64,000 nt of DNA from Gammaproteobacteria bacterium (GCA_034522075.1 JAXHLO010000022.1:59104-123103), one strand, 5' to 3'; shown: positions 1-64,000, counted from the first letter of the stretch. The notes: generated by a model from the letters alone, not told the origin. A program made the numbers and translations.

Positions 1-237
1 CAGGCGGCCCTGCGGCCTATTCGCACAGCCGACCGGATCAGCCGTTTCTTCCTCGGCATCACCCGTGGCCTCGACCTGGATACCCTCGGGATCGATGAAC
101 GTCTGATCAACGGCATGCCGGGGTTCGTGGTGACGCAAGGCGGCAGCGTCCTTGGCACCTTCGCCTTCGAGGGCGGTGACGGGTTGATTCAGCGCGTCTA
201 TGTCGTGCGCAATCCCGACAAGCTGCATCACGTCTGA
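1..237 (+). CDS. 3' end of a gene entering from upstream, tentatively the C-terminal tail of a SigJ-type ECF sigma factor
   Basis: Frame 1 is open from base 1 to TGA at 235-237 (...FEGGDGLIQRVYVVRNPDKLHHV*). The VRNPDKL ending matches what I recall of SigJ-type sigma-70 family proteins. Only 78 codons are visible. Confidence 0.4.
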   Translation, partial: QAALRPIRTADRISRFFLGITRGLDLDTLGIDERLINGMPGFVVTQGGSVLGTFAFEGGDGLIQRVYVVRNPDKLHHV

Positions 238-259
238 CCGGGCCGTCAGGAGACGCGGC

Positions 260-1093
260 TCAGTAGCCCTGGAAGCGTTCAGCCTGGACATAATGTCGTT
301 TGCCGGCCAGCAGTTTGCGCTTCGTCCAGCCCGCGAGAAAACACAGCTCCGTATAGGCGTACTGGGCCCGGATGTCCGGCGCACCGGCGTCGATGACCTC
401 GCCGATAAACCGCTCCACGTCCAGTTCCGGCGCATGGACCCGGCATTTGGCGATCCCCGTGGCCAGCAATTGTCCGGGCTGCAGGCTCTCCACGTCGATG
501 GCTCTGAGTTCACCATCGGCGATGACGAAATTCTTGGCCACCGGGTCGACATAGTCGAAGCCCTGCCAGACGGTGCGTGGCCGAATGACGTCAGCATGCT
601 CAGCAATCTCCACGGCCCGGCGTTCCGTCAGCACGCCGCTGTTGCCGAGAAACCACAGATCCGTGTGCAACTGTTCGTGCCACGGTGTTTCGGCCAGCGG
701 ACAGGATCGCGACTCCTGTGCGTAAAGGCGGCCGAAGAACTGCGCAAGCTGTGCCAGATCGGCCGCATTGCCGAGACTCGGCCGCCGCCCGGAAATGAAC
801 TCCACCCAGATCTCGTTCTCATGGCGTTCCACCAGACGTGGAAAGGCCTGCCGGATCGGCACGGTGCGCAGCGCCGCCTCCACGCCCTCGGCCTGGCGGC
901 TGTCGCCGAACACGACCCGCTTGTAACGGTGGCCGTTGATATCAACGAAGTAAACGGCCTGGGATTTCCGCACACCGCCCAGGAACCATGAACGCAGGGT
1001 GTTCAGCAGGCGCCGGCTCAAGCGGTGCGCCGGACGGTGACCGATGCGGCCGATCACGCCGTTGGCCGCCGTCGAGGTGGATATCCATTCCAC
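260..1093 (-). CDS. protein-kinase-like fold protein (Kdo/WaaP or aminoglycoside/choline-kinase-like), function unknown
   Basis: 277-aa ORF with a catalytic-loop-like FDYVDPVAKNFVIADGELRAIDVE. It sits beside glycosyltransferase and methyltransferase genes. The start at 1093 leaves almost no divergent promoter space, so the true start may be internal (GTG at 1057). Confidence 0.45.
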   Translation of the reverse strand: MEWISTSTAANGVIGRIGHRPAHRLSRRLLNTLRSWFLGGVRKSQAVYFVDINGHRYKRVVFGDSRQAEGVEAALRTVPIRQAFPRLVERHENEIWVEFISGRRPSLGNAADLAQLAQFFGRLYAQESRSCPLAETPWHEQLHTDLWFLGNSGVLTERRAVEIAEHADVIRPRTVWQGFDYVDPVAKNFVIADGELRAIDVESLQPGQLLATGIAKCRVHAPELDVERFIGEVIDAGAPDIRAQYAYTELCFLAGWTKRKLLAGKRHYVQAERFQGY

Positions 1094-1138
1094 AGCATGT
1101 TAAAGAACTCCGCCATTCCTCTGGGTAATCTGTGCAGC

Positions 1139-2212
1139 ATGCCAAGCGTCCCGCGCGTCACCGTCTTCATTCCCGCCTACAACCGGCAAGACTACATCGG
1201 ACTGGCCATCGACAGCATCCTGCAGCAGGATTTCACCGACCTGGAAGTCCTGGTGGTAGACGATGGTTCCACCGACCGCACGCCGGAGCTGGTGGAAAGC
1301 TATGACGATCCCCGTGTGCGCCTGGAACGCAGCCCCGAGAACGCAGGCATTCCCGCCGCCCGCAATCGCGGCCTCGCCTGCGCCCGCGGCGAATACATCG
1401 CCCTGCTCGACAGCGACGACTTTTCCTATCCCGGGCGCTTGAGCCGCCAGGTGGCATTTCTGGACAGCAACCCCGCCATCGCACAGGTGGGCAGCTGGTG
1501 CTCGCTGATGGACGACGCTGCCCGCCTCTTGCCGCGCATCCGCCGCCAACCCACCCGGTGCGCCGACGTGGACGTGCACCTGCTTTTTCACTGTTCGCTG
1601 ATCAATCGTACCATCATGGCTCGAACCGCCATACTGAAGGAGTTCAGCTACGACGAGCGCTTCCCACGCTGCCAGGATTACGACCTGCACGCGCGCCTGT
1701 CCGAACACCATGCAATGGCCAATCTGCCGAGCATTCTGGTCTGCGGCCGGGAACACGAGGGGCGTTTCACCCGCGCTACCCGGGACGTTGGCCGGGACCG
1801 CAAGATAGCCATACAGGCAAGCCTGCTCGACACCCTCGGCGTGCAGTTCGACGACCATGACCTGGCGCTGCACTACGGCCTGAGTCAACGGCCGGATGCC
1901 GAGCGGCCGCCGGCGGCCGAGCACCTGGCATGGGCAGAGCAATGGCTGACCGCCATTGTGGAAGCCAACGGGCGCCGGCAGCGTTATGACCCCGAAGCTC
2001 TGTCCCGGGCGGTCGCCCTGATCTGGGCGAGCACCTGCTGGTTCGATCGCCAGGCGCCCGGACGCCACTGGTTGCGGCGCGCCGTCGGCAGCCGCCTGGC
2101 TGCGGGCCTGCCCCGCGCCGTACTGTCCCGCTGGCTGCTGGCGGCTGCGCTGCCGGTCAACCGCAAAGCGCTGTCCGTCCCAAGTGCGGGATCGCCAGCC
2201 CGCCGGCCGTAG
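1139..2212 (+). CDS. family 2 glycosyltransferase
   Basis: VTVFIPAYNRQDYIGLAIDSILQQDFTDLEVLVVDDGSTDRT...ALLDSDD is the classic GT2 N-terminal domain with the DxD motif. The listed ORF opens at 1025. ATG 1139 (MPSVPRVTVFIP) or ATG 1097 is the likely start. Confidence 0.85.
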   Translation: MPSVPRVTVFIPAYNRQDYIGLAIDSILQQDFTDLEVLVVDDGSTDRTPELVESYDDPRVRLERSPENAGIPAARNRGLACARGEYIALLDSDDFSYPGRLSRQVAFLDSNPAIAQVGSWCSLMDDAARLLPRIRRQPTRCADVDVHLLFHCSLINRTIMARTAILKEFSYDERFPRCQDYDLHARLSEHHAMANLPSILVCGREHEGRFTRATRDVGRDRKIAIQASLLDTLGVQFDDHDLALHYGLSQRPDAERPPAAEHLAWAEQWLTAIVEANGRRQRYDPEALSRAVALIWASTCWFDRQAPGRHWLRRAVGSRLAAGLPRAVLSRWLLAAALPVNRKALSVPSAGSPARRP

Positions 2213-2216
2213 AACA

Positions 2217-2966
2217 TCAGAAACTGAGTGCCGCCTGGAATCGGGGTGTGGCAATCAGGAACTGACTGTTGATGCTGCGCACCAGGTTGGTCCGATAGGA
2301 ACAGCCCCGGGCATCGAGCAGCTGCAATGCCGCGGCGATGGTGTCGATTTCACCGCGGCGCTCCGCATCGTCGAAGATGATGAGGAATTCCTCCTCCAGG
2401 CTGGACTCGATGAACTGCAGGCAACCCCAGCGCGAACGGCGCCGGCTGGAACGGGGCCCGTCGACGAGCAGCACATTGAAAGCCTCCTCTGCGCCCAGCA
2501 CCGCGGCATCGTAGACGGCGGCCTGGTGGCCGAGCACCGTTCTGTCCACCAGCGGCGCCGCCAGCACGGCACCACTCACCTGGCTCTGCAGGCGTTCCCG
2601 CCATCCTGCATCGTGCTCGAGCGTGGTACAGGACACTGGAAACGATGCCGCCAGGCGGTCCAGCAACAGGGTGGACTGGCCTGCCCCGAGTTCCAGCACC
2701 TTGAGCGGGGACAATTCCTGCACCGCGCGCAACAGCAGATACAGGTAGCTGTAGGTGGCGGCACTGCGCAGCGGATAGAACGGTGTATCGCGGATTCCCA
2801 GCCGGTCGAGCTCGCGATGCACGATCCCCTGAAAGACCACCTCTCTGCCCTGCAGCCAGGCAGTCGGCGACAGCAGCCGGGAGCCGCGCTCCATGATGGG
2901 ATTCAGGTAGCGGCGCAGCCACAACCGGGTGCGCAGGCGGGCGAAGGAATCGGCGTCTCGACTCAA
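2217..2966 (-). CDS. class I SAM-dependent methyltransferase
   Basis: 249-aa ORF with the motif I sequence VLELGAGQSTLLL followed by an acidic LEHD. It is convergent with the GT2 gene. Confidence 0.65.
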   Translation of the reverse strand: MSRDADSFARLRTRLWLRRYLNPIMERGSRLLSPTAWLQGREVVFQGIVHRELDRLGIRDTPFYPLRSAATYSYLYLLLRAVQELSPLKVLELGAGQSTLLLDRLAASFPVSCTTLEHDAGWRERLQSQVSGAVLAAPLVDRTVLGHQAAVYDAAVLGAEEAFNVLLVDGPRSSRRRSRWGCLQFIESSLEEEFLIIFDDAERRGEIDTIAAALQLLDARGCSYRTNLVRSINSQFLIATPRFQAALSF

Positions 2967-3144
2967 AATAAAGACCTATCGGCGGACATTGTATAGCGGC
3001 CGCGTATCCTAGGACGCATCGTGCGGATTCGCCAACCAGGAAATCACGACCTCTTGCTGCAACGAGCGGCTACCCGGCAGGCTCCATGATTCCGCAATGC
3101 GGCTGCCGATGCCACCTCCCCTGCCCGCACACTAACGCACAGCA

Positions 3145-4881
3145 TCAGGCAGCCGGTGATCCCTGACGCCTCTGCAGCCGCTGCCAGACCCAGCCGGCGG
3201 GTCTGTCGTCACCGGTGAGCACGTAGTCGCAGACATTGGTGTTGCGCAGCACGCCGATCTGGGTGCGGCTGGCGGACAGCGTGCCGGCGAACAACAATTC
3301 ATCATCCCGTTGCAGCACGGTATCGTCCCCGGGCAGGGCCTGAAACGTCCCGCTGCGCGACAGGCTCAACGCCAGCACGGGCAGCGGCTCGTCCCGGTCG
3401 GTGGGATCACGCCGCAGATCTGCGATGGTTACCTGGCGACCGGCCGACTCCATGGCGTGCAGCGGCGCAGGCGCGTCGGCGGCGGTCAACCGGACGCACC
3501 AGATTTCCGGAGCGCGCGTGCCGAGCACTTGCGCCAGTTCCTCGAAGGCACGTTCCGCCCAGGCATTGCTCTGACTGCGGGCAAAATCCAGGAAATCGGC
3601 CAGGCGCGGCGTCCTGATCAACGCCAGACATTCATTGGCGATGATCTCGCTGGAGACCATGGTGATGTCAGCATCGAACGCCGCAAACAGCGCACTGCTC
3701 GACTGCACATTCTGCCGCACGATCGTGAACAGGTTGTCGTTGAGTTCGCGGGCGGTCACGGCGATGGACAGGTTGGTGATGTCGTCATCGGTACCGGCGA
3801 CGATGCCCACCGAGTCACGGATTCCGGCACTGATCAGCGGCTCCGCTTCGGTACCGGTGCCCTGAATCGTCTGCAGTCCGGGAATCGGCTCCTGCCCCGG
3901 GTCCACCACACAGGCATCGAGACCCTGTCCACGCAGGGCATCGACCACTTCCCGGCCGAATCTTCCATAGCCGCAGACCACCCAGTGGCCTCGCGGCGGC
4001 GCCATGTGCACGCTGAACTCACTGCCCGGCTGTGAAGTGAGCCACGACACCAGCCGATAGGACGCCGGAGCTGCCAGAGCCAGGGCCAGATAGCTGCCGA
4101 ACCGGGCGAACGGGTTGACGATGTGGTCGGTGCGAAACGATGCCATGTTGGCTTCCACCTCCCGGCTCATGGCACGGGCCAGAACGGGCGTATCCGGGTT
4201 CAGCAGGCGTACCGACATGGCCGCCGCCAGATTGGCCTGGTCATCGTTGGTCAATGCCAGCACGGCACGGCAGTTCGGTTTGGCCACACCAGCCTGTAAC
4301 AGTGTGTCCGGCAGCCGCCCATCCGCGCAAAGCGCCGGAACGTCCTGTGTCAGATCGAGCAGTTTCAACTCCTGCACCCGGGTCTCGTCGATGTCCACGA
4401 CCACGAACCGCAGCCCCAGACGATCCAGCGCCTGACCTACCAGCAGACCGGTTTCACCAAACCCGCAGAGCAGATAGAAAGGTTCCTGCAAACGCCGGAT
4501 GGCACGGGCGATGCCGGCGGCCGTCAGGGCACCGCGGATGGCATCGTCCCGGGCCAGCGACAGCAGACTCGCCACCAGGTACGCCCAGGCCATGACCGAG
4601 GCGAAGATGATCACGGTCACCCACAGGCGCTGCATGGCCGTGAAGGCTGCGGGTATCTCGCCGAAGCCGATGGTGGTCGCCGTATAACTCATGAAGTAGA
4701 GCGCCTCGGCGAAGCTCAGGTGCCACGTTCCGCCGTCGGTGTCCGCGCCCGGCAACAGCACCAGGCCGGCAATGCCGCCGGAAAACACGGCAATGATGGC
4801 GATCAGCGGGCCCCGTAGGTGACGCAGGCCCAGCAGCAGCACGCTGCTCTTCACGTCAGCGCCTCTGCATGGTGGTTTCAA
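3145..4881 (-). CDS. potassium channel protein with two RCK/TrkA-N domains
   Basis: Pore and selectivity-filter-like YTATTIGFGEIP. Two Rossmann-type RCK domains follow (LLCGFGETGLLVG... and VVCGYGRFGREVV...). An alternative GTG start at 4854 lies 1 nt after the upstream stop. Confidence 0.85.
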   Translation of the reverse strand: MKPPCRGADVKSSVLLLGLRHLRGPLIAIIAVFSGGIAGLVLLPGADTDGGTWHLSFAEALYFMSYTATTIGFGEIPAAFTAMQRLWVTVIIFASVMAWAYLVASLLSLARDDAIRGALTAAGIARAIRRLQEPFYLLCGFGETGLLVGQALDRLGLRFVVVDIDETRVQELKLLDLTQDVPALCADGRLPDTLLQAGVAKPNCRAVLALTNDDQANLAAAMSVRLLNPDTPVLARAMSREVEANMASFRTDHIVNPFARFGSYLALALAAPASYRLVSWLTSQPGSEFSVHMAPPRGHWVVCGYGRFGREVVDALRGQGLDACVVDPGQEPIPGLQTIQGTGTEAEPLISAGIRDSVGIVAGTDDDITNLSIAVTARELNDNLFTIVRQNVQSSSALFAAFDADITMVSSEIIANECLALIRTPRLADFLDFARSQSNAWAERAFEELAQVLGTRAPEIWCVRLTAADAPAPLHAMESAGRQVTIADLRRDPTDRDEPLPVLALSLSRSGTFQALPGDDTVLQRDDELLFAGTLSASRTQIGVLRNTNVCDYVLTGDDRPAGWVWQRLQRRQGSPAA

Positions 4882-5239
4882 TGATGAGAATGGTCACAGA
4901 CACCACATTGGCCAGCAGTGCACCCGCCGCCAGGGACACGATGGCCGCCATGGCATGGGATGCCACCACGCCGTCGGCGACGGCCGGGGCGAAAAACCAC
5001 ACCAGCGCAGCCGCCACCAGTTGAATGACCGCCACCATGCTGGCAGCCAGATGGATGGCCCCGACGTGAGTGCGGTCGCCGAACTTGAGCACTGTGGCGA
5101 TGAGATTCACCACCAGGGCAGCAAAGAATTCCCAGCGATTGTGGAATTCCGGGTTGTCCAGATCACCGTAGACGAAACCGAAGTTCAGCGTCGCCGCCAG
5201 CAGAATGAAAAAACCGAATATGACCTTTTCCAGGTTCAT
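4856..5239 (-). CDS. small integral membrane protein, cotranscribed with the K+ channel
   Basis: MNLEKVIFGFFILLAATLNFGFVYG... contains four hydrophobic segments. It ends immediately upstream of the channel gene. I recognise no family. Confidence 0.5.
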   Translation of the reverse strand: MNLEKVIFGFFILLAATLNFGFVYGDLDNPEFHNRWEFFAALVVNLIATVLKFGDRTHVGAIHLAASMVAVIQLVAAALVWFFAPAVADGVVASHAMAAIVSLAAGALLANVVSVTILIIETTMQRR

Positions 5240-5324
5240 GAAAGCCGTTCCCCGCCCCGTTGAGTCGTAGCACGGTACCACGGCGCATGGGCAGGGCAAG
5301 CCCGGCGCCGCAGCCGCTCACGGG

Positions 5325-6187
5325 TCAGCTCCGTGCATGGCTGCGAACCTGATTGCTCGTCCCCAGATAGCGTTTGCCGAAGGCGGCGCCGATCACCAGT
5401 GCGGCGAGCGGCAGCACCGCGCCTGGGGCAGCAGAAAGATCGGCCTGCCCTTCCCAGGGATAGGGAAAGTTTGTCAGCCAGTGCATCAGCATTGAGCAGT
5501 GGCACACAACCGCCGGAACCATTGAAGAACACCGAAAAAATCACCGAGACGGCCATGATCTGAACCCAGAAGATAAGAAAGTCCGTGGCATCGGAGCCGC
5601 CAACGAGAAAGATCGGCAGGTGCCACACACCCCAGACAGCACCGACAAGCAATGCTGCCGAAACACCGCTCATGTGCTGCTGGAGCAGAGCAAGGCAGCG
5701 CAAACCCTCGCCAGCCGATTTCCTCCACTGGACCGGCCGTGGCGGTAAGCACTGCGCCCGGCGGCGGCGCGCGCCAACCGTCCGCAAGCCACGCCAAGGC
5801 AGGATAACCCAACCCGGACCAGACCAGCGCAGCGCCAAGATAAAGGCCCGGCAGCAACACCACCGCCGCCAGATACCATCGAAAAGCACAGCGCCAGCGG
5901 AGGATGCTGGACAGGAACGCCTTGAGCTCTGCTGCGCCGCCCACCAGCCAGGACGCCGCAATGGCGGCAATGGCCGGGCTCCATACGCCCAGATAGTAGA
6001 TCGGCGAATAGAGCGACAGGTCTATGCTGACACTGTCCATAACAACAGCGACTGTCAGCAGCAGACCCGGTACCACCCAGGCCAGGGTAAACGTCACCGC
6101 GACCGAAGAACCACAGCAGGCGTCTTTCGAGCATTCGAGCGTTTCCCCCGCCTTGTACCGCCCCGGCTGAGCATCTGGAACAATCAT
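5325..6187 (-). pseudogene. CPBP (CAAX-type) intramembrane glutamic endopeptidase split over three frames
   Basis: Frame A carries GPVEEIGWRGFALP (EExxxR motif). Frame B carries LLVGAVWGVWHLPIFL (His motif). Frame C carries the C-terminal helices (MLMHWLTNFPYPW...). The shifts lie near 5693 and 5500. Confidence 0.6.
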
Positions 6188-6276
6188 CACCCTGGTTGGC
6201 AGACACGCCGATATCAATCTGCCCGCCGGGCAGTCAACATGACCATCTGCGGCATCCATTGTGCGGAGACTGGGCC

Positions 6277-6858
6277 ATGAAAATCTACGGTGACGCGCGA
6301 TCCGGTAACTGCCTGAAAGTAAAGTACACGGCAGACCATCTGGGGCTCGAGTATCAGTGGGTGGACATCGACATCTTTGCCGGCGAAAGCCGCACGCCCG
6401 CCTACCTGGCCAACTTCCCCCAGGGCCAGGTGCCCGGTATAGAGCTTTCCGACGGACGTTGCCTTGCCCAGTCGAACGCCATCGTCCGCTACCTGGCCGC
6501 CGGCACCAGCCTTCTGCCGGCAGACATGTTTCTGCAGGCGAAAGTGGACGAAATGCTTTTCTGGGAACAATACAGCCACGAACCCTACATCGCCGTGTGC
6601 CGGTCGCTGATGGTCTACCAGGGCCGTGCCGCGGCAGACCGGGAGCCATGGCGGGTCGAACGCGGTGAGCACGCACTGGATCTGCTGGAGCGTCGGCCGA
6701 CTTCGCAACGCTGGCTGGCGAGCGACGCCTTCACCGTCGCCGATATCGCCCTGCTCGCCTACACGCGGATCGCCCCGGAAGGCGGCTTCGATTCGAGCAC
6801 GCGGCCAAAACTGCGCGCCTGGATCAAACGCTGTGAGCTCGAACTGGGCCTGCCATAA
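6277..6858 (+). CDS. glutathione S-transferase
   Basis: MKIYGDARSGNCLKVKYTADHLGLEYQWVDIDIFAGESRTPAYLANFPQGQVPGIEL...SNAIVRYLA is the GST N-terminal thioredoxin-like fold, followed by a helical C-terminal domain. ATG at 6277. Confidence 0.85.
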   Translation: MKIYGDARSGNCLKVKYTADHLGLEYQWVDIDIFAGESRTPAYLANFPQGQVPGIELSDGRCLAQSNAIVRYLAAGTSLLPADMFLQAKVDEMLFWEQYSHEPYIAVCRSLMVYQGRAAADREPWRVERGEHALDLLERRPTSQRWLASDAFTVADIALLAYTRIAPEGGFDSSTRPKLRAWIKRCELELGLP

Positions 6859-6886
6859 CGGCGGCCATTCACCTCGACTGCAAGCG

Positions 6887-7762
6887 TTATTCGATCGCCG
6901 GATCGTTGTCCGGCGAGTTCAGAGCCCAATCGTAATCGATGAAACGGATCCCGGCAGCCGCATCGATAGACGGATGTCGGGACTCATCGGTGTGGCGCTT
7001 CAAGAAACCACGGACGCTTCCCGCTGCTTCGACGAAGTCGGCTTCATACCAGTCGAACAGTTGCGTCAGATAGAGCGTTTCGCCGGCAAAACGCATGTGA
7101 CGTTCGGTGAGCAATGCGCGACGCGTGTTCTCGGACAGCAGAGCCTGCACGTTGTCTCGAGTATAGGCCCGGTCACGAAGCGGCGGACAACCCACTGAAG
7201 CGCAGTTGACGGCGAAGTGCACGCGGGCGTCTTTCCAGCCCTTCTCCTGAAATGCCTCACCGAGCAAGGTACCCTTCTCGATGCCGTCCAGGCTGTATTG
7301 GCGACCGCCGACGTTGAATAATTCCCGCTCGAACACGTTCGCCCGGAACGGGTTGTAGCGCCCGCCGTAGTCCCATACGGAATCCACCAGCTCACCACCC
7401 GGGCGCTCCTCCAGAATGTGGGCGACCATGAAAAAGTTGTAGGCATTGAGCCAGAAGGCGATAGCGGCGTCCTTGTCCTGCAGGCGATCTGGATCGAATT
7501 CGGCCAGTTGGTCACGCTGCGTCTGAATGCGCTCCCCCGTTCGCGGATCGGCAAGGGCGTCCTGGTAACGGAACGCTGAAACCAGCCCGCCGCCGTTCAG
7601 GTGCTTTTCCTCCAGGTGGCTGGCCAGCAGTTCGCCGTAAGGCTGGAACAGACCAGCAATGCCTGGGCCCCGCTCCGCGGAGGTATCCGTGCCCGCTGCC
7701 GCCGCCGTGCAGAGCTGGATGCAGAAGCAGATCGTCACAACGCCGGTGCGGCCGCTGACCAT
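6887..7762 (-). CDS. DUF547 domain-containing secreted protein
   Basis: WLNAYNFFMVAHILE and VHFAVNCASVGCPPL are DUF547 hallmarks. The start at MVSGRTGVVTICFCIQLCTAAAAG gives a signal-like N-terminus. Confidence 0.8.
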   Translation of the reverse strand: MVSGRTGVVTICFCIQLCTAAAAGTDTSAERGPGIAGLFQPYGELLASHLEEKHLNGGGLVSAFRYQDALADPRTGERIQTQRDQLAEFDPDRLQDKDAAIAFWLNAYNFFMVAHILEERPGGELVDSVWDYGGRYNPFRANVFERELFNVGGRQYSLDGIEKGTLLGEAFQEKGWKDARVHFAVNCASVGCPPLRDRAYTRDNVQALLSENTRRALLTERHMRFAGETLYLTQLFDWYEADFVEAAGSVRGFLKRHTDESRHPSIDAAAGIRFIDYDWALNSPDNDPAIE

Positions 7763-7988
7763 ACAGGTCTCCTCGTGTCGTCTATTGCCGTACAAGACAT
7801 CAGATGCCGTATTTCGCAGAACGTTACACCAGTGGAGCGGTGCAACTCGTCCTGGATCACGGCTGGCCGATCCCGGCTTTCCGCGCAACAGGTGGGTGCG
7901 CCGATACTCCGCGGGGCAGCAATTTCATGAAACGCATTATATAATTGCTGGTTTACCTCTATCCACCACCGACTCGACTGGAGACACC

Positions 7989-9230
7989 ATGAGCACAGAA
8001 GCCTGGATCATCGATACCGCCCGGACACCCCGGGGCATCGGCAAGGTGGGCCGAGGTTCCCTCGCCCACCTGCACCCGCAGCACCTCTCGGCCACCGTGC
8101 TGAAGGCGCTGGAAGCCCGCAACGGCATCCCGACCGCCGAGGTGGACGACGTGATCTGGGGTTGCTCGTCCCAGCGCGGCAAACAGGGTGCCTGCATCGC
8201 CCGCATGTCGCTGCTGGCTGCCGGCTGGGACAGCCGCGCCAGCGGCGTGACCCTGGATCGCTTCTGCGGCTCCGGTATTACCTCGGTCAATCTGGCCGCG
8301 GCCAGCATCATGTCCGGCATGGAAGACCTGGTGATAGCCGGCGGCGTGGAGATGATGTCCTACACTGCCGAACTGGCAGCCCAGGGCGGCAGCGCCATGC
8401 TGGATGCCGGCAACCTGGCACTGCGCGATCTGCATCCGCAGCCCCATCAGGGCATCTGCGCCGACCTCATCGCCACCCTGGAAGGCGTCGACCGCGCGGA
8501 TCTCGACCGGCTGGCTCTGGCCAGCCAGCAGCGGGCGGCCACCGCGCTGGACAACGGATACTTCGATAAGAGCGTGGTACCGGTACACAACGAAGACGGC
8601 ACCCTGGCTCTGGACCGCGACGAATTCCCCCGGCCCCAGACCACCCTGGAAGGCCTGTCGCAACTGCCGGCGGTGTTCGAAAACTTCATGCCCATGCCGG
8701 TGGACGAAACCGGCGAAACGTTCGATTCCATCGTGCGCCGTACGTACCCGGACCTGGAGGTCAACCACGTCCACCATGCTGGCAACTCCTCCGGGGTGGT
8801 GGACGGCTCGGGAGGCGTGCTGCTGGCATCCCCCGACTACGCCAGAGCCCAGGGCTGGAAACCCCGGGCACGCATCGTCGCCATGGCCAATGTGGCGGGC
8901 AGCCCGGAACTGATGCTCAACGAGCCGGTGCCGGCGGCAAGAAAAGTCCTGGCCAAAGCCCGCATGACCCTCAACGACATCGATCTGTTCGAGGTGAACG
9001 AAGCCTTCGCCGTAGTGGCCTACAAATTCATGCGCGACCTGGAGCTCGATCCGGCCAAGGTCAACGTAAATGGCGGTGCCATCGCCCTGGGTCACCCGAT
9101 CGCGGGCACCGGATCGATCCTCATCGGCACGATTCTCGATGAACTGGAGCGCCGGGATCTGGCGACCGGGCTGGTCACCATGTGCGCCGCGGGCGGTATG
9201 GCACCGGCCATCATCATCGAGCGCGTTTGA
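7989..9230 (+). CDS. acetyl-CoA C-acyltransferase (thiolase)
   Basis: MSTEAWIIDTARTPRGIG..., active-site region LDRFCGSGITSV, and C-terminal NVNGGAIALGHPIAGTGS...CAAGGMA. The listed ORF begins at 7659, but homology begins at ATG 7989. Confidence 0.9.
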   Translation: MSTEAWIIDTARTPRGIGKVGRGSLAHLHPQHLSATVLKALEARNGIPTAEVDDVIWGCSSQRGKQGACIARMSLLAAGWDSRASGVTLDRFCGSGITSVNLAAASIMSGMEDLVIAGGVEMMSYTAELAAQGGSAMLDAGNLALRDLHPQPHQGICADLIATLEGVDRADLDRLALASQQRAATALDNGYFDKSVVPVHNEDGTLALDRDEFPRPQTTLEGLSQLPAVFENFMPMPVDETGETFDSIVRRTYPDLEVNHVHHAGNSSGVVDGSGGVLLASPDYARAQGWKPRARIVAMANVAGSPELMLNEPVPAARKVLAKARMTLNDIDLFEVNEAFAVVAYKFMRDLELDPAKVNVNGGAIALGHPIAGTGSILIGTILDELERRDLATGLVTMCAAGGMAPAIIIERV

Positions 9231-9247
9231 ATATCCCAGGGGAACCC

Positions 9248-9270
9248 CGGGTGCTGCCATCGGCAGCACC
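9248..9270 (+). terminator. stem-loop after the thiolase gene
   Basis: GGGTGCTGCC-atc-GGCAGCACCC is a perfect 10-bp stem 18 nt after the stop. No U-tract follows. Confidence 0.4.
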
Positions 9271-9338
9271 CGCGTGCGCCGTTGGCACCTTGCCGAAGCG
9301 TCCACTAAAATAAGGACGACGAACGCAATCACAGATGC

Positions 9339-9740
9339 ATGGCGGTGCCAATGCACGAGACTTATCGGGATACGCGATTCCGCCAGGATGCGCCGCCGGA
9401 TTACTGGCCCGCACAATTCGTCATCATCACGGCCTACCCTCCTGTAGGGGAAACGTGGTCGCAGGCACGCATCGACGCTGCTGAAGTCCACCTGACGGCG
9501 AGCCTGACGGACATGGATCGCTGGATGCATCGGCTCATGGCTTACTCGACAGCCACAGGCGCCACGGAACCCGGATGGGCCGTGGAGATCAGCACCACGA
9601 AAGGCGCCGCCATTGCCCGGCGCTTCCTGCAGGACGCCATTTTCATGGTCGAGGACGACATGCTCTGGGTCGTGGACTGCGACGACGATGCGGTCAAAAC
9701 CTGCATCGGCCGCTTCAGCGAGCGGCTGGATTCAGACTGA
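9339..9740 (+). CDS. hypothetical protein (from memory resembles the DUF3293 family)
   Basis: 133-aa ORF with protein-like composition (FVIITAYPPVGETWSQARIDAAEVHL...). The family assignment comes from recollection only. Confidence 0.35.
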   Translation: MAVPMHETYRDTRFRQDAPPDYWPAQFVIITAYPPVGETWSQARIDAAEVHLTASLTDMDRWMHRLMAYSTATGATEPGWAVEISTTKGAAIARRFLQDAIFMVEDDMLWVVDCDDDAVKTCIGRFSERLDSD

Positions 9741-9760
9741 CCGCAGGAGCCAGCCAGCAC

Positions 9761-10144
9761 ATGTCAATCTACCGTATCGGGCTGCCGATGCTCCTGCTGC
9801 TGGGGTTCCCCGCACAGGCCGAACTGGCCGTGGAACTCGCCGACACGGATCCGCAGGCTTCTCAGTCCCTGTTCACAGGTGACGCCCTGTCGGTGCGCCT
9901 CATCTACGAAAGCGACGAACTCAACACGGCCCAGCAAGCCATGGTGAGCACTGCCTTCCGCGAGGCGGGCGCAACGGATTCGGTGATGGGATCGATGCTG
10001 GTGCCGCTCACGGGCTACACGATCTTCGCTCTGCTGGCCGGGTCAAACCTCTGGCCTTTGATGCTGCTGTTTCTGACGCCGCTGGCCTTTCTGTATCTGG
10101 CCGGAGTCGGGCTGGCGAGGCTCGTCGTACTCAGGCGAGTCTGA
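9761..10144 (+). CDS. hypothetical exported or membrane protein
   Basis: MSIYRIGLPMLLLLGFPAQA is a signal peptide. The C-terminus has two hydrophobic helices (YTIFALLAGSNLWPLMLLFLTPLAFLYLAGVGLA). Confidence 0.45.
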   Translation: MSIYRIGLPMLLLLGFPAQAELAVELADTDPQASQSLFTGDALSVRLIYESDELNTAQQAMVSTAFREAGATDSVMGSMLVPLTGYTIFALLAGSNLWPLMLLFLTPLAFLYLAGVGLARLVVLRRV

Positions 10145-10188
10145 ACCGGTTGCGCCGGTTCCGGGCGCGCAGCCAGCCGACGCCGAAC

Positions 10189-10330
10189 TCAATCGCCGGC
10201 CTGCCGGAAGACCAGAACGGCACCTGTCACGCCACCGTCTCTCTCGCGTATCGGCGCCGCATAAAATTCCATCGGTCTCGAGGCAGGCCCATCCGACGAT
10301 GGAACGCAATCTTCCAGGGACCAGGCCCAC
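10189..10330 (-). pseudogene. PAS-domain C-terminal fragment (gene remnant)
   Basis: The translation ...SSDGPASRPMEFYAAPIRERDGGVTGAVLVFRQ matches the last beta strands of a PAS domain (...P.e..a.PI.d..G.v.GavlvfrD). There is no upstream domain and no kinase or output domain. Confidence 0.3.
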
Positions 10331-10475
10331 CGATTCCGAGCGATAGCTTGCCCTGCGACCGCTGACGCTAACCGTCCCGCTCCGCAGCGATCGGGTCCAA
10401 ACACACTGGACAACGGCTGATCCAACAAAGCCTGCCGCGATCAACGGCGTGCAGTCCGTGCGCGGCAATATATCG

Positions 10476-11213
10476 TCAAGTCAAGACCGGCAGGAGTCTG
10501 TCGCACTCTTTCTTGACGACGGCGTAACACTCACAACTGCGCCGTTCGATCTCGGGGCGATTGAGTACGCGGATACGCCCGCGCCTGTATTCGATAACCC
10601 CGAGCTTGTGCAATTTGCCGGCAGCTTCAGTCACGCCTTCCCGCCGCACGCCGAGCATGTTGGCGATAAGTTCCTGTGTCATGTTCAACTCGTCACCGGA
10701 CAGACGGTCCAGCGACAGGAGCAGCCAGCGGCACAACTGCTGGTCAATGCTGTGATGTCGATTACACACCGCCGTCTGCGCCATTTGAGTGATCAGCGCT
10801 TGTGTGTAGCGCAGCATCAGATACATGAGTTCGGTATGACGATTGAATTCGTCCTTCAGGCGCTGCCGCGGCAACCGGAAGGCAGATCCGGCACTCTGAA
10901 CGACCGCCCGGCTCGTCGTGCTCTCTCCTCCCATGAATACGGCGACACCGACAATGCCTTCGTTTCCCACCACCGAGATCTCCGCAGAGGCGCCATTACT
11001 CATCACGTAGAGCAGGGACACGATGGAATCTGTAGGGAAGTAAACGTTATGCTCCTTGTCGCCCGACTCATAGAGGACTCTGCCGAGCGGAAAGACCTCC
11101 AGTGCGAGATGCGGGGTCAAGCGCTGTAGAACGTCCGCCGGCAGGGCCGCGAGGAGCTTGTTCTGGCGGGGTGACTGGATTGTGGGAATCATGAGTCTGG
11201 GCCGCTTGGCCAC
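10476..11213 (-). CDS. Crp/Fnr family transcriptional regulator
   Basis: A cNMP-binding-like N-terminal domain (VLYESGDKEHNVYFPTDSIVSLLY) is followed by the HTH LNMTQELIANMLGVRREGVTEAAGKLHKLGVIEYRRGRIRVLN and a C-terminal CECY motif. Confidence 0.85.
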   Translation of the reverse strand: MAKRPRLMIPTIQSPRQNKLLAALPADVLQRLTPHLALEVFPLGRVLYESGDKEHNVYFPTDSIVSLLYVMSNGASAEISVVGNEGIVGVAVFMGGESTTSRAVVQSAGSAFRLPRQRLKDEFNRHTELMYLMLRYTQALITQMAQTAVCNRHHSIDQQLCRWLLLSLDRLSGDELNMTQELIANMLGVRREGVTEAAGKLHKLGVIEYRRGRIRVLNRPEIERRSCECYAVVKKECDRLLPVLT

Positions 11214-11317
11214 ACGGGAAGCTCATCATACACACCCCCAGGAATTTCGGTACGCTATCGTACGCAATGTTGGCGATCGGCCCGGTTACGAACCGGGCGG
11301 GAATGTTCAGCACACGA

Positions 11318-11989
11318 TTAGCCGAACACCAGGCGATACTTGTCATTGAGCGCCTGATGGCACTCGCAGGCCGCGGATTCGAGCCCGGGGCGATCGAGAA
11401 TCCTGATGTGGCCCCGTGAATAACTGATGAAGCCACGCCGCTGCAGAGAGCCAGCGGCAACGGTTACGCCGCTTCGGCGCACTCCCAGAGTATGGGAAAG
11501 GAACTCATGCGTGAAGTGGACACTGTCCGTGATCCCGAGATCTTGAGTCATCAGCAGCCAACGCGCCAGGCGGGGTTCTATTTCATGAAAGTGCGTGCAG
11601 GCTGCGGTCTGCAGAAGCTGCATCATCAGGCGGAACTGGTAGCGGTGGAGGGCCTCCAGCAGCCGCGGACTGTCGTGCAGCTCGGCGCGCAACTCCGGGA
11701 CTTTGATGACCAGCGCGCTCCCGGCCTCCTGTACCACAGCCTGCATGGGAGCCACGAGCACACCCAGGGACAAGGTTGCCCCCAGCATACCATCCCGGCC
11801 GATCAAGCCGAGTTCGAGAGGCGGCCGGCCATGCAGAGTGCTCACCACAGATATCACTCCGGCAGTGGGGAAATAGGCGCCTTGAAAGGGTTCATTCGAC
11901 TCACACAGTGTGCTGCCTGCCTTCAGCTCGACGCTGTCACACAAACCGGCAAAACGCCGACCCTCTCTGCGCGGAAGGCTGGCGATCAC
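11318..11989 (-). CDS. Crp/Fnr family transcriptional regulator (paralog of the neighbouring gene)
   Basis: Same architecture as its neighbour: HFTHEFLSHTLGVRRSGVTVAAGSLQRRGFISYSRGHIRILD plus CECH. Confidence 0.8.
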   Translation of the reverse strand: MIASLPRREGRRFAGLCDSVELKAGSTLCESNEPFQGAYFPTAGVISVVSTLHGRPPLELGLIGRDGMLGATLSLGVLVAPMQAVVQEAGSALVIKVPELRAELHDSPRLLEALHRYQFRLMMQLLQTAACTHFHEIEPRLARWLLMTQDLGITDSVHFTHEFLSHTLGVRRSGVTVAAGSLQRRGFISYSRGHIRILDRPGLESAACECHQALNDKYRLVFG

Positions 11990-12396
11990 GGCGTTGGCCG
12001 CTCGGCAGTTCAGTCAAGGATGGCATCGTGTTCCTCTGCGGCATCGCCGTACTGGATTGAACGCCTGGAACCGGCTGAAAATCGATCCGGCAGAATGCAC
12101 CCTTGCGCACGACGGGTCTGTACGCTGAGCAACGCAGGCGCCAGTCGCAACACGCCAGCATCTTTTCACGCATCACGAACTGAAGTCCACGCCCCGATCA
12201 ACCTTCCTATGTACGCCGCCGCACAGAACTGGAGAGTCGACCGGACTATTGTGCAGGTGTTGGATGGAATATCGGCCTGCCCAAATACCAGCCAAAGGTT
12301 CGGTCAAATAGCTGATTCGCTTATGCCAGGAAAACGCGCACTGCGGATCTGATGCGTATAGCTTTCTCGGTAGAAGAGAAGCAACAGAGGTGCACC

Positions 12397-12546
12397 ATGC
12401 TCTACACCATAGTCGTCGTCCTACTGATCTTGTGGCTTCTGGGTCTGGTGACCTCAACCACCATGGGCGGGCTCGTGCACGTTCTGCTGGTTCTGGCCAT
12501 CGTCGTGGTCCTGGTCAGAGTCCTCTCGGGCCGCCGGCCTTTGTGA
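12397..12546 (+). CDS. lmo0937-family small membrane protein
   Basis: MLYTIVVVLLILWLLGLVTSTTMGGLVHVLLVLAIVVVLVRVLSGRRPL is the typical 49-aa two-helix protein of this family. Confidence 0.6.
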   Translation: MLYTIVVVLLILWLLGLVTSTTMGGLVHVLLVLAIVVVLVRVLSGRRPL

Positions 12547-12604
12547 AACAAACGCCAAAGTGCCCCGGGCAGCCGGGGCCCTACCGCACAACCAGAGTAC
12601 AATC

Positions 12605-13006
12605 ATGAACATACCGATCTCTCTACCGCAGATTAAACTCCCAGCAGCAGCGGCTCGAAGCCTGCTGGCAGGCGCCCTGGTGCTTGCCGTGGCCGGCTGC
12701 GCCAGCCTGCCGCCCCCCACGGCTCAGCTCGCGGTTGCCGAGGCTTCCGTCAACCGCGCCGATACCAGTAATACGCGGGCGAGCGCACCGGGCGAACTAC
12801 AGATCGCCGTGGCCAAACTGGCTAGTGCACAACAAGCAGCAGCGCGCGAGGACTATGTTCTGGCAGCGCAACTGGCCGAACAGGCTGAAGTGGATGCACA
12901 GGTTGCCATGCTGCACGCTGAAAGAGTGCGCTCGCAGCGATCGGCTCAGGAATCGCTGGACGCAGCCGAAGCGCTGCGCGAAGAAAGCCGCCGCAGGAAT
13001 CTATGA
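12605..13006 (+). CDS. DUF4398 domain-containing lipoprotein
   Basis: Lipobox LAVAGC followed by the helical, Ala-rich DUF4398 pattern (ELQIAVAKLASAQQAAAREDYVLAAQLAEQAEVDAQVA). Confidence 0.7.
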   Translation: MNIPISLPQIKLPAAAARSLLAGALVLAVAGCASLPPPTAQLAVAEASVNRADTSNTRASAPGELQIAVAKLASAQQAAAREDYVLAAQLAEQAEVDAQVAMLHAERVRSQRSAQESLDAAEALREESRRRNL

Positions 13007-13929
13007 AAGCTTTTAGGAGCATCAATACCATGAATACGCGAACGATATTTCAAGGGGCATGCCTGTTGGCTATGGCAAGTCTATTTGCCGCCTGCAGTTC
13101 GGTTCCTTCCGCCAACACAGCGCTGGATCAGGCCCGCGACCGTTACGAAGCCGCACAGCGCGACTCACAGATCACGAGCCTGGCTGCCGAAGAACTGAAG
13201 CAAGCGGGCCAGTCGTTGAGCGCAGCTATGCAGGCCTGGGAAGATCAGGAGCCGAACGCCACGGTTGACCACCTGGCATACATGACGCTGCAGCATGTGG
13301 TTGTCGCCGAGGAAACAGCGCTCGGACGCGCTGCTCAGGCGGTCACCGCCGGTGCAGCAGCAGAGCGCGAACGCATGCGTCTGGCGTTGCGCACCGGCGA
13401 GGCCGACCGGGCCCGTGCAGATCTTGCCGAATCACAAAGGCGCAGCGATCTCATGGCCACGGCTCAGGCAGAAGCGGACGCCGCAGCCAAACGCGAGGAG
13501 GAGCGAAAGGATGCCCGTGTTGCAGAGTTGGAAGCGCAACTCGTGGCGCTCAACGCCAAGAAGACCGACCGCGGGATGGTTCTGACTCTGGGTGATGTGT
13601 TGTTCGATACCGGTCAAGCGCAGATTCGCGCCGAGGGGGCACGCAACATGCAGAAGCTTGCGGAGTTCCTCAAGCGCTACCCGGAGGCACGCGCCTCAAT
13701 CGAAGGCCACACCGACAGCGTGGGCTCGGCCGCATCGAACTACAGCCTGGCCCAGCGGCGCGCGGACAGTGTCCATTCAGCGTTGAGGGCACTGGGCGTA
13801 CCGGCCGCCAGCCTGAGCACGCGGGCGCATGGTCCGGACATTCCCGTGGCGACAAATGAAACGGCTTCCGGGCGGCAGATGAATCGCCGCGTGGAAATCG
13901 TCTTCGCAAATGATGTTGCGGGGAGCTGA
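13003..13929 (+). CDS. OmpA-family lipoprotein with an N-terminal DUF4398-like region
   Basis: Lipobox LFAAC. The C-terminal OmpA domain reads LTLGDVLFDTGQAQIRAEG...IEGHTDSVGSAASNYSLAQRRADSV...NRRVEIVF. An alternative start lies at 13030. Confidence 0.85.
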   Translation: MKAFRSINTMNTRTIFQGACLLAMASLFAACSSVPSANTALDQARDRYEAAQRDSQITSLAAEELKQAGQSLSAAMQAWEDQEPNATVDHLAYMTLQHVVVAEETALGRAAQAVTAGAAAERERMRLALRTGEADRARADLAESQRRSDLMATAQAEADAAAKREEERKDARVAELEAQLVALNAKKTDRGMVLTLGDVLFDTGQAQIRAEGARNMQKLAEFLKRYPEARASIEGHTDSVGSAASNYSLAQRRADSVHSALRALGVPAASLSTRAHGPDIPVATNETASGRQMNRRVEIVFANDVAGS

Positions 13930-14013
13930 GGCCCCGAGAGGGAGACCCAGTTCGATATTCACGAAGCAACCCTTTGAACAACCCGGCCGTAGCGGCCGGG
14001 AGAGTCGTGAGTC

Positions 14014-14946
14014 TCACCCGCGACGGGATCCATTATCGGTACGCTGACGCACGGCAACGGCACGCAACAAATCCAGGGACAGAGGCTTGTAGACAGTGAC
14101 CGGACAGGCGTCTACGGCCCGCATACGCGCCTCAATGGAACGGTCAAAGGTCATGAGTGCCACGCTTGATCCCGGTGCCTTGCGTTGGATCTCCCTGGCC
14201 AGCTTAAGCCCCGCCAGTGAACCGCCGAAGTGTTCATCGACGAGGACCAATACACGCTCGCGGGACGCCACTTCCACGGCCTCTTCCGGACGCGTCATGC
14301 AGACGACATGCAGCCCCATCGCAGACGCTTCCTTCAGGAACGATTCGGTCAGCTGATCGCCCGTATCCAGCACGACGACCTGCAAGCCGAGATTGGACGC
14401 AATCTGTTGCAATGCCGCTCCGGCAGCGGCTGCCCGTTCCGGCCCAGCCGAGCGTTGCAGACCCAGCGCATAGTGGCGCAGTGACGAGATCATCTGCCGG
14501 GTATCGTGTCCCGCGGCCAGAATCAGGCGGCCTTTCTCCGCCAGGTCGCCCAGCGCCCACTCCCGCTCCTCTGCCAACCGGACGGCCCGTTGCGTGGCCT
14601 CCAGCTCGCCAGCCAGGCTGCGATTGAGGCGCCTTTCCGCATCGATACGCTGAATCCGCATACGGCGAATACGCAACGCAATACCCAGGGCCAGGAATAC
14701 GGCTTCAAAGTAGACGAAGGCCCCATAGAGATGTTGATTCAGCGGTACCGTGTCGACAACGCCAACCGAGATTCGCGGAATGATCCACGAACACGTACGC
14801 AGACTGCAGCGAATCGGCGGGATCCTCACCCGGCACGAGATCAATGACGCTTGCCTGAAGTCCAACCAACCAGAGAGCAAGCCAGGGCGACATGCTGAAC
14901 GCTGCCTAACGCTCTCTGGACCGGATGGGTCTGGAGCCGTGTGCAT
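14014..14946 (-). pseudogene. degraded sensor kinase/receiver hybrid: last TM helix + HisKA H-box + REC, with no ATPase domain
   Basis: LYGAFVYFEAVFLALGIALRIRRMR (a 7TMR-DISM-like last helix), then the H-box LILAAGHDTRQMISSLRHYA. About 40 aa later a receiver-like domain follows directly (VVVLDTGDQ...VLVLVDEHF...VYKPL). Only TM-like scraps in other frames lie upstream (14700-15060). Confidence 0.45.
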
Positions 14947-15380
14947 CCGCCGGCAGCGACAATGTCATTCCATACCTCTGTCATGCGGCAGCCGAGCTGC
15001 CAGGCATTAGAGCTATGGTGAGAATAACCGAGCGAATCTATGCGTTCATGTCGGATTCCGGCTACTGGAAAACATAGCCGGCACCCGAGCCGGGAAAATC
15101 GTTGTTTGTCTGATCGCCATCGACACCGGTGGCCAGACTGGCCTCCTGCTCGGCGCCTATCACGACCCGGCCCTGGGAGAGATCCGCCGAAGAGCCGAAC
15201 ATATCGGGGGACTCGGCATTCGACGCTTTCAGGTACGCCTATTGACAAACGCCGGCATACGCCCGCGGACCTATATGGAAGGCTTGCTACACGCCGCCGT
15301 CACGCTGGTGTGACCCCGTCATCACAGGGTGCGATGGAGACTGCGCTCCCGATCAATACAAACCCACGGAGTACGAATCC

Positions 15381-15860
15381 ATGCGAACCTTAAAAATCGC
15401 CTTTGCAGCACTGATATTCGCCGTCGTTGCCGCACAAGTTCAGGCAGACGATCACGGGCCCGCCGGCACGATCGTCGACGTTGCCCGAGAGGCTGGCAGC
15501 TTCGAGACACTGTTGACGGCCCTCGACGCTGCTTCACTGACGCAAACGCTCCAGGGCGATGGCCCCTTCACGGTATTCGCACCTACCGACGCGGCATTCG
15601 CTGCCCTGCCGACGGGAACACTGGAAGGTCTGCTGGCGGATCCTGATGCACTGACTGCTGTTCTGACCTACCACGTCGTCGCCGGCCGGACCACGGCAGC
15701 GCAGGTAGCAAATCTGACTAGCGTGACGACGCTGCAGGGTGGCGATCTGTCGATAACCAGCAACGACGGCGTAACCGTCGGCGACGCCAACGTCACCGCG
15801 GCAGATGTGGAAGCTTCCAACGGAATCATTCACGTCATCGACGCCGTACTCATTCCGTAA
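15381..15860 (+). CDS. fasciclin (FAS1) domain-containing secreted protein
   Basis: Signal peptide MRTLKIAFAALIFAVVAAQVQA followed by FETLLTALDAASL...GPFTVFAPTDAAFAALP...VLTYHVV...NGIIHVIDAVLIP. Confidence 0.9.
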   Translation: MRTLKIAFAALIFAVVAAQVQADDHGPAGTIVDVAREAGSFETLLTALDAASLTQTLQGDGPFTVFAPTDAAFAALPTGTLEGLLADPDALTAVLTYHVVAGRTTAAQVANLTSVTTLQGGDLSITSNDGVTVGDANVTAADVEASNGIIHVIDAVLIP

Positions 15861-15963
15861 CCCCCGAACTGTCAGATCTGTCGCGCACCACCTCCTATAT
15901 ACGCCTTCTGGCGTATATCCCTTCCAATTCGGTTATGGTCCAGTGGAGGGAGGGCTTTGAGCC

Positions 15964-16329
15964 GTGCGCGTTCTGGTTGCTGACGATCATCCCATTTCCC
16001 GTTCCGGGATCGAGTTTCTGCTGTCGGGCGAGCCGGATCTGGATCTGGTTGGCTCGGCGGCAGACGGTGATCAGGTTCTCGAGCTCACGGCGGCCCTAGC
16101 ACCCGATGTGGTCATCCTGGATCTGATACTGCCGAAGCGTCCCAGGCTGGTGGTACTGGAATACCTGAAACGCCTCCATCCCTGCCCGCGGATCGTCGTC
16201 ATCTCCGGACAGGCTACCGGCCTCTCTTTCCGGCAGGCGCTGGACAGCGGTGCCGATGCGATTGTTTCCAAGGAGGACACATCGGATGAGGTGCTCGCTG
16301 CGCGTTTGGGGCTGGAGCCACGCGGCTAG
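15964..16329 (+). CDS. stand-alone response-regulator receiver domain (NarL/LuxR-type REC without an HTH)
   Basis: GTG start. VRVLVADDHPISRSGIEFLL...DVVILDLILP...VVISGQ...GADAIVSKE. The ORF stops after about 121 aa, where NarL-type regulators normally continue into an HTH. Confidence 0.7.
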   Translation: MRVLVADDHPISRSGIEFLLSGEPDLDLVGSAADGDQVLELTAALAPDVVILDLILPKRPRLVVLEYLKRLHPCPRIVVISGQATGLSFRQALDSGADAIVSKEDTSDEVLAARLGLEPRG

Positions 16330-16345
16330 GGTAGTGGTAGAGACA

Positions 16346-16915
16346 TCAGCCTCGACCCGGGCCGACTTCGCCTGACCGGAATCCAGACCCGGGAGAGGGC
16401 GTGCCCACGGGCTCGATCTCCCGAACGGCACCGGTATCAGGGTCGAACACCCTGCGACTCACCCGGCTCAGGTCCACACCGGTCACGCGAACGAACTTCG
16501 CGCCTTCGGCGTACTGAATCGAGTGGATCTCACGAACATCGAACAATCCAGCCTGACCCGGTTCCAGGCGGAAAGTTCGCACCGGTTGCACATTGCCGTC
16601 CTCCGCCTGCCAGATGGTCATATCGGTATAACTCACGGCCTGGCCGTAGACCGCCCAGGAACTGCCATGATCGTGGGGCGGCGAATTGCGCGGGTCGGTC
16701 ATGTTGTAGGTCAGCACGCAGAAGTGAAGCTCGGGGTCTTCATAGATCTGGCGGACGCCGGAAGGCTCGTCTGCACCCAGATACTCGGCACGGAAATCCG
16801 GGTCGCGCAGCAGATGCTCGACCTTCTGCCTGACCAGCTCCCGGCCGTCATGGTCGTCCCCCTTCTGGAGAATCGCTCGGGTGTCGTTGCAGAAATCGTT
16901 CAGGGCCTGACTCAT
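16346..16915 (-). CDS. cupin-fold metalloprotein (cysteine-dioxygenase-like / COG5553-type)
   Basis: 189-aa ORF with the metal-site-like SPPHDHGSSWAVYG and a beta-rich remainder. Confidence 0.55.
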   Translation of the reverse strand: MSQALNDFCNDTRAILQKGDDHDGRELVRQKVEHLLRDPDFRAEYLGADEPSGVRQIYEDPELHFCVLTYNMTDPRNSPPHDHGSSWAVYGQAVSYTDMTIWQAEDGNVQPVRTFRLEPGQAGLFDVREIHSIQYAEGAKFVRVTGVDLSRVSRRVFDPDTGAVREIEPVGTPSPGSGFRSGEVGPGRG

Positions 16916-16981
16916 AGCCGCAGCTCCAGCATTGACGAAAAACTATGCTGAGGGGCCCGCGATGCGGCAACCCCCAGCGAC

Positions 16982-17224
16982 TCAGAACGTCCGGATAAGG
17001 GTACCGACATTGTGCCCATGGATGCAGTAGCAGCCTGAGCCGCCGCCGAGATCCATGATCTTGCTGCGTCCCGAGAGATCCACGTGACGGTGGAAACGCC
17101 GAGCCGCGCCCATGCCGATGGAGTAGGTGGCCTCGTGATAGGCCCGGGCCCTGTCCACTGTGAAGGTCTCGTCGTAACGCCCAAGCAGTTTCTGATCCGC
17201 TGCAGCCGCACGGTGTCCGGCCGA
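16982..17224 (-). pseudogene. O-methyltransferase fragment
   Basis: An unlisted frame between stops reads DQKLLGRYDETFTVDRARAYHEATYSIGMGAARRFHRHVDLSGRSKIMDLGGGSGCYCI, which is SAM motif I (DLGGGSG). It has no start codon and ends right after motif I. Confidence 0.3.
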
Positions 17225-17302
17225 TTAATGGAATCCGGCATGTCTTCTTCTCCCCAACGCTCTCTGCGTATCATGGCGGTATATGACCTTCGAGGAAACG
17301 CC

Positions 17303-18070
17303 ATGAGCTATGACTACGTCACCATCGAACGTGCAGATGGGATTCCCCATCGTCCGTTTCGACCGCAAGAAGAATCTGAACGCGTTCGACGCTCAGTTGA
17401 TCCTGGAGCTAACCGATGTGGCCCGACAGTTTCAGGAGGATCTGGAGACGAGGGCGGTAGTACTCACGGGCGCGCCGGACTACTTCTCCGCCGGTGCCGA
17501 CATTCAGGACATGGCAACCCGGGCCGGACTGTCCGACCTGGAGCGGCGCCAGAGCTACTACCGCGGTGTGCGCCTGTGCGAGGCGTGGGAAGCCATGCCG
17601 CAGATCACAGTCGCGGCCATGGAACGGCTCGCTGTGGGCGCCGGAGTTGCCCTGCCGCTCGCCTGCGACTGGCGCGTGATGGGAGAAAGCGCCTACCTGT
17701 ACGTCCCTGAGGTGAAGATCGGGCTGACGTGCAGTGGGGCGCCCTGCCGCGTCTGGTGAATCTGGTGGGGCCGGCCCGAGCCAAGCGCATCTGCATTCTC
17801 TGCGAGCAGATGAATGCGCCCACGGCCCTGGACTGGGGCCTGGTGGACGAGGTGGCAGCGGACGGCAAGACCGTTGAAAAGGCGCTCGAGATGGCCCGCA
17901 CGGTAGTGGAGCGGCCAGCCGTGGCCGTAGCCATGATCAAAGAGGGCGTGAACGCCATAGCCGGAGCCCTGAACCACACCGCCAGCTATGCGGACGCCGA
18001 CCAGAGCCAGCTCAGCGCCGCCACTGACGATGCGCGCAATGCCAGGGACCGATTCAATAAAGAGCGCTAG
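17303..18070 (+). pseudogene. enoyl-CoA hydratase/isomerase family gene with two frameshifts
   Basis: MSYDYVTIERADG (frame of ATG 17303) continues as (I)PIVRFDRKKNLNAFD...FSAGADI...PEVKIGLT in the 17310 frame. It then continues as VQWGALPRLVNLVGPARAKRI... in the 17729 frame. The first shift coincides with a CCCC run at 17345-17348. Confidence 0.75.
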
Positions 18071-18108
18071 CGACGAGACCTACCTGGGCGCAGGTAGACG
18101 TAATTCTC

Positions 18109-18534
18109 CTAGGGAAAGGAGACCCGGCCGGTCGCTACATCGTATATCGCCCCGACAATCAGCAACTCGCCGGCGGCAACGAGGTCAGCAATGACCTGGC
18201 TGCGGTCGCGAATACTTTTCACGTTCAGGTCGACATTCGCGTGAGTCACGGCGGATACGAATTCGGCGTTACCGCTGGTTCGCGAACCTTCGAACCCCGG
18301 CACGGCATAGATGGCCGGTGCCAGATTGCTCAGCGTGTGGGTCAAGCTGCCGAGCTGCACGCCATCGCAGGCACCCTTCACGGCGCCGCAGTCGGTATGC
18401 CCGAGCACCACGAACACGTCGCCGATACCCTGATCGCGCTCGATTGTTACGCACTTTCGCTTCGCTTTTTTCGATGCCACAGCGTTGTTGGCAGCCCGCT
18501 GGTGTCGTGCCGGTAACCTGCCGTAAGCTGACAC
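18109..18534 (-). pseudogene. beta-class carbonic anhydrase remnant with internal deletions
   Basis: The C-terminal two thirds are intact (VLGHTDCGAVKGACDGVQLGSLTHTLSNLAPAI...). However, CVTIERDQGIGDVF runs straight into VVLGHT. The CxDSR zinc motif is therefore disrupted and the ...ARxAGN...about 30 aa... segment is missing. Confidence 0.55.
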
Positions 18535-18551
18535 ATCCAGGGAGGGCCCAA

Positions 18552-19451
18552 GTGCGACACCTCAACTACAATCACCTGCTGTATTTCTGGACGGTGGCCC
18601 GCGAAGGCAGCATCACCCGCGCATCGGAAGTGCTGTTTCTGACCCCGCAGACCATCAGCGGGCAGCTCAAGCTCCTGGAAGAGACCATCGGCCAGCCTTT
18701 GTTTCACCGGGTCGGCAGGCGCCTGGTGCTGTCCGAGACGGGCCAGCTGGTCAAAGAGTATGCGGACGAGATCTTCTCCCTGGGAGCCGAACTGGCCCAG
18801 CGCATGAAGAACCTTGATCCTGGAACGCCCATCGCGCTCAATGTCGGTGTTGTCAACTCGATCGCGAAGCTGATCAGCTACCAGATCCTGGCGCCGGGGC
18901 TGGAGGGCGACCAGGGGATTCGACTGACCTGCTGGGAGGGCTCGCTGGAGCATCTGCTGGCAGAGCTCGCCATCCATCGGCTGGATCTCGTGATCTCCGA
19001 CCATCCCATTCCAACGGGCCTGAGTGTGCGCGCATACAATCACCCGCTCGGCGAGAGCGGCGTGTCATTCTTCGCCGGCGCATCGATCGCCGAGAGCTAC
19101 GCCCGGGATTTTCCCGCCTCGCTCGATCACGCACCAGTGCTCCTGCCCATGAATACCAGCGCACTGCGCCGGCGTCTCGATGACTGGTTCGAGGCGCGGG
19201 GGATTCGCCCCAGGGTGATTGCCGAGTTCGACGACAGCGCCCTGCTCAAGGCCTTTGGCGAGGCTGGTCTCGGACTGTTTCCCGCCCCATCGGTAATCGC
19301 CGAACAGGTAGCGACCATGTATTCCGCGAGCCGAATCGGCGAGGTCGACGGGGTGCACGAGACCTACTTCGCGATCTCTCCGGAACGCAAGATCAAGCAC
19401 CCGGCTGTGCGGATGATCACCGAATCGGCCAGGGCCCGGCTCTTTTCCTGA
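18552..19451 (+). CDS. nhaR: LysR-family transcriptional regulator, NhaR-like
   Basis: A GTG start gives VRHLNYNHLLYFWTVAREGSITRASEVLFLTPQTISGQLKLLEE, close to the E. coli NhaR N-terminus (INYNHLYYFWHV...LYLTPQTITGQI). The listed ORF starts upstream at 18318. Confidence 0.75.
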   Translation: MRHLNYNHLLYFWTVAREGSITRASEVLFLTPQTISGQLKLLEETIGQPLFHRVGRRLVLSETGQLVKEYADEIFSLGAELAQRMKNLDPGTPIALNVGVVNSIAKLISYQILAPGLEGDQGIRLTCWEGSLEHLLAELAIHRLDLVISDHPIPTGLSVRAYNHPLGESGVSFFAGASIAESYARDFPASLDHAPVLLPMNTSALRRRLDDWFEARGIRPRVIAEFDDSALLKAFGEAGLGLFPAPSVIAEQVATMYSASRIGEVDGVHETYFAISPERKIKHPAVRMITESARARLFS

Positions 19452-19478
19452 CGAGCAGACTCCGGCACTGGCAGTCAC

Positions 19479-19754
19479 TTACGGGAGCACAGCGCCGGCT
19501 GACCGGTGCGACGCTGCCCTATCCGCCACTCGCTGCAGAGCCCGCCATCGAGTCGGAACAATGCCCAGCGCCTCCGCGAGATCTGCAAGGTAGACGCGCC
19601 CTGCGGAACTCGTCGAATCGACCAGGCGATGGGCGTCCAGGTAAATCCTCTCGGCCTCCGCCACGGGGTACGCGCGCATCATGAAGTCCCTCGGTCTGGG
19701 CAGCAGGCTTCCTGCTCGTGGCTCATGCAGGTCGGGGTTGGCGGTCTGCCACAT
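19479..19754 (-). CDS. hypothetical 91-aa protein (weak)
   Basis: This is the tail of a long GC-driven ORF. Only the last 91 codons (MWQTANPDL...VYLADLAEALGIVPTRWRALQRV...) lie in the intergenic gap and look protein-like. Confidence 0.25.
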   Translation of the reverse strand: MWQTANPDLHEPRAGSLLPRPRDFMMRAYPVAEAERIYLDAHRLVDSTSSAGRVYLADLAEALGIVPTRWRALQRVADRAASHRSAGAVLP

Positions 19755-19959
19755 CACGATAGCCTCCGAAACACTGCCGTTACTGTTACAGGACGCCAGT
19801 TCCGCGGAAATCTGATTGTTCCTGAGAGAAGCTTCGCCTGGCTCGAATGACGCAGCCCGCCACCTCGAAAAAACCTGTGCAAACCCACCGGAACTTCGAA
19901 TGTTCCCCACGGGGCATTGCTGTAGTCTGGCGGCCGCTTCGAGCCCTGAGGAGCCAGCA

Positions 19960-21147
19960 TTGCAAGATCCGGAACCCGGCCCCGCGGCGCAACAGTGCCG
20001 TGTCGGCATCATCGGCGGCGGGCAACTCGGATGGATGCTCTGTCGTGCCGCGCGCGAGCTGCACATGGAAACCATCGTCCTGACACCCCAGGCCGAATGC
20101 CCGGCCGCTGCGCAAGCCGACCGATTGTTGATCGGCACCCTGGACGATACCGATATCGCCGCGCGCCTCGCCGATGCTGCTGATGTGATCACGTTCGAGA
20201 TCGAAGCCGTTGCACCGGCCGTACTCGAGCTGTTGGCGTCGAGAGTCGAATCCTGCTCCGTTCAGGTGCATCCCGCGCCAGATGTATTGCTGCTGCTGCA
20301 GAATAAGTTGCGACAAAAGCTATGGCTTGAAAAGCATGGCTTTCCCACCGCCACATTCATGGCGGGCGCTGGAACACCCGACGATGCGATGGCCGCAGGG
20401 CGGCTGGGCCTGCCGCTGGTGCAGAAAGCCGCCACCGGCGGCTATGACGGTCGCGGAGTACAGATCATCCGCGACACTTCGTCGCTGGAACGGCTGTGGC
20501 CCGTGCCGGCCGTCCTGGAAGCATTCGTTGCTGATGCCATCGAGCTGGCGGTCGTGGTGGCGCGAGCGGCGGATGGCAGCCTGGCGACTTATCAGCCCGC
20601 CTCGATGTGCTTCCATACCGAAGGCAACGTCCTGGACACAGTCTCCGCTCCCGCTGCCATTTCCCGCGACCAGGCAGACCGAGCGATGCGGCTGGCCGAG
20701 GACATCGTAGACCGGCTCGACGGTGTCGGTGTCTTCAGCATCGAGATGTTCCTGACGGCCAGGGACGAGCTGCTCGTCAACGAAATTTCCCCACGCGTGC
20801 ACAACGCCGGGCATCTCACCGTGGAGGCTTGCGAGACTTCCCAGTTCGAACAGCACCTGCGTGCGGTGACCGGCATGGCATTGCGATCGAGTGACCAGCA
20901 CCGCGCTGCGGCCATGAAAAACCTGCTGTTCGATGCGGGCCTTGCGCACTTGTGCGGCCGCGCCCCGAGCCGCTCCGTCAGTGACGATGCTGGCGTCGCC
21001 GTTTACTGGTACGGCAAGCTCAACGGCACGCCCCGTCGCAAGATGGGCCACATCACGGCGCTGGCCGATACACCCTCGGCCGCCGAGCACCGTGCCAGCT
21101 CGGCTTCGGATCGCCTTTGCAACCCACCACTCGGAGCGCTCGCGTGA
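19960..21147 (+). CDS. purK: N5-carboxyaminoimidazole ribonucleotide synthase
   Basis: RVGIIGGGQLGWMLCRAAREL..., the ATP-grasp core and C-terminal GKLNGTPRRKMGHIT. TTG at 19960 is preceded by GAGGAG. The listed ORF opens at 19816. Confidence 0.9.
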   Translation: MQDPEPGPAAQQCRVGIIGGGQLGWMLCRAARELHMETIVLTPQAECPAAAQADRLLIGTLDDTDIAARLADAADVITFEIEAVAPAVLELLASRVESCSVQVHPAPDVLLLLQNKLRQKLWLEKHGFPTATFMAGAGTPDDAMAAGRLGLPLVQKAATGGYDGRGVQIIRDTSSLERLWPVPAVLEAFVADAIELAVVVARAADGSLATYQPASMCFHTEGNVLDTVSAPAAISRDQADRAMRLAEDIVDRLDGVGVFSIEMFLTARDELLVNEISPRVHNAGHLTVEACETSQFEQHLRAVTGMALRSSDQHRAAAMKNLLFDAGLAHLCGRAPSRSVSDDAGVAVYWYGKLNGTPRRKMGHITALADTPSAAEHRASSASDRLCNPPLGALA

Positions 21148-21635
21148 CAGCGAAAGTCGGCATCATCATGGGCAGCGAATCGGATCTTCCGGTCATGGAG
21201 GCCGCGGCCGCTGCCTTGACGCAATTCGAAGTTCCCTTCGAGCTGACGGTCGTCAGCGCCCACCGCACTCCCGACAGACTGTTCGAGTACGCGTCGAACG
21301 CCGCTGAGCGAGGGCTGCAGGTGATCATCGCAGGAGCAGGCGGTGCCGCCCACCTCCCCGGCATGGTGGCCGCCATCACTGTGCTGCCCGTGGTCGGCGT
21401 GCCGATCAGCGCCACTAAACTGCAGGGCGAAGATGCCCTGCTGTCCATTGCCCAGATGCCGGCCGGCGTGCCGGTCGCCACGGTCGCTATCGACAATGCC
21501 ACCAATGCGGGAATTCTTGCGGCCCAGATCCTGTCCGTTGCCGACCCGAGGCTGCGCGATCGGCTGGCCGGCTACAAGCAGGAATTGCGAGACAAGGTCG
21601 CGCTCATGGCAGAGCGGGTCTCGCGCCGCGGCTGA
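21144..21635 (+). CDS. purE: N5-CAIR mutase
   Basis: KVGIIMGSESDLPVM...VVSAHRTPD...IIAGAGGAAHLPGMVA...PVVGVP. GTG at 21144 overlaps the purK stop (GTGA). Confidence 0.9.
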   Translation: MTAKVGIIMGSESDLPVMEAAAAALTQFEVPFELTVVSAHRTPDRLFEYASNAAERGLQVIIAGAGGAAHLPGMVAAITVLPVVGVPISATKLQGEDALLSIAQMPAGVPVATVAIDNATNAGILAAQILSVADPRLRDRLAGYKQELRDKVALMAERVSRRG

Positions 21636-21891
21636 CCTGTGGAATCGGTCTTTCTCGCCAACCTCTCGTCACCAGCGCATCGAGATCGTCATTGAGCAGA
21701 CTCTGGAGGGCGTGCGCCCGCTGTTGACCCGTGCCGGCGGCATCTGCCTCGTCACCGACGCGCAATGGCTGCGCCACTGACAGAGGCAGGTATTCAGCCG
21801 AACAAGGGTCAAGCAACAGACAATCCAGCGACCATGGCGGCAATCATCCTTACACAAGCCTCTGCGACGGGCTCTGTGTCAGAATACGCTG

Positions 21892-22689
21892 ATGCTCCGG
21901 CAATCCTATCAGCGACTCGCACCGCAGACCTATACACCACCGCAATGGCCGGTAGAGCTCGAGGCCGTCGTGTATCGCCCGCGGGATCGCCAACCGATGC
22001 CCGCGGTGCTGGTCGTGCACGGCGGCAGCTGGTCGGCTCGTGCGCCTTCCGACATGAACCGGATATGCCGTTATCTCGCCGCCCGCGGTTACGTGGCAGT
22101 CAATGTCGCCTACCGTCTGGCGCCGCAACACTTATTCCCCGCAGCGCTGCGGGATCTCGAGCAGGCGCTGAACTGGATGGTTGCCAACGCCGAGACGCTG
22201 GCAATCGACCCCGCCAGGATCGGCGCCTTCGGCTATTCCGCCGGCGCTCACCTGGCCGCCCTGCTCGCCCTGACCGAATCTGCCGCGGCGCCCCGCAGCC
22301 GGCCGGCACGCGGCTACTCGCTGCGGGCGGTCATCGCCGGCGGCATTCCCGCAGACCTCACGAAATGGCCGCAAAGCCCCGTCGTCAGACGCTTTCTGGG
22401 CGTGTCGTTCCGGGCAGACCCTCAGCTCTGGGTCGAAGCCTCGCCTATAGCCCATGTTTCCGATACCGCCCCACCGTTCCTGCTGTATCACGGCGGCGCG
22501 GACAGGCTGGTGGAGGCCGATCAGTCACGCCGCCTGCATCAGCGGCTCGCCGCACGCGGCGTGCGCGCGGACCTGCACATCGTGCCGTATCACGGACACC
22601 TGTCCATGTTTGTGTTGAACCGCTCGGCGTTACGCCGCAGTACCGCGTTTCTCGCAGACACGCTTGGCGGGTGTCTATCGGGTGGCTGA
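21892..22689 (+). CDS. alpha/beta hydrolase (esterase/lipase fold-3 type)
   Basis: VLVVHGGSWSA (HGGxW oxyanion motif), the GFGYSAGAHLAA nucleophile elbow, and C-terminal LLYHGGADRLV...PYHGH. Confidence 0.8.
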   Translation: MLRQSYQRLAPQTYTPPQWPVELEAVVYRPRDRQPMPAVLVVHGGSWSARAPSDMNRICRYLAARGYVAVNVAYRLAPQHLFPAALRDLEQALNWMVANAETLAIDPARIGAFGYSAGAHLAALLALTESAAAPRSRPARGYSLRAVIAGGIPADLTKWPQSPVVRRFLGVSFRADPQLWVEASPIAHVSDTAPPFLLYHGGADRLVEADQSRRLHQRLAARGVRADLHIVPYHGHLSMFVLNRSALRRSTAFLADTLGGCLSGG

Positions 22690-22734
22690 GGGCGAGAAAC
22701 TCGGCGCACGATTGCTTCACGGTCTCGCTGGCGG

Positions 22735-23901
22735 TCACGCAAACTCCATGGCAAGCCGTTCCAGGCGGCGCTGCTGCGCCCGCAGTTGAGCGACGACCTG
22801 CCGGGCGTAGTCTTTCATCTCGGCATCCACGCGATCCATTCGTTCAACGACCCGCTGTCTGGTCGTGCTGAGCCAGGTTTCCCGCGCGCGGGACCAGTCC
22901 GCCAGGATCGCGCTGAATGCGTCGTACTCGCGCTCCAATCTGTCGCGAAGGTGCTGCAGGGCCTGGTGATGACCATGAGTCAGCGCCCGCTCAATGCGCG
23001 CTTCCGCTCGTTTGAACTGCATGGTCAAACGCGCCCGCTCGATTTCCACCCAGGGCGTTGTGCGGAGCCGTTGCGTCAGGCCCACCCACGACAAAGCGCA
23101 AATCAGCCACTTGGTCGGATCCCAGTGCCACCAGCGGGTGCCGTTGCGATAGTCGTGAGCGAATCGATGGTGAAAGTTGTGGTAACCCTCGCCATAGGTG
23201 AGCAACGCCAGCAGCGGATGGTCCCTCGAGGTATTGCCGTCGTCGTAGGGTTGCCTGCCCCAGCGGTGCGCCAGCGAATTGATGAAGAACGTTACATGAT
23301 GATTGACGACGAGGCGCAGCAGCCCAGCCAGCAGCACGGTGCCCCAGAGATCGCCGGACAACCAGCCTACAGCGGCTGGCAGGGCGATATTCATGGTTAG
23401 AACGATGGCCACATAGTGATCATGCTGGAATACGACGACCGGATCTCGCTGCAGGTCTCTGACGTGCTTGAAATCCGCCACGGCTGCGGGATATTGCCGC
23501 AGCATCCAGCCGATGTGCGAATACCAGAACCCGCGCCGCGCTGAGTAAGGATCTGCCTCCTCATCGTCGACGAAGCGGTGATGGGGCCGATGCCCCGCCG
23601 ACCAGACCAGAATGCTGTTCTGAATGGCCATCGCTCCGAACAGCATGAAAAAGACTCTTACTGCCCAGTGCGCTTCATAGGTACGATGAGCCCACAAGCG
23701 ATGATAGCCGGCCGTGATGGACAACCCGGACGCCACGAGGAAAATCGCGAACCAGACCCAGCTTGCTGTGCTGTAACCCACGGCAACGCCGTAAAGCGGC
23801 ACCAGCAGGAGCGCGGCAGCAAAGGTTCCGGTGAGAACCACGGCCGGGACCCAGTCGATGGGCGGAAGCGGATTTCTGATCTTCATATCACCGGCAAGCA
23901 T
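22735..23901 (-). CDS. acyl-CoA (delta-9 type) fatty acid desaturase
   Basis: Three histidine boxes are present: GYHRLWAHRTY, HRPHHRFVDDE and HNFHHRFAHDY. Four N-terminal TM helices precede them and a coiled C-terminal extension follows. Confidence 0.9.
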   Translation of the reverse strand: MLAGDMKIRNPLPPIDWVPAVVLTGTFAAALLLVPLYGVAVGYSTASWVWFAIFLVASGLSITAGYHRLWAHRTYEAHWAVRVFFMLFGAMAIQNSILVWSAGHRPHHRFVDDEEADPYSARRGFWYSHIGWMLRQYPAAVADFKHVRDLQRDPVVVFQHDHYVAIVLTMNIALPAAVGWLSGDLWGTVLLAGLLRLVVNHHVTFFINSLAHRWGRQPYDDGNTSRDHPLLALLTYGEGYHNFHHRFAHDYRNGTRWWHWDPTKWLICALSWVGLTQRLRTTPWVEIERARLTMQFKRAEARIERALTHGHHQALQHLRDRLEREYDAFSAILADWSRARETWLSTTRQRVVERMDRVDAEMKDYARQVVAQLRAQQRRLERLAMEFA

Positions 23902-23952
23902 AGTTGAGAATGTCCTCGTGTTCGAGGCCGGGCCAACCCGCAGGAGACTCGT

Positions 23953-26454
23953 ATGAGCGTTCTACTTTTCCTGATCGCAGCCCTGGTGCTGATCTACTCA
24001 GCTACCGGCGGCGGCACCGCAGCGGTCGTACTGACCGCCGCGGCGATCATCGGCGCCTGGCTCGACGGCTGGCACATGGCGAGCCTCGCCGCCGGCGGCG
24101 CGCTGCTCGCCGCCGGCTTCGTGCTGCTGCAGGCAAGCCCGTTGCGTCGCAATCTGCTCAGCCGGCCCCTGCTCGGCTGGGTGCAAGGGCGGCTGCCGAC
24201 GCTGTCGGATACCGAGGCGGAGGCACTCAAGAGCGGCAGTGTCGACTGGGACGGTGAACTCTTTTCCGGGCAGCCTGACTGGGCAAAACTGCTCGATGCC
24301 AGAGCCGCTTCACTCAGCAGCGAAGAGCAGGCGTTCCTCGACGGTCCGGTCGACCAGCTGTGTGCCATGCTCGACGACTGGAAGATTACCCACGAGCATT
24401 ACGATCTGCCCGCCGAAGTCTGGACGTTCATTCGCGAGAACGGCTTTTTCGGGCTCATGATCCCGCAGGCACACGGCGGCAAGGGATTTTCCCACACCGC
24501 CCATTCCGAAATCGTCATGAAGATCTCGACGCGAAGCTCGTCCGCCGCGGTGACCGTGATGGTTCCGAACTCGCTCGGCCCGGGCGAACTGCTGATGGAA
24601 TACGGCACCGAAGCCCAAAAGCAGCACTATCTGCCGCGGCTCGCCCGCGGCGAGGAGGTCCCCTGCTTCGCCCTGACCTCGCCGGTAGCCGGCTCCGATG
24701 CCGGCGCCATCCCGGACAAAGGCATCGTCTGCAGGGGCCAGTGGGAGGGCCACGAGGTCCTTGGTCTGAAGCTGACCTGGAACAAGCGCTATATCACCCT
24801 CGCTCCGGTGGCGACGCTCATCGGGCTCGCCGTCAAAGTCTACGACCCCGATCGGCTGCTCGGCGACGACGAGCTGATTGGCGTCACCTGCGTGCTGGTG
24901 CCCCGCGACCTCGACGGCGTGAACGCCGGCCCGCGCCATCTGCCGATGAACACCCCGTTCATGAATGGCCCCACCTGGGGCACTGACGTGTTCATTCCGC
25001 TCGACCAGGTCATCGGCGGCCGTGACATGCTTGGCCGCGGCTGGAAGATGCTGCTCGAGAGTCTCTCGATCGGGCGCTCGATCTCACTGCCCGCCATGGG
25101 CACTGGTGCCGGCAAGGTCGCGAGCCTGGCAACAGGCTCGTACACCCTGGTGCGAGAGCAGTTCGGACGCTCTATCAGCCAGTTCGAAGGCGTCCAGGAG
25201 GCTCTCGAACCCATCGCCGGCTACACCTACATGATGGACGCCGCCCGCCTGCTCACCACCGGCATGCTCGACCGGGGCGTGCGCCCATCGGTGCCGTCGG
25301 CGGTGCTCAAATACCGCAACACCGATCTGATGCGGGAAGTGATCAATCACGCCATGGATGTGATCGCGGGCCGCGGCGTGATCACCGGGCCGAGAAACTT
25401 CCTCGCCCGGGCCTATCAGGCGGTGCCGATCGGAATAACCGTCGAAGGCGCCAACATCGTCACCCGCAGCCTGATGATCTTCGGTCAGGGGGCCATTCGC
25501 TGCCATCCCTACATCGTCGATGAGATCGAGGCGGCGGGCATGACAGATGCGCGGGAAGCCGTCAGGAAGTTCGATGGTGTCTTCTATCGCCACCTCGCGC
25601 ACACTACCCGCAACGCGCTGCGCGCTTTTGTTCTGGGGCTGACGCGCGGACGTGGCGAACGGGTACCCCACGCCGGCAACCTCGAACGCTATTATCGGCA
25701 GCTCGCACGCTTCTCCGCGGCGTTCTCGCTGCTGACCGACGTCACACTGATGACCATCGGCGGCGGTCTCAAGGCACGCCAGCGCCTTTCCGGGCGCATG
25801 GCCGATTGCCTGATCCATCTCTACTACGCCACCGCCGTCATCAAGCAATGGCACGATGAGGGCTACCCGGAAGATCAGCAGCCACTGGTCGAGTGGGCAC
25901 AGCAGACGAGCCTGCGCGATGCCCAGACCGCCCTGCGCTCGCTGATCATCCATTTCCCAGTCCCGGCGCTGCGCTGGCCATTGCGGCTGCTGGTATTCCC
26001 ACTCGGCGCCACCGGTCTCAACGGCCCCGACGATTCCCTCGGAGCCCGAGTAGCCGCCACCATTGTCGAAGATACCCCCGTCCGCCAGCGGGTCAGCCGC
26101 GGGTGTTACGTCACCACCGATCCCGACGATTCGCTCGGACGCGTGCTCGATGCCTACCGTCTCGCCAACGACACCCGCGAGTTGCGCATGCGCCTGCACC
26201 AGGCCATGCGCGAACGGGACGAAAACGAGCTGGGACGAATCGATCGGCTGATGGGCCATGAGCGCCGGGAGCTCGTGGATTGGGCCTGTGAACAAGGCAT
26301 AATTAAAGAGGCGGAATGCGGCCTGCTGCTCGAAGCCCTGGTCTCCCTGTACGACGCAATCCGGGTGGACGCGTTCGACGCGGAAGGCATCAGGGAACTC
26401 GCCGAGGTTTCACACGGCAAGCGTCGTACGGTGGAGCGGCCGGAGCCGCTCTAG
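23953..26454 (+). CDS. fadE: long-type acyl-CoA dehydrogenase
   Basis: 833 aa with an N-terminal membrane anchor, the ACAD core (MIPQAHGGKGFS...LTSPVAGSDAGA...) and a FadE-specific C-terminal domain. Confidence 0.9.
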   Translation: MSVLLFLIAALVLIYSATGGGTAAVVLTAAAIIGAWLDGWHMASLAAGGALLAAGFVLLQASPLRRNLLSRPLLGWVQGRLPTLSDTEAEALKSGSVDWDGELFSGQPDWAKLLDARAASLSSEEQAFLDGPVDQLCAMLDDWKITHEHYDLPAEVWTFIRENGFFGLMIPQAHGGKGFSHTAHSEIVMKISTRSSSAAVTVMVPNSLGPGELLMEYGTEAQKQHYLPRLARGEEVPCFALTSPVAGSDAGAIPDKGIVCRGQWEGHEVLGLKLTWNKRYITLAPVATLIGLAVKVYDPDRLLGDDELIGVTCVLVPRDLDGVNAGPRHLPMNTPFMNGPTWGTDVFIPLDQVIGGRDMLGRGWKMLLESLSIGRSISLPAMGTGAGKVASLATGSYTLVREQFGRSISQFEGVQEALEPIAGYTYMMDAARLLTTGMLDRGVRPSVPSAVLKYRNTDLMREVINHAMDVIAGRGVITGPRNFLARAYQAVPIGITVEGANIVTRSLMIFGQGAIRCHPYIVDEIEAAGMTDAREAVRKFDGVFYRHLAHTTRNALRAFVLGLTRGRGERVPHAGNLERYYRQLARFSAAFSLLTDVTLMTIGGGLKARQRLSGRMADCLIHLYYATAVIKQWHDEGYPEDQQPLVEWAQQTSLRDAQTALRSLIIHFPVPALRWPLRLLVFPLGATGLNGPDDSLGARVAATIVEDTPVRQRVSRGCYVTTDPDDSLGRVLDAYRLANDTRELRMRLHQAMRERDENELGRIDRLMGHERRELVDWACEQGIIKEAECGLLLEALVSLYDAIRVDAFDAEGIRELAEVSHGKRRTVERPEPL

Positions 26455-26586
26455 CCAGCGGCATGTCAGGGGTGAACCGCAGCTCAGGACGATGGTGGGG
26501 CTGGCCGGATAATACACTTGGTGGTAGCTTCGCCTGCAAAGGGTGCACACGCTGGCACACCGGACGCATCCTCCAGGGAGAAGACC

Positions 26587-27015
26587 ATGCAGAACCGAAA
26601 CCGCCTTTCCCTCCGCCTGCTCGCCACGCTTATGCCCACACTGGTACTCATGAGCCCGGCAGTCAATGCCGAATCCGATCAGCCAGCCTATGATGGAACC
26701 GATCTGTACCTCAACAACTGCGCGAACTGTCATGGCGTATACGGAGAGGGGGACGGTATCGTCACCCCCACCCTATCGACGGTCCTGCTCGACCTGCGCT
26801 ATCTGAGCGCCCGCAACGACGGCACTTTCCCTCGCGACTTCGTCACCGACATCATCGACGGACGCGCCACTCGCGCCACCCACGGCCCGGAGGGTATGCC
26901 GGTGTGGGCCGCTGAGTTCTCCCGCCAGGAGGGTTTCGACGAACAGGCCGAAGCACGGGTCACGGCAAAGATTGACGCCCTGGTCAATTTCCTGGAGCAG
27001 ATTCAGCGGCAATGA
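26587..27015 (+). CDS. monoheme c-type cytochrome
   Basis: Signal peptide, heme motif CANCHG and distal GMPVW. GGAGAAGACC lies just before ATG 26587. Confidence 0.75.
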   Translation: MQNRNRLSLRLLATLMPTLVLMSPAVNAESDQPAYDGTDLYLNNCANCHGVYGEGDGIVTPTLSTVLLDLRYLSARNDGTFPRDFVTDIIDGRATRATHGPEGMPVWAAEFSRQEGFDEQAEARVTAKIDALVNFLEQIQRQ

Positions 27016-27057
27016 CTCGCCATTGCCGCTGCATGCCCCGGCCCCCGGGTGGCAACC

Positions 27058-28437
27058 CTAAACGTAAAAGTCCAGCTCTTCCAGTGACTTGAGCAGGTCG
27101 CGCATTTTGATCGGATCGTCGCCGAAGAAGAATACAAGACCCCAGTGCGTGCCGAATGCGGAGCGGTCCGGCACCGTTTCCTCTGCCGGTTCAGGGAGCT
27201 CGTGCGACTCGAAATAGGGATGGTCGACACACTCGGGCGGCAGTTGCAGCTTACTGACGACCCGACGACGCGGGTAGACGCCGAAACAACCGGCGTAGCC
27301 GTGCGCGTCGACCACTTCATCGGGAAAGAACGCTCTGACTTCCTGTTTCGTGGTCTTCGGATCGAATACCAGCATTGACGCCTGGTAAGCGCTGAAGCCA
27401 TAGGCGCGCTCGATGAGCTCAAAGGCTTTGAATCCGGGCGGCCGGTAGGCTACTTCGCCGAAGTACATCTCGCCGTCTGCGGTCACGAAGTACTCGGGGT
27501 GAATCAGGCCGAATTGAATGTCGAAGGTCTTGATGAGCTTCTCGACCTGCTGTGTAATCGCATTCCGCCAGCTCTCAAGCTCTTTGGTGGCCGGAACGAA
27601 CACCGAGTACCCGAGGGTGACGTATTCCGAAATGTTCAGAAACTGGATCTTGCCATTGTGAATCCAGGCTTCAACGGCGAATTCCCATCCGCTGAGATGG
27701 CTCTCCATGAGCAGGGGATACTCTTCATCCGGAATCAGGTCGATCTCTTCCATGGTCCGGATCATCCGGTGGCCGAGACAGCCCGCTTTGTCGAAGGCCT
27801 TGACGTGAATCGGGTCGTCGGGGTCGCCCTCAAGCTTCAGCAGCGTCTGGTTGACGCGTTTCATGAAGCGCACGATGTCGTCCTTCTCGTGCGCCTCTTC
27901 GAAGATGCCGACCCGGATGCCGCCGAGCTGCGCGCGCCGCTTCATCAGAGCTTTGTCGCGGAAGAGGATGGACTGGCCATACATGCGGGGGTTGTCCAGA
28001 AGAACAGAGTTGATCGCGCCCGACCATTCCACCGTTTCTTCAAACAGGGGAATGGCTACATCGACGCCACGCTCTTTAAGGACTTCGGCGATCTCCATGG
28101 AGCGATCGTTCAGGCGCACGAAATCCCAGGGGATGAACGGAATTTTGTTGGCTTCGCAGAAGTCTGCGGCCCATTCCGGAGCAACGACCACGTAGCGCCG
28201 ATCAAACTTCTGTGCCGCCTTGATCGCATTGAGGCTCCAGCCCAGAAGTGCAATGAAGCCTTTTGAGGGATCCTTTTCCCGTTCCGTGCCTTTGGTGGAA
28301 TCGAGCGTGGGGTCGACCCAGGACGCCAGGTTCGGATCCATGGCACCGGCACCCGACTGCTCAGGCTGACGCTCAGCTGCCTTGGCTGGCATATCTGAAG
28401 AGGATTTAGTGGGTTGGCTTGACTCTGATGTCGACAT
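27058..28437 (-). CDS. ATP-grasp domain-containing ligase with a low-complexity N-terminal extension
   Basis: 459 aa. The central and C-terminal ATP-grasp lobes read DKALMKRRAQLGGIRVG...VKAFDKAGCLGHRMI...LMESHLSGWEFAVEAWIHNGKIQFLNISEY...HPEYFVTADGEMYFGEVAYRPPG. AAGGAG lies 8 nt before the ATG. GC is visibly lower than in the flanks. Confidence 0.8.
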   Translation of the reverse strand: MSTSESSQPTKSSSDMPAKAAERQPEQSGAGAMDPNLASWVDPTLDSTKGTEREKDPSKGFIALLGWSLNAIKAAQKFDRRYVVVAPEWAADFCEANKIPFIPWDFVRLNDRSMEIAEVLKERGVDVAIPLFEETVEWSGAINSVLLDNPRMYGQSILFRDKALMKRRAQLGGIRVGIFEEAHEKDDIVRFMKRVNQTLLKLEGDPDDPIHVKAFDKAGCLGHRMIRTMEEIDLIPDEEYPLLMESHLSGWEFAVEAWIHNGKIQFLNISEYVTLGYSVFVPATKELESWRNAITQQVEKLIKTFDIQFGLIHPEYFVTADGEMYFGEVAYRPPGFKAFELIERAYGFSAYQASMLVFDPKTTKQEVRAFFPDEVVDAHGYAGCFGVYPRRRVVSKLQLPPECVDHPYFESHELPEPAEETVPDRSAFGTHWGLVFFFGDDPIKMRDLLKSLEELDFYV

Positions 28438-28627
28438 AATTGAAGGCTCCTTGTCGTCGTCCGCATGGCTTTGGTAGTGCGTTCACCAAGCACTCCAGCG
28501 ACGCTGCTTTATGTCGTTCATCTATCGTCGCTGACGATGCACACCATCTTCGTTTGAGAGTCAGTATACAGCATATCTGTTCGGAAGACAGACGAAGCCA
28601 TGCGCAGCAGAACGCCCCCGTCAGAGT

Positions 28628-30601
28628 TCAGCGCTTTGCCGCCCAACTGCCGCGCGCAAGCTTCACTACGGTGCTGACGTCTTCAGCCGGCACATCTTCT
28701 GGCGCACCTATCTCGAGCGGATCGTAGTGGAACACATAGAGCCGCGATACGAATTCAGCGACAGGCAGAGATGCCTCGCCATAGAGCTCACCATGGCCGT
28801 GTGTCGACGTTATGATCCCCTGGCCCCAGTTCTGACCACTGTCGTTATTGGGATTGAAAAAATAGACCCGCATGCGGCTCCCGGGGTCGAGTGCAAGACG
28901 CTGGATAGTGATGGCGTGCCAGCCAAGAAACCGGCTCGAACTGTCGGTGACGGCGATACCGGCAGGCTGCGGGCTGATAACGGGCAGATTGCCATTGTAA
29001 TAGGGGTGATAGCTGGCATAGAAATCTCTGACAAAGCCATCGAAGTCCTTCAGGCCGCCCGTGTAAACATCGACCGCAATGCGAAACCCCAGCCCGACGT
29101 GATCGCCGTGGAACTCGGCATTGACCCACTTGTGAGGATCTTCGCCGCGTCCCACGCTGCGGCGGCCCATCTCATAGTAGATACGATCGAGATGGGGCAC
29201 GGTAATCAGGGACACGGCATCCACATCGACCGGCGGCTCGGTCGCGAGGCCGGCGCTCAGCACGCTGGAGGAAATGCTCGACCCTTCGAAGCGCATGACG
29301 ACTTCATCGTCCCGTGCGGCCCAGGCGATGATACGCAGCAAGACATCGGGCTCATTGTAAGCCCACATCGAGATGGCGCGGGTCGACTGGCAGGTCGGGT
29401 AATTGCCCTGGCCGACGCCCAGCGGAAGTCCGAGCACATTGATCACGTCGGCCAGAAGATAGCACTCAGGAGAACGGACGGTTCCGAACACTTCGGTAAT
29501 CTTGTTCGCCGCCACAGCGCACAGCGGAAGCCTGATCTGGCGCCACAGCGATGGGGCCACCGGCGGCGAGAAAAGAACGCCTCGTTCGAGCAGCATAGCC
29601 AACCCATAGGCGGCCTGGCTGGTTTCGGGGAATACCGCTTCATCGATCAATCGGTGTATCAGCGCGGGATAGCAATCAAACGCTTCCGCTCCAGTGTGGC
29701 TCAGACCGAGCGCGGTGGGAATCAGTTCGTTCCAGCGGGTACGAAGGTGATGAATCAGAACCGGCAGATAGGGCGAAACAAGCCCGGTTCGGTGCATGGC
29801 CTGGGCAAAGGCAATGGCCTCCTGCAGCAGCGTGGCGTCATCCATCACCGCAAGACGCTCACGGTATATCTCGAACCCCGGATCCTCACGACAGCCCTCG
29901 CTCGGACTGAAAACCGAAGTGACCAACTCCTGCGCATCCGCCCCGGCTTCGCCTTCCAGCACATCCGGGCGGCTCATGCAGCCGGCGATCTGGGTCACCA
30001 TGTGCTTGATACCGTTCACCTGAACGGGACGCTGCTCAAGAATCCGCCAGACTTCAGCCACCAGATTCTCGAGCAGGTTCTCATAGCCCAGATGCTCGAG
30101 CAGATAGCGGTACAGGTTCTGAACGGCATAGCCGAGACGGTCTGGCCGTAGTCGATCCGCCTCCTGCAGCTCGCCCACCACGAGATCCAGGTTCATCGCC
30201 ATGACCTGAGCGAGGAAGTGCTGGGCATACTCGGCTGACAGGCTCGCGTGGGTGTAGTCTCCCTTGGCAACCGCGAGGATGCGAATCTCACTCAGAATTT
30301 CGACCTGTGAGGCGACCACCTCACCGTAACGTACGGTTCGTGCGGCGAATGCGGGGACCAGGGTTTGAGGGTAGTCCCAGTCACTGCCGCGAAAGAGGCC
30401 GGCATTCTCGAACGCAGGCACGCGCAGGTAGAGCTCACTGATTCCACCCGGCTCGAGCATCAGCGCCTGTGCCGGCTCGAGCACATCGAAAATTGCCGAT
30501 ACACCGCCATCGGCGTTGTCCGCGGCGAGCCGGTTGATGGCGCTATCGATTCGCTGCGTCAGTGTGCTCAGAATGTCGGGCTCATGTCCGTGAACGCTCA
30601 T
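28628..30601 (-). CDS. uncharacterised 657-aa protein, with a C-terminal half carrying a papain-like Gln/Cys/His/Asn constellation
   Basis: GQGNYPTCQS (Gln398, Cys404), GWHAITI (His562) and FFNPNND (Asn583). The N-terminal about 390 aa are helical with no motif I recognise. It lies directly upstream of the ATP-grasp gene on the same strand. Confidence 0.6.
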   Translation of the reverse strand: MSVHGHEPDILSTLTQRIDSAINRLAADNADGGVSAIFDVLEPAQALMLEPGGISELYLRVPAFENAGLFRGSDWDYPQTLVPAFAARTVRYGEVVASQVEILSEIRILAVAKGDYTHASLSAEYAQHFLAQVMAMNLDLVVGELQEADRLRPDRLGYAVQNLYRYLLEHLGYENLLENLVAEVWRILEQRPVQVNGIKHMVTQIAGCMSRPDVLEGEAGADAQELVTSVFSPSEGCREDPGFEIYRERLAVMDDATLLQEAIAFAQAMHRTGLVSPYLPVLIHHLRTRWNELIPTALGLSHTGAEAFDCYPALIHRLIDEAVFPETSQAAYGLAMLLERGVLFSPPVAPSLWRQIRLPLCAVAANKITEVFGTVRSPECYLLADVINVLGLPLGVGQGNYPTCQSTRAISMWAYNEPDVLLRIIAWAARDDEVVMRFEGSSISSSVLSAGLATEPPVDVDAVSLITVPHLDRIYYEMGRRSVGRGEDPHKWVNAEFHGDHVGLGFRIAVDVYTGGLKDFDGFVRDFYASYHPYYNGNLPVISPQPAGIAVTDSSSRFLGWHAITIQRLALDPGSRMRVYFFNPNNDSGQNWGQGIITSTHGHGELYGEASLPVAEFVSRLYVFHYDPLEIGAPEDVPAEDVSTVVKLARGSWAAKR

Positions 30602-30740
30602 GTGCTCCTCCTGGATCGTGCCAGGTTTTCAGTGATGCAGGGGCAGTCTAGGGGGTTAGTTGGGCGCCGTCATTCGTGGCGGAGAGGGAGGCGTAAGGGA
30701 TAGTCGACTGCCTTCGGCGTACTCCATCGCGCTCTTTTTT

Positions 30741-33700
30741 CTACCGCACGATCACGAGACGAGCATCGAACTCACCGCCCGGTGCCAGCTCCATGGTCAA
30801 TCTCAGGCCGCTCATGGACTGTCCACCGGGCCCGTCGCGCAACAAACCGTCCGGCCGCCACTCGCCAAGAAAGATGCCCTCGAACGCGTGGGACGGATCG
30901 CCGTCGTCGACTACTATTCGGCCGAGCTCGCCGCCGTCGTGCAGACCGGTGACAACGATGTGCATCCGCTGATCGCCTTCGCGCTGTCCGCGCGTGCCGC
31001 GAATCACAAAGGGCGGCAGCACGCCTGACGGCCAGTGCAACTCTGCGGTGTAGCGCACGGGTTGAAGCAACTGCCGTATCGCGGGGCTGTCCGCCTGCCG
31101 ATAGCGTTCGGCCTCGCCGGCCGACAACGGATGCCGGACGGCAACACTGAACGCGAACAGCGAATCCGCCTCACCTTGCGGGTAGGGGACAACGCGTGCG
31201 GTACCGGCAGCATCGAATGGCGGCGTTTGATCGGCCGCCGGCTCCAGAGGGTCTTCGGCCGTCGATCCGGCTAGTGCGTGCAACCCCAGCGCGGACGGCG
31301 ACTGTCCTGACGCGAATGCGTAGGTATTCTGAGGTGCTGCCTGAATCGACGTGGCCAGCCAGTTCAGCCCGACAGCCCGTTGATCGGTGCGGGTCTCGGC
31401 ACGCGCGGACAGCGAGCCTTCGGCAGCCGCGCCCTGTGCCTGTGCATCCGCCAAGGCGAACACCGGACCGGCGCCGGACAGCGCTTTGGCGTGCACCTGC
31501 AAGACGTTCCTCGTGAATCCCGCCGCACGCGATTCCGCGGCACCTGCTTCTGCATCGAGCCGAGCATCGCCCCCGCGCGCGTTGCTGTCGATCTGCAGAC
31601 GTGGGGCCTGCTCGGCCCGCACTGTCACCTCGCTGCTCGCAAAGCCACCGTTGGCGGGCAGAACGCCCTCCGGCCGTGCGCTGCCCGCTGCCGCATCACT
31701 CTGCACGGCGACATCTTCACTGGCCGCTGATTCGACGGTAACCCGGGACAGCGCATCGCCGCCGATACCGAACTGTTCCGCCCAGTCGATGCCCTCACTT
31801 CGCGCCGCGCCGTATTTTGCCGCATCTTCGCGGCTGAGCTCCACGCTGCCTTTCGCGCCGGGACCACCGGTCGATTCGACGCGGATATCGACTTTGCCTG
31901 CGCCGGCCGGTGCGGTTGCGGCCGCTTCGAGCAAGGCCGTGCCGCCGGCGCCACTGGCGTCGCCGGTGCCCGCCGCACCGCCCAGCGCCTCACCGCGCAG
32001 GATCAGCTCACCACCTGAATTGCTGCCCCCGAGGGTCACCCGCGCATCACCGCCGCCGCCTCCCTCGTGACCATCGCCACCTTTGCTTTCGGCCATCAGG
32101 TACAAGCGCTCACCGTCGTGCGAACGCTGCAGCCGGTTGCTCGCGTCGGCACCCTGGCCCGCGCGGGTATCGTTGTTGCCACCGGTTGCACGCTGCTCCA
32201 GTCGCAGCCTGCCACGCGTCTTGCCACCGACGACGTTGTCGATGTGGGCTTCAGATGGACGGCTGCCGGAACCAGCGCTGGACCGCACCCGGATCGTCAC
32301 ATCATCGTTATGCTTCGATTCGGCGAAGAAATCACCGAGTTCCGCGAGACCACCCGCGCCGCCCGCGCCGCCCCGACTGGTACCGCTGATGACGATCGGT
32401 CCAAGGCTGATCACCTTCGCCGCGGTTTTCGCTCTGCCGCCGGACGCTCCCCCGCTGCCGCCGTTCGCCGCCACATCGACGTTGATGCGCTCGAGGCCCT
32501 GGTGTGTGAAGTCCACGGTGGACTCGGCGCTTCCACCGCTGCTGCCCCGTCGACCGCTGCCCCCGCGCGCCACCTGCTGCAGGCTGGCCCGACCGGTCGT
32601 CCTGACAACGGCCGCGTTATTCAGCGTGATGGCGCCACCGCCACCGGCACCGCTGCCACCACCCGCATTGACGCGCACTTTAGCGTCACCGCCACCGGAT
32701 GAGATAGCCTGTGCCGATGCACTCGCACCGGCCCCGGCGCTGCCAGTCGCCTTGCCCCTGCCGCCGCCACCGCCGGACGCGCGCGCGCTCGCCTCGACGG
32801 AACCAGGACCCGAATTTCTGGCAATCGCGGTCGCAGATCCGGACCCGGCAGCGCCGCCCGAACCGCCGCTGCCACCGGTGCCGCCATCACCCCGCGCTGT
32901 GGCCTTGGCATCGCCGCGCACGGCCGTCGCAAAAGCATTGGCGCTACCCGAACCGCCGGCGCCGCCAATTCCGGCGTTCGAAGAACTGCCAACCCCACGC
33001 ACGGTACCGCCGCCACCACCTCGGGCAACCGCGTCAACACTGACGTCTCCATCGCCGGTCGTGCTCGCACGTGCCAGCGCAGTGGTAGGGCCACCGCGTC
33101 CGCCGTTGCCGTCCCTGACGGCACCGCCCCCGGCACCACCGCCGGCGCGGGCCGTGGCTTCGCTGTTGAAATTCAGGTTGGCGGATTCTGCGGTCGCCGA
33201 TGCGCTGGCCCCCGCGGCACCATTACCTGCCTTGCCATCGGCTCCGTCGCCAGCGCCGGTGCCTCCTGCCCCGCCGGCGCCACCGCCAGCACCCGCGGCA
33301 GTGGCGTGTGCCTCCGTTTTGACGGGATCACCGCTCGCAATACCTTGAGTCCAGTCGGTGATCGCAGTGGCCACGGCACTTTCGGCCGACCCGCCGTCCG
33401 CACCCTCGCCGCCTGCCGCGTCCTCGTCGTCTTCGCCCTCCGGGCTTCCCGGCCCACCGGAGCCGCCTTGTCCGCCAGAGGTACCACGGCCATCGGCAAC
33501 GGCACGGTTAACGGGATCGGCCGAGCGAGCGACTGCAGAGCCGATCTTGGCCGCAAAACCGGGCGAACCGCGCTCGCCTGGATCGCCCGCCTCACCGTCG
33601 GCACCATCCAGGCCGGGGACGCCTTCGCGGACGACCTCGCGCGCGTCGGCAGTCAACGCGACGGCCAGCGCTAACGCTGCAAGCCCGATCCAGGCAAGCC

Positions 33701-33746
33701 TTGGCAAACGGATGCGCCGCGGCGCGGGAATCTCTATTGCAGCCAT
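30741..33746 (-). CDS. 1001-aa secreted Gly/Ala-rich repeat protein with a short collagen-like segment
   Basis: Signal-like RRIRLPRLAWIGLAALALAVALTADA. Seven Gly-X-Y triplets follow (GVPGLDGADGEAGDPGERGSPG), then about 15 degenerate Gly-run/short-strand units and a non-repetitive C-terminal about 250 aa. Confidence 0.6.
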   Translation of the reverse strand: MAAIEIPAPRRIRLPRLAWIGLAALALAVALTADAREVVREGVPGLDGADGEAGDPGERGSPGFAAKIGSAVARSADPVNRAVADGRGTSGGQGGSGGPGSPEGEDDEDAAGGEGADGGSAESAVATAITDWTQGIASGDPVKTEAHATAAGAGGGAGGAGGTGAGDGADGKAGNGAAGASASATAESANLNFNSEATARAGGGAGGGAVRDGNGGRGGPTTALARASTTGDGDVSVDAVARGGGGGTVRGVGSSSNAGIGGAGGSGSANAFATAVRGDAKATARGDGGTGGSGGSGGAAGSGSATAIARNSGPGSVEASARASGGGGGRGKATGSAGAGASASAQAISSGGGDAKVRVNAGGGSGAGGGGAITLNNAAVVRTTGRASLQQVARGGSGRRGSSGGSAESTVDFTHQGLERINVDVAANGGSGGASGGRAKTAAKVISLGPIVISGTSRGGAGGAGGLAELGDFFAESKHNDDVTIRVRSSAGSGSRPSEAHIDNVVGGKTRGRLRLEQRATGGNNDTRAGQGADASNRLQRSHDGERLYLMAESKGGDGHEGGGGGDARVTLGGSNSGGELILRGEALGGAAGTGDASGAGGTALLEAAATAPAGAGKVDIRVESTGGPGAKGSVELSREDAAKYGAARSEGIDWAEQFGIGGDALSRVTVESAASEDVAVQSDAAAGSARPEGVLPANGGFASSEVTVRAEQAPRLQIDSNARGGDARLDAEAGAAESRAAGFTRNVLQVHAKALSGAGPVFALADAQAQGAAAEGSLSARAETRTDQRAVGLNWLATSIQAAPQNTYAFASGQSPSALGLHALAGSTAEDPLEPAADQTPPFDAAGTARVVPYPQGEADSLFAFSVAVRHPLSAGEAERYRQADSPAIRQLLQPVRYTAELHWPSGVLPPFVIRGTRGQREGDQRMHIVVTGLHDGGELGRIVVDDGDPSHAFEGIFLGEWRPDGLLRDGPGGQSMSGLRLTMELAPGGEFDARLVIVR

Positions 33747-33748
33747 AA

Positions 33749-33886
33749 CGAACGTCCGAATTGATAGGAACAGTGAGCCTGACTCAACTTACAGATACTG
33801 ACTGCAAGCTCGGATACTGGATAGGCGTTCCCTACTGGGGCAACGGATATTGTACGGAGGCGGTGGACGCTGTTGTTGATTTTTGA
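33749..33886 (+). pseudogene. 5'-truncated GNAT (RimJ/RimL-type) N-acetyltransferase remnant
   Basis: An open frame with no start codon reads LIGTVSLTQLTDTDCKLGYWIGVPYWGNGYCTEAVDAVVDF*, which is the acetyl-CoA-binding core (lGYwl...yWGkGyatEA). Weaker continuation in shifted frames runs to about 34000 (ENHPS...AMTFHSG). It begins 3 nt from the start codon of the 1001-aa gene. Confidence 0.5.
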
Positions 33887-34005
33887 CTCAAAGAATACGG
33901 GCTCCCGCTGGTTTACGCGAGGCACCTGAGAGAAAATCACCCTTCAGAAAGCGGGGATGCAATGACATTTCATTCGGGTACCGATCCAGAACTCAGGGAG
34001 ACACC

Positions 34006-34689
34006 ATGCTCGAAAAGATCGCAGGAAAACTCAAAGCTGCCGAGGATCAGGCCCGTCAGACAGAAGCCGGGATGGCCGAGCAATTCGACGACCCGATCGC
34101 CCGGAAAACCGGCTGGACGCGTCTTCATGGAGGCGGCTCCTCCGGCCGAACTCGCAAGCTATCCGAGAACTCGACCGGCCAAATCCGGGTAGTCAACACG
34201 CTGCGTGGCCTGATTCTTCCCATCGTTTTCGGACTTGCCGCGATCGCCCTGGTCACATTCGGGACCATCGATCTCTTCCGTTCGATGACCAGTGATGCTG
34301 TAGACATGTCGATCACGGGTTTCCTGGTCCTGCTGTTTGCCGCGGCATTCGTGTCATTGCCTGCGTATCTAACCCTCCGGCCCAAAGAGCGGCTGACCTT
34401 CGACAAGGCGTCAGGATATTTCTGGCGCGGCCGCAAACCGGCTTCACTCGGGGACAGCGATGAGGCACACCGTCTGGAGCGGATCAAGGGCTTGCAAATT
34501 CTTCCCAAGTACATTCAAAAAGTCAGTCAGGGCCGCAATGATAGCTACTGGAGCTACGAGTTCAATCTCATCCTCGACGACCATGAACGGATGCTGGTGA
34601 CCGACCACGGCGACCGCAGAGCCACTCGGGCCGATGCCGAAAAACTGGCCCGCATCCTGGACGTTCCGGTGTTCGAGGCCTCGCAATAG
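34006..34689 (+). CDS. hypothetical membrane protein (two TM helices)
   Basis: GGGAG lies before ATG 34006. MLEKIAGKLKAAEDQ..., with helices LILPIVFGLAAIALVTFGTI and ITGFLVLLFAAAFVSLPAYL. I recognise no family. Confidence 0.5.
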   Translation: MLEKIAGKLKAAEDQARQTEAGMAEQFDDPIARKTGWTRLHGGGSSGRTRKLSENSTGQIRVVNTLRGLILPIVFGLAAIALVTFGTIDLFRSMTSDAVDMSITGFLVLLFAAAFVSLPAYLTLRPKERLTFDKASGYFWRGRKPASLGDSDEAHRLERIKGLQILPKYIQKVSQGRNDSYWSYEFNLILDDHERMLVTDHGDRRATRADAEKLARILDVPVFEASQ

Positions 34690-34751
34690 TCAGGCTCTCG
34701 GCTGCTACCAAGTACAGGTTTGCAGGTAAGTGGGTATTCCTCGCTGCTCTC

Positions 34752-34860
34752 GTGCCACGCCCTCGGGTCAATCTCACCCGTTATCACGGCGTCTTCGCCC
34801 CGAACTCGCCCATGCGCCGCGCGATCGTGCCAGCACCGGCACGCGTTCGGCGGCAAAAGC
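34752..34860 (+). mobile_element. IS91-family transposase C-terminal scrap
   Basis: PRPRVNLTRYHGVFAPNSPMRRAIVPAP matches the conserved ...R.HGVFAPNS..R..v.P block near the C-terminus of IS91/IS801 transposases. Nothing else of the gene is present. Confidence 0.5.
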
Positions 34861-35133
34861 CCAAAGACTCAGCCACTGCGCAGGCAACCCGGCAACACCC
34901 CGCAGATTCTTCCACCGACCGAGCCGAGCACCACCACACCCCCTCCCGATCTGTTCGCCAAACGCCGATAAGTCTCAGGCAAAGGCACCTCCGGCGCTAA
35001 CCCGGAAAACGACCCGTTGTTCTTCCTATTCGCCCCCGACTTCGCAATTCCCCCCACCACGTGTCCGCCAAAATCCCGCATCCGAATGAGCAGTCCGCTC
35101 GATCCGTCCGTTCACGTCCAGAACCAATCCAGT

Positions 35134-35667
35134 TCAGATCGGATACCCTCGACGGCAATACAAACTAACTCCGGAGCAAAGCCCCGCTGAAACTCCTCGT
35201 ATAAACGCCACCAATTGCCAACCTGAATGCATCGCCTGTTCCGGAGGGGTTGGTGACGGGCGTGACCACGTAGACAGCGACGACACACAGTTGGCGGAGA
35301 GGGAGGGATTACCGCCGCCGCTACGCGGCGACGTTCTCTTCAGCTCACGCTTCGCGTGAGCCTTACCGGAAATGGCGGTGGCCAGTATGGCGTTGTCGTC
35401 GGGGTCTGGCGATAACTCCACCGTCGGCAGTTCTTGCAGCACGGTTGCCTGGCGCCGCAATCCGTTCACCAGCGTGCCCGCTTCGGCGGGTCTGAGGTAC
35501 TTGGTCAGTTTCTGATAGCGGGAAACACGGCGGAGCTCTTCGAGTTGGGACTCAGAGGTGATCAGTTCAAAGGCCTTCTTGCGCCAAGCCCGGTAGATCA
35601 AATCGGGCGGCGTACCAGAAGTGATCAATGCGGCAAGCAGGATTCCAGTGTCAAGAACAACCCGCAA
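35134..35667 (-). pseudogene. PIN-domain toxin (TIGR00305-like) interrupted by a 72-nt repeat element
   Basis: MRVVLDTGILLAALITSGTPPDLIYRAWRKKAFELITSESQLEELRRVSRYQKL...SPDPDDNAILATAISGK is a normal PIN N-terminal two thirds. The reading frame then runs into the repeat at 35291-35362. Expected ADYLVTGD...EF-like pieces (AVYVVT, GHARHQPL, WWRLYEEF) appear downstream only in shifted frames. Confidence 0.55.
35289..35362 (-). repeat. tRNA-Ser 3'-end mimic (22 nt) plus one 52-nt double-hairpin unit
   Basis: AGTTGGCGGAGAGGGAGGGATT is identical to 63048-63069 (the tRNA 3' end plus 3 nt). It is followed by ACCGCCGCCGCTACGCGGCGACGTTCTCTTCAGCTCACGCTTCGCGTGAGCC. That tail is 50/52 identical to 62919-62970, and both differences fall in hairpin loops. 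Confidence 0.8.
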
Positions 35668-35672
35668 AACTG

Positions 35673-35900
35673 TTAGCCGTTGGCCAAAGCTTCGTTGATC
35701 GCCTCTAAGATGTCATCCTGCCGATAATCCCGGTTGCGCTGCTTCACGTCCTGAACCGTTAGTTCGAACAGGCGCGCCTGGACCGCCTCTTCCACGAACT
35801 GGGAGAGATCACCCTTTTTCGTACCACGCCGGCCCAAGTAAGCCCGCAGGCTCTTGTCCACGTCGCCCCGCACGACGATCGACCATCGAACCGTGCTCAT
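35673..35900 (-). CDS. ribbon-helix-helix antitoxin (XACb0070-like) paired with the PIN gene
   Basis: MSTVRWSIVVRGDVDKSLRAYLGRRGTKKGDLSQFVEEAVQARLFEL... has a 4-nt gap to the PIN start. It matches my memory of RHH antitoxins beginning MSTVRWNISV. Confidence 0.6.
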   Translation of the reverse strand: MSTVRWSIVVRGDVDKSLRAYLGRRGTKKGDLSQFVEEAVQARLFELTVQDVKQRNRDYRQDDILEAINEALANG

Positions 35901-36124
35901 TTGTGTTCTCCGAGGGAATTTCCCGATCACAATCTACGCTTATCCGCATAAACGTACAAGCGTATAGGCATTTAACCGACGTTTTCGGCGGCTTTTAGCA
36001 GATAGTCTCGCCCGATCAGCGGCGGCACCCAACATCAGGTGGTTGATGAATGTCTTCATGGATGTCATCCCACTCCAGGGACCTAATCGTACTGAACGGT
36101 CAGTTTTCGCTATAGTTCCACAGC

Positions 36125-36940
36125 ATGTTGATCAGCAACACAGGTTCAGACGGAGTGAGAGTGCAACAGATCGGCGCCCCGCTCGGCGCCGTCGCCGACG
36201 GCGTCGATGTGCGCGGGTTGAGCGAGGCGCAATTCGCGGAGGTGCAGGCGCTGTTTCAACGCCATCACGTGCTCGTCTTCCGCGGCCAGACCCTCACTCC
36301 AGAGGAGCAGCTCATCTTCGGGCGGCGCTGGGGCAAGCTGGTGCGACACCCCTACGCGGGCATGAAGGCTTACCCCGACATCATCGAGCTGAAGAATCCC
36401 GGTAAGGCCAGGGATATCAATCAGCACTGGCATTCGGATATGACCTACAACCCGGCCCCGCCGAAGCTGACCATGCTCTACGCCCTGGAGGCGCCCGACA
36501 TCGGCGGCGATACAGCCTTCGCCAATCAGGCGCTGGCCTATGCGGAACTCTCTGAAGGCTTGCGCCGGGTGGTGGATTCCCTGCGGGCGGTGCACTCTGC
36601 CGAAGGCCTGGCTGGCCGGTACGGGGCAGACCCGGCCGAGGCACCGCGCGCCGAGCATCCGGTGGTGCGCACCCACGACGAAACCGGCCAGCGTGCGCTT
36701 TACGTCTGCCGTGCCTTCACCCGCCGCTTCGTGGGCTGGACGCGGGAGGAAAGCGCCGGGCTGCTGGAGTACCTGTTCAACCACAGCGTGCGCCCCGAGT
36801 TCCAGGCCCGGCACGCGTGGCGCCCGGGCGACCTGGTGCTGTGGGACAACCGCTGCCTGCTGCACTTCGCCGTGCACGATCACGGCGATGCAGCGCGGCG
36901 GATTCATCGCCTGCAGGTGTCGGGCCCGGTGCCCGCCTGA
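36125..36940 (+). CDS. TauD/TfdA-family Fe(II)/2-oxoglutarate dioxygenase
   Basis: NQHWHSDMTY (HxD iron motif), ...DTAFANQ..., and WRPGDLVLWDNRCLLHFAVHDH (distal His and Arg region). Confidence 0.85.
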   Translation: MLISNTGSDGVRVQQIGAPLGAVADGVDVRGLSEAQFAEVQALFQRHHVLVFRGQTLTPEEQLIFGRRWGKLVRHPYAGMKAYPDIIELKNPGKARDINQHWHSDMTYNPAPPKLTMLYALEAPDIGGDTAFANQALAYAELSEGLRRVVDSLRAVHSAEGLAGRYGADPAEAPRAEHPVVRTHDETGQRALYVCRAFTRRFVGWTREESAGLLEYLFNHSVRPEFQARHAWRPGDLVLWDNRCLLHFAVHDHGDAARRIHRLQVSGPVPA

Positions 36941-37076
36941 GCGGACTCGAGAGATCACACCGCCGGATGATCGAGTCCGCTGCCCACCTGGTGGATCACA
37001 TGCTGCCGCAACAGCCCATTCGGCAGTGGGTGCTTGAATGATCCATGCGCTGGAGCTCGGTCGTAACGCTGGGCGT

Positions 37077-37639
37077 CTACACCCCGTCAAACAGCACGAA
37101 CACCCCAATGGAGATGAAAACGGCGGCAGCAACGCCATCTGGATCAAGGCGCAGCGGCAGCCGCTCCGCGCTGAAGCGTCGCCGAGCGCCCACGGGGTAC
37201 GTTGGCCAGCCATCATGCCTGCCGTTGTTCCCAGCACCACCATCCAGACCGGTTCGTACTTGGCGGCAAGCACGACGGTGGCGATCTGGGTCTTGTCGCC
37301 GATCTCGACCAGGAAGAACGCGATCAGCGTCGTTAGAAACGCGCCATATGGGTAGCTAGCCGCGGCATCATCCTCCTTGTCGGGAACAAGAATCCACAGA
37401 CCCATGGCGATGAAGGCGCCGGCGACCAGCCAGCGGAGAACTGCAGGGTCCAGGAGCCGACTTATCCAGCCGCCAATCTCGGCGGCGATGCCGTGATTGG
37501 CCAGGGTTGCGAGCAGGATGCCAGCGATGATGGGCCAGGGCTTGCGGAAGCGGGCTGCGAGAACCAGCGCGAGGAGTTGGGTCTTGTCGCCGATTTCGGC
37601 AAGCGCCACCGAGACGGTGGAAATCAGAAAAGTATCCAA
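37077..37639 (-). pseudogene. GDT1/TMEM165 (UPF0016) family cation transporter with a frameshift near the 3' end
   Basis: Two E-x-G-D-K-T motifs are present (VALAEIGDKTQLLAL and FFLVEIGDKTQIATV). After ...GTTAGMM the expected tail (ANVP...FSAERLPLRL...AAAVFISIGVFVLFDGV*) is found only in the other two frames. The probable start is TTG at 37639. Confidence 0.6.
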
Positions 37640-37954
37640 GATCAGTCCAGAGGGGCAGGAGACGCTACCTATGACACGCCGCCTCGCCCCACCCCGGTTC
37701 AAGGTCGCCGTGTCAAAGGTCTCGCCAGGCCCGCAGGCCGCGCACACCATGATCCATGCGGATCAAGTGTGTTGATGCACGCCCTTCGCCAGCCGGCGAA
37801 GGAGGCTACTCCCCTAAGACGCGAAAAACTATACGCATGGGCTGGCGATGGCACAAGGCGGCTGGGCCCTGGGAAAGTACGTAGCTGCAGGCAACATCAG
37901 AACCGATTCGATATGGTAGATTTCAGGTCCATGCCTTCTAGTCGGACCACAGAT

Positions 37955-38227
37955 ATGTATTCACGCTCTCTCATCTTTTCCCTCGGACTTTTCGCCCTCG
38001 CTGGTTGCGCCGGTGAAGAGATCACACAGTGCACGACGGAGCCTCAATCAGCCTGGCAAGACGCCGAAGCGTTTCAACAGAATCTTCAAGATCGTTACCG
38101 GTTAACGAGTTGGCGGTCACTGAGGGCAACTGCTACGAGATCTATGGGGTTGGATTCCGAGCAGAATAAAGTGGAGATCTACTTCAACCCGGTCGATGGC
38201 AGCGTCGTCAAACGCGAAGAAGGCTGA
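37955..38227 (+). pseudogene. PepSY-like small lipoprotein with two frameshifts
   Basis: Lipobox LFALAGC. The central VNELAVTEGNCYEIYGV lies in a different frame from the N-terminus and from the C-terminal DSEQNKVEIYFNPVDGSVVKREEG. Confidence 0.45.
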
Positions 38228-38230
38228 TTC

Positions 38231-38764
38231 GTGGGCGAGCCGGCGTCCATCCAGATCTGGGATCCGGTGGTTCGAGGGTTCCATTGGACGCTGGCGGCCG
38301 CGGTCATCACGGACTACTGGTTCACCGACCCGGGGAGCGACCTGCACGACTGGATTGGGTACCTTGCTGCGGCAGCGGTCGTGGTGCGGATCGTATGGGG
38401 ATTCATCGGTAGCGGATACGCACGCTTCGATAGCTTCACCCCCAGCCGCGCACGCATTCGGGAACATCTCAGGGCTCTATCAGCTAGGCAGGTACCTCTG
38501 GAATCCGGCCACAATCCGCTCGGGGCGCTGATGATCTACGTAGTGTTCTTCCTGATCGCAATCTTGACCGTGACGGGGTGGATGCATGAGGAGATCGACG
38601 CGCTATTTGGAAACGACTTGCTGCAGGAGATCCATGAACTCGCCGCACACCTGTTGTGGATCGCCGCGCTGGTTCACGTCGCGTCGGTTATTGTGGTCCA
38701 GTACGCCGGAAGAGTTGAACTCATACGGCCCATGATTACTGGGCGTAGGCGTCCCTGGCGTTGA
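38231..38764 (+). CDS. cytochrome b561-family (Ni/Fe-hydrogenase b-type cytochrome-like) membrane protein
   Basis: GTG start. IWDPVVRGFHWTLAAAVI..., four helices with conserved His (HNPLGALM, ELAAHLLWIAALVHV). The PepSY + cytochrome b pairing is common. Confidence 0.75.
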   Translation: MGEPASIQIWDPVVRGFHWTLAAAVITDYWFTDPGSDLHDWIGYLAAAAVVVRIVWGFIGSGYARFDSFTPSRARIREHLRALSARQVPLESGHNPLGALMIYVVFFLIAILTVTGWMHEEIDALFGNDLLQEIHELAAHLLWIAALVHVASVIVVQYAGRVELIRPMITGRRRPWR

Positions 38765-38795
38765 TTGAGCCGCGAAAGCCTGAAGCGCGCTGTGA

Positions 38796-39032
38796 CGAAC
38801 ACAAAAGCAGGCCGAAAGCGGTAAAGCGGTCGAGCTGACACGGCGGGGCGAAGCGGTTGCCGTCCTGATCGGGCGCCGGCAGTACGAGCGACTTACCAGC
38901 CGGTACCGCAGCTTCTTCGATGCTTACGAAGATTTCACTCAAGACATTGATCTGGTCGAACTGGGTATCGACCCCGATGAGCTGTTCGCCGGAACCCGGG
39001 ACCAAGCCCGCGGCCGCGACGTTAACCTGTGA
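38796..39032 (+). pseudogene. 5'-truncated Phd/YefM-type antitoxin
   Basis: An open frame with no start reads ...AESGKAVELTRRGEAVAVLIGRRQYERLTSRYRSFFDAYEDFTQDIDLVELGIDPDELFAGTRDQARGRDVNL*. The first about 20 codons seen in copy 2 (MSDRHSIAEARSNLPRLVRE) are missing. Confidence 0.55.
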
Positions 39033-39575
39033 CGACGAGATTCCTGCTCGACACCAACGTGGTGTCGGAGCCACTGCGGCCGCACCCCGCTACCACGATC
39101 ATGCGAAAACTCCGCGACCATGATGGCGAAATGGCGACCCAGTCTCTCGTGTGGCATGAACTTCGATTCGGATGCGCCCGACTGCCGAAGTCTCGAAGGC
39201 GCGAGGCCATCGAACGTTACCTCGACGACGTGATAACGCTCAGCTTTCCGATCCTCGATTACGACCAACGAGCCGCCGATTGGCACGCGTTGGAACGTGC
39301 CCCGCTCTTTGTCGACGGGCAGATCGCAGCGATTGCGCACGTCAACGAACTGATACTCGTCACCTCAAACAAACCCGATTTCACCGGGTTCAGGGGCCTT
39401 CAGGTCAAGTCCTGGTAGCACAGATAGACACCAGTCGAATCGACTCATCGGTTCTGACATGCGACATGACCCGTATTCCCGAACAACGTCTCGCACAGGA
39501 TATGACGCCGTATAGGCGCAATAGATAGACAATATCGAGTAAGAGCAGCTCAGCTGGAACCTGCATCTACGTCAA
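38809..39575 (+). repeat. copy 1 of an approximately 0.8-kb direct repeat (Phd/VapC locus plus about 155 nt downstream)
   Basis: It aligns by eye with 55023-55817 from AGGCCGAAAGCGG to CTGCATCTACGTCAA, with scattered substitutions and several indels. Confidence 0.85.
39029..39418 (+). CDS. vapC: VapC-type PIN toxin (open frame, but with an 8-codon in-frame deletion relative to copy 2)
   Basis: The GTG start overlaps the antitoxin stop (GTGA). VTTRFLLDTNVVSEPLRP...VWHEL...FVDGQIAAIAHVNELILVTSNKPDF. Copy 2 has ERARLAASGRTPPFVDGQ where this copy has ERAPLFVDGQ. Confidence 0.65.
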   Translation: MTTRFLLDTNVVSEPLRPHPATTIMRKLRDHDGEMATQSLVWHELRFGCARLPKSRRREAIERYLDDVITLSFPILDYDQRAADWHALERAPLFVDGQIAAIAHVNELILVTSNKPDFTGFRGLQVKSW

Positions 39576-39853
39576 CTTGACCTCAGCAACTTCCGGATTT
39601 ATGCGATCCGACTTGTCTCGACGCCCCTCAGCGGCCAGCGGGAACTTCCTTGGCCCTCGCCTACCCGCCATCCACACATGCTCCAGCACCGCCAGCTCCC
39701 GTTCGCCAATTGATAGGATCGGGAACGCTCGTGCGGGGGCGCGGCATGTCGTCATGCGGCCCAGGCTGGCGGCGGAAGGCCGGTGAGTCTAGGATCGCAG
39801 AAAACCGATGATCAATCGGTCTTTGTCCTGCGGATCACATGAGGGGAGGCTCG

Positions 39854-40198
39854 ATGATCTATCTGGTGACCAAGTTCGCGACCACGGCGTTCATCGTCGT
39901 GCTCGTCTCGGAGCTGGCGAAACGTTCGACGCTGGCCGGCGCTATTCTCGCCTCCATCCCCACCGTTTCCGTGCTCGCCATGATCTGGATCTACCTGGAA
40001 ACCCGTGACACCGGTCGCTTAGCCTCATTCTCCGTCGATGTCGTATGGCTGGTGCTGCCGTCGCTGGTGCTGTTCGCCGTGCTGCCGGCACTGTTGCGGA
40101 TCGGCGTCGGCTTCTGGTGGAGCCTTGCCGCAGGCATCGCCGCGACGGCATTGGCCTACTGGGGGGCCGTGCAGCTGATGGGATGGTTTCGCGGGTAA
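39854..40198 (+). CDS. DUF3147-family membrane protein
   Basis: GGAGG lies before ATG 39854. MIYLVTKFATTAFIVVLVSELAKRSTLAGAILASIPTVSVLAMIWIY... contains four helices. Confidence 0.55.
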   Translation: MIYLVTKFATTAFIVVLVSELAKRSTLAGAILASIPTVSVLAMIWIYLETRDTGRLASFSVDVVWLVLPSLVLFAVLPALLRIGVGFWWSLAAGIAATALAYWGAVQLMGWFRG

Positions 40199-40218
40199 CC
40201 CAAGTCGACCACGAAGAA

Positions 40219-40483
40219 TCAGCCGCCCAGACCCGCGGAGACCCATGTGAATAGAACGAACCCGCCAACCAGCGCGACCAGCTTCCACTCGGGTGGCTGC
40301 CCACGCAGCAGTAGATAGGCCGATGCGGCCGCCAGCAGCGCTGGAACCAGGAAGGCGCCAGACTATGCCGGTTTCTGCCTGACCGGCTTGCAGCCTCGTC
40401 ACCAGCGATTCGAGGGCGATACAGAGCGCGCCGCCCAAGGCGAAACTGAGTCGAGCCCGGTAGAGCCGGGGGAGAGCCGACAT
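40219..40483 (-). pseudogene. small membrane protein with a frameshift
   Basis: MSALPRLYRARLSFALGGALCIALESLV... shifts near 40365 into GAFLVPALLAAASAYLLLRGQPPEWKLVALVGGFVLFTWVSAGLGG*. Confidence 0.3.
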
Positions 40484-40488
40484 GCGGC

Positions 40489-40519
40489 TGGCGGAGAGGG
40501 AGCGATTCGAACCCTCGAT
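40489..40519 (-). repeat. displaced 3' end of tRNA-Ser(GGA) (att-like fragment)
   Basis: TGGCGGAGAGGGAGCGATTCGAACCCTCGAT matches 63051-63081 at 30 of 31 positions in the same orientation. No D arm or anticodon arm follows, and the next 60 nt are 38% GC by hand count. Confidence 0.75.
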
Positions 40520-40796
40520 GTTTCCTGGTATTTCAATATGTTACAAACGTACCGTGTCTAGATCATGTCTATTGCTGAGCCGTGACGGGCACGTCTTTCG
40601 GCGCACTCGCGACCACTGCGGGTAAACTCCCTCAGGCGTACACCTGATCCCAGCTTGGAGTTAATGGCCACCTGATTCCAGCCAACGATAACGACGTGAT
40701 GAACATCGTATCGAAGCATTTGGCGGGAATCATTGCCGCTTCGGTTGTCATCCTCTATTTTGCGACTTCTATCCTATCCAATGGTTTCTCCAGGAT

Positions 40797-43502
40797 TTGA
40801 ACGCGAACAACCGGATCGATAGCCACGACCCGAAGGCGGCCGTGCGGCAGATTCAGGCCGGCGAGTCGGGCCTGGGCGGCGAGGAGGTGGTGCGCCGCCA
40901 GCAGCAGTATGGCCCCAACCGCCTGCCGGAACCGCCGCTTCCGGGGGTCGGGGTAATCTTCCTGCGCCAGTTCCTGAGCCCCTTCATCTATATCCTGCTG
41001 ATCGCCGCGGCGGTCTCGCTGGCCATCGGCCAGATCCCCAGCGCGGTGTTCATCGTCGCCGTGCTGCTGCTCAATGCGGCCATCGGCACGATGCAGGAGT
41101 ATTCCGCCCAGCGTTCGGCGGCAGCCCTGCGCAACATGGTCCGGGGCGAAGCACATGTGATCCGGGATGGCATTGCCCAGCGGATCGATATCGAAGAACT
41201 CGTGCCCGGAGACGTGGTCCTGCTCTCTTCCGGCGACAAGGTGCCGGCCGATATACGCCTTGCTGTCAGTCACAGTCTGAGTATCAACGAATCCCTGCTG
41301 ACCGGGGAATCTCTCGCCGTGACCAAGAATGCCCAGGCCGAGGTGCCAGCGGATGCGCCCATGGCAGAGCGTTACAATCAGTGCTTCGCCGGCAGCACAG
41401 TCACCCACGGCCGAGCCCAGGGCGTGGTTATCGCGACCGGTCTGGACACCGAACTCGGTCACATCGCTCACTCGCCGTAAGCAGCACCGATTCCTCGGAA
41501 CCGCCGTTGATGATCCGCATCCGGCGTTTCACCTATCAACTGGCGCTGGCCATCGCGGTGGCCATACTGCTGTTGATCGGGCTGATGCTGGTGCGCGGCG
41601 GCTACAGCACCGAGGGCATGCTTCTGATGGCCATCGGCCTGGCGGTGTCCGTGATCCCCGAAGGCCTGCCAGCCGCCTTGACCGTAGCGCTGGCAATCGG
41701 CATGCGCCGGATGGCAGCCCACAACGTGATCATCCGCCGCCTGGTAGCGGTCGAGGCGCTGGGGTCGTGCACGTTCATCTGCTCCGACAAGACCGGCACG
41801 CTGACGGTGAACGAACTGACGATCCGGGCCATCGAACTGCCGGACGGCTCGAGCTACGCGATCAGCGGCGAAGGTGATCGGCCCCGGGGGGCGCATCATC
41901 GGCGAGGATACCCAGCGGCTGCAGCGCCTGTGCATGACCGGCCTGCTGGCCAATGAGAGCTACCTGGACTACGCAGGCGGGGAATGGGTATCCGATGGCG
42001 ACATCGTCGATGTGGCCTTTCTGGTTCTGGCCAAAAAGCTGGGCCTGTCCCTGAGCCGGGTGCGGGAGGAATGGGAGCAGGTAGACCTGATCCCGTATGA
42101 ATCGGAACGGGCCTTCAGCGGCAGCCTCAACAGGAACGGCGATCGGCCCGTGCTGCATGTCAAAGGCAGCCCGGAGAAACTGCTCAGCACTGCTGCGACC
42201 GGATGCAGACTGCGGCCGGACGCGCATGTCCCCATAGACCGCGAGTCGATCGAGGCGACAGGTTCGAAGAGTCTGGCGGGACAGGGCTATCGCGTGATCG
42301 CCCTGGCCCAGCGCACACGCGGAGACGCGACGAAGCGCCATGGAGCAGCTCGATTAGACTGATCTTCCTCGGCATGGTCGGCATGATCGATCCGGTGCGG
42401 TCCGAAGCCCGGGACGCCATCGAGCGCTGCCGTCAGGGCGGTATCGAGGTCGCCATGATCACCGGCGATCATCCTGCCACCGCCCGGGCCATCGCCCTGG
42501 AACTGGGGCTCTGCGAGGAGGATGACCCCGTGGTGTCCGGCAGAATGATCGCGCGCAGATCGCGGCGGCGCAGGCACGAGGCGCGCGGAAGCCTCGATGC
42601 ACTGATCAAGCCGGCGCGCGTATTCGCCCGCATCGAACCGACGCAGAAGGAACAGATCGTCGACAGTCTGATGCGGGCCGGGCATTTCGTGGCGGTAACC
42701 GGTGACGGTGTCAATGATGCCCCCGCCATGCGCTATGCCAACGTCGGTGTTGCCATGGGCAAGCGCGGCACGGACGTGGCCAAGGAAACCGCCGACCTGA
42801 TCATCACCGACGACAACTTCGCCTCCATCGTCGATGGGATCGAGCAGGGACGCATCGTCTACAACAATATCCGCAAGGTAATCGGCCTGCTGATCGCCAC
42901 GGGTTTCTCGGCGCTGTTGCTGTTCTTCCTGACCGTGCTCGCGGGTCTGACCATGCCCATGATCGCGGTGCAGCTACTGTGGCTGAACCTGGTGGCCAAC
43001 GGCCTGCAGGACGTGGCGCTGGCCTTCGAACCGGGCGAGGGCGGCGAGCTGGCCCAGCGTCCGCGCAGGCCATCGGAGCCGGTGTTCGAAAAGCACATCA
43101 TCGCGCACGTGCTGGTCGCCGGCGGCGCCATGGGTGTGCTGGCCTTCGCCACCTTTGCCTATCTCCTGTTCACTGGCAGCGAGGCCGGTACCGGAGGCGC
43201 GCAACCTGACCCTGATGCTGATGGTACTGTTCGGCAATATCCACGCGCTCAGCAGCCGCTCCGAGACGCGCTCGCTCTTCCAGATTCCTTTTTTCGCCAA
43301 TCCGTTCCTGGTCATCGCCGTGCCGCTGGCCCAGGCCATACACATCGCCGCCATGTATACACCGGGCCTGAGTGATGTGCTGCAGCTGTCACCCATCTCG
43401 CTGCAACAATGGCTGATCCTGTTGTCGGTGGCGTTGATCCTGCTGCTGGTGGAAGAGCTACACAAGCTCTGGATTCGTCGCCATCCAACGCTCGTCCGAT
43501 AA
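40797..43502 (+). pseudogene. P-type (type II, Ca/Mg-like) cation-transporting ATPase broken into five frames
   Basis: Pieces appear in order: ...[20 protein letters not shown]...LTGESLAV, then ...[15 protein letters not shown]...[10 protein letters not shown], then ...VKGSPEKLL, then ...MITGDHPATA...VAVTGDGVNDAPAM...ITDDNF, then the C-terminal helices. The shifts lie near 41470, 41880, 42340 and 43190. Confidence 0.85.
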
Positions 43503-43811
43503 CAATCCCCCTGCCTGGCGTGGCGTATCGCAAGTCTGGTGCTGCTCAGATCGTCAGGAACATCTCGGGCGCCAGGCTGGTGACCAGCATGACGTCGTTG
43601 ATGTCCTCATGCTCGTGCCAGCCTGAGGCGCTCGCGCCTTCCTGCTCGCCGATACCGCTGATCCAGCCGCTGCACACAGCATCGTGCTTCATTGCCGAAA
43701 CGTCGCACTATGACCTTCCCACGCCGGCATCGTCATCCGGGTTCCTACGTATGGTGCGGCTGGCCGGTGCGGCAGAGCATACATGTCAACACCTGCCGCT
43801 TGAGAGTGCTC

Positions 43812-45812
43812 ATGGCTGAATACACGACCGCGCGGCGGCGCATGGTGGCAGAGCAGATCCATGCCCGCGGCGTACGCGATCCCAAGGTTCTCGCCGCCAT
43901 GGGACGGGTTCCCCGGGAGCTGTTCGTCGCGGAGACCGTTCGCCGCCATGCGTACGAAGACCGGCCACTGCCCATTGCCGCCGGCCAGACGATTTCCCAG
44001 CCTTACATCGTCGCCTTCATGGTCGAGGCTCTGGCCCTGCCCGAGAGCGCGCGTGTGCTGGAAGTAGGCACGGGGTCCGGGTACGCGGCGGCCGTGCTGG
44101 CGGAACTCGGCGCCGAGGTGGTGACCATCGAACGGATAGACGAACTCGCGGACGCGGCCGCCCAGAGTGTCGCCGAAGCCGGCTACCGCAACGTCACAGT
44201 GATTCACGGCGACGGTACCCGCGGCTGGGTGGAAGCGGCGCCATACGATGGCATTCTGGTCTCGGCCGGCGGTCCGTCGGTGCCCGAGTCCCTCATGCGT
44301 CAGCTCGCCGTGGGCGGCCGGCTGGTGGTTCCGGTGGGCACCGATCCGCGGCTGCAGGAACTGGTGCGCGTAACCCGCATCGGAGAAGACAGCTACGACC
44401 GCGAGGATCTGGCGGACGTGCGTTTCGTGCCGTTGATCGGCGCCGAAGGGTGGGAGGCGGAGGAGCCGGCCCCGGAAAGCACCCCGGCGCGCGTCGTCCA
44501 GGCCCGGCCCCGGGTGAGCCAGACCTTGCCGGGCCTCATCTCCGCCAGTGCCGAGGTCTTCGAGAACTGGGACAATGCCGATCTCGAGGGCTTGCTGGGC
44601 AGGATCGGCGATGCCCGGGTCGTGCTGATCGGTGAGGCCAGCCACGGCACCTCGGAGTTCTACCGCCTGCGGGCGCGCATCACCCGACAACTGATCGAGC
44701 GGCGCGGGTTCACCATCGTTGCCGCCGAGGCCGATTGGCCGGACGCGGCGCGCATCGATCACTACGTGCGGCACGCCGACGTGCCGCCCGCCGAGTGGAC
44801 GGCGTTCGCGCGCTTTCCCACCTGGATGTGGCGCAACCAGGAGACACGCGAGTTCGTCGACTGGTTGCACGAGTACAACGCCACGCTGCCGTTCGAGCAG
44901 CGCACCGCCTTTCGCGGGCTGGATCTGTACAGCCTGTTCAGCTCGGTCAGGGCCGTAATCGACTACCTCACGGACATCGACCCGGAGCTCGCCGACGTTG
45001 CGCGAACCCGATACGGATGCCTGAGCCCCTGGGAGACCGACCCTGCTGCCTATGGCCACGCGGCACTCACCGGCCGCTATCACGAGTGCGAGACCGAGGT
45101 CGTGCGCGTGCTCGACGATCTGCTGCGGCGCCGCTGGCTGCTCGCCGAACGCGATCCCGATCGGTTTCTCGACGCCGAGCAGAACGCCCGGGTAGTGGCC
45201 CAGGCCGAACGCTACTATCGGGTGATGTACTACGGATCCCGGGCGAGCTGGAACCTGCGGGACAGCCACATGTTCAATACACTCGAGCGTCTGCTGGACC
45301 ACCACGGCGAGGGTGCGAAAGCGGTGGTCTGGGCGCACAACTCGCACATCGGCGATGCGCGGGCCACCGAGATGTCGGCCCGCGGCGAGCACAACATCGG
45401 CCAGCTCTGCGTGCAGGCGTTCGGCGAAGATGCCTACCGCATCGGATTCGGCACCGACCGCGGCACCGTGGCGGCAGCCAGCCACTGGGACGGCCCCATG
45501 GAGATCAAGCGCGTGGTGCCGTCGCATCGCCAGAGCTACGAGCGCCAGTTCCACCTGACCAACGCCCCGGGGCTGCTGCTGCCGCTGCGCCACGTCGATG
45601 CAGGGGTCACCGCCGACCTGGCGCAGCCACGTCTGGAGCGCGCCATCGGCGTGATCTACCGGCCAGAGAGCGAGCTGGCCAGCCACTACTTCGAGGCGGT
45701 GCTGCCGCGCCAGTTCGACGAGTACGTGTGGGTCGACGAGACCACGGCAGTGAACCCCATCATCACGGAGCAGCTCACCGGCCTGCCGGATACCTATCCG
45801 TTCGGAGTCTGA
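43812..45812 (+). CDS. fusion of protein-L-isoaspartate O-methyltransferase (N) and an erythromycin-esterase-family domain (C)
   Basis: The N-terminus reads RRMVAEQIHARGVRDPKVLAAMGRVPRELF...GQTISQPYIVAFM...VLEVGTGSGYAAAVLA. From about residue 250 it reads VVLIGEASHGTSEFYRLRARITRQLIERRGFTIVAAEADWPD...VVWAHNSHIGD. Confidence 0.8.
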   Translation: MAEYTTARRRMVAEQIHARGVRDPKVLAAMGRVPRELFVAETVRRHAYEDRPLPIAAGQTISQPYIVAFMVEALALPESARVLEVGTGSGYAAAVLAELGAEVVTIERIDELADAAAQSVAEAGYRNVTVIHGDGTRGWVEAAPYDGILVSAGGPSVPESLMRQLAVGGRLVVPVGTDPRLQELVRVTRIGEDSYDREDLADVRFVPLIGAEGWEAEEPAPESTPARVVQARPRVSQTLPGLISASAEVFENWDNADLEGLLGRIGDARVVLIGEASHGTSEFYRLRARITRQLIERRGFTIVAAEADWPDAARIDHYVRHADVPPAEWTAFARFPTWMWRNQETREFVDWLHEYNATLPFEQRTAFRGLDLYSLFSSVRAVIDYLTDIDPELADVARTRYGCLSPWETDPAAYGHAALTGRYHECETEVVRVLDDLLRRRWLLAERDPDRFLDAEQNARVVAQAERYYRVMYYGSRASWNLRDSHMFNTLERLLDHHGEGAKAVVWAHNSHIGDARATEMSARGEHNIGQLCVQAFGEDAYRIGFGTDRGTVAAASHWDGPMEIKRVVPSHRQSYERQFHLTNAPGLLLPLRHVDAGVTADLAQPRLERAIGVIYRPESELASHYFEAVLPRQFDEYVWVDETTAVNPIITEQLTGLPDTYPFGV

Positions 45813-46716
45813 CACCAGGAGGGTGTGTGCACCGTCACTACGTCTGTCCCCACCACGTGCAGCAGCCGCTCGGCGGTGTTGCCGAGCAGCATGCCTTTAA
45901 CTCCTTCCCGGGCGTGGGTGCCGAGCACCAGCAACTCGGCGTCTGTGTCCTCGACCACCCGGGAGACCACTTCGGTTGAATGGCCTTCCTCGGCATAGAG
46001 CGTCTTGAAGCGGACGCCGGCTTCGCGGGCCAGGTGGTCCACCCGGGAACGGATGTCCGCTTCGATGCTTTGCCGAATCTCTTCGTAGCTGCCGGGCGAG
46101 CGCCGAGTTGGCCCACCCAGGGCTCGAAGAGCGGATAGGCCACCACCACCATCATTTCTCCGCCGAGCACGGCTGTCAGGCCCTGAGCCTCCTGGAGCAG
46201 AGCGAGATTCAGGGGCTCGTGGGTGTCGTCGAAAGGATCCAGGGCGCAGACGATCACCGGTTCCTTCACCCATGGCCTCGGTTTCACCAGCATCACGGGC
46301 ACGGTGGCGTGCCGCAGCAGGTTCCAGTCGTCCGGCGTGCGCACGACGTCGCCGAACCCATGACGCGTGGTTACCGCGCGCACGATCAGGTCTGCCCCCG
46401 CCTGCTCGGCGGCATGCAGGATGCCCTCCCAGGTACGTGGATTCCATACAGTCACAGCGTCGAGGTCGGGGAGGCGGCGGCGGGCCGGTTCCAACCAGTC
46501 TTCCAGCTCAGATTCTTCTGACGACAGAATGAAGGTCTTCAGATCGAAAGAAGCGTCCACCGCACTGCTGCTGAGCTCGGCGACGCCCTCGTAGACGACG
46601 CGTACGGCATGCAGCCTGGCGTGATTCGCCTCGGCCAGCATGGCGGCTTTGTCCAGCACATATCGCGCTTCGTCGGCACTCTCCAGAACGACCAGCACGT
46701 TTTTCATAGTCGGCAT
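45794..46716 (-). pseudogene. tandem-domain universal stress protein (UspE-like) with one frameshift
   Basis: MKNVLVVLESADEARYVLDKAAMLA...DLIVRAV...VPVMLVK...VIVCALDP. Near 46105 it shifts to ...HLAREAGVRFKTLYAEEGHSTEVVSRVVEDTDAELLVLGTHAREGVKGMLLGNTAERLLHVVGTDVVTV. Confidence 0.75.
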
Positions 46717-47029
46717 GAGGTTCACCTTCCGCTTCGCCGGAATACTCCACTGTAACGCTGGTCATCGGCGCCGGCGACTCCGTAGTTTCCACGGCATGCG
46801 ATCGGTCTGTGGTGTCCCGGGAAATGGCGGCGTACCGCTGCTGCTCGGGGTCGAACCCAGCATGTCGGCTGTCCGGGAATGGCCCGCGTACACGAAAATT
46901 TCACCTCGCGCCCATAGACTGTGACCGGCCGCTGTTTACACTGAGCGCCGAAAGCGCCCCTGGCGGCTGATCTACCTGGTTTCTGCCTGTCTGCGGAGAC
47001 CGCAATACCTGGAGAAGGAGGACGTTCCA

Positions 47030-47625
47030 GTGCACGAACTACCGAAGCTTCCGTACGAAGAAACCGCGCTAGACCCGGTTATCTCTGCCGACACTCTACG
47101 TTTCCATCACGGCAAGCACCATCAGACCTACGTTGGTGCGCGCTGAACTCTCTGCTCGAGGGTGAAGAGACGCTGGCATCGCTGTCGCTGGAAGGCCTGA
47201 TCCGCGAGATCGCCAATGATGCCGACCGCGGCAAGATGTTCAATCAGGCCGCCCAGGTGTGGAACCACACCTTCTACTGGAACAGCATGAAGCCCGGCGG
47301 CGGCGGCAAGCCTGCCGGCAAACTGAAGGACAGAATCGATTCCGACTTCGGCGGCTACGACGAATTCCGCGACGCATTCAAGCAGGCGGCCGCCGGTCAA
47401 TTCGGCAGCGGCTGGGCCTGGCTGATCGTCGACAACGGCAAACTGGCCGTGACCAGCACCGCCAACGCCCACACACCGGTGGAGGACGGCAAGACGCCGC
47501 TGATCACCATCGACGTCTGGGAGCACGCTTACTACCTCGACTACCAGAATCGGCGGCCCGACTACATCGACGCTTTCCTCGACAAGCTGGTCAACTGGGA
47601 ATTCGCCGAGCAGAACCTGGGCTGA
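47030..47625 (+). pseudogene. sodB: Fe-type superoxide dismutase with a 1-nt frameshift after codon 38
   Basis: GGAGAAGGAGG lies before GTG 47030. [35 protein letters not shown]|...LNSLLEG...[17 protein letters not shown]...GSGWAWLIV...[18 protein letters not shown]...NWEFAEQNLG*. The shift lies at about 47143. Confidence 0.85.
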
Positions 47626-47738
47626 TCGTGCTGTCGTTCAAGGGCCGGTGGGGCTCACCGGCAGCGCACTGACCGGAATACACCCTCAATGGATGCGCCG
47701 CTCCGTTGACTGATAGATGATCCTGCAGAAAATGAACT

Positions 47739-47850
47739 ATGCATACGCTCGAAGCACGGGATCTGTACAAGCGGTATCGGAGCAAGATCGCTGTCGATGG
47801 CGTGAGCCTCCGTGTATCCACGGGCGAGATTATCGGCCTGCTGGGCACAA
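47739..47850 (+). pseudogene. N-terminal 37 codons of an LptB-like ABC ATPase, cut just before the Walker A lysine
   Basis: [39 protein letters not shown] stops being ABC-like exactly where GPNGAGKT is expected, and SOD-like sequence follows. Confidence 0.45.
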
Positions 47851-48132
47851 ATGCTCGCGAACGAAGAGAAGCAGGCATCCCTGTCGCTGGAGGACCTGAT
47901 CCGCGAGGTCGCCAACGATGCCAGCCGCGACAAGCTGTTCAATCAGGCCGCTCAGACCTGGAACCATACCTTCTACTGGAACAGCATGCGGCCCGGCGGC
48001 GGCAAGACGCCGCTCATCACTATCGACGCGTGGGAGCACGCCTATTACCTGGACTACCAGAACCGCCGTCCCGACTGCGTGGACGCCTGGCTCGACAAGC
48101 TAGTGAACTGGGACTTGGCGGCGCAGAACCTG
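47851..48132 (+). pseudogene. second, internally deleted sodB copy
   Basis: [50 protein letters not shown]|[43 protein letters not shown] lacks the N-terminal about 40 aa. It also lacks about 64 codons between two GGCAAG sites seen in copy 1. Confidence 0.65.
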
Positions 48133-49872
48133 CGCTCCCACACATTCATACCTGATTTCGATCAGAAGGAACAACGTCAGGCCGTCGGCTCCGGCCCCCT
48201 CCGCCAGCGTCGCCACCGCCTCGTGGGTGCTGAGGAACACCCGTCCTGGGGAGAGCTTCTCCAGCAGCGATACCCGCTTCAGGCCGTCCATCACCGGCCC
48301 TTTCACCTCTGCCAGATGCAGCGTGGTACCGGCACCGCGCAGCTCGTCCGCCAGATTCTCAAGCGTCTCCAGGGCGCTGGTGTCGATGAAGTTGACGGCG
48401 CTGCAGATCAGCACCACGTGGCGCACGTCCGGCCGATCTGCCACCGAGTTGAGCAGCAGCTCCTCCAGGGCCTGAGTGTTGGCGTAGTAGAGACTCTCGT
48501 CCACACGAATGGCCAGCAGCCCCGGATAAGTGGTGACCGAGTGGCGGTCCACGTTGCGGAAATGCTCGGTGTCGCCCACCCTGCCCACCACCGCGGCGTG
48601 AGGCCGGCTGGTGCGCCACAGGAACAGCGCCGCCGACAGCGCCACCCCCACCGCGATTCCGGCCTCCATGCCCTCCACCAGCACGGTGACGAAGGTAGCC
48701 GCCAGCGCCATCGCGTCCGCCCGGTTGTAGCGCCAGCACAGGCGCAGGGTATGAAGGTCGAACAGCCCGGTGACGGAGACCACCACGATGGCGGCCAGCA
48801 CGGCCACCGGCAGATGGTAAAACCATGGAGTGAGGAACAAGGCCGTGAACGCGATCATGGCCGCCGTGACGATGCTGGCCACCTGGGTGCGCGCCCCGGC
48901 CTCGAAGTTCACCACCGAGCGACTGAAACCGCCGCACACCGGACTGGCGCCGGTGAAGGCGGCGCCCAGATTAGCGACACCCAGGCCCACGAGCTCCCGG
49001 TCCGCATTCACTTTCTGGCGGCGGCGTGCCGCCAGCACCCGGGCGATGGACAGGCTCTCGACGAAGCTCACCAGCGCAATGGCCAGTGCGGCGCCGCTGA
49101 GCTCGAACCACACGCCCGGCTCCAGCGGCGGCAACGCCAGCGGCGGCAGCCCCCGGGGAATGTCGCCCACCACGGTAATCCCGTAGTCCGGCAGCATGCG
49201 GCCGATCAGCAGTGTGGCAGCGGCCACCAGCACCAGCGGAAAGACCCGCACCAGCACGTCAGCACGGCGCTCGGGCACGCCCACTGCGGCCAGACCCCGG
49301 CCGCCCCGACGCGACACCACCACCAGCAGGGCCACCGCCGCAGCCGCCAGCGCCGCGGTGGCGACATGGGTTCCCTCCAGCTTGGCGACGATACCGCCGA
49401 GCACCTGGTGCACGTCGCCTCGCGGCACGGAGAGCCCGAGCAGCGGCGGCAGCTGACTCACCAGAATGACCAGCGCTGCCGCGTTGGTGAAACCGGACAG
49501 TACCGGGTGGCTGAGAAAGTTGGCCACCACGCCGAGCCGCGCCAGCCCCATGATGGTTAGCAGCAGTCCCACCAGACCCGCCACCACCAAGGCGCCGGCC
49601 AGGTATTCCGGCGAACCCGCCGGCCAGCGGGAGGTAAGGGCCGCCGCCAGCATCAGCGACGCCACCGCCACCGGGCCTACCGCCATGGTGCGGCTCGACC
49701 CCACCAGCGCATAGAGCACCGGCGGCGCCATGCTGGCATACAGGCCGATCTGCGGCGGCAGCCCGGCGAGCTGGGAATAGGCCATGGCCTGCGGCACCAG
49801 CAGGGTGGCCGTGATCACCCCGGCGATGAGGTCGCTGGTGAAATCGGAGCGAGTGTAGCCGGCGAGCTGCAT
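48100..49872 (-). CDS. SulP-family anion transporter with a C-terminal STAS domain
   Basis: [54 protein letters not shown]... followed by STAS ([22 protein letters not shown]). The last about 11 codons overlap the sodB remnant. Confidence 0.9.
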
Positions 49873-49989
49873 CGACAGTCAGATCCCTTACTCCCGCAGG
49901 AACAACCTACCGTTCGCGACCGCTTTCGATCCCGGCCGTCGTCAGTCGCGACCGGGAGGTCGCTCCAACAGAAGACTCGGGGGCAGCGC

Positions 49990-50376
49990 CTACGGCCTGC
50001 CCACCGGTGCCTCCGCCGCTTCCCACGCCGCAAAACCGCCGGCCACGGCGGCGACGTTGGGCACGCCCATGTCCATCAGGGTCTTCGTGGCCAGCGCCGA
50101 GCGGCCGCCGGAACGGCAGAACAGCACCAGCCGCTTCCCGCTGGAGAACACCGGATTGTGGGCGTCCGACTCCGGATCCGCCTGAAACTCGATGAACGCC
50201 CGGGGTGCATGAGCCGAGCCGGGTATGGTGCCCTGGGCACGCTCCACCTGCTCGCGGATGTCCACGAACACCACCTCCGATTCGTTGAGCATCGATACCG
50301 CATCGTGCACCGAGATGGTATCGATCCGGGCATTGGCTTCCGCCAGCATCTGCTTGACGCCGTGCTTGAGAGTCAT
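49990..50376 (-). CDS. rhodanese-like sulfurtransferase
   Basis: VVFVDIREQVE...GTIPGSAHAP...LVLFCRSGGRSALA contains the active-site loop CRSGGRS. Its start overlaps the upstream stop (ATGA). Confidence 0.85.
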   Translation of the reverse strand: MTLKHGVKQMLAEANARIDTISVHDAVSMLNESEVVFVDIREQVERAQGTIPGSAHAPRAFIEFQADPESDAHNPVFSSGKRLVLFCRSGGRSALATKTLMDMGVPNVAAVAGGFAAWEAAEAPVGRP

Positions 50377-51248
50377 GGTTCCTCCTTGGTTGCAGCGCGT
50401 CCACTGGATTCCAGAGACACGCCGTTGCCCTCAGCCGGCGGCAGCTGCCCGGCGCGGATGTTCACCTGCACCGAGGGCAGAATGAGCGTTGGCATGTCCA
50501 GCGTGGCATCACGCGCCTCGCGCATCTTCACGTACTCCGCCTCGGAGACGCCGTCCTGCACGTGGATGTTGCTGCGCCGCTCATCGCCGACCGTGGTATC
50601 CCACATATACTCGCTGCGGCCGTCGGGCAGATAGTCGTGGCACAGGTAGAGGACCGTGTCCTCGGGCAGCTCGAACACCTTACGGATCGACCGGTACAGG
50701 GTGGCGGCATCGCCGCCGGGGAAGTCCGCGCGGGCGGTGCCGTAGTCCGGCATGAACAGGGTGTCGCCGACGAACGCCGAGGCGCCGCACACGTAGGTCA
50801 TGCAGGCCGGCGTGTGCCCCGGCGTATGCATGGCCCGGAGCTCGAGCTTACCGACGTTGAAACGCTCGCCGTCGGCGATGAGCCGGTCGAACTGGGAACC
50901 GTCGGCGGGGAAGTCGTCACCGAAATAGAACACCTCCTTGAAAATCTTCTGCACCTCGACGATGTGCTCGCCGATGGCAACCGGGGCGCTGAATACGCCC
51001 TTTAGATATTGGGAAGCGCTGAGGTGATCGGCGTGGGCGTGGGTTTCCAGGATGAGCTCCACCGTGAGCCCCCGATCACGGACGAACGCCTCTATCTGCT
51101 TCGCCTGTGCGATGTCCGTGCGTCCGGACTTGGGGTCGTAGTCCCAGACCGGATCGATGATGGCACAGCGGGACGTGGCCGGATCGATGAGCACGTAGGA
51201 AACGGTATTGGTGGCCTCGTCGAAGAACCCTCTCACTTCCTCGGTCAT
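50373..51248 (-). CDS. MBL-fold hydrolase, persulfide-dioxygenase (ETHE1/Blh)-like
   Basis: ILETHAHADHLSA (HxHxDH), HTPGHTPACMTY, GDTLFMPDYGTARADFPGG. It is cotranscribed with the rhodanese gene. ATG at 51248. Confidence 0.8.
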   Translation of the reverse strand: MTEEVRGFFDEATNTVSYVLIDPATSRCAIIDPVWDYDPKSGRTDIAQAKQIEAFVRDRGLTVELILETHAHADHLSASQYLKGVFSAPVAIGEHIVEVQKIFKEVFYFGDDFPADGSQFDRLIADGERFNVGKLELRAMHTPGHTPACMTYVCGASAFVGDTLFMPDYGTARADFPGGDAATLYRSIRKVFELPEDTVLYLCHDYLPDGRSEYMWDTTVGDERRSNIHVQDGVSEAEYVKMREARDATLDMPTLILPSVQVNIRAGQLPPAEGNGVSLESSGRAATKEEP

Positions 51249-51371
51249 GTGTGTCTCCTGTGGTCGTGTGGCGCATAGCGGCCGTGCATTGCGATCGACC
51301 CGACAGATGCCCGGCGCGCGATCAGTGTCACGCACTCAGGGCTCGCTGATTCAATGGCTGCGGGGGCAGCG

Positions 51372-51542
51372 TCAACCGCCCCTGCCCTTACCGCCGCCCT
51401 GACGGTCGCCAGGGCCCTGACCGCGGCCGGCGCCGGGACCCTGTCCACTGCCCATACCCTTGCCTCTACCACGGACGGCCGGCATGTCGGGCAGAATCAT
51501 GCCGCTAAGCCGGCGGACTCTGTTTCCACGTTGGTCGTTCAT
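51372..51542 (-). CDS. 56-aa Gly/Arg-rich small protein (weak, DUF5320-like from memory)
   Basis: An unlisted ORF reads MNDQRGNRVRRLSGMILPDMPAVRGRGKGMGSGQGPGAGRGQGPGDRQGGGKGRGG*. GGAG lies 8 nt upstream. Confidence 0.3.
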   Translation of the reverse strand: MNDQRGNRVRRLSGMILPDMPAVRGRGKGMGSGQGPGAGRGQGPGDRQGGGKGRGG

Positions 51543-51637
51543 CGTTCAACTCCTGCAGTGCTTGTTGATCCAGCGACATTTCAAAGTGGCTTGTTGCAGC
51601 TGCAGAAGACACAACACCTCCCGCATTCGACCGTTGC

Positions 51638-52303
51638 TCATACAGCTACGTCCTTCTTGCTGAAGTACCAGTCCGTGTATTCGTAGCCTTCGCTCTCGCG
51701 CTTCTCGGCGGCTTCGGTCGTCTGCGGCGGCGGCACGATGACCTTCTCGCCGGGCTGCCAGTTCTCGGGTGTTGCCACGCCATGCTCGTCCGACGTCTGC
51801 AGCGCCGTCAGCAGGCGCAGGAACTCGTCCACCGAGCGGCCATTGCTCATGGGGTAATAGACCATGGCCCGCAGCACGCCTTCAGGATCGATCAGGAACG
51901 TGGCGCGCACCGCCGACGTGTCGCTCGCGCCGGGCTGGATCATGCCGTAGGCGGAAGCGACCGCCATGGACAGGTCCTCGATGATGGGGAACGGAATCTC
52001 GACGCCGAAGTTCTCCTTGATACTGCGCACCCAGGCAATGTGGGCATAGTTGCTGTCGATAGACAGACCCAGCAGATCGCAGTTGCGCTCCTGGAACCTG
52101 TCGAAGGCCCTGGCGAATGCCATGAACTCGGTCGTACACACAGGCGTAAAGTCAGCCGGGTGCGAGAACAGCACCAACCAGCGGCCTTTGTAATCCTCCA
52201 GGGAACGCTGGCCGCAGGTGGTATTGGCCAAGAACGCCGGCGCCGGCTCGTTCAGGCGAGGCAGCCCCGTCGGCGCGGCCACATTGGTTTCCGTATTTTC
52301 CAT
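51638..52303 (-). CDS. 1-Cys/Prx6-type peroxiredoxin
   Basis: WLVLFSHPADFTPVCTTEF...IAWV...FPIIEDL...RATFLIDP. Confidence 0.9.
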   Translation of the reverse strand: MENTETNVAAPTGLPRLNEPAPAFLANTTCGQRSLEDYKGRWLVLFSHPADFTPVCTTEFMAFARAFDRFQERNCDLLGLSIDSNYAHIAWVRSIKENFGVEIPFPIIEDLSMAVASAYGMIQPGASDTSAVRATFLIDPEGVLRAMVYYPMSNGRSVDEFLRLLTALQTSDEHGVATPENWQPGEKVIVPPPQTTEAAEKRESEGYEYTDWYFSKKDVAV

Positions 52304-52329
52304 GTCAAATCTCCTTTATCTACGTTACG

Positions 52330-52620
52330 TCACCAAGTTATGCTTTTTATCCAGCTCGGAACATGCGGGATTCCACTGACCTGCCCCGGATCCGTGCTCG
52401 GTCTCAGGGACCGCGATCTTTCCTTCACGCAGCTCGAACCACATGGCATTGAGAATACCGAGGGCATGAGGAACGGGAACAACCCGAAGCCAGCCGTACG
52501 CCAGGCACCGACTTCGTGACCGGCACTGCCGGCGCTCACGTAACGCCCGGCCACGTCCGCATGGCGGTCGGAATCCACCTTCACAACGAGGGCCCGGCCG
52601 GCCAGGTTGGCGGCGGCCGG
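52330..52620 (-). pseudogene. possible DsrE-family sulfur-relay protein remnant (frameshifted and truncated)
   Basis: ALVVKVDSDRHADVAGRYVSAGSAGHEVGAW resembles the ...DP.Ra.....a..aa..GHEV.vFl region of DsrE-like proteins. It continues in another frame as PVPHALGILNAMWFELREGKIAVPETEHGSG and then stops early. The resemblance is weak. Confidence 0.25.
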
Positions 52621-52624
52621 TACA

Positions 52625-53310
52625 TTACGCGGTCTCCTTGTCCTCGGCGTGCTCGCCGCCCTTCAGGCGCAGAATGCCCAGGCCCTTCAGCACGTACTTC
52701 TCGTACACCGGCTCGGTACTGCCGGTGCGCATCTTCCGCTTCCTGAGATCGGTATCGAGGATCATGGCGAACTCGTAAGCGGGCCGAAGCAGCTCGCCCC
52801 CTGAGTAGCGCCGACGACCACCGGGCCGGGATTCTCAAGAAACTCCTCGTAGGCCCGGCCGGCCTTCTCGGCGTGCGGGGTGGTGCACACGCTGTGGCTG
52901 TTGGCACCGGGGCCGAGGCCCGGAATCTCGTTGAACGCCAGCTTCGGCCCGGTGGCGATGATCAGATAGTCATAGTCCAACTGGCTGCCGTCGCCGAGCT
53001 CCAGGCAATTGTTCTGTGCATCGATCTGCTGCACGCCCTCAGAATGGAACACGACACCGTGGCGTTCCACGTTGGGGCGGATGGGCACGAGCACCTGATC
53101 CGGCTTGCGCCAGCCCACGGCCACCCACGGGTTGGAGGGCGTGAACTGGAAATGCTCAGACGTTCCGACGAGCACCACCTCGTGATCCCGCCCGAGCGCT
53201 TTCTTGACATCGTAGGCCGCCGGCATGCCGCCGAGTCCGGCGCCCATCACCACGATCCTCGCCATTGCTATCTCCTTGGCCCGGTGAGGCTTGTCGACTA
53301 TGCTCGGCAC
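52625..53310 (-). pseudogene. sqr: sulfide:quinone oxidoreductase with a 1-nt frameshift and an internal deletion of roughly 230 codons
   Basis: The N-terminal 180 aa are intact (MARIVVMGAGLGGMPAAYDVKKALG...YDYLIIATGPKLAFNEIPGLGP...GATQGASCFGP). After a shift near 52783 it reads YEFAMILDTDLRKRKMRTGSTEPVYEKYVLKGLGILRLK. That joins the LRKRK(I)R region directly to the C-terminal ...RKMRxGxxEPxYEKYVLK tail. Confidence 0.7.
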
Positions 53311-53450
53311 CGTACATTAGCAGGCTATTAATTAGCACTAGTTGATATTACGTATGGCTGCGCCGGCATCGCCTACAAATCCCGGGCCAGGACGTCCGGA
53401 GGCGAGGCAACGGTCAGTTCCGCCGCTGGGAGCTGACACAGGCCGAGGCC

Positions 53451-53672
53451 GTGGTCGGCCTGCTGCTGCTCAAAGGGCTCAGCCACAAAGAGATCGGCCA
53501 GGCTCGGAACACCAGCGAGCGCACAGTGCGGGAACAGGCCCGGGCTCTGTACCGCAAGGCTGAGCTGTCTGGCCGCGCCGCCCTGTCGGCCTTCTTCCTG
53601 GAAGATTTGCTGCTGCCGGGAACCCAGGAACCTCAGTTCGAGAATAGCGCGGATCCGGAGGTGGATGGCTGA
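53451..53672 (+). CDS. LuxR/GerE-type HTH domain, orphan or 5'-truncated
   Basis: VVGLLLLKGLSHKEIGQARNTSERTVREQARALYRKAELSGRAALSAFFLEDLL. The in-frame upstream codons (FRRWELTQAEA) also look like part of the domain. The frame is closed by a stop near 53343 and has no ATG. Confidence 0.5.
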   Translation: MVGLLLLKGLSHKEIGQARNTSERTVREQARALYRKAELSGRAALSAFFLEDLLLPGTQEPQFENSADPEVDG

Positions 53673-53749
53673 CAAAGGTCAGCCATATCGAGATCACGGA
53701 GCTGCTGCAAGAAGATCAACGCGCGCGCAAGGTCTCCTAACCGACGTGG

Positions 53750-54125
53750 CACCGAACGGCAACATCGCGCGCAGGGGCCAGCGAACTTGCGCGAGTGGAA
53801 CGCTGGAGTTCTACCGCTTTCGCGGCATACCTAATCCTTACAGAAAGGGGTATCCATGGTGGATTCAACCGGTCGTCGCTGCCGTGAGGTGAACGTGAAA
53901 CCCTCGATGGGCTCAGTGGACGACGCCTACGATAACGCCATGGCCAAGAGCTTCTTCGCGACACTCAAATGCGAGCTGATTGACCGGCGCCGGTTCAAGA
54001 CCCAGGGCGAGGCTCGCATAGCGTCTTCAAGTTCATCGAAGGCTGGTACAACCCGCAGCGCCGTCACTCGACGCTGCACTATCTGTCACCCATCAACTAC
54101 GAGAGGTCGCTCCGTGCCCAAGCTG
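53750..54125 (+). mobile_element. IS3-family transposase (OrfB) C-terminal remnant with a frameshift
   Basis: VKPSMGSVDDAYDNAMAKSFFATLKCELIDRRRFKTQGEARIA then shifts to FKFIEGWYNPQRRHSTLHYLSPINYE. There is no catalytic N-terminal part and no OrfA. Confidence 0.6.
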
Positions 54126-54149
54126 GGGCTTGAAATCCAAGCCGGAAAC

Positions 54150-54860
54150 TATCCGCGGAAGCGGGTCAGCTCCACCCAGCTTGCTCAAGTGACGGCTCCC
54201 CCGGCAAAGCCGGGGGCCTCTCGACAGAACGCGAAGCCGCTGAAGCGGCATGATGGCCGCTACGCGGCCTCGGCGCCCCTGAAGGGGATGGCGACGCGGG
54301 TTCAGCTGACCGATCCGCCAGACCAACGTCCTCCTGGTGGCGAATGTACTCGCGGATCACGTCTTCGTCTCGCCCTACGGTCGAGACGAAGTATCCGCGG
54401 GCCCAGAAGTGCTGACCCACGAAGTTGCGCTTCCGCTCTGCATAGCGTCGCGCAATGTGAATCGCGCTCTTGCCCTTGATGTACCCCACCACCTGCGACA
54501 CCGCGTACTTCGGCGGAATCGAGATCATCATGTGCACATGATCCGGCATCAGGTGGCCTTCTTCGATCCGGCTCTCCTTCTGCTCGGCCAGACGTCTCAG
54601 CACATCCCCAAGCTCTCGCCGGATCTGCCCGAAGATCGCCTTCTTCCGGTACTTTGGAATGAACACCACGTGGTACTTACACTCCCACCGGCTGCGGCGT
54701 AGAGCCTCGATCGTAGTCTCATGGAAACTCCCTCGCGCTACGCTTCTCGGCTCACTTGAGGGAGTTCTTCATGGGACTCCCGGAATTGTCAAACTGCTGC
54801 TGCCTCCCCGGCAGAGCCGGGGGGGGGTCTCCTCGATTTTGTCTAGGGCTAGAGGAGGCC
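54150..54860 (-). mobile_element. IS200/IS605-family element (about 0.7 kb) with matching subterminal hairpins
   Basis: tnpA lies inside. Hairpin CCCCGGC-aga-GCCGGGG is at 54806-54822 (extended by a G9 run to 54827). A similar GGCTCCCCCGGC-aaa-GCCGGGGGCC is at 54194-54218. The boundaries are approximate. Confidence 0.65.
54166..54722 (-). pseudogene. tnpA: IS200-type Y1 transposase TnpA with a 1-nt shift directly after the ATG
   Basis: ...RRSRWECKYHVVFIPKYRKKAIFG...MPDHVHMMISIPPKYAVSQVVGYIKGKSA...FWARGYFVSTVG...YIRHQ. The only ATG (54722) is out of frame. Adding one G (ATGGAG instead of ATGAG) would give METTIEALRRSRWECKYH. Confidence 0.75.
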
Positions 54861-54929
54861 GTTGCAACGCAACTTGGTCCGTTCTTGGGTCCTCCGCCTG
54901 GTTGCACAAGATCCGGATTCGAGACTAGA

Positions 54930-54949
54930 ATGTACATGTTTATGTACAT
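54930..54949 (+). promoter_or_regulatory. putative antitoxin operator: two ATGTACAT palindromes
   Basis: ATGTACAT occurs at 54930-54937 and 54942-54949, 12 bp centre to centre. They sit in an AT-rich stretch 16 nt upstream of the copy-2 antitoxin ATG (54965). Confidence 0.4.
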
Positions 54950-54964
54950 GATTATTCATCCCCA

Positions 54965-55248
54965 ATGAGCGATAGACACTCAATTGCAGAAGCACGAAGC
55001 AACCTCCCTCGGCTCGTGCGCGAGGCCGAAAGCGGGAAAGCGGTCGAGCTGACACGGCGGGGCGAAGCGGTTGCCGTCTGATTGGGGCGCCGGCAGTACG
55101 AGCGACTCACCGGCGGGTACCGCAGCTTCTTGGATGCTTACGAAGATTTCACTCAAGACATTGATCTGGTCGAACTGGGTATCGACCCCGATGAGCTGTT
55201 CGCCGGGAACCCCGGGACCAAGCCCGCGGCCGCGACGTTAACCTGTGA
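54965..55248 (+). pseudogene. Phd/YefM-type antitoxin, full-length locus but frameshifted
   Basis: MSDRHSIAEARSNLPRLVREAESGKAVELTRRGEAVAV then hits a premature TGA (GCCGTCTGATTGGGG here against GCCGTCCTGATCGGG in copy 1). A second indel (GCCGGGAACCCCGGG against GCCGGAACCCGGG) lies near the 3' end. Confidence 0.6.
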
Positions 55249-55817
55249 CGACGAGGTTCCTGCTCGAGCACCAACGTGGTGTCGGAGCCACTCCGGCCGC
55301 ACCCCGCTACCACGATCATGCGAAAACTCCGCGACCATGACGGCGAAACGGCGATCCCGTCTCTCGTGTGGCATGAACTTCGATTGATGCGCCCGACTCG
55401 CCCAGGTCTGAAGGCGCGAGGCCATCGAACGTTACCTCGACGACGTGATAACGCTCGAGCTTTCCGATCCTCGATTACGACCAACGCAGCCGCCGATTGG
55501 CACGCGTTGGAGCGTGCCCGCCTCGCGGCGTCAGGTCGTACCCCGCCCTTTGTCGACGGGCAGATCGCAGCGATTGCGCACGTCAACGAACTGATACTCG
55601 TCACCTCAAACAAACCCGATTTCACCGGATTCAGGGGCCTTCAGGTCAAGTCCTGGTAGCACAGGTAGACCCCAGTCGAATCGACTCATAGGTTCTGACA
55701 AGCGACATGACCCGTATTCCCGAACAACGTCTCGCACAGAATATGACGCCGTAAAGGCGCAACAGATAAACAATATCGATGCAAGAGCAGCTCAGGTGGA
55801 ACCTGCATCTACGTCAA
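55023..55817 (+). repeat. copy 2 of the approximately 0.8-kb Phd/VapC direct repeat
   Basis: See copy 1 (38809-39575). It is 28 nt longer because of indels. Confidence 0.85.
55245..55659 (+). pseudogene. VapC-type PIN toxin, copy 2, with several indels
   Basis: An extra G disrupts the LLDTN codons (CTCGAGCACC against CTCGACACC). Further shifts occur around HELR.. and ..FPILDYDQ. The C-terminal half (ALERARLAASGRTPPFVDGQIAAIAHVNELILVTSNKPDF) is complete. Confidence 0.6.
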
Positions 55818-56150
55818 GGGTCGCGGCGCAAGCAGGATAATCGAGGCGCCAGCCAGACAAACGATCGCACCAAGCACATCCCAGGCATCAGGCATTCTGC
55901 CCTCGACAGCCCACAACCAAACCAGCGATGCGGCAATGTAGATCCCCCCGTAGGCGGCGTAGGCGCGGCCCGCCAACGGCACGTCGACACGGGTGAGCAG
56001 ATAGGCAAAGACCGCCAGGCTGACCAGCCCCGGCAATAACCACCAGATGCTCCGATCCAGGCGCAGCCAGGCCCAGAAGGCAAAACACCCGGCGATTTCC
56101 GCGACTGCGGCGCCAACGTAGGCCAGCAGACTGATACTAAGAGACGGCAT
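55809..56150 (-). CDS. ynfA: YnfA-family (UPF0060) membrane protein
   Basis: [42 protein letters not shown]...[24 protein letters not shown] parallels E. coli YnfA ([20 protein letters not shown]...GRVYAAYGGVYV). Confidence 0.8.
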
Positions 56151-56174
56151 ATCGACTCCAGCCATTCAGGTGGC

Positions 56175-59367
<3,193 letters not shown>

Positions 59368-59387
59368 TGGCGCTTCCCCGAGGCCGG

Positions 59388-60377
59388 TCAGTGGCTGTGG
59401 GCGGCACTGGATTTCTCCAGATCCGCCTTGATGAGGTAGCTGTTAGCCACCACGTATTCTTCGCCGGGCCGCAAACCCTCGAGCACCTCGGCGCGCTCGT
59501 GGTCGCTGCGGCCGAGTTCGAGCGGGCGGGCTTCATAGGTGTGGCCGGTGCGCACGAACGCCACGGTGTCACCGTCCAGGGTCTGCAGCGCATCGTGGAG
59601 GACTGCCAGGGGCACGTCGTAACGGTCGGTCACCGCTCGCGCGGAGACGAACTGACCCGGCCGCAGCAGACCCTCAGGATTCTGCGCGATCACTCGGGCG
59701 CGGATACTCTGGCTGCCGTGGGCAACCAGTGGTGAGAGCCAGTCGATGACACCGTTCACGCGCTGGCCGTCGACGGTTTCGATGGCCACTTCCTGCCCAG
59801 CGCGAACCCGCGCGAGATTGCGGCCGAACACGTCGAGCTGTATCCAGACCTCGGAGAGATCCACCAGCTGGAACAGCGGCTCGTTAGCCGCTACCTGGCC
59901 CACCTGCACGTTCCGGGACAGCACGACGCCGTCGATCGGGGCCGTGACCTGGAAAGTCTGCAAGCTGTCATTGCTCTCCACGACGGCCATGACGTCGCCG
60001 GCGCGCACGCGCTGGCCGATGCTGGCTCGAACTTCTCGAACGATGCCGGCGTAGCGGGGCCGCACTTCGGCCAGCCCGGCCGGATCGGCCTGGACCGTGC
60101 CGGTGAGGCCGACGGTCTGTACGAGGCTGGCGGGACCGGCTTCCGCGGTGCGCACCCCCGCGGACGCGGCGGCCTCAGGGCTGATGCTCGTCTTCCGCAC
60201 GCCGCCATCCTCGTGGCCGTGCTCATCCTCGTGTCCCTGCTCGTCGCCGTGCTCGTCATGGTGTTCTTCCTCGTGTCGAGACGAGCCTGCACGTTCGCTC
60301 GCAACCAGCCACGCCCCGCCGGTTCCTGCCAGGATGATCACGAGCGACAGCCACCAGGCTCTGCGCCAGTAATTCAT
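59388..60377 (-). CDS. czcB: RND efflux periplasmic adaptor (CzcB/CusB family) with a His-rich N-terminal tract
   Basis: HEEEHHDEHGDEQGHEDEHGHEDGG, followed by the lipoyl/beta-barrel pattern (VRAGDVMAVVESNDSLQTFQVTAPIDGVVLSRNV...). Confidence 0.85.
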   Translation of the reverse strand: MNYWRRAWWLSLVIILAGTGGAWLVASERAGSSRHEEEHHDEHGDEQGHEDEHGHEDGGVRKTSISPEAAASAGVRTAEAGPASLVQTVGLTGTVQADPAGLAEVRPRYAGIVREVRASIGQRVRAGDVMAVVESNDSLQTFQVTAPIDGVVLSRNVQVGQVAANEPLFQLVDLSEVWIQLDVFGRNLARVRAGQEVAIETVDGQRVNGVIDWLSPLVAHGSQSIRARVIAQNPEGLLRPGQFVSARAVTDRYDVPLAVLHDALQTLDGDTVAFVRTGHTYEARPLELGRSDHERAEVLEGLRPGEEYVVANSYLIKADLEKSSAAHSH

Positions 60378-61609
60378 GATTTATTCTCCAACCGATAGGT
60401 GAGCTGCTCGAGCTCGGTCATGAGGCGGTGAAAATCGGCTGCCACGGTGATGGCCTGGCTCTGGATCTCCACCAGGCGGCGCTGGGCATCCGCGACCACC
60501 AGAAAGGAGTGGCGGCCCGCCTCGAACCCTGCCTGATACTCGGTGACGGCCGCCCGGGCTTCGGGTAAGGCTGTTTCGTCGAGCATGGCGAGCTCCGCCT
60601 TGCGGGCATTCAGCTCGGCAATGAGCGCAGCGGCCACACCTGCCAGGTTTCTGTGGCGGCTTGCCTGCGTCAGCTCCAGTTCGAGCACCTGCTCTTGCGC
60701 CGCGCGAATGGCAGGCTCGGCCCGCGAGGCGGTGCCGAGTGGCATACTGAACTCCAGCATGAATCCCCCGGTGTCGAGTTCGCCGAGGTACTTGGCGCCG
60801 GCCGAGGCGGTGATGTCAGCCCGGCGCTGACTGCGGGCCAGCTCGGCTTCGCGCTCCGCCACCTGACGCTCCGCCGCCAGCCGCTGCAGGTCGGGATGGC
60901 GCGCCAGGTCCCGCTGGACCTCTGCAAGATCGGGAATTGGGGCAAGAATGAAGAGTTCCGCCTCGGCACGGCCGAAGTCGGCAACGGGGTCTCCCCACAA
61001 TGACGCGAGCCGGGCACGCGATGCCGCCAGCGTGCCTTCGCTGCGGATCATCTCGAGGCGTGCCCGGGCAAGCTCCGCCTTGGCCCCGTGAGCTTCCGCC
61101 TGTGACGAGCGCGCGGCCTCGACCCGCCTGGCCACGCGCTCGTAAAGGACTTCGGCCAGATCGAGCCGGTCGTGAGCCACGTCGAGGCGGGACTGCGACG
61201 CCACCACGTCGGTGAATCGCTGAACGGTCTCTGCCGTAAGAGCCACGTACTGCAGTTCGCGCTCGAGCTCCGCCCGCCGCAGCCGCGCAGCGCCAGCTTC
61301 CCGGCGCAGTATCCGCTTGTTGCCTCGCTCCAATACCCGCGACAGGCGCAGGGTGCCCTCCCCCGCGTCCGCGCCCGGCGCATCGCCGATACCCAGCGGC
61401 CCTTCGAACTCGGCGCCGATCACCAGCGGCGGAGCCTGGGCGGCCGCATCCCGTTCCGCCGCTGCGGCACGAGCCGCAGCCTGCCAGCGGCTCAACTCGG
61501 GATGGCTTGCAACGGTTCGAGCAACGGCCTGTTCGAGCGTTAATGCATGGACGGCCGGCACCCCGGCAGCGGTGAAAACCGTCCAGAGGAACAGGTGTTT
61601 GAGCATGTC
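60374..61609 (-). CDS. czcC: TolC-like outer membrane factor (CzcC family)
   Basis: MLKHLFLWTVFTAAGVPAVHALTLEQAV..., with two helical repeat halves. It overlaps czcB by 4 nt. The listed ORF starts at 61657. Confidence 0.8.
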   Translation of the reverse strand, partial: DMLKHLFLWTVFTAAGVPAVHALTLEQAVARTVASHPELSRWQAAARAAAAERDAAAQAPPLVIGAEFEGPLGIGDAPGADAGEGTLRLSRVLERGNKRILRREAGAARLRRAELERELQYVALTAETVQRFTDVVASQSRLDVAHDRLDLAEVLYERVARRVEAARSSQAEAHGAKAELARARLEMIRSEGTLAASRARLASLWGDPVADFGRAEAELFILAPIPDLAEVQRDLARHPDLQRLAAERQVAEREAELARSQRRADITASAGAKYLGELDTGGFMLEFSMPLGTASRAEPAIRAAQEQVLELELTQASRHRNLAGVAAALIAELNARKAELAMLDETALPEARAAVTEYQAGFEAGRHSFLVVADAQRRLVEIQSQAITVAADFHRLMTELEQLTYRLENKS

Positions 61610-61691
61610 GCTTCGTCTCGTCCGTGGTTGGGCCGGCGCAGGGCCGGCGCGTAACATCGACTGGAGCAGGACGCCCTAACGGCGCCGTGGT

Positions 61692-62039
61692 TCAGGCTAT
61701 TGGCGGACGGTACGGTGCTTGGGTGGTGCCAGGGAGCGGCACCTTCCGCAGTCGTTCTGGCGGATGCGCGCAAGAGGCGGCACAAACCGCCGGCGTGAAG
61801 CTGGCCTCGACCTGAGCATGCTGGCAGCACTGGTCGAAGTGCAGATGGTCACCATCGGCCATGGGAATGGCACCCGGGATATCGATGGCGGAGGGAGAAA
61901 CGTCCGCAGAGGCCTCCGGAAATCCGCAGGCCAGATGCGCATCGGCCCACGAGATCGGCGCTGCAATCAACGCGGCCATCAACAGCAGTTGCAGAATCCG
62001 CCGCCGCGCCGCGGGGTTGCCGGCTGATGCCGCGGTCAC
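61692..62039 (-). CDS. small exported Cys/His-containing protein leading the czc operon (CzcI-like role, tentative)
   Basis: RRRILQLLLMAALIAAPISWADA is a signal peptide. The mature part contains DGDHLHFDQCCQHAQ and CAASCAH. Confidence 0.45.
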   Translation of the reverse strand: MTAASAGNPAARRRILQLLLMAALIAAPISWADAHLACGFPEASADVSPSAIDIPGAIPMADGDHLHFDQCCQHAQVEASFTPAVCAASCAHPPERLRKVPLPGTTQAPYRPPIA

Positions 62040-62180
62040 CGCGCTGCCTCACCGCTGTAGTGATCGTGGAGTCGCCACTCGCGCCCTTGGCGCTCGCGCA
62101 GGACCGCAATGCCCTTGAGTTTACTTTCGCAGCAGTCGTCCATATCGGTCGGCAGTCCAGCAAATAGCCGTTAGGATGAG

Positions 62181-62199
62181 CCTTGTAGCGGCTATAAGG
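62181..62199. promoter_or_regulatory. MerR-type operator palindrome inside a long-spacer divergent promoter
   Basis: CCTTGTAGC-G-GCTATAAGG is an inverted repeat with one mismatch. On the minus strand it sits between TTGACC (62198-62203) and CATCCT (62173-62178), separated by 19 nt. That spacing is the MerR-family hallmark. Confidence 0.45.
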
Positions 62200-62229
62200 T
62201 CAACCCCGAAACGCCATGGAAACTTCGCA

Positions 62230-62652
62230 ATGAGCACAGAGCACTACTCCATCGGACAACTGGCCCGGGCTACGGGCACGAAGGCGGTGACGATTCGGTA
62301 CTACGAGCGGCAAGGTCTACTGCCTTCACCACCTCGTACGGCAAGCGGATACCGCGTCTACGACAATGACCACCGGGATCGCCTGCTCTTCGTCCGCCGC
62401 AGCCGGGGACTGGGCTTCAGTCTGGACGACATCCGGGAACTCCTGGGGTTTGCCGATGAACCCAGCGCGTCCTGTGCCGAGGTGGATGCCAAGGTCGCAG
62501 CGCAACTCGTGCAGATACGGCAACGACTGCGACAGCTCAGATCCCTGGAAGCGGAGCTGCAACGCTTGATCGCCTGCTGCAAGGGCGGCGTGATTGACGA
62601 TTGCCAGATCATTGAAGCGCTGACGGAGCACCAGCAAGCTAGCGCTTCGTGA
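62230..62652 (+). CDS. MerR-family heavy-metal-responsive regulator (CadR/ZntR/PbrR-like)
   Basis: YSIGQLARATGTKAVTIRYYERQGLLPSPPRTASGYRVYDNDHRDRLLFVRRSRGLGFSLDDIRELL, plus a Cys in the helix (SASCAEV) and the C-terminal CCKGGVIDDC metal loop. Confidence 0.85.
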   Translation: MSTEHYSIGQLARATGTKAVTIRYYERQGLLPSPPRTASGYRVYDNDHRDRLLFVRRSRGLGFSLDDIRELLGFADEPSASCAEVDAKVAAQLVQIRQRLRQLRSLEAELQRLIACCKGGVIDDCQIIEALTEHQQASAS

Positions 62653-62844
62653 CCCCAGTCTCCCGTCAGGTCCTCGTCAGGCGAAATTCAGGGCGCCACC
62701 CATTTCGTCGGTGAGCGGCAAACAAAACAGCCTGCCCCGTCCTGGACTGGACTTGATAATCTGCAGGATCGCGCAGTCGCGCTTGCCCATGGGCGAGGCT
62801 CTAAACCATTGATTAAGGCTCTTGAGCATTAATGGGGTAGAGCC

Positions 62845-62970
62845 AGTTGGCGGAGAGGGAGGGATTACCGTTGCCACTGCGTGGCAACGTTCTGCGCCAA
62901 CGCCAAGCGTTGGCTTGTACCGCCGCCGCTTCGCGGCGACGTTCTCTTCAGCTCACGCTGCGCGTGAGCC
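62845..62970 (-). repeat. tRNA-Ser 3'-end mimic (22 nt) plus two tandem 52-nt double-hairpin units
   Basis: AGTTGGCGGAGAGGGAGGGATT comes first. Unit 1 is ACCGTTGCCACTGCGTGGCAACGTTCTGCGCCAACGCCAAGCGTTGGCTTGT. Unit 2 is ACCGCCGCCGCTTCGCGGCGACGTTCTCTTCAGCTCACGCTGCGCGTGAGCC. The two units share their layout but have different, self-complementary stems. Confidence 0.8.
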
Positions 62971-63019
62971 TACGAGTCGAACCTGAGGGGCCCCGCACTC
63001 GCGCAACCCGCTTCACCGA

Positions 63020-63049
63020 CTAGAAAGGGCCCGTTGGGCCCCTTTCTAG
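63020..63049 (-). terminator. stem-loop immediately downstream of tRNA-Ser
   Basis: CTAGAAAGGGCCC-gtt-GGGCCCCTTTCTAG is a 13-bp stem with one mismatch or bulge, starting 1-2 nt after the tRNA 3' end. Confidence 0.6.
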
Positions 63050-63050
63050 T

Positions 63051-63138
63051 TGGCGGAGAGGGAGGGATTCGAACCCTCGATACGTTGCCGTATACACACT
63101 TTCCAGGCGTGCGCCTTCGACCGCTCGGCCACCTCTCC
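63051..63138 (-). tRNA. tRNA-Ser (anticodon GGA)
   Basis: The reverse complement is GGAGAGGTGGCCGAGCGGTCGAAGGCGCACGCCTGGAAAGTGTGTATACGGCAACGTATCGAGGGTTCGAATCCCTCCCTCTCCGCCA. It has a 7-bp acceptor stem, anticodon loop CU-GGA-AA, a long variable arm, a TTCGAAT T-loop and an encoded CCA. It is nearly identical to E. coli tRNA-Ser(GGA) as I remember it. Confidence 0.92.
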
Positions 63139-63186
63139 GAAAGGGTGGCAACCCAAACCAGCCGCACCCCGGCACACGAATTCGTT

Positions 63187-63217
<31 letters not shown>

Positions 63218-63448
63218 GTTCACAACGTATCGTTGCGGGGGGACCGGAATGGGTCGCCATTGATCATGCGCCCATTGCGCGACCGCGCATGGTAACGAAC
63301 CTGTGCAGCGAAGTGTAGCAACCCGGCCGGGCCGCACCAAGGTGAATCGGGGCCAGCGGTTCAGAGTGGCCGGGCCGTCGGGTCGGGCACGGGCTGGCTC
63401 CCGCCCCGGGTATTGGTTAGGCTCCCGCTTTCCCTGGGGGAGCGCGAG

Positions 63449-64000
63449 TTGCGCAGAGATCACCGCCCGTACGGGCTGAAACGGCTGCACCGCGCGCTGG
63501 AACGGGCGTGGCTGAACCATTTCATCGCTCCCCAGCTCGACCACATGGGCAGCCACTGCAAAATCATGGGGCCCTGGCATTTCAAGCTGTACGGGGCCGC
63601 TATATCACTCGGCGAGTGCGTGCATGTGGTGGCCGCCGCCGACCGCACGGTGCGCCTGACCACCTGGGAGCACGCCGACGGCCGCGGACGTATCGACATT
63701 GGCGATTTCTGCCTCATCTGCCCGGGCGTACGTATCGATTCGGCCTGCCACGTGGAGGTGGGCAGCAACACGATGATCGCTGCCGGGGCCTATATCACCG
63801 ATGCCGACTGGCACGATCTGTATGACCGCACCCGCATCATCGGCAGCCACGGCAAGGTCACGCTGGAAGACAACGTCTGGATCGGCGACGGCGCCATCGT
63901 CTGCAAAGGAGTTCGTATCGGCGCCGACAGCGTCATCGGCGCCGGCAGCGTGGTCACCCGGGACATCCCCGCCGGGGTCGTGGCCGCGGGCAACCCGGCG
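63449..64000 (+). CDS. hexapeptide-repeat (left-handed beta-helix) acetyltransferase, 3' end beyond the window
   Basis: The frame is open from 63449 (TTG, with GGGGAG upstream) to the window end. It reads IDIGDFCLICPGVRIDSACHVEVGSNTMIAAGAYITDADWHDLYDR...VTLEDNVWIGDGAIVCKGVRIGADSVIGAGSVVTRDIPAGVVAAGNPA. It is absent from the ORF track because it has no stop. Confidence 0.75.
   Translation, partial: MRRDHRPYGLKRLHRALERAWLNHFIAPQLDHMGSHCKIMGPWHFKLYGAAISLGECVHVVAAADRTVRLTTWEHADGRGRIDIGDFCLICPGVRIDSACHVEVGSNTMIAAGAYITDADWHDLYDRTRIIGSHGKVTLEDNVWIGDGAIVCKGVRIGADSVIGAGSVVTRDIPAGVVAAGNPA

Follow-up and report, generated by a model that had tools for sequence, protein, structure and literature searches.

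A putative calpain-fold cysteine hydrolase and an ATP-grasp ligase encoded by a conserved gene pair of marine and salt-loving bacteria

GspSA of E. coli and trypanosomatids combines an ATP-dependent carboxylate-amine ligase with a papain-fold thiol amidase, so that one amide bond is both made and broken. In the Pup system, ligase (PafA) and depupylase (Dop) are both members of the Pup_ligase family with a glutamine-synthetase-like fold, and a Pup gene belongs to the system. Other ATP-grasp enzymes add amino acids to the C-terminus of a protein, RimK on ribosomal protein S6 and TTL on tubulin, and in the tubulin tyrosination cycle the cysteine peptidase vasohibin takes the residue off again. 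Phytochelatin synthase is a papain-fold enzyme that acts on glutathione, which is made by an ATP-grasp enzyme. Calpains are protein endopeptidases, and papain-fold enzymes, including those with a Cys/His/Asn(Asp) triad, also comprise transferases, deamidases and acyltransferases. The known L-amino-acid ligases are encoded in antibiotic gene clusters and not beside a cysteine hydrolase. Finally, Iyer, Abhiman, Burroughs and Aravind are said to have linked, in 2009, ATP-grasp amidoligases to transglutaminase-like peptidases or metallopeptidases and to GNATs, and to have proposed peptide metabolites or tags as their products.

Here, we describe an ancient, very strongly conserved gene pair of salt-loving and marine bacteria that encodes an ATP-grasp ligase and a 657-aa protein (X657) with papain-type residues, and to which GspSA may be the closest functional analogy. 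The pair lies in a window of 64,000 nucleotides, the whole stretch of DNA that was analysed, from a Gammaproteobacteria bacterium (GCA_034522075.1, JAXHLO010000022.1:59104-123103). A sequence-only reading of this window had described three consecutive ORFs on the minus strand, at 27058-28437 (459 aa), 28628-30601 (657 aa) and 30741-33746 (1001 aa), and had regarded them as one foreign-looking module. All three ORFs were confirmed, but the functional unit is two genes, X657 and the ligase, and not three. The pair has the following features:

28628-30601, minus strand: ORF of the X657 gene (657-aa cytoplasmic protein), with an AGGAGG ribosome-binding site 5' of the ATG
27058-28437, minus strand: ATP-grasp carboxylate-amine ligase gene (459 aa), with an AAGGAG ribosome-binding site before the ATG
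28438-28627, minus strand: spacer of 190 bp between X657 and the ligase, scanned for promoters, terminators and Rfam families
29432-30601, minus strand: N-terminal all-alpha domain of X657, residues 1 to about 390, from DSSP on the model
28631-29431, minus strand: predicted C-terminal calpain/papain-fold catalytic domain of X657, residues 391-657, from the model and Foldseek
29390-29410, minus strand: codons of Gln398 (29408-29410) to Cys404 (29390-29392), the putative oxyanion-hole Gln and nucleophile Cys
28853-28918, minus strand: codons of His562 (28916-28918) to Asn583 (28853-28855), the putative general base and orienting Asn in a beta-hairpin

The spacer revealed neither a promoter-like nor a terminator-like site by scan and had no Rfam match, and a search for a riboswitch in 26800-31200 gave no Rfam match at E <= 1. 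Since the distance between the two genes varies in other genomes, from an overlap of stop and start codon up to about 360 bp, the spacer is unlikely to contain a conserved small ORF. By inspection, neither X657 nor the ligase has a signal peptide.

X657 is probably the founding member, as described here, of an unclassified clan-CA-like family of cysteine hydrolases. The first reading had found no family to which it could be assigned, and this was borne out: searches of Pfam, NCBIfam, PADLOC and the PDB with the single sequence and with a profile of 42 sequences returned noise only (PriC, CurR, designed PPR repeats), and 42 diverse members had no Pfam family in common. The family is nevertheless sizeable: clustering of its homologues gives over 1875 groups at 90% identity and 254 at 50% identity, and representative species genomes contain 583 or more matching stretches; full-length members have about 600-690 residues. 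A literature search found nothing on this family or on the family of the partner ligase.

The motifs GQGNYPTCQS (with Gln398 and Cys404), GWHAITI (with His562) and FFNPNND (with Asn583) are present at exactly the residues first given for them, as a check of the codons revealed. In an alignment of 42 homologues that reaches down to 30% identity and has a mean column identity of 41%, Gln398 and Cys404 are invariant (42/42), and His562, Asn583 and Asn585 are each kept in 41/42. His562 and Asn583 are lost together, in a single sequence (P0300). Judged from this conservation, the Gln/Cys/His/Asn residues are not a chance pattern. Asn585 is conserved equally to Asn583, and either may be the catalytic Asn. 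The same alignment revealed invariant residues in the N-terminal domain as well (Trp75, Glu101 and Arg107).

The AlphaFold model of X657 has a pLDDT of 90.5. DSSP assigned helices only up to about residue 391, and Foldseek with the full-length model gave weak matches to helical repeats only (PPR, NOT1, armadillo; probability <= 0.16). Because these matches swamped the output, the C-terminal domain was modelled alone (pLDDT 92.8), and its top 19 matches in the PDB were all protease cores of calpains, with probabilities of 0.75-0.99. The best was 6bjd (E 1.4e-3, probability 0.99, TM 0.40), and 1zcm, 3bow and 1kxr were also among them; the calpains were followed by papain-family C1 enzymes (cathepsins, falcipain, staphopain, bromelain), with TM values of 0.36-0.43 overall. 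In the model, Cys404 opens a helix (404-416, pLDDT > 90), His562 lies within the strand 558-571, and Asn583 directly follows the strand 577-582 of the same hairpin. Thus, a Cys at the start of a helix with a preceding Gln, a His and an Asn at adjacent strands, and the overall fold all match clan CA, and conserved residues, predicted topology and fold matches agree with the complete papain-type Gln/Cys/His/Asn set that had been postulated to follow some 390 residues of helical structure.

With the calpain core (MEROPS C2, PF00648), X657 has in common the predicted fold, the Gln six residues before the helix-start Cys and the His/Asn hairpin. Its Cys-to-His spacing of 158 residues and its Asn-Pro motif are also calpain-like, m-calpain presumably having a spacing of 157 residues and the motif RNPWG. 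However, with TM values of about 0.40-0.43 and E values of about 1e-3, the likeness appears to be one of fold only. Peptidase_C2 (PF00648) was not matched by X657 at E <= 1 or by the 42 members at E <= 0.1, and searches of PDB sequences with the single sequence or the profile retrieved no calpain chain at E <= 10. Furthermore, X657 has no C2-like or EF-hand domains, carries a helical N-terminal domain of about 390 residues, is a bacterial cytoplasmic protein, and its gene is linked to that of an ATP-grasp ligase, all unlike calpains.

The 459-aa protein had been recognized as an ATP-grasp enzyme, and rightly so: it matches ATP-grasp_4 (PF13535; E 3.9e-6, 27.0 bits, equal to the gathering cut-off) and has solved ATP-grasp relatives. 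A profile of diverse orthologues matched the L-amino-acid ligase RizA best (4wd3, E 1.9e-10, 269/410 positions), followed by 4dim (7.7e-7), BL00235 (3vot, 1.7e-4), and PurK and CPS-like chains. The alignment with these nearest solved relatives, RizA and BL00235, extends over some two-thirds of the profile, the conserved motif GE-x(3)-R-x(2)-G included, and RizA has the counterparts of Glu315 and of Glu328-x(3)-Arg332 at the aligned positions. In orthologues compared at the level of phyla, with identities as low as 43%, Lys213, Glu315, Glu328 and Arg332 never vary and, by analogy, may bind ATP and Mg. The relation to RizA and BL00235 is remote in sequence, however, and the ligase differs from both in about 100 C-terminal residues of its own, which are family-specific and end in a conserved D-F-Y-[VL], and in a conservation far above that usual for secondary-metabolite ligases; residues 1 to about 50 are variable and of low complexity. 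Its score against the closest NCBIfam model is 25 bits (cut-off 302), and with RizA as a remote best relative in the PDB, it falls outside any characterised pathway-specific clade. Existing annotation calls it only 'carboxylate--amine ligase'. Between gammaproteobacterial genera, orthologues keep 81-91% identity to the ligase of the window at nearly saturated synonymous sites, and a single 90%-identity cluster covers Marinobacter, Vreelandella, Kineobactrum and Hydrogenovibrio.

The two genes are also found together elsewhere, as the first reading had left to be checked. In 37/82 genome loci seeded with X657, the ligase gene lies within 3 kb, either co-oriented with X657 (downstream or upstream of it) or divergent, and it is the only recurrent neighbour of X657 in these 82 loci. 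Conversely, X657 lies within 10 kb in 29/83 metagenome loci seeded with the ligase, and within 3 kb in 27 of these. Each of the five remote homologues (32-37% identity) that retain the full triad is immediately preceded by an ATP-grasp_4 gene; their genomes have 37-58% GC, and in two of them the stop codon of the first gene overlaps the start codon of the second. One locus (L048) has a ligase gene flanked by two X657 paralogues, and P0300, the sole member without His562 and Asn583, has no adjoining ligase. Adjacency extends from ligases that are 91% identical to that of the window to some at 43-52% only, and over genomic GC contents of 37-68%. The genes lie apart in about 55-65% of the loci, and some ligase orthologues have no X657 within 8-10 kb; the linkage is an adjacency in the sampled loci, short of strict co-dependence.

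Other genes recur around the pair or around the ligase. A Peptidase_Mx zinc peptidase gene is found within 3 kb in 11/83 ligase-seeded loci, in 7 of the 11 directly upstream on the same strand, and the ligases concerned are about 81-88% identical to that of the window; this pairing would fit a ligase that needs a hydrolase partner. An alanine racemase gene lies directly downstream in two loci (L168 and L171), and a further one (L172) has the order argC-argB-argD-GNAT-argJ-GNAT-ligase-X657. In gammaproteobacteria, the loci also include GNAT, HDAC-like and EctC-type genes, and one locus (L085) has a SIR2 gene. Taken together, the GNATs, the HDAC-type deacetylase, the alanine racemase, the arginine-biosynthesis cluster, the solitary EctC-type cupins and Peptidase_Mx give a hint of an amino-acid-derived compound, possibly N-acetylated or containing a D-amino acid. 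MscS, BCCT, TrkH, OsmC and EctC-type neighbours are a weak hint of a role in osmolyte metabolism; MscS, like NYN and Mqo, looks like lineage-specific synteny. A conserved target or tag gene accompanying the pair was not seen in the loci compared.

In its component families, the pair differs from the systems outlined at the start. GspSA is a single fused protein built from a CHAP amidase and a Gsp-synthetase, whereas the enzymes described here are encoded by separate genes and belong to different families; Pfam scans of X657 and the ligase found neither CHAP nor GSP_synth at E <= 1. The pair also gave no Pfam match to Pup_ligase, and it differs from PafA/Dop in that the ligase has the ATP-grasp fold and the hydrolase, as predicted, the papain fold. 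It has in common with the amidoligase neighbourhoods of Iyer et al. (2009) the general theme of a ligase and a peptidase, but CP_ATPgrasp, Alpha-E and Transglut_core were matched neither by the pair at E <= 1 nor by the 42 X657 members at E <= 0.1. To TTL/vasohibin and RimK, no sequence relationship was found, and the likeness is one of analogy only. Graspetide (microviridin-type) RiPP clusters, which carry a precursor-peptide gene next to the ATP-grasp ligase, are a less clear-cut comparison: among ORFs of at least 80 aa, none other than the two genes was recurrent, and RiPP enzymes are not usually conserved as strongly as this ligase.

Beyond the folds, the conserved residues and the deep evolutionary linkage of the genes, which the data show, we infer the chemistry, the directions of the reactions and a compound common to both enzymes. 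The ATP-grasp enzyme would convert a carboxylate, that of an amino acid or of a small peptide, into an acyl-phosphate and then join it to an amine, giving an amide (peptide or isopeptide) bond. X657 would attack the same kind of bond via a thioester intermediate, followed by hydrolysis or transfer; in its catalytic domain of about 265 residues, Gln398 would form the oxyanion hole, Cys404 would be the nucleophile, His562 the base, and Asn583 or Asn585 the orienting residue. Between them, the two enzymes would control how much of one small amide-linked product the cytoplasm contains. To this two-gene cassette, in which ligase and thiol hydrolase act on a single product of that kind, we give an even chance. 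As for the size of the substrate, a macromolecule would be at least equally compatible with the very high conservation and with the big helical domain attached to the calpain-like core.

The same features bear on a rather unlikely alternative, namely a reversible protein modification in which the ligase, in the manner of RimK or TTL, adds one or more amino acids to the C-terminus or a side chain of a conserved protein and X657, gripping that protein with its helical domain, removes them in the manner of vasohibin. The helical domain, with its weak matches to protein-binding repeats, is joined to a core that resembles protein endopeptidases, the ligase is highly identical across genera despite nearly saturated synonymous sites, and the GNAT, HDAC-like and SIR2 neighbours could write and erase protein acylation. 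However, the nearest solved relatives of the ligase, RizA and BL00235, join free amino acids, and RimK or TTL are not among these relatives; a conserved target or tag gene does not travel with the pair, and its remaining neighbours act on small molecules (alanine racemase, the arg cluster, the EctC-type cupin). A more specific form of this reading, which we consider doubtful, is that the pair writes and erases a peptide-type mark on a highly conserved protein, as a prokaryotic counterpart of the tubulin tyrosination cycle that is perhaps linked to salt or osmotic conditions; this would explain why both proteins are conserved at what we take to be the level of core translation proteins. Equally doubtful is a sequential biosynthesis, with phytochelatin synthase as the analogue, in which the ligase makes a small peptide that X657 matures or uses as acyl donor, being then a transpeptidase, acyltransferase or polymerase. 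In distant lineages, the ligase gene comes first and its stop codon overlaps the start codon of X657, which suggests that both are expressed in equimolar amounts for one pathway; GNAT and alanine-racemase genes that seem to share these operons have a biosynthetic look, and transferases do occur among papain-fold Cys/His/Asn(Asp) enzymes. On the other hand, the same ligase is also paired with Peptidase_Mx and with an HDAC-type amidohydrolase, which points to hydrolysis of the product, and a literature search turned up no oligomeric product of such a kind; transfer and hydrolysis look alike in sequence and fold.

The composition of the unit can be judged with more confidence. It is highly improbable that the three genes form a horizontally acquired module with the glycine-rich 1001-aa protein as partner or target of the pair, although they are consecutive on one strand and the third of them, the glycine-rich gene, is closely preceded by gene remnants and a toxin-antitoxin pair. 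The glycine-rich gene accompanies the pair in 0/165 related loci (82 + 83), and among 5.8 billion proteins its product has no more than two clear homologues of full length, on contigs that share no neighbours with the window. This product also has a signal-peptide-like N-terminus, in contrast to the pair, and so would belong to a different compartment. At E <= 0.1, PADLOC gave no match for any of the three proteins. The disrupted region (33750-36100, with a GNAT remnant and a PIN/RHH pair) adjoins the glycine-rich gene and not the X657 and ligase genes. The truncated GNAT that had been noted there is real, since at 33761-33886 the remnant covers no more than positions 66-107 of the Acetyltransf_3 model (138 positions), but an IS91 scrap proposed at 34752 has no Pfam match; the sole argument for it is the sequence RYHGVFAPNS, which we take to be an IS91 transposase motif. 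The foreign look of the genes had been deduced from 60-nt lines of 50, 60 and 77% GC, which are single-line extremes. Whole-gene GC is indeed lower for the ligase (57.5%) and X657 (60.2%) than for the 32 other ORFs of the window with coding-type GC by codon position (64.0 +/- 3.0%), but the difference comes from codon positions 1 and 2 and reflects amino-acid composition; GC3, at 0.72 and 0.70, is within one standard deviation of that of the window (0.748 +/- 0.066). In comparison with orthologues, synonymous sites are close to saturated, the GC3 of orthologues follows the GC of the host, and a homologue was found in only one plasmid record, of 1.8 Mb. We therefore reject a recent transfer or island status of the pair on these grounds, and the glycine-rich secreted protein as its partner on synteny. 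An older transfer among marine gammaproteobacteria may have taken place: identity within Halomonas is about that between genera, and flanks differ even among the closest relatives. It is scarcely credible, finally, that two functionally unrelated enzymes are neighbours through the inherited synteny of one lineage. The many loci in which the genes lie apart would fit this, but the pair occurs in three arrangements with flanking genes that differ in every lineage examined, spans the whole range of ligase identity and genomic GC given above, and is dissolved in the one catalytically degenerate member (P0300).

In sum, make-and-break of an amide by a ligase and a thiol amidase, as proposed from the sequence alone, remains the best working model for the pair, because the catalytic residues are conserved, the pair is syntenic in other genomes, and the ligase lies outside the characterised pathway-specific clades; motifs and predicted fold agree with it, but membership in the Gsp or Pup families, which had served as its models, did not hold. 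X657 stands for a sizeable family of confidently modelled bacterial calpain-fold enzymes that is absent from Pfam and NCBIfam, and both proteins are conserved far beyond what we would expect for enzymes of these taxa. The genomic neighbourhood ties several further families without assigned function (Peptidase_Mx, solitary EctC-type cupins) into one candidate pathway. The carriers, Halomonas, Marinobacter and their relatives, are models of salt adaptation and industrial hosts, and in such organisms a hitherto undescribed peptide or amide metabolite of small size, or a novel reversible mark on proteins, would be of value.

Our comparative data strongly suggest that X657, a putative papain/calpain-fold cysteine hydrolase of 657 aa, and the neighboring ATP-grasp protein of 459 aa (here called the ligase) form a functional couple, because the pair persists at great evolutionary depth, has been rearranged without being separated, and loses its linkage together with the catalytic residues. 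The two genes, each with a strong Shine-Dalgarno sequence, and a glycine-rich ORF were all found where a previous, sequence-only reading had placed them as three consecutive minus-strand ORFs, and the motifs of X657 lie at the residues it had named:

27058-28437, minus strand: ligase gene, 459 aa, AAGGAG Shine-Dalgarno just 5' of the ATG
28628-30601, minus strand: X657 gene, 657 aa, AGGAGG Shine-Dalgarno just 5' of the ATG
28853-28855, minus strand: X657 Asn583 codon
28916-28918, minus strand: X657 His562 codon
29390-29392, minus strand: X657 Cys404 codon
29408-29410, minus strand: X657 Gln398 codon
30741-33746, minus strand: glycine-rich ORF, 1001 aa

The ligase matched the Pfam family ATP-grasp_4 with a score exactly at the gathering threshold, and a single-sequence search of the PDB gave weak matches to L-amino-acid ligases. 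A profile that included phylum-level orthologues matched the L-amino-acid ligase RizA (4wd3) with an E value of 1.9e-10 over 269 of 410 profile positions, followed by 4dim, BL00235 (3vot), PurK, and a carbamoyl-phosphate-synthase-like chain. Furthermore, Lys213, Glu315, Glu328, and Arg332 are invariant in all orthologues aligned. Together, these matches and residues point to an intact ATP-grasp carboxylate-amine ligase; among characterised enzymes, its closest relatives are ones that join free amino acids. It falls in no characterised clade: the best-matching NCBIfam model scored 25 bits, with its cut-off at 302. The C-terminus (window positions 27058-27075) carries a tail, (E/D)xDFY[VL]-COOH, that is conserved across phyla, in 10 of the 11 orthologues compared; the remaining one has 11 extra residues beyond FY.

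X657 had no match in Pfam-A, NCBIfam, PADLOC, or the PDB sequences, and when 42 diverse members were scanned singly against Pfam, no family was matched by more than one of them. Despite this silence of the databases, the family is real and sizeable: clustering at 90% identity gives more than 1875 clusters, every one labelled "hypothetical," and clustering at 50%, among 1.84 billion representatives, gives 254, with full-length members of about 600 to 690 aa. Contigs from one genome per species contain at least 583 matching stretches. The clusters come mostly from Marinobacter, Halomonas/Vreelandella, Halospina, Halovibrio, Saccharospirillum, Halioglobus, and related marine or halophilic Gammaproteobacteria, and two paralogue groups are about 75% and 55% identical to the window protein. 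We aligned 42 members, the most distant at 30% identity; the columns average 41% identity, and just 26 of them, including those of Gln398 and Cys404, do not vary. His562, Asn583, and Asn585 are each present in 41 of the 42 sequences. The sole exception is the homologue P0300, which has lost both His562 and Asn583 and kept the Cys.

An AlphaFold2 model built on this alignment (pLDDT 90.5, pTM 0.88) consists of an all-helical part, from residue 1 to about 390, and an alpha/beta domain (residues 391 to 657). In the model, Cys404 starts helix 404-416, His562 lies within strand 558-571, and Asn583 directly follows the next strand (577-582), a predicted placement that matches the papain fold. A Foldseek search with the full-length model gave weak helical-repeat matches, m-calpain at a probability of 0.8, and nothing else; therefore, residues 380 to 657 were modelled separately (pLDDT 92.8). 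The best 19 PDB matches of this domain were calpain protease cores, each over the whole domain, with calpain-3 (6bjd; E value, 1.4e-3; probability, 0.99) at the top and calpain-1 (1zcm and 1kxr) and m-calpain (3bow and 3df0) among the others, followed by papain-family C1 enzymes and staphopain. A further likely resemblance to calpain is the Cys-to-His spacing, 158 residues in X657 and 157 in m-calpain, together with the Asn-Pro motif, which reads FNPNN in X657 and RNPWG in m-calpain. However, the TM-scores of the domain were only 0.36 to 0.43 and X657 did not match Peptidase_C2 at the sequence level, which argues for a new family with a predicted calpain-like clan-CA fold rather than for a calpain.

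In 82 X657-seeded loci (80 of them from one-genome-per-species contigs), the sole recurrent neighbor of X657 is the ligase; in 37 of these loci the two are 3 kb or less apart. Of 83 ligase-seeded loci (80 of them from metagenome contigs), 29 have X657 within 10 kb and 27 within 3 kb. The genes occur in three arrangements, with X657 before the ligase on the same strand, with the ligase before X657 on the same strand, and divergently, and the surrounding genes differ even in the closest relatives (L003/L088 and L048). The decisive evidence comes from distant X657 homologues of 32 to 37% identity from genomes of 37 to 58% GC: in 5 of 5 loci with an intact triad, the gene immediately upstream, in the same orientation, is an ATP-grasp_4 gene encoding a ligase 43 to 52% identical to that of the window, and in 2 of the 5 the stop and start codons of the two genes overlap. 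The locus of P0300 (L174/L175:6001-7836) has no ligase, and P0300 lies there upstream of genes for an amino-acid-type ABC transporter and TrkH/TrkA potassium uptake; perhaps P0300 is a pseudo-enzyme recruited to a binding role.

Both paralogue groups occur beside the ligase, and in L048 the ligase is flanked by both, in the order X657a-ligase-X657b (L048:9986-15874, a Pseudomonadales MAG). A genome of about 40% GC has the order ligase-X657 (long)-X657 (short, about 608 aa) (L170:2407-7827), and several Marinobacter genomes have both the 75% and the 55% group at separate sites. It is possible that the two paralogues form a heteromeric or subfunctionalised pair.

The sequence-only reading had taken the genes for a foreign module, for which the composition of the pair gives no grounds. 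Whole-gene GC is indeed low (ligase, 57.5%; X657, 60.2%; mean of the 32 other window ORFs with coding-type GC by codon position, 64.0 ± 3.0%), but the deficit falls on codon positions 1 and 2; GC3 (0.72 and 0.70) differs by less than one SD from the mean for the window (0.748 ± 0.066). Third-position identity to orthologues is 0.37 to 0.66 (0.34 to 0.65 in conserved four-fold-type codons), orthologue GC3 tracks the host (0.52 in a 45% GC locus and 0.84 in a 68% GC locus), and among plasmid records a homologue is encoded by just one, 1.8 Mb in size. For these reasons, the two genes are long-term residents under strong purifying selection. The ligase is strikingly conserved, at 81 to 91% identity to orthologues across gammaproteobacterial genera, and one 90%-identity cluster (P0128) spans Marinobacter, Vreelandella, Kineobactrum, and Hydrogenovibrio, with synonymous sites near saturation. 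Comparisons inside Halomonas (X657, 87%; ligase, 93%) give scarcely higher identities than comparisons between genera (84% and 91 to 92%), a pattern that fits saturation of the few free sites under extreme constraint and also fits old exchange among marine gammaproteobacteria.

The glycine-rich ORF is a real gene, with two collinear full-length homologues (52% and 38% identity), the only clear ones among 5.8 billion proteins; three other matches were weak or partial. The Gly/Ala/Ser-rich product has a signal-peptide-like N-terminus, a conserved, non-repetitive C-terminal region, and no Pfam, NCBIfam, or PADLOC match. GC of the gene is high at all codon positions (0.74/0.64/0.70), and no long DNA tandem repeats were found. 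By eye, one homologue has a vWA-like motif. As a third member of the module, the gene had to be rejected: it is missing from all 165 related loci (82 X657-seeded and 83 ligase-seeded), and its homologues, on short metagenome contigs, share no neighbor with the window. Upstream of it, positions 33750-36100 hold gene debris and mobile-type genes:

33761-33886: internal GNAT fragment (Acetyltransf_3 positions 66-107 of 138)
33883-34689: 268-aa ORF, no match
34752-35000: possible IS91-transposase tail, no Pfam match
35134-35667: PIN toxin of a toxin-antitoxin pair (35134-35930)
35673-35930: RHH_6 antitoxin of the same pair

The disrupted region noticed earlier exists as far as the GNAT fragment and the PIN/RHH pair are concerned; the only support for the IS91 remnant is RYHGVFAPNS, which we take to be an IS91 transposase motif. 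It is the glycine-rich gene, and not the pair, that borders this region. Farther on, a 534-aa ORF (36146-37750, minus strand) has a GDT1 match near its N-terminus only and overlaps a TauD-family dioxygenase gene (36125-36940, plus strand; E value, 2e-65); the ORF is probably over-extended and the true GDT1-type gene much shorter.

Besides X657, several genes recur at 3 kb or less from the ligase across the ligase-seeded set of 83: one for a Peptidase_Mx zinc peptidase (PF15887, 322 aa, E value 1e-79) in 11 loci, of which 7 have it immediately upstream of the ligase in the same orientation; one for a solitary EctC-type cupin (PF06339) in 10 loci; one for an HDAC-type amidohydrolase in 9; and one for a GNAT acetyltransferase in 5 (example neighbor genes: L136:8743-9708, L132:11412-12512, L164:1849-2244, and L098:10147-10689). 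These neighbors are 74 to 92% identical between loci; MscS, NYN, and Mqo look like lineage-specific synteny. Among the distant loci, an alanine-racemase-family gene directly follows the pair in L168 (8105-9430) and L171 (5564-6340), an M42 peptidase also follows it in L168, a GNAT gene precedes it in L170, and in L172 (1-6004) the pair ends an arginine-biosynthesis run (argC-argB-argD-GNAT-argJ-GNAT-ligase-X657). The neighbors are mostly enzymes of amino-acid and small-amide chemistry, and the recurrence of alternative hydrolases beside the same ligase orthologue suggests hydrolytic turnover of what the ligase makes. The alanine racemase and the arg cluster are possible clues to the substrates, a D-amino acid and ornithine or N-acetylglutamate-related compounds, respectively.

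The data show an amino-acid-ligase-related fold, a thiol-hydrolase fold with conserved Gln/Cys/His/Asn, and a deep genomic linkage. In our model, the ligase would form an amide bond via an acyl-phosphate, and X657 would break or transfer that bond via a thioester. We give an even chance to the pair being a make-and-break system for one small cytoplasmic peptide or amide, for which glutathionylspermidine synthetase/amidase is, by analogy, the closest functional precedent. The helical domain of X657, its calpain-like core, and the extreme conservation would also suit a reversible aminoacylation of proteins; however, the ligase is akin to ligases of free amino acids and no linked target gene was found, and we consider this rather unlikely. 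Sequential biosynthesis with X657 acting as a transferase seems slightly less probable still. An acquired three-gene module, set beside the distribution of the glycine-rich gene, is very improbable, and chance synteny of X657 and the ligase, given linkage of such depth, even more so.

By the tests that were run, X657 belongs with the papain-like clan but not, by sequence, with the calpain family, and the ligase belongs with the ATP-grasp superfamily. Pfam scans of the pair detected neither GspSA nor Pup ligase/Dop domains, nor, in scans that included the 42 X657 members, circularly permuted ATP-grasp/Alpha-E/transglutaminase domains; PADLOC defence-system models gave no match, and no study of either family was found in the literature searched. 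Both folds are already known, as is the principle of coupling a ligase to a thiol amidase; the novelty lies in the hydrolase family, in its architecture, and in its pairing with the ligase. The Peptidase_Mx, HDAC-type, GNAT, and EctC-type genes may form one dispersed pathway with X657 and the ligase, which, if true, would give a context to the solitary EctC-type proteins. The system is solid and widespread, its conservation is unusual, and it lends itself to direct testing; it would be conceptually unprecedented only if the pair tags proteins.
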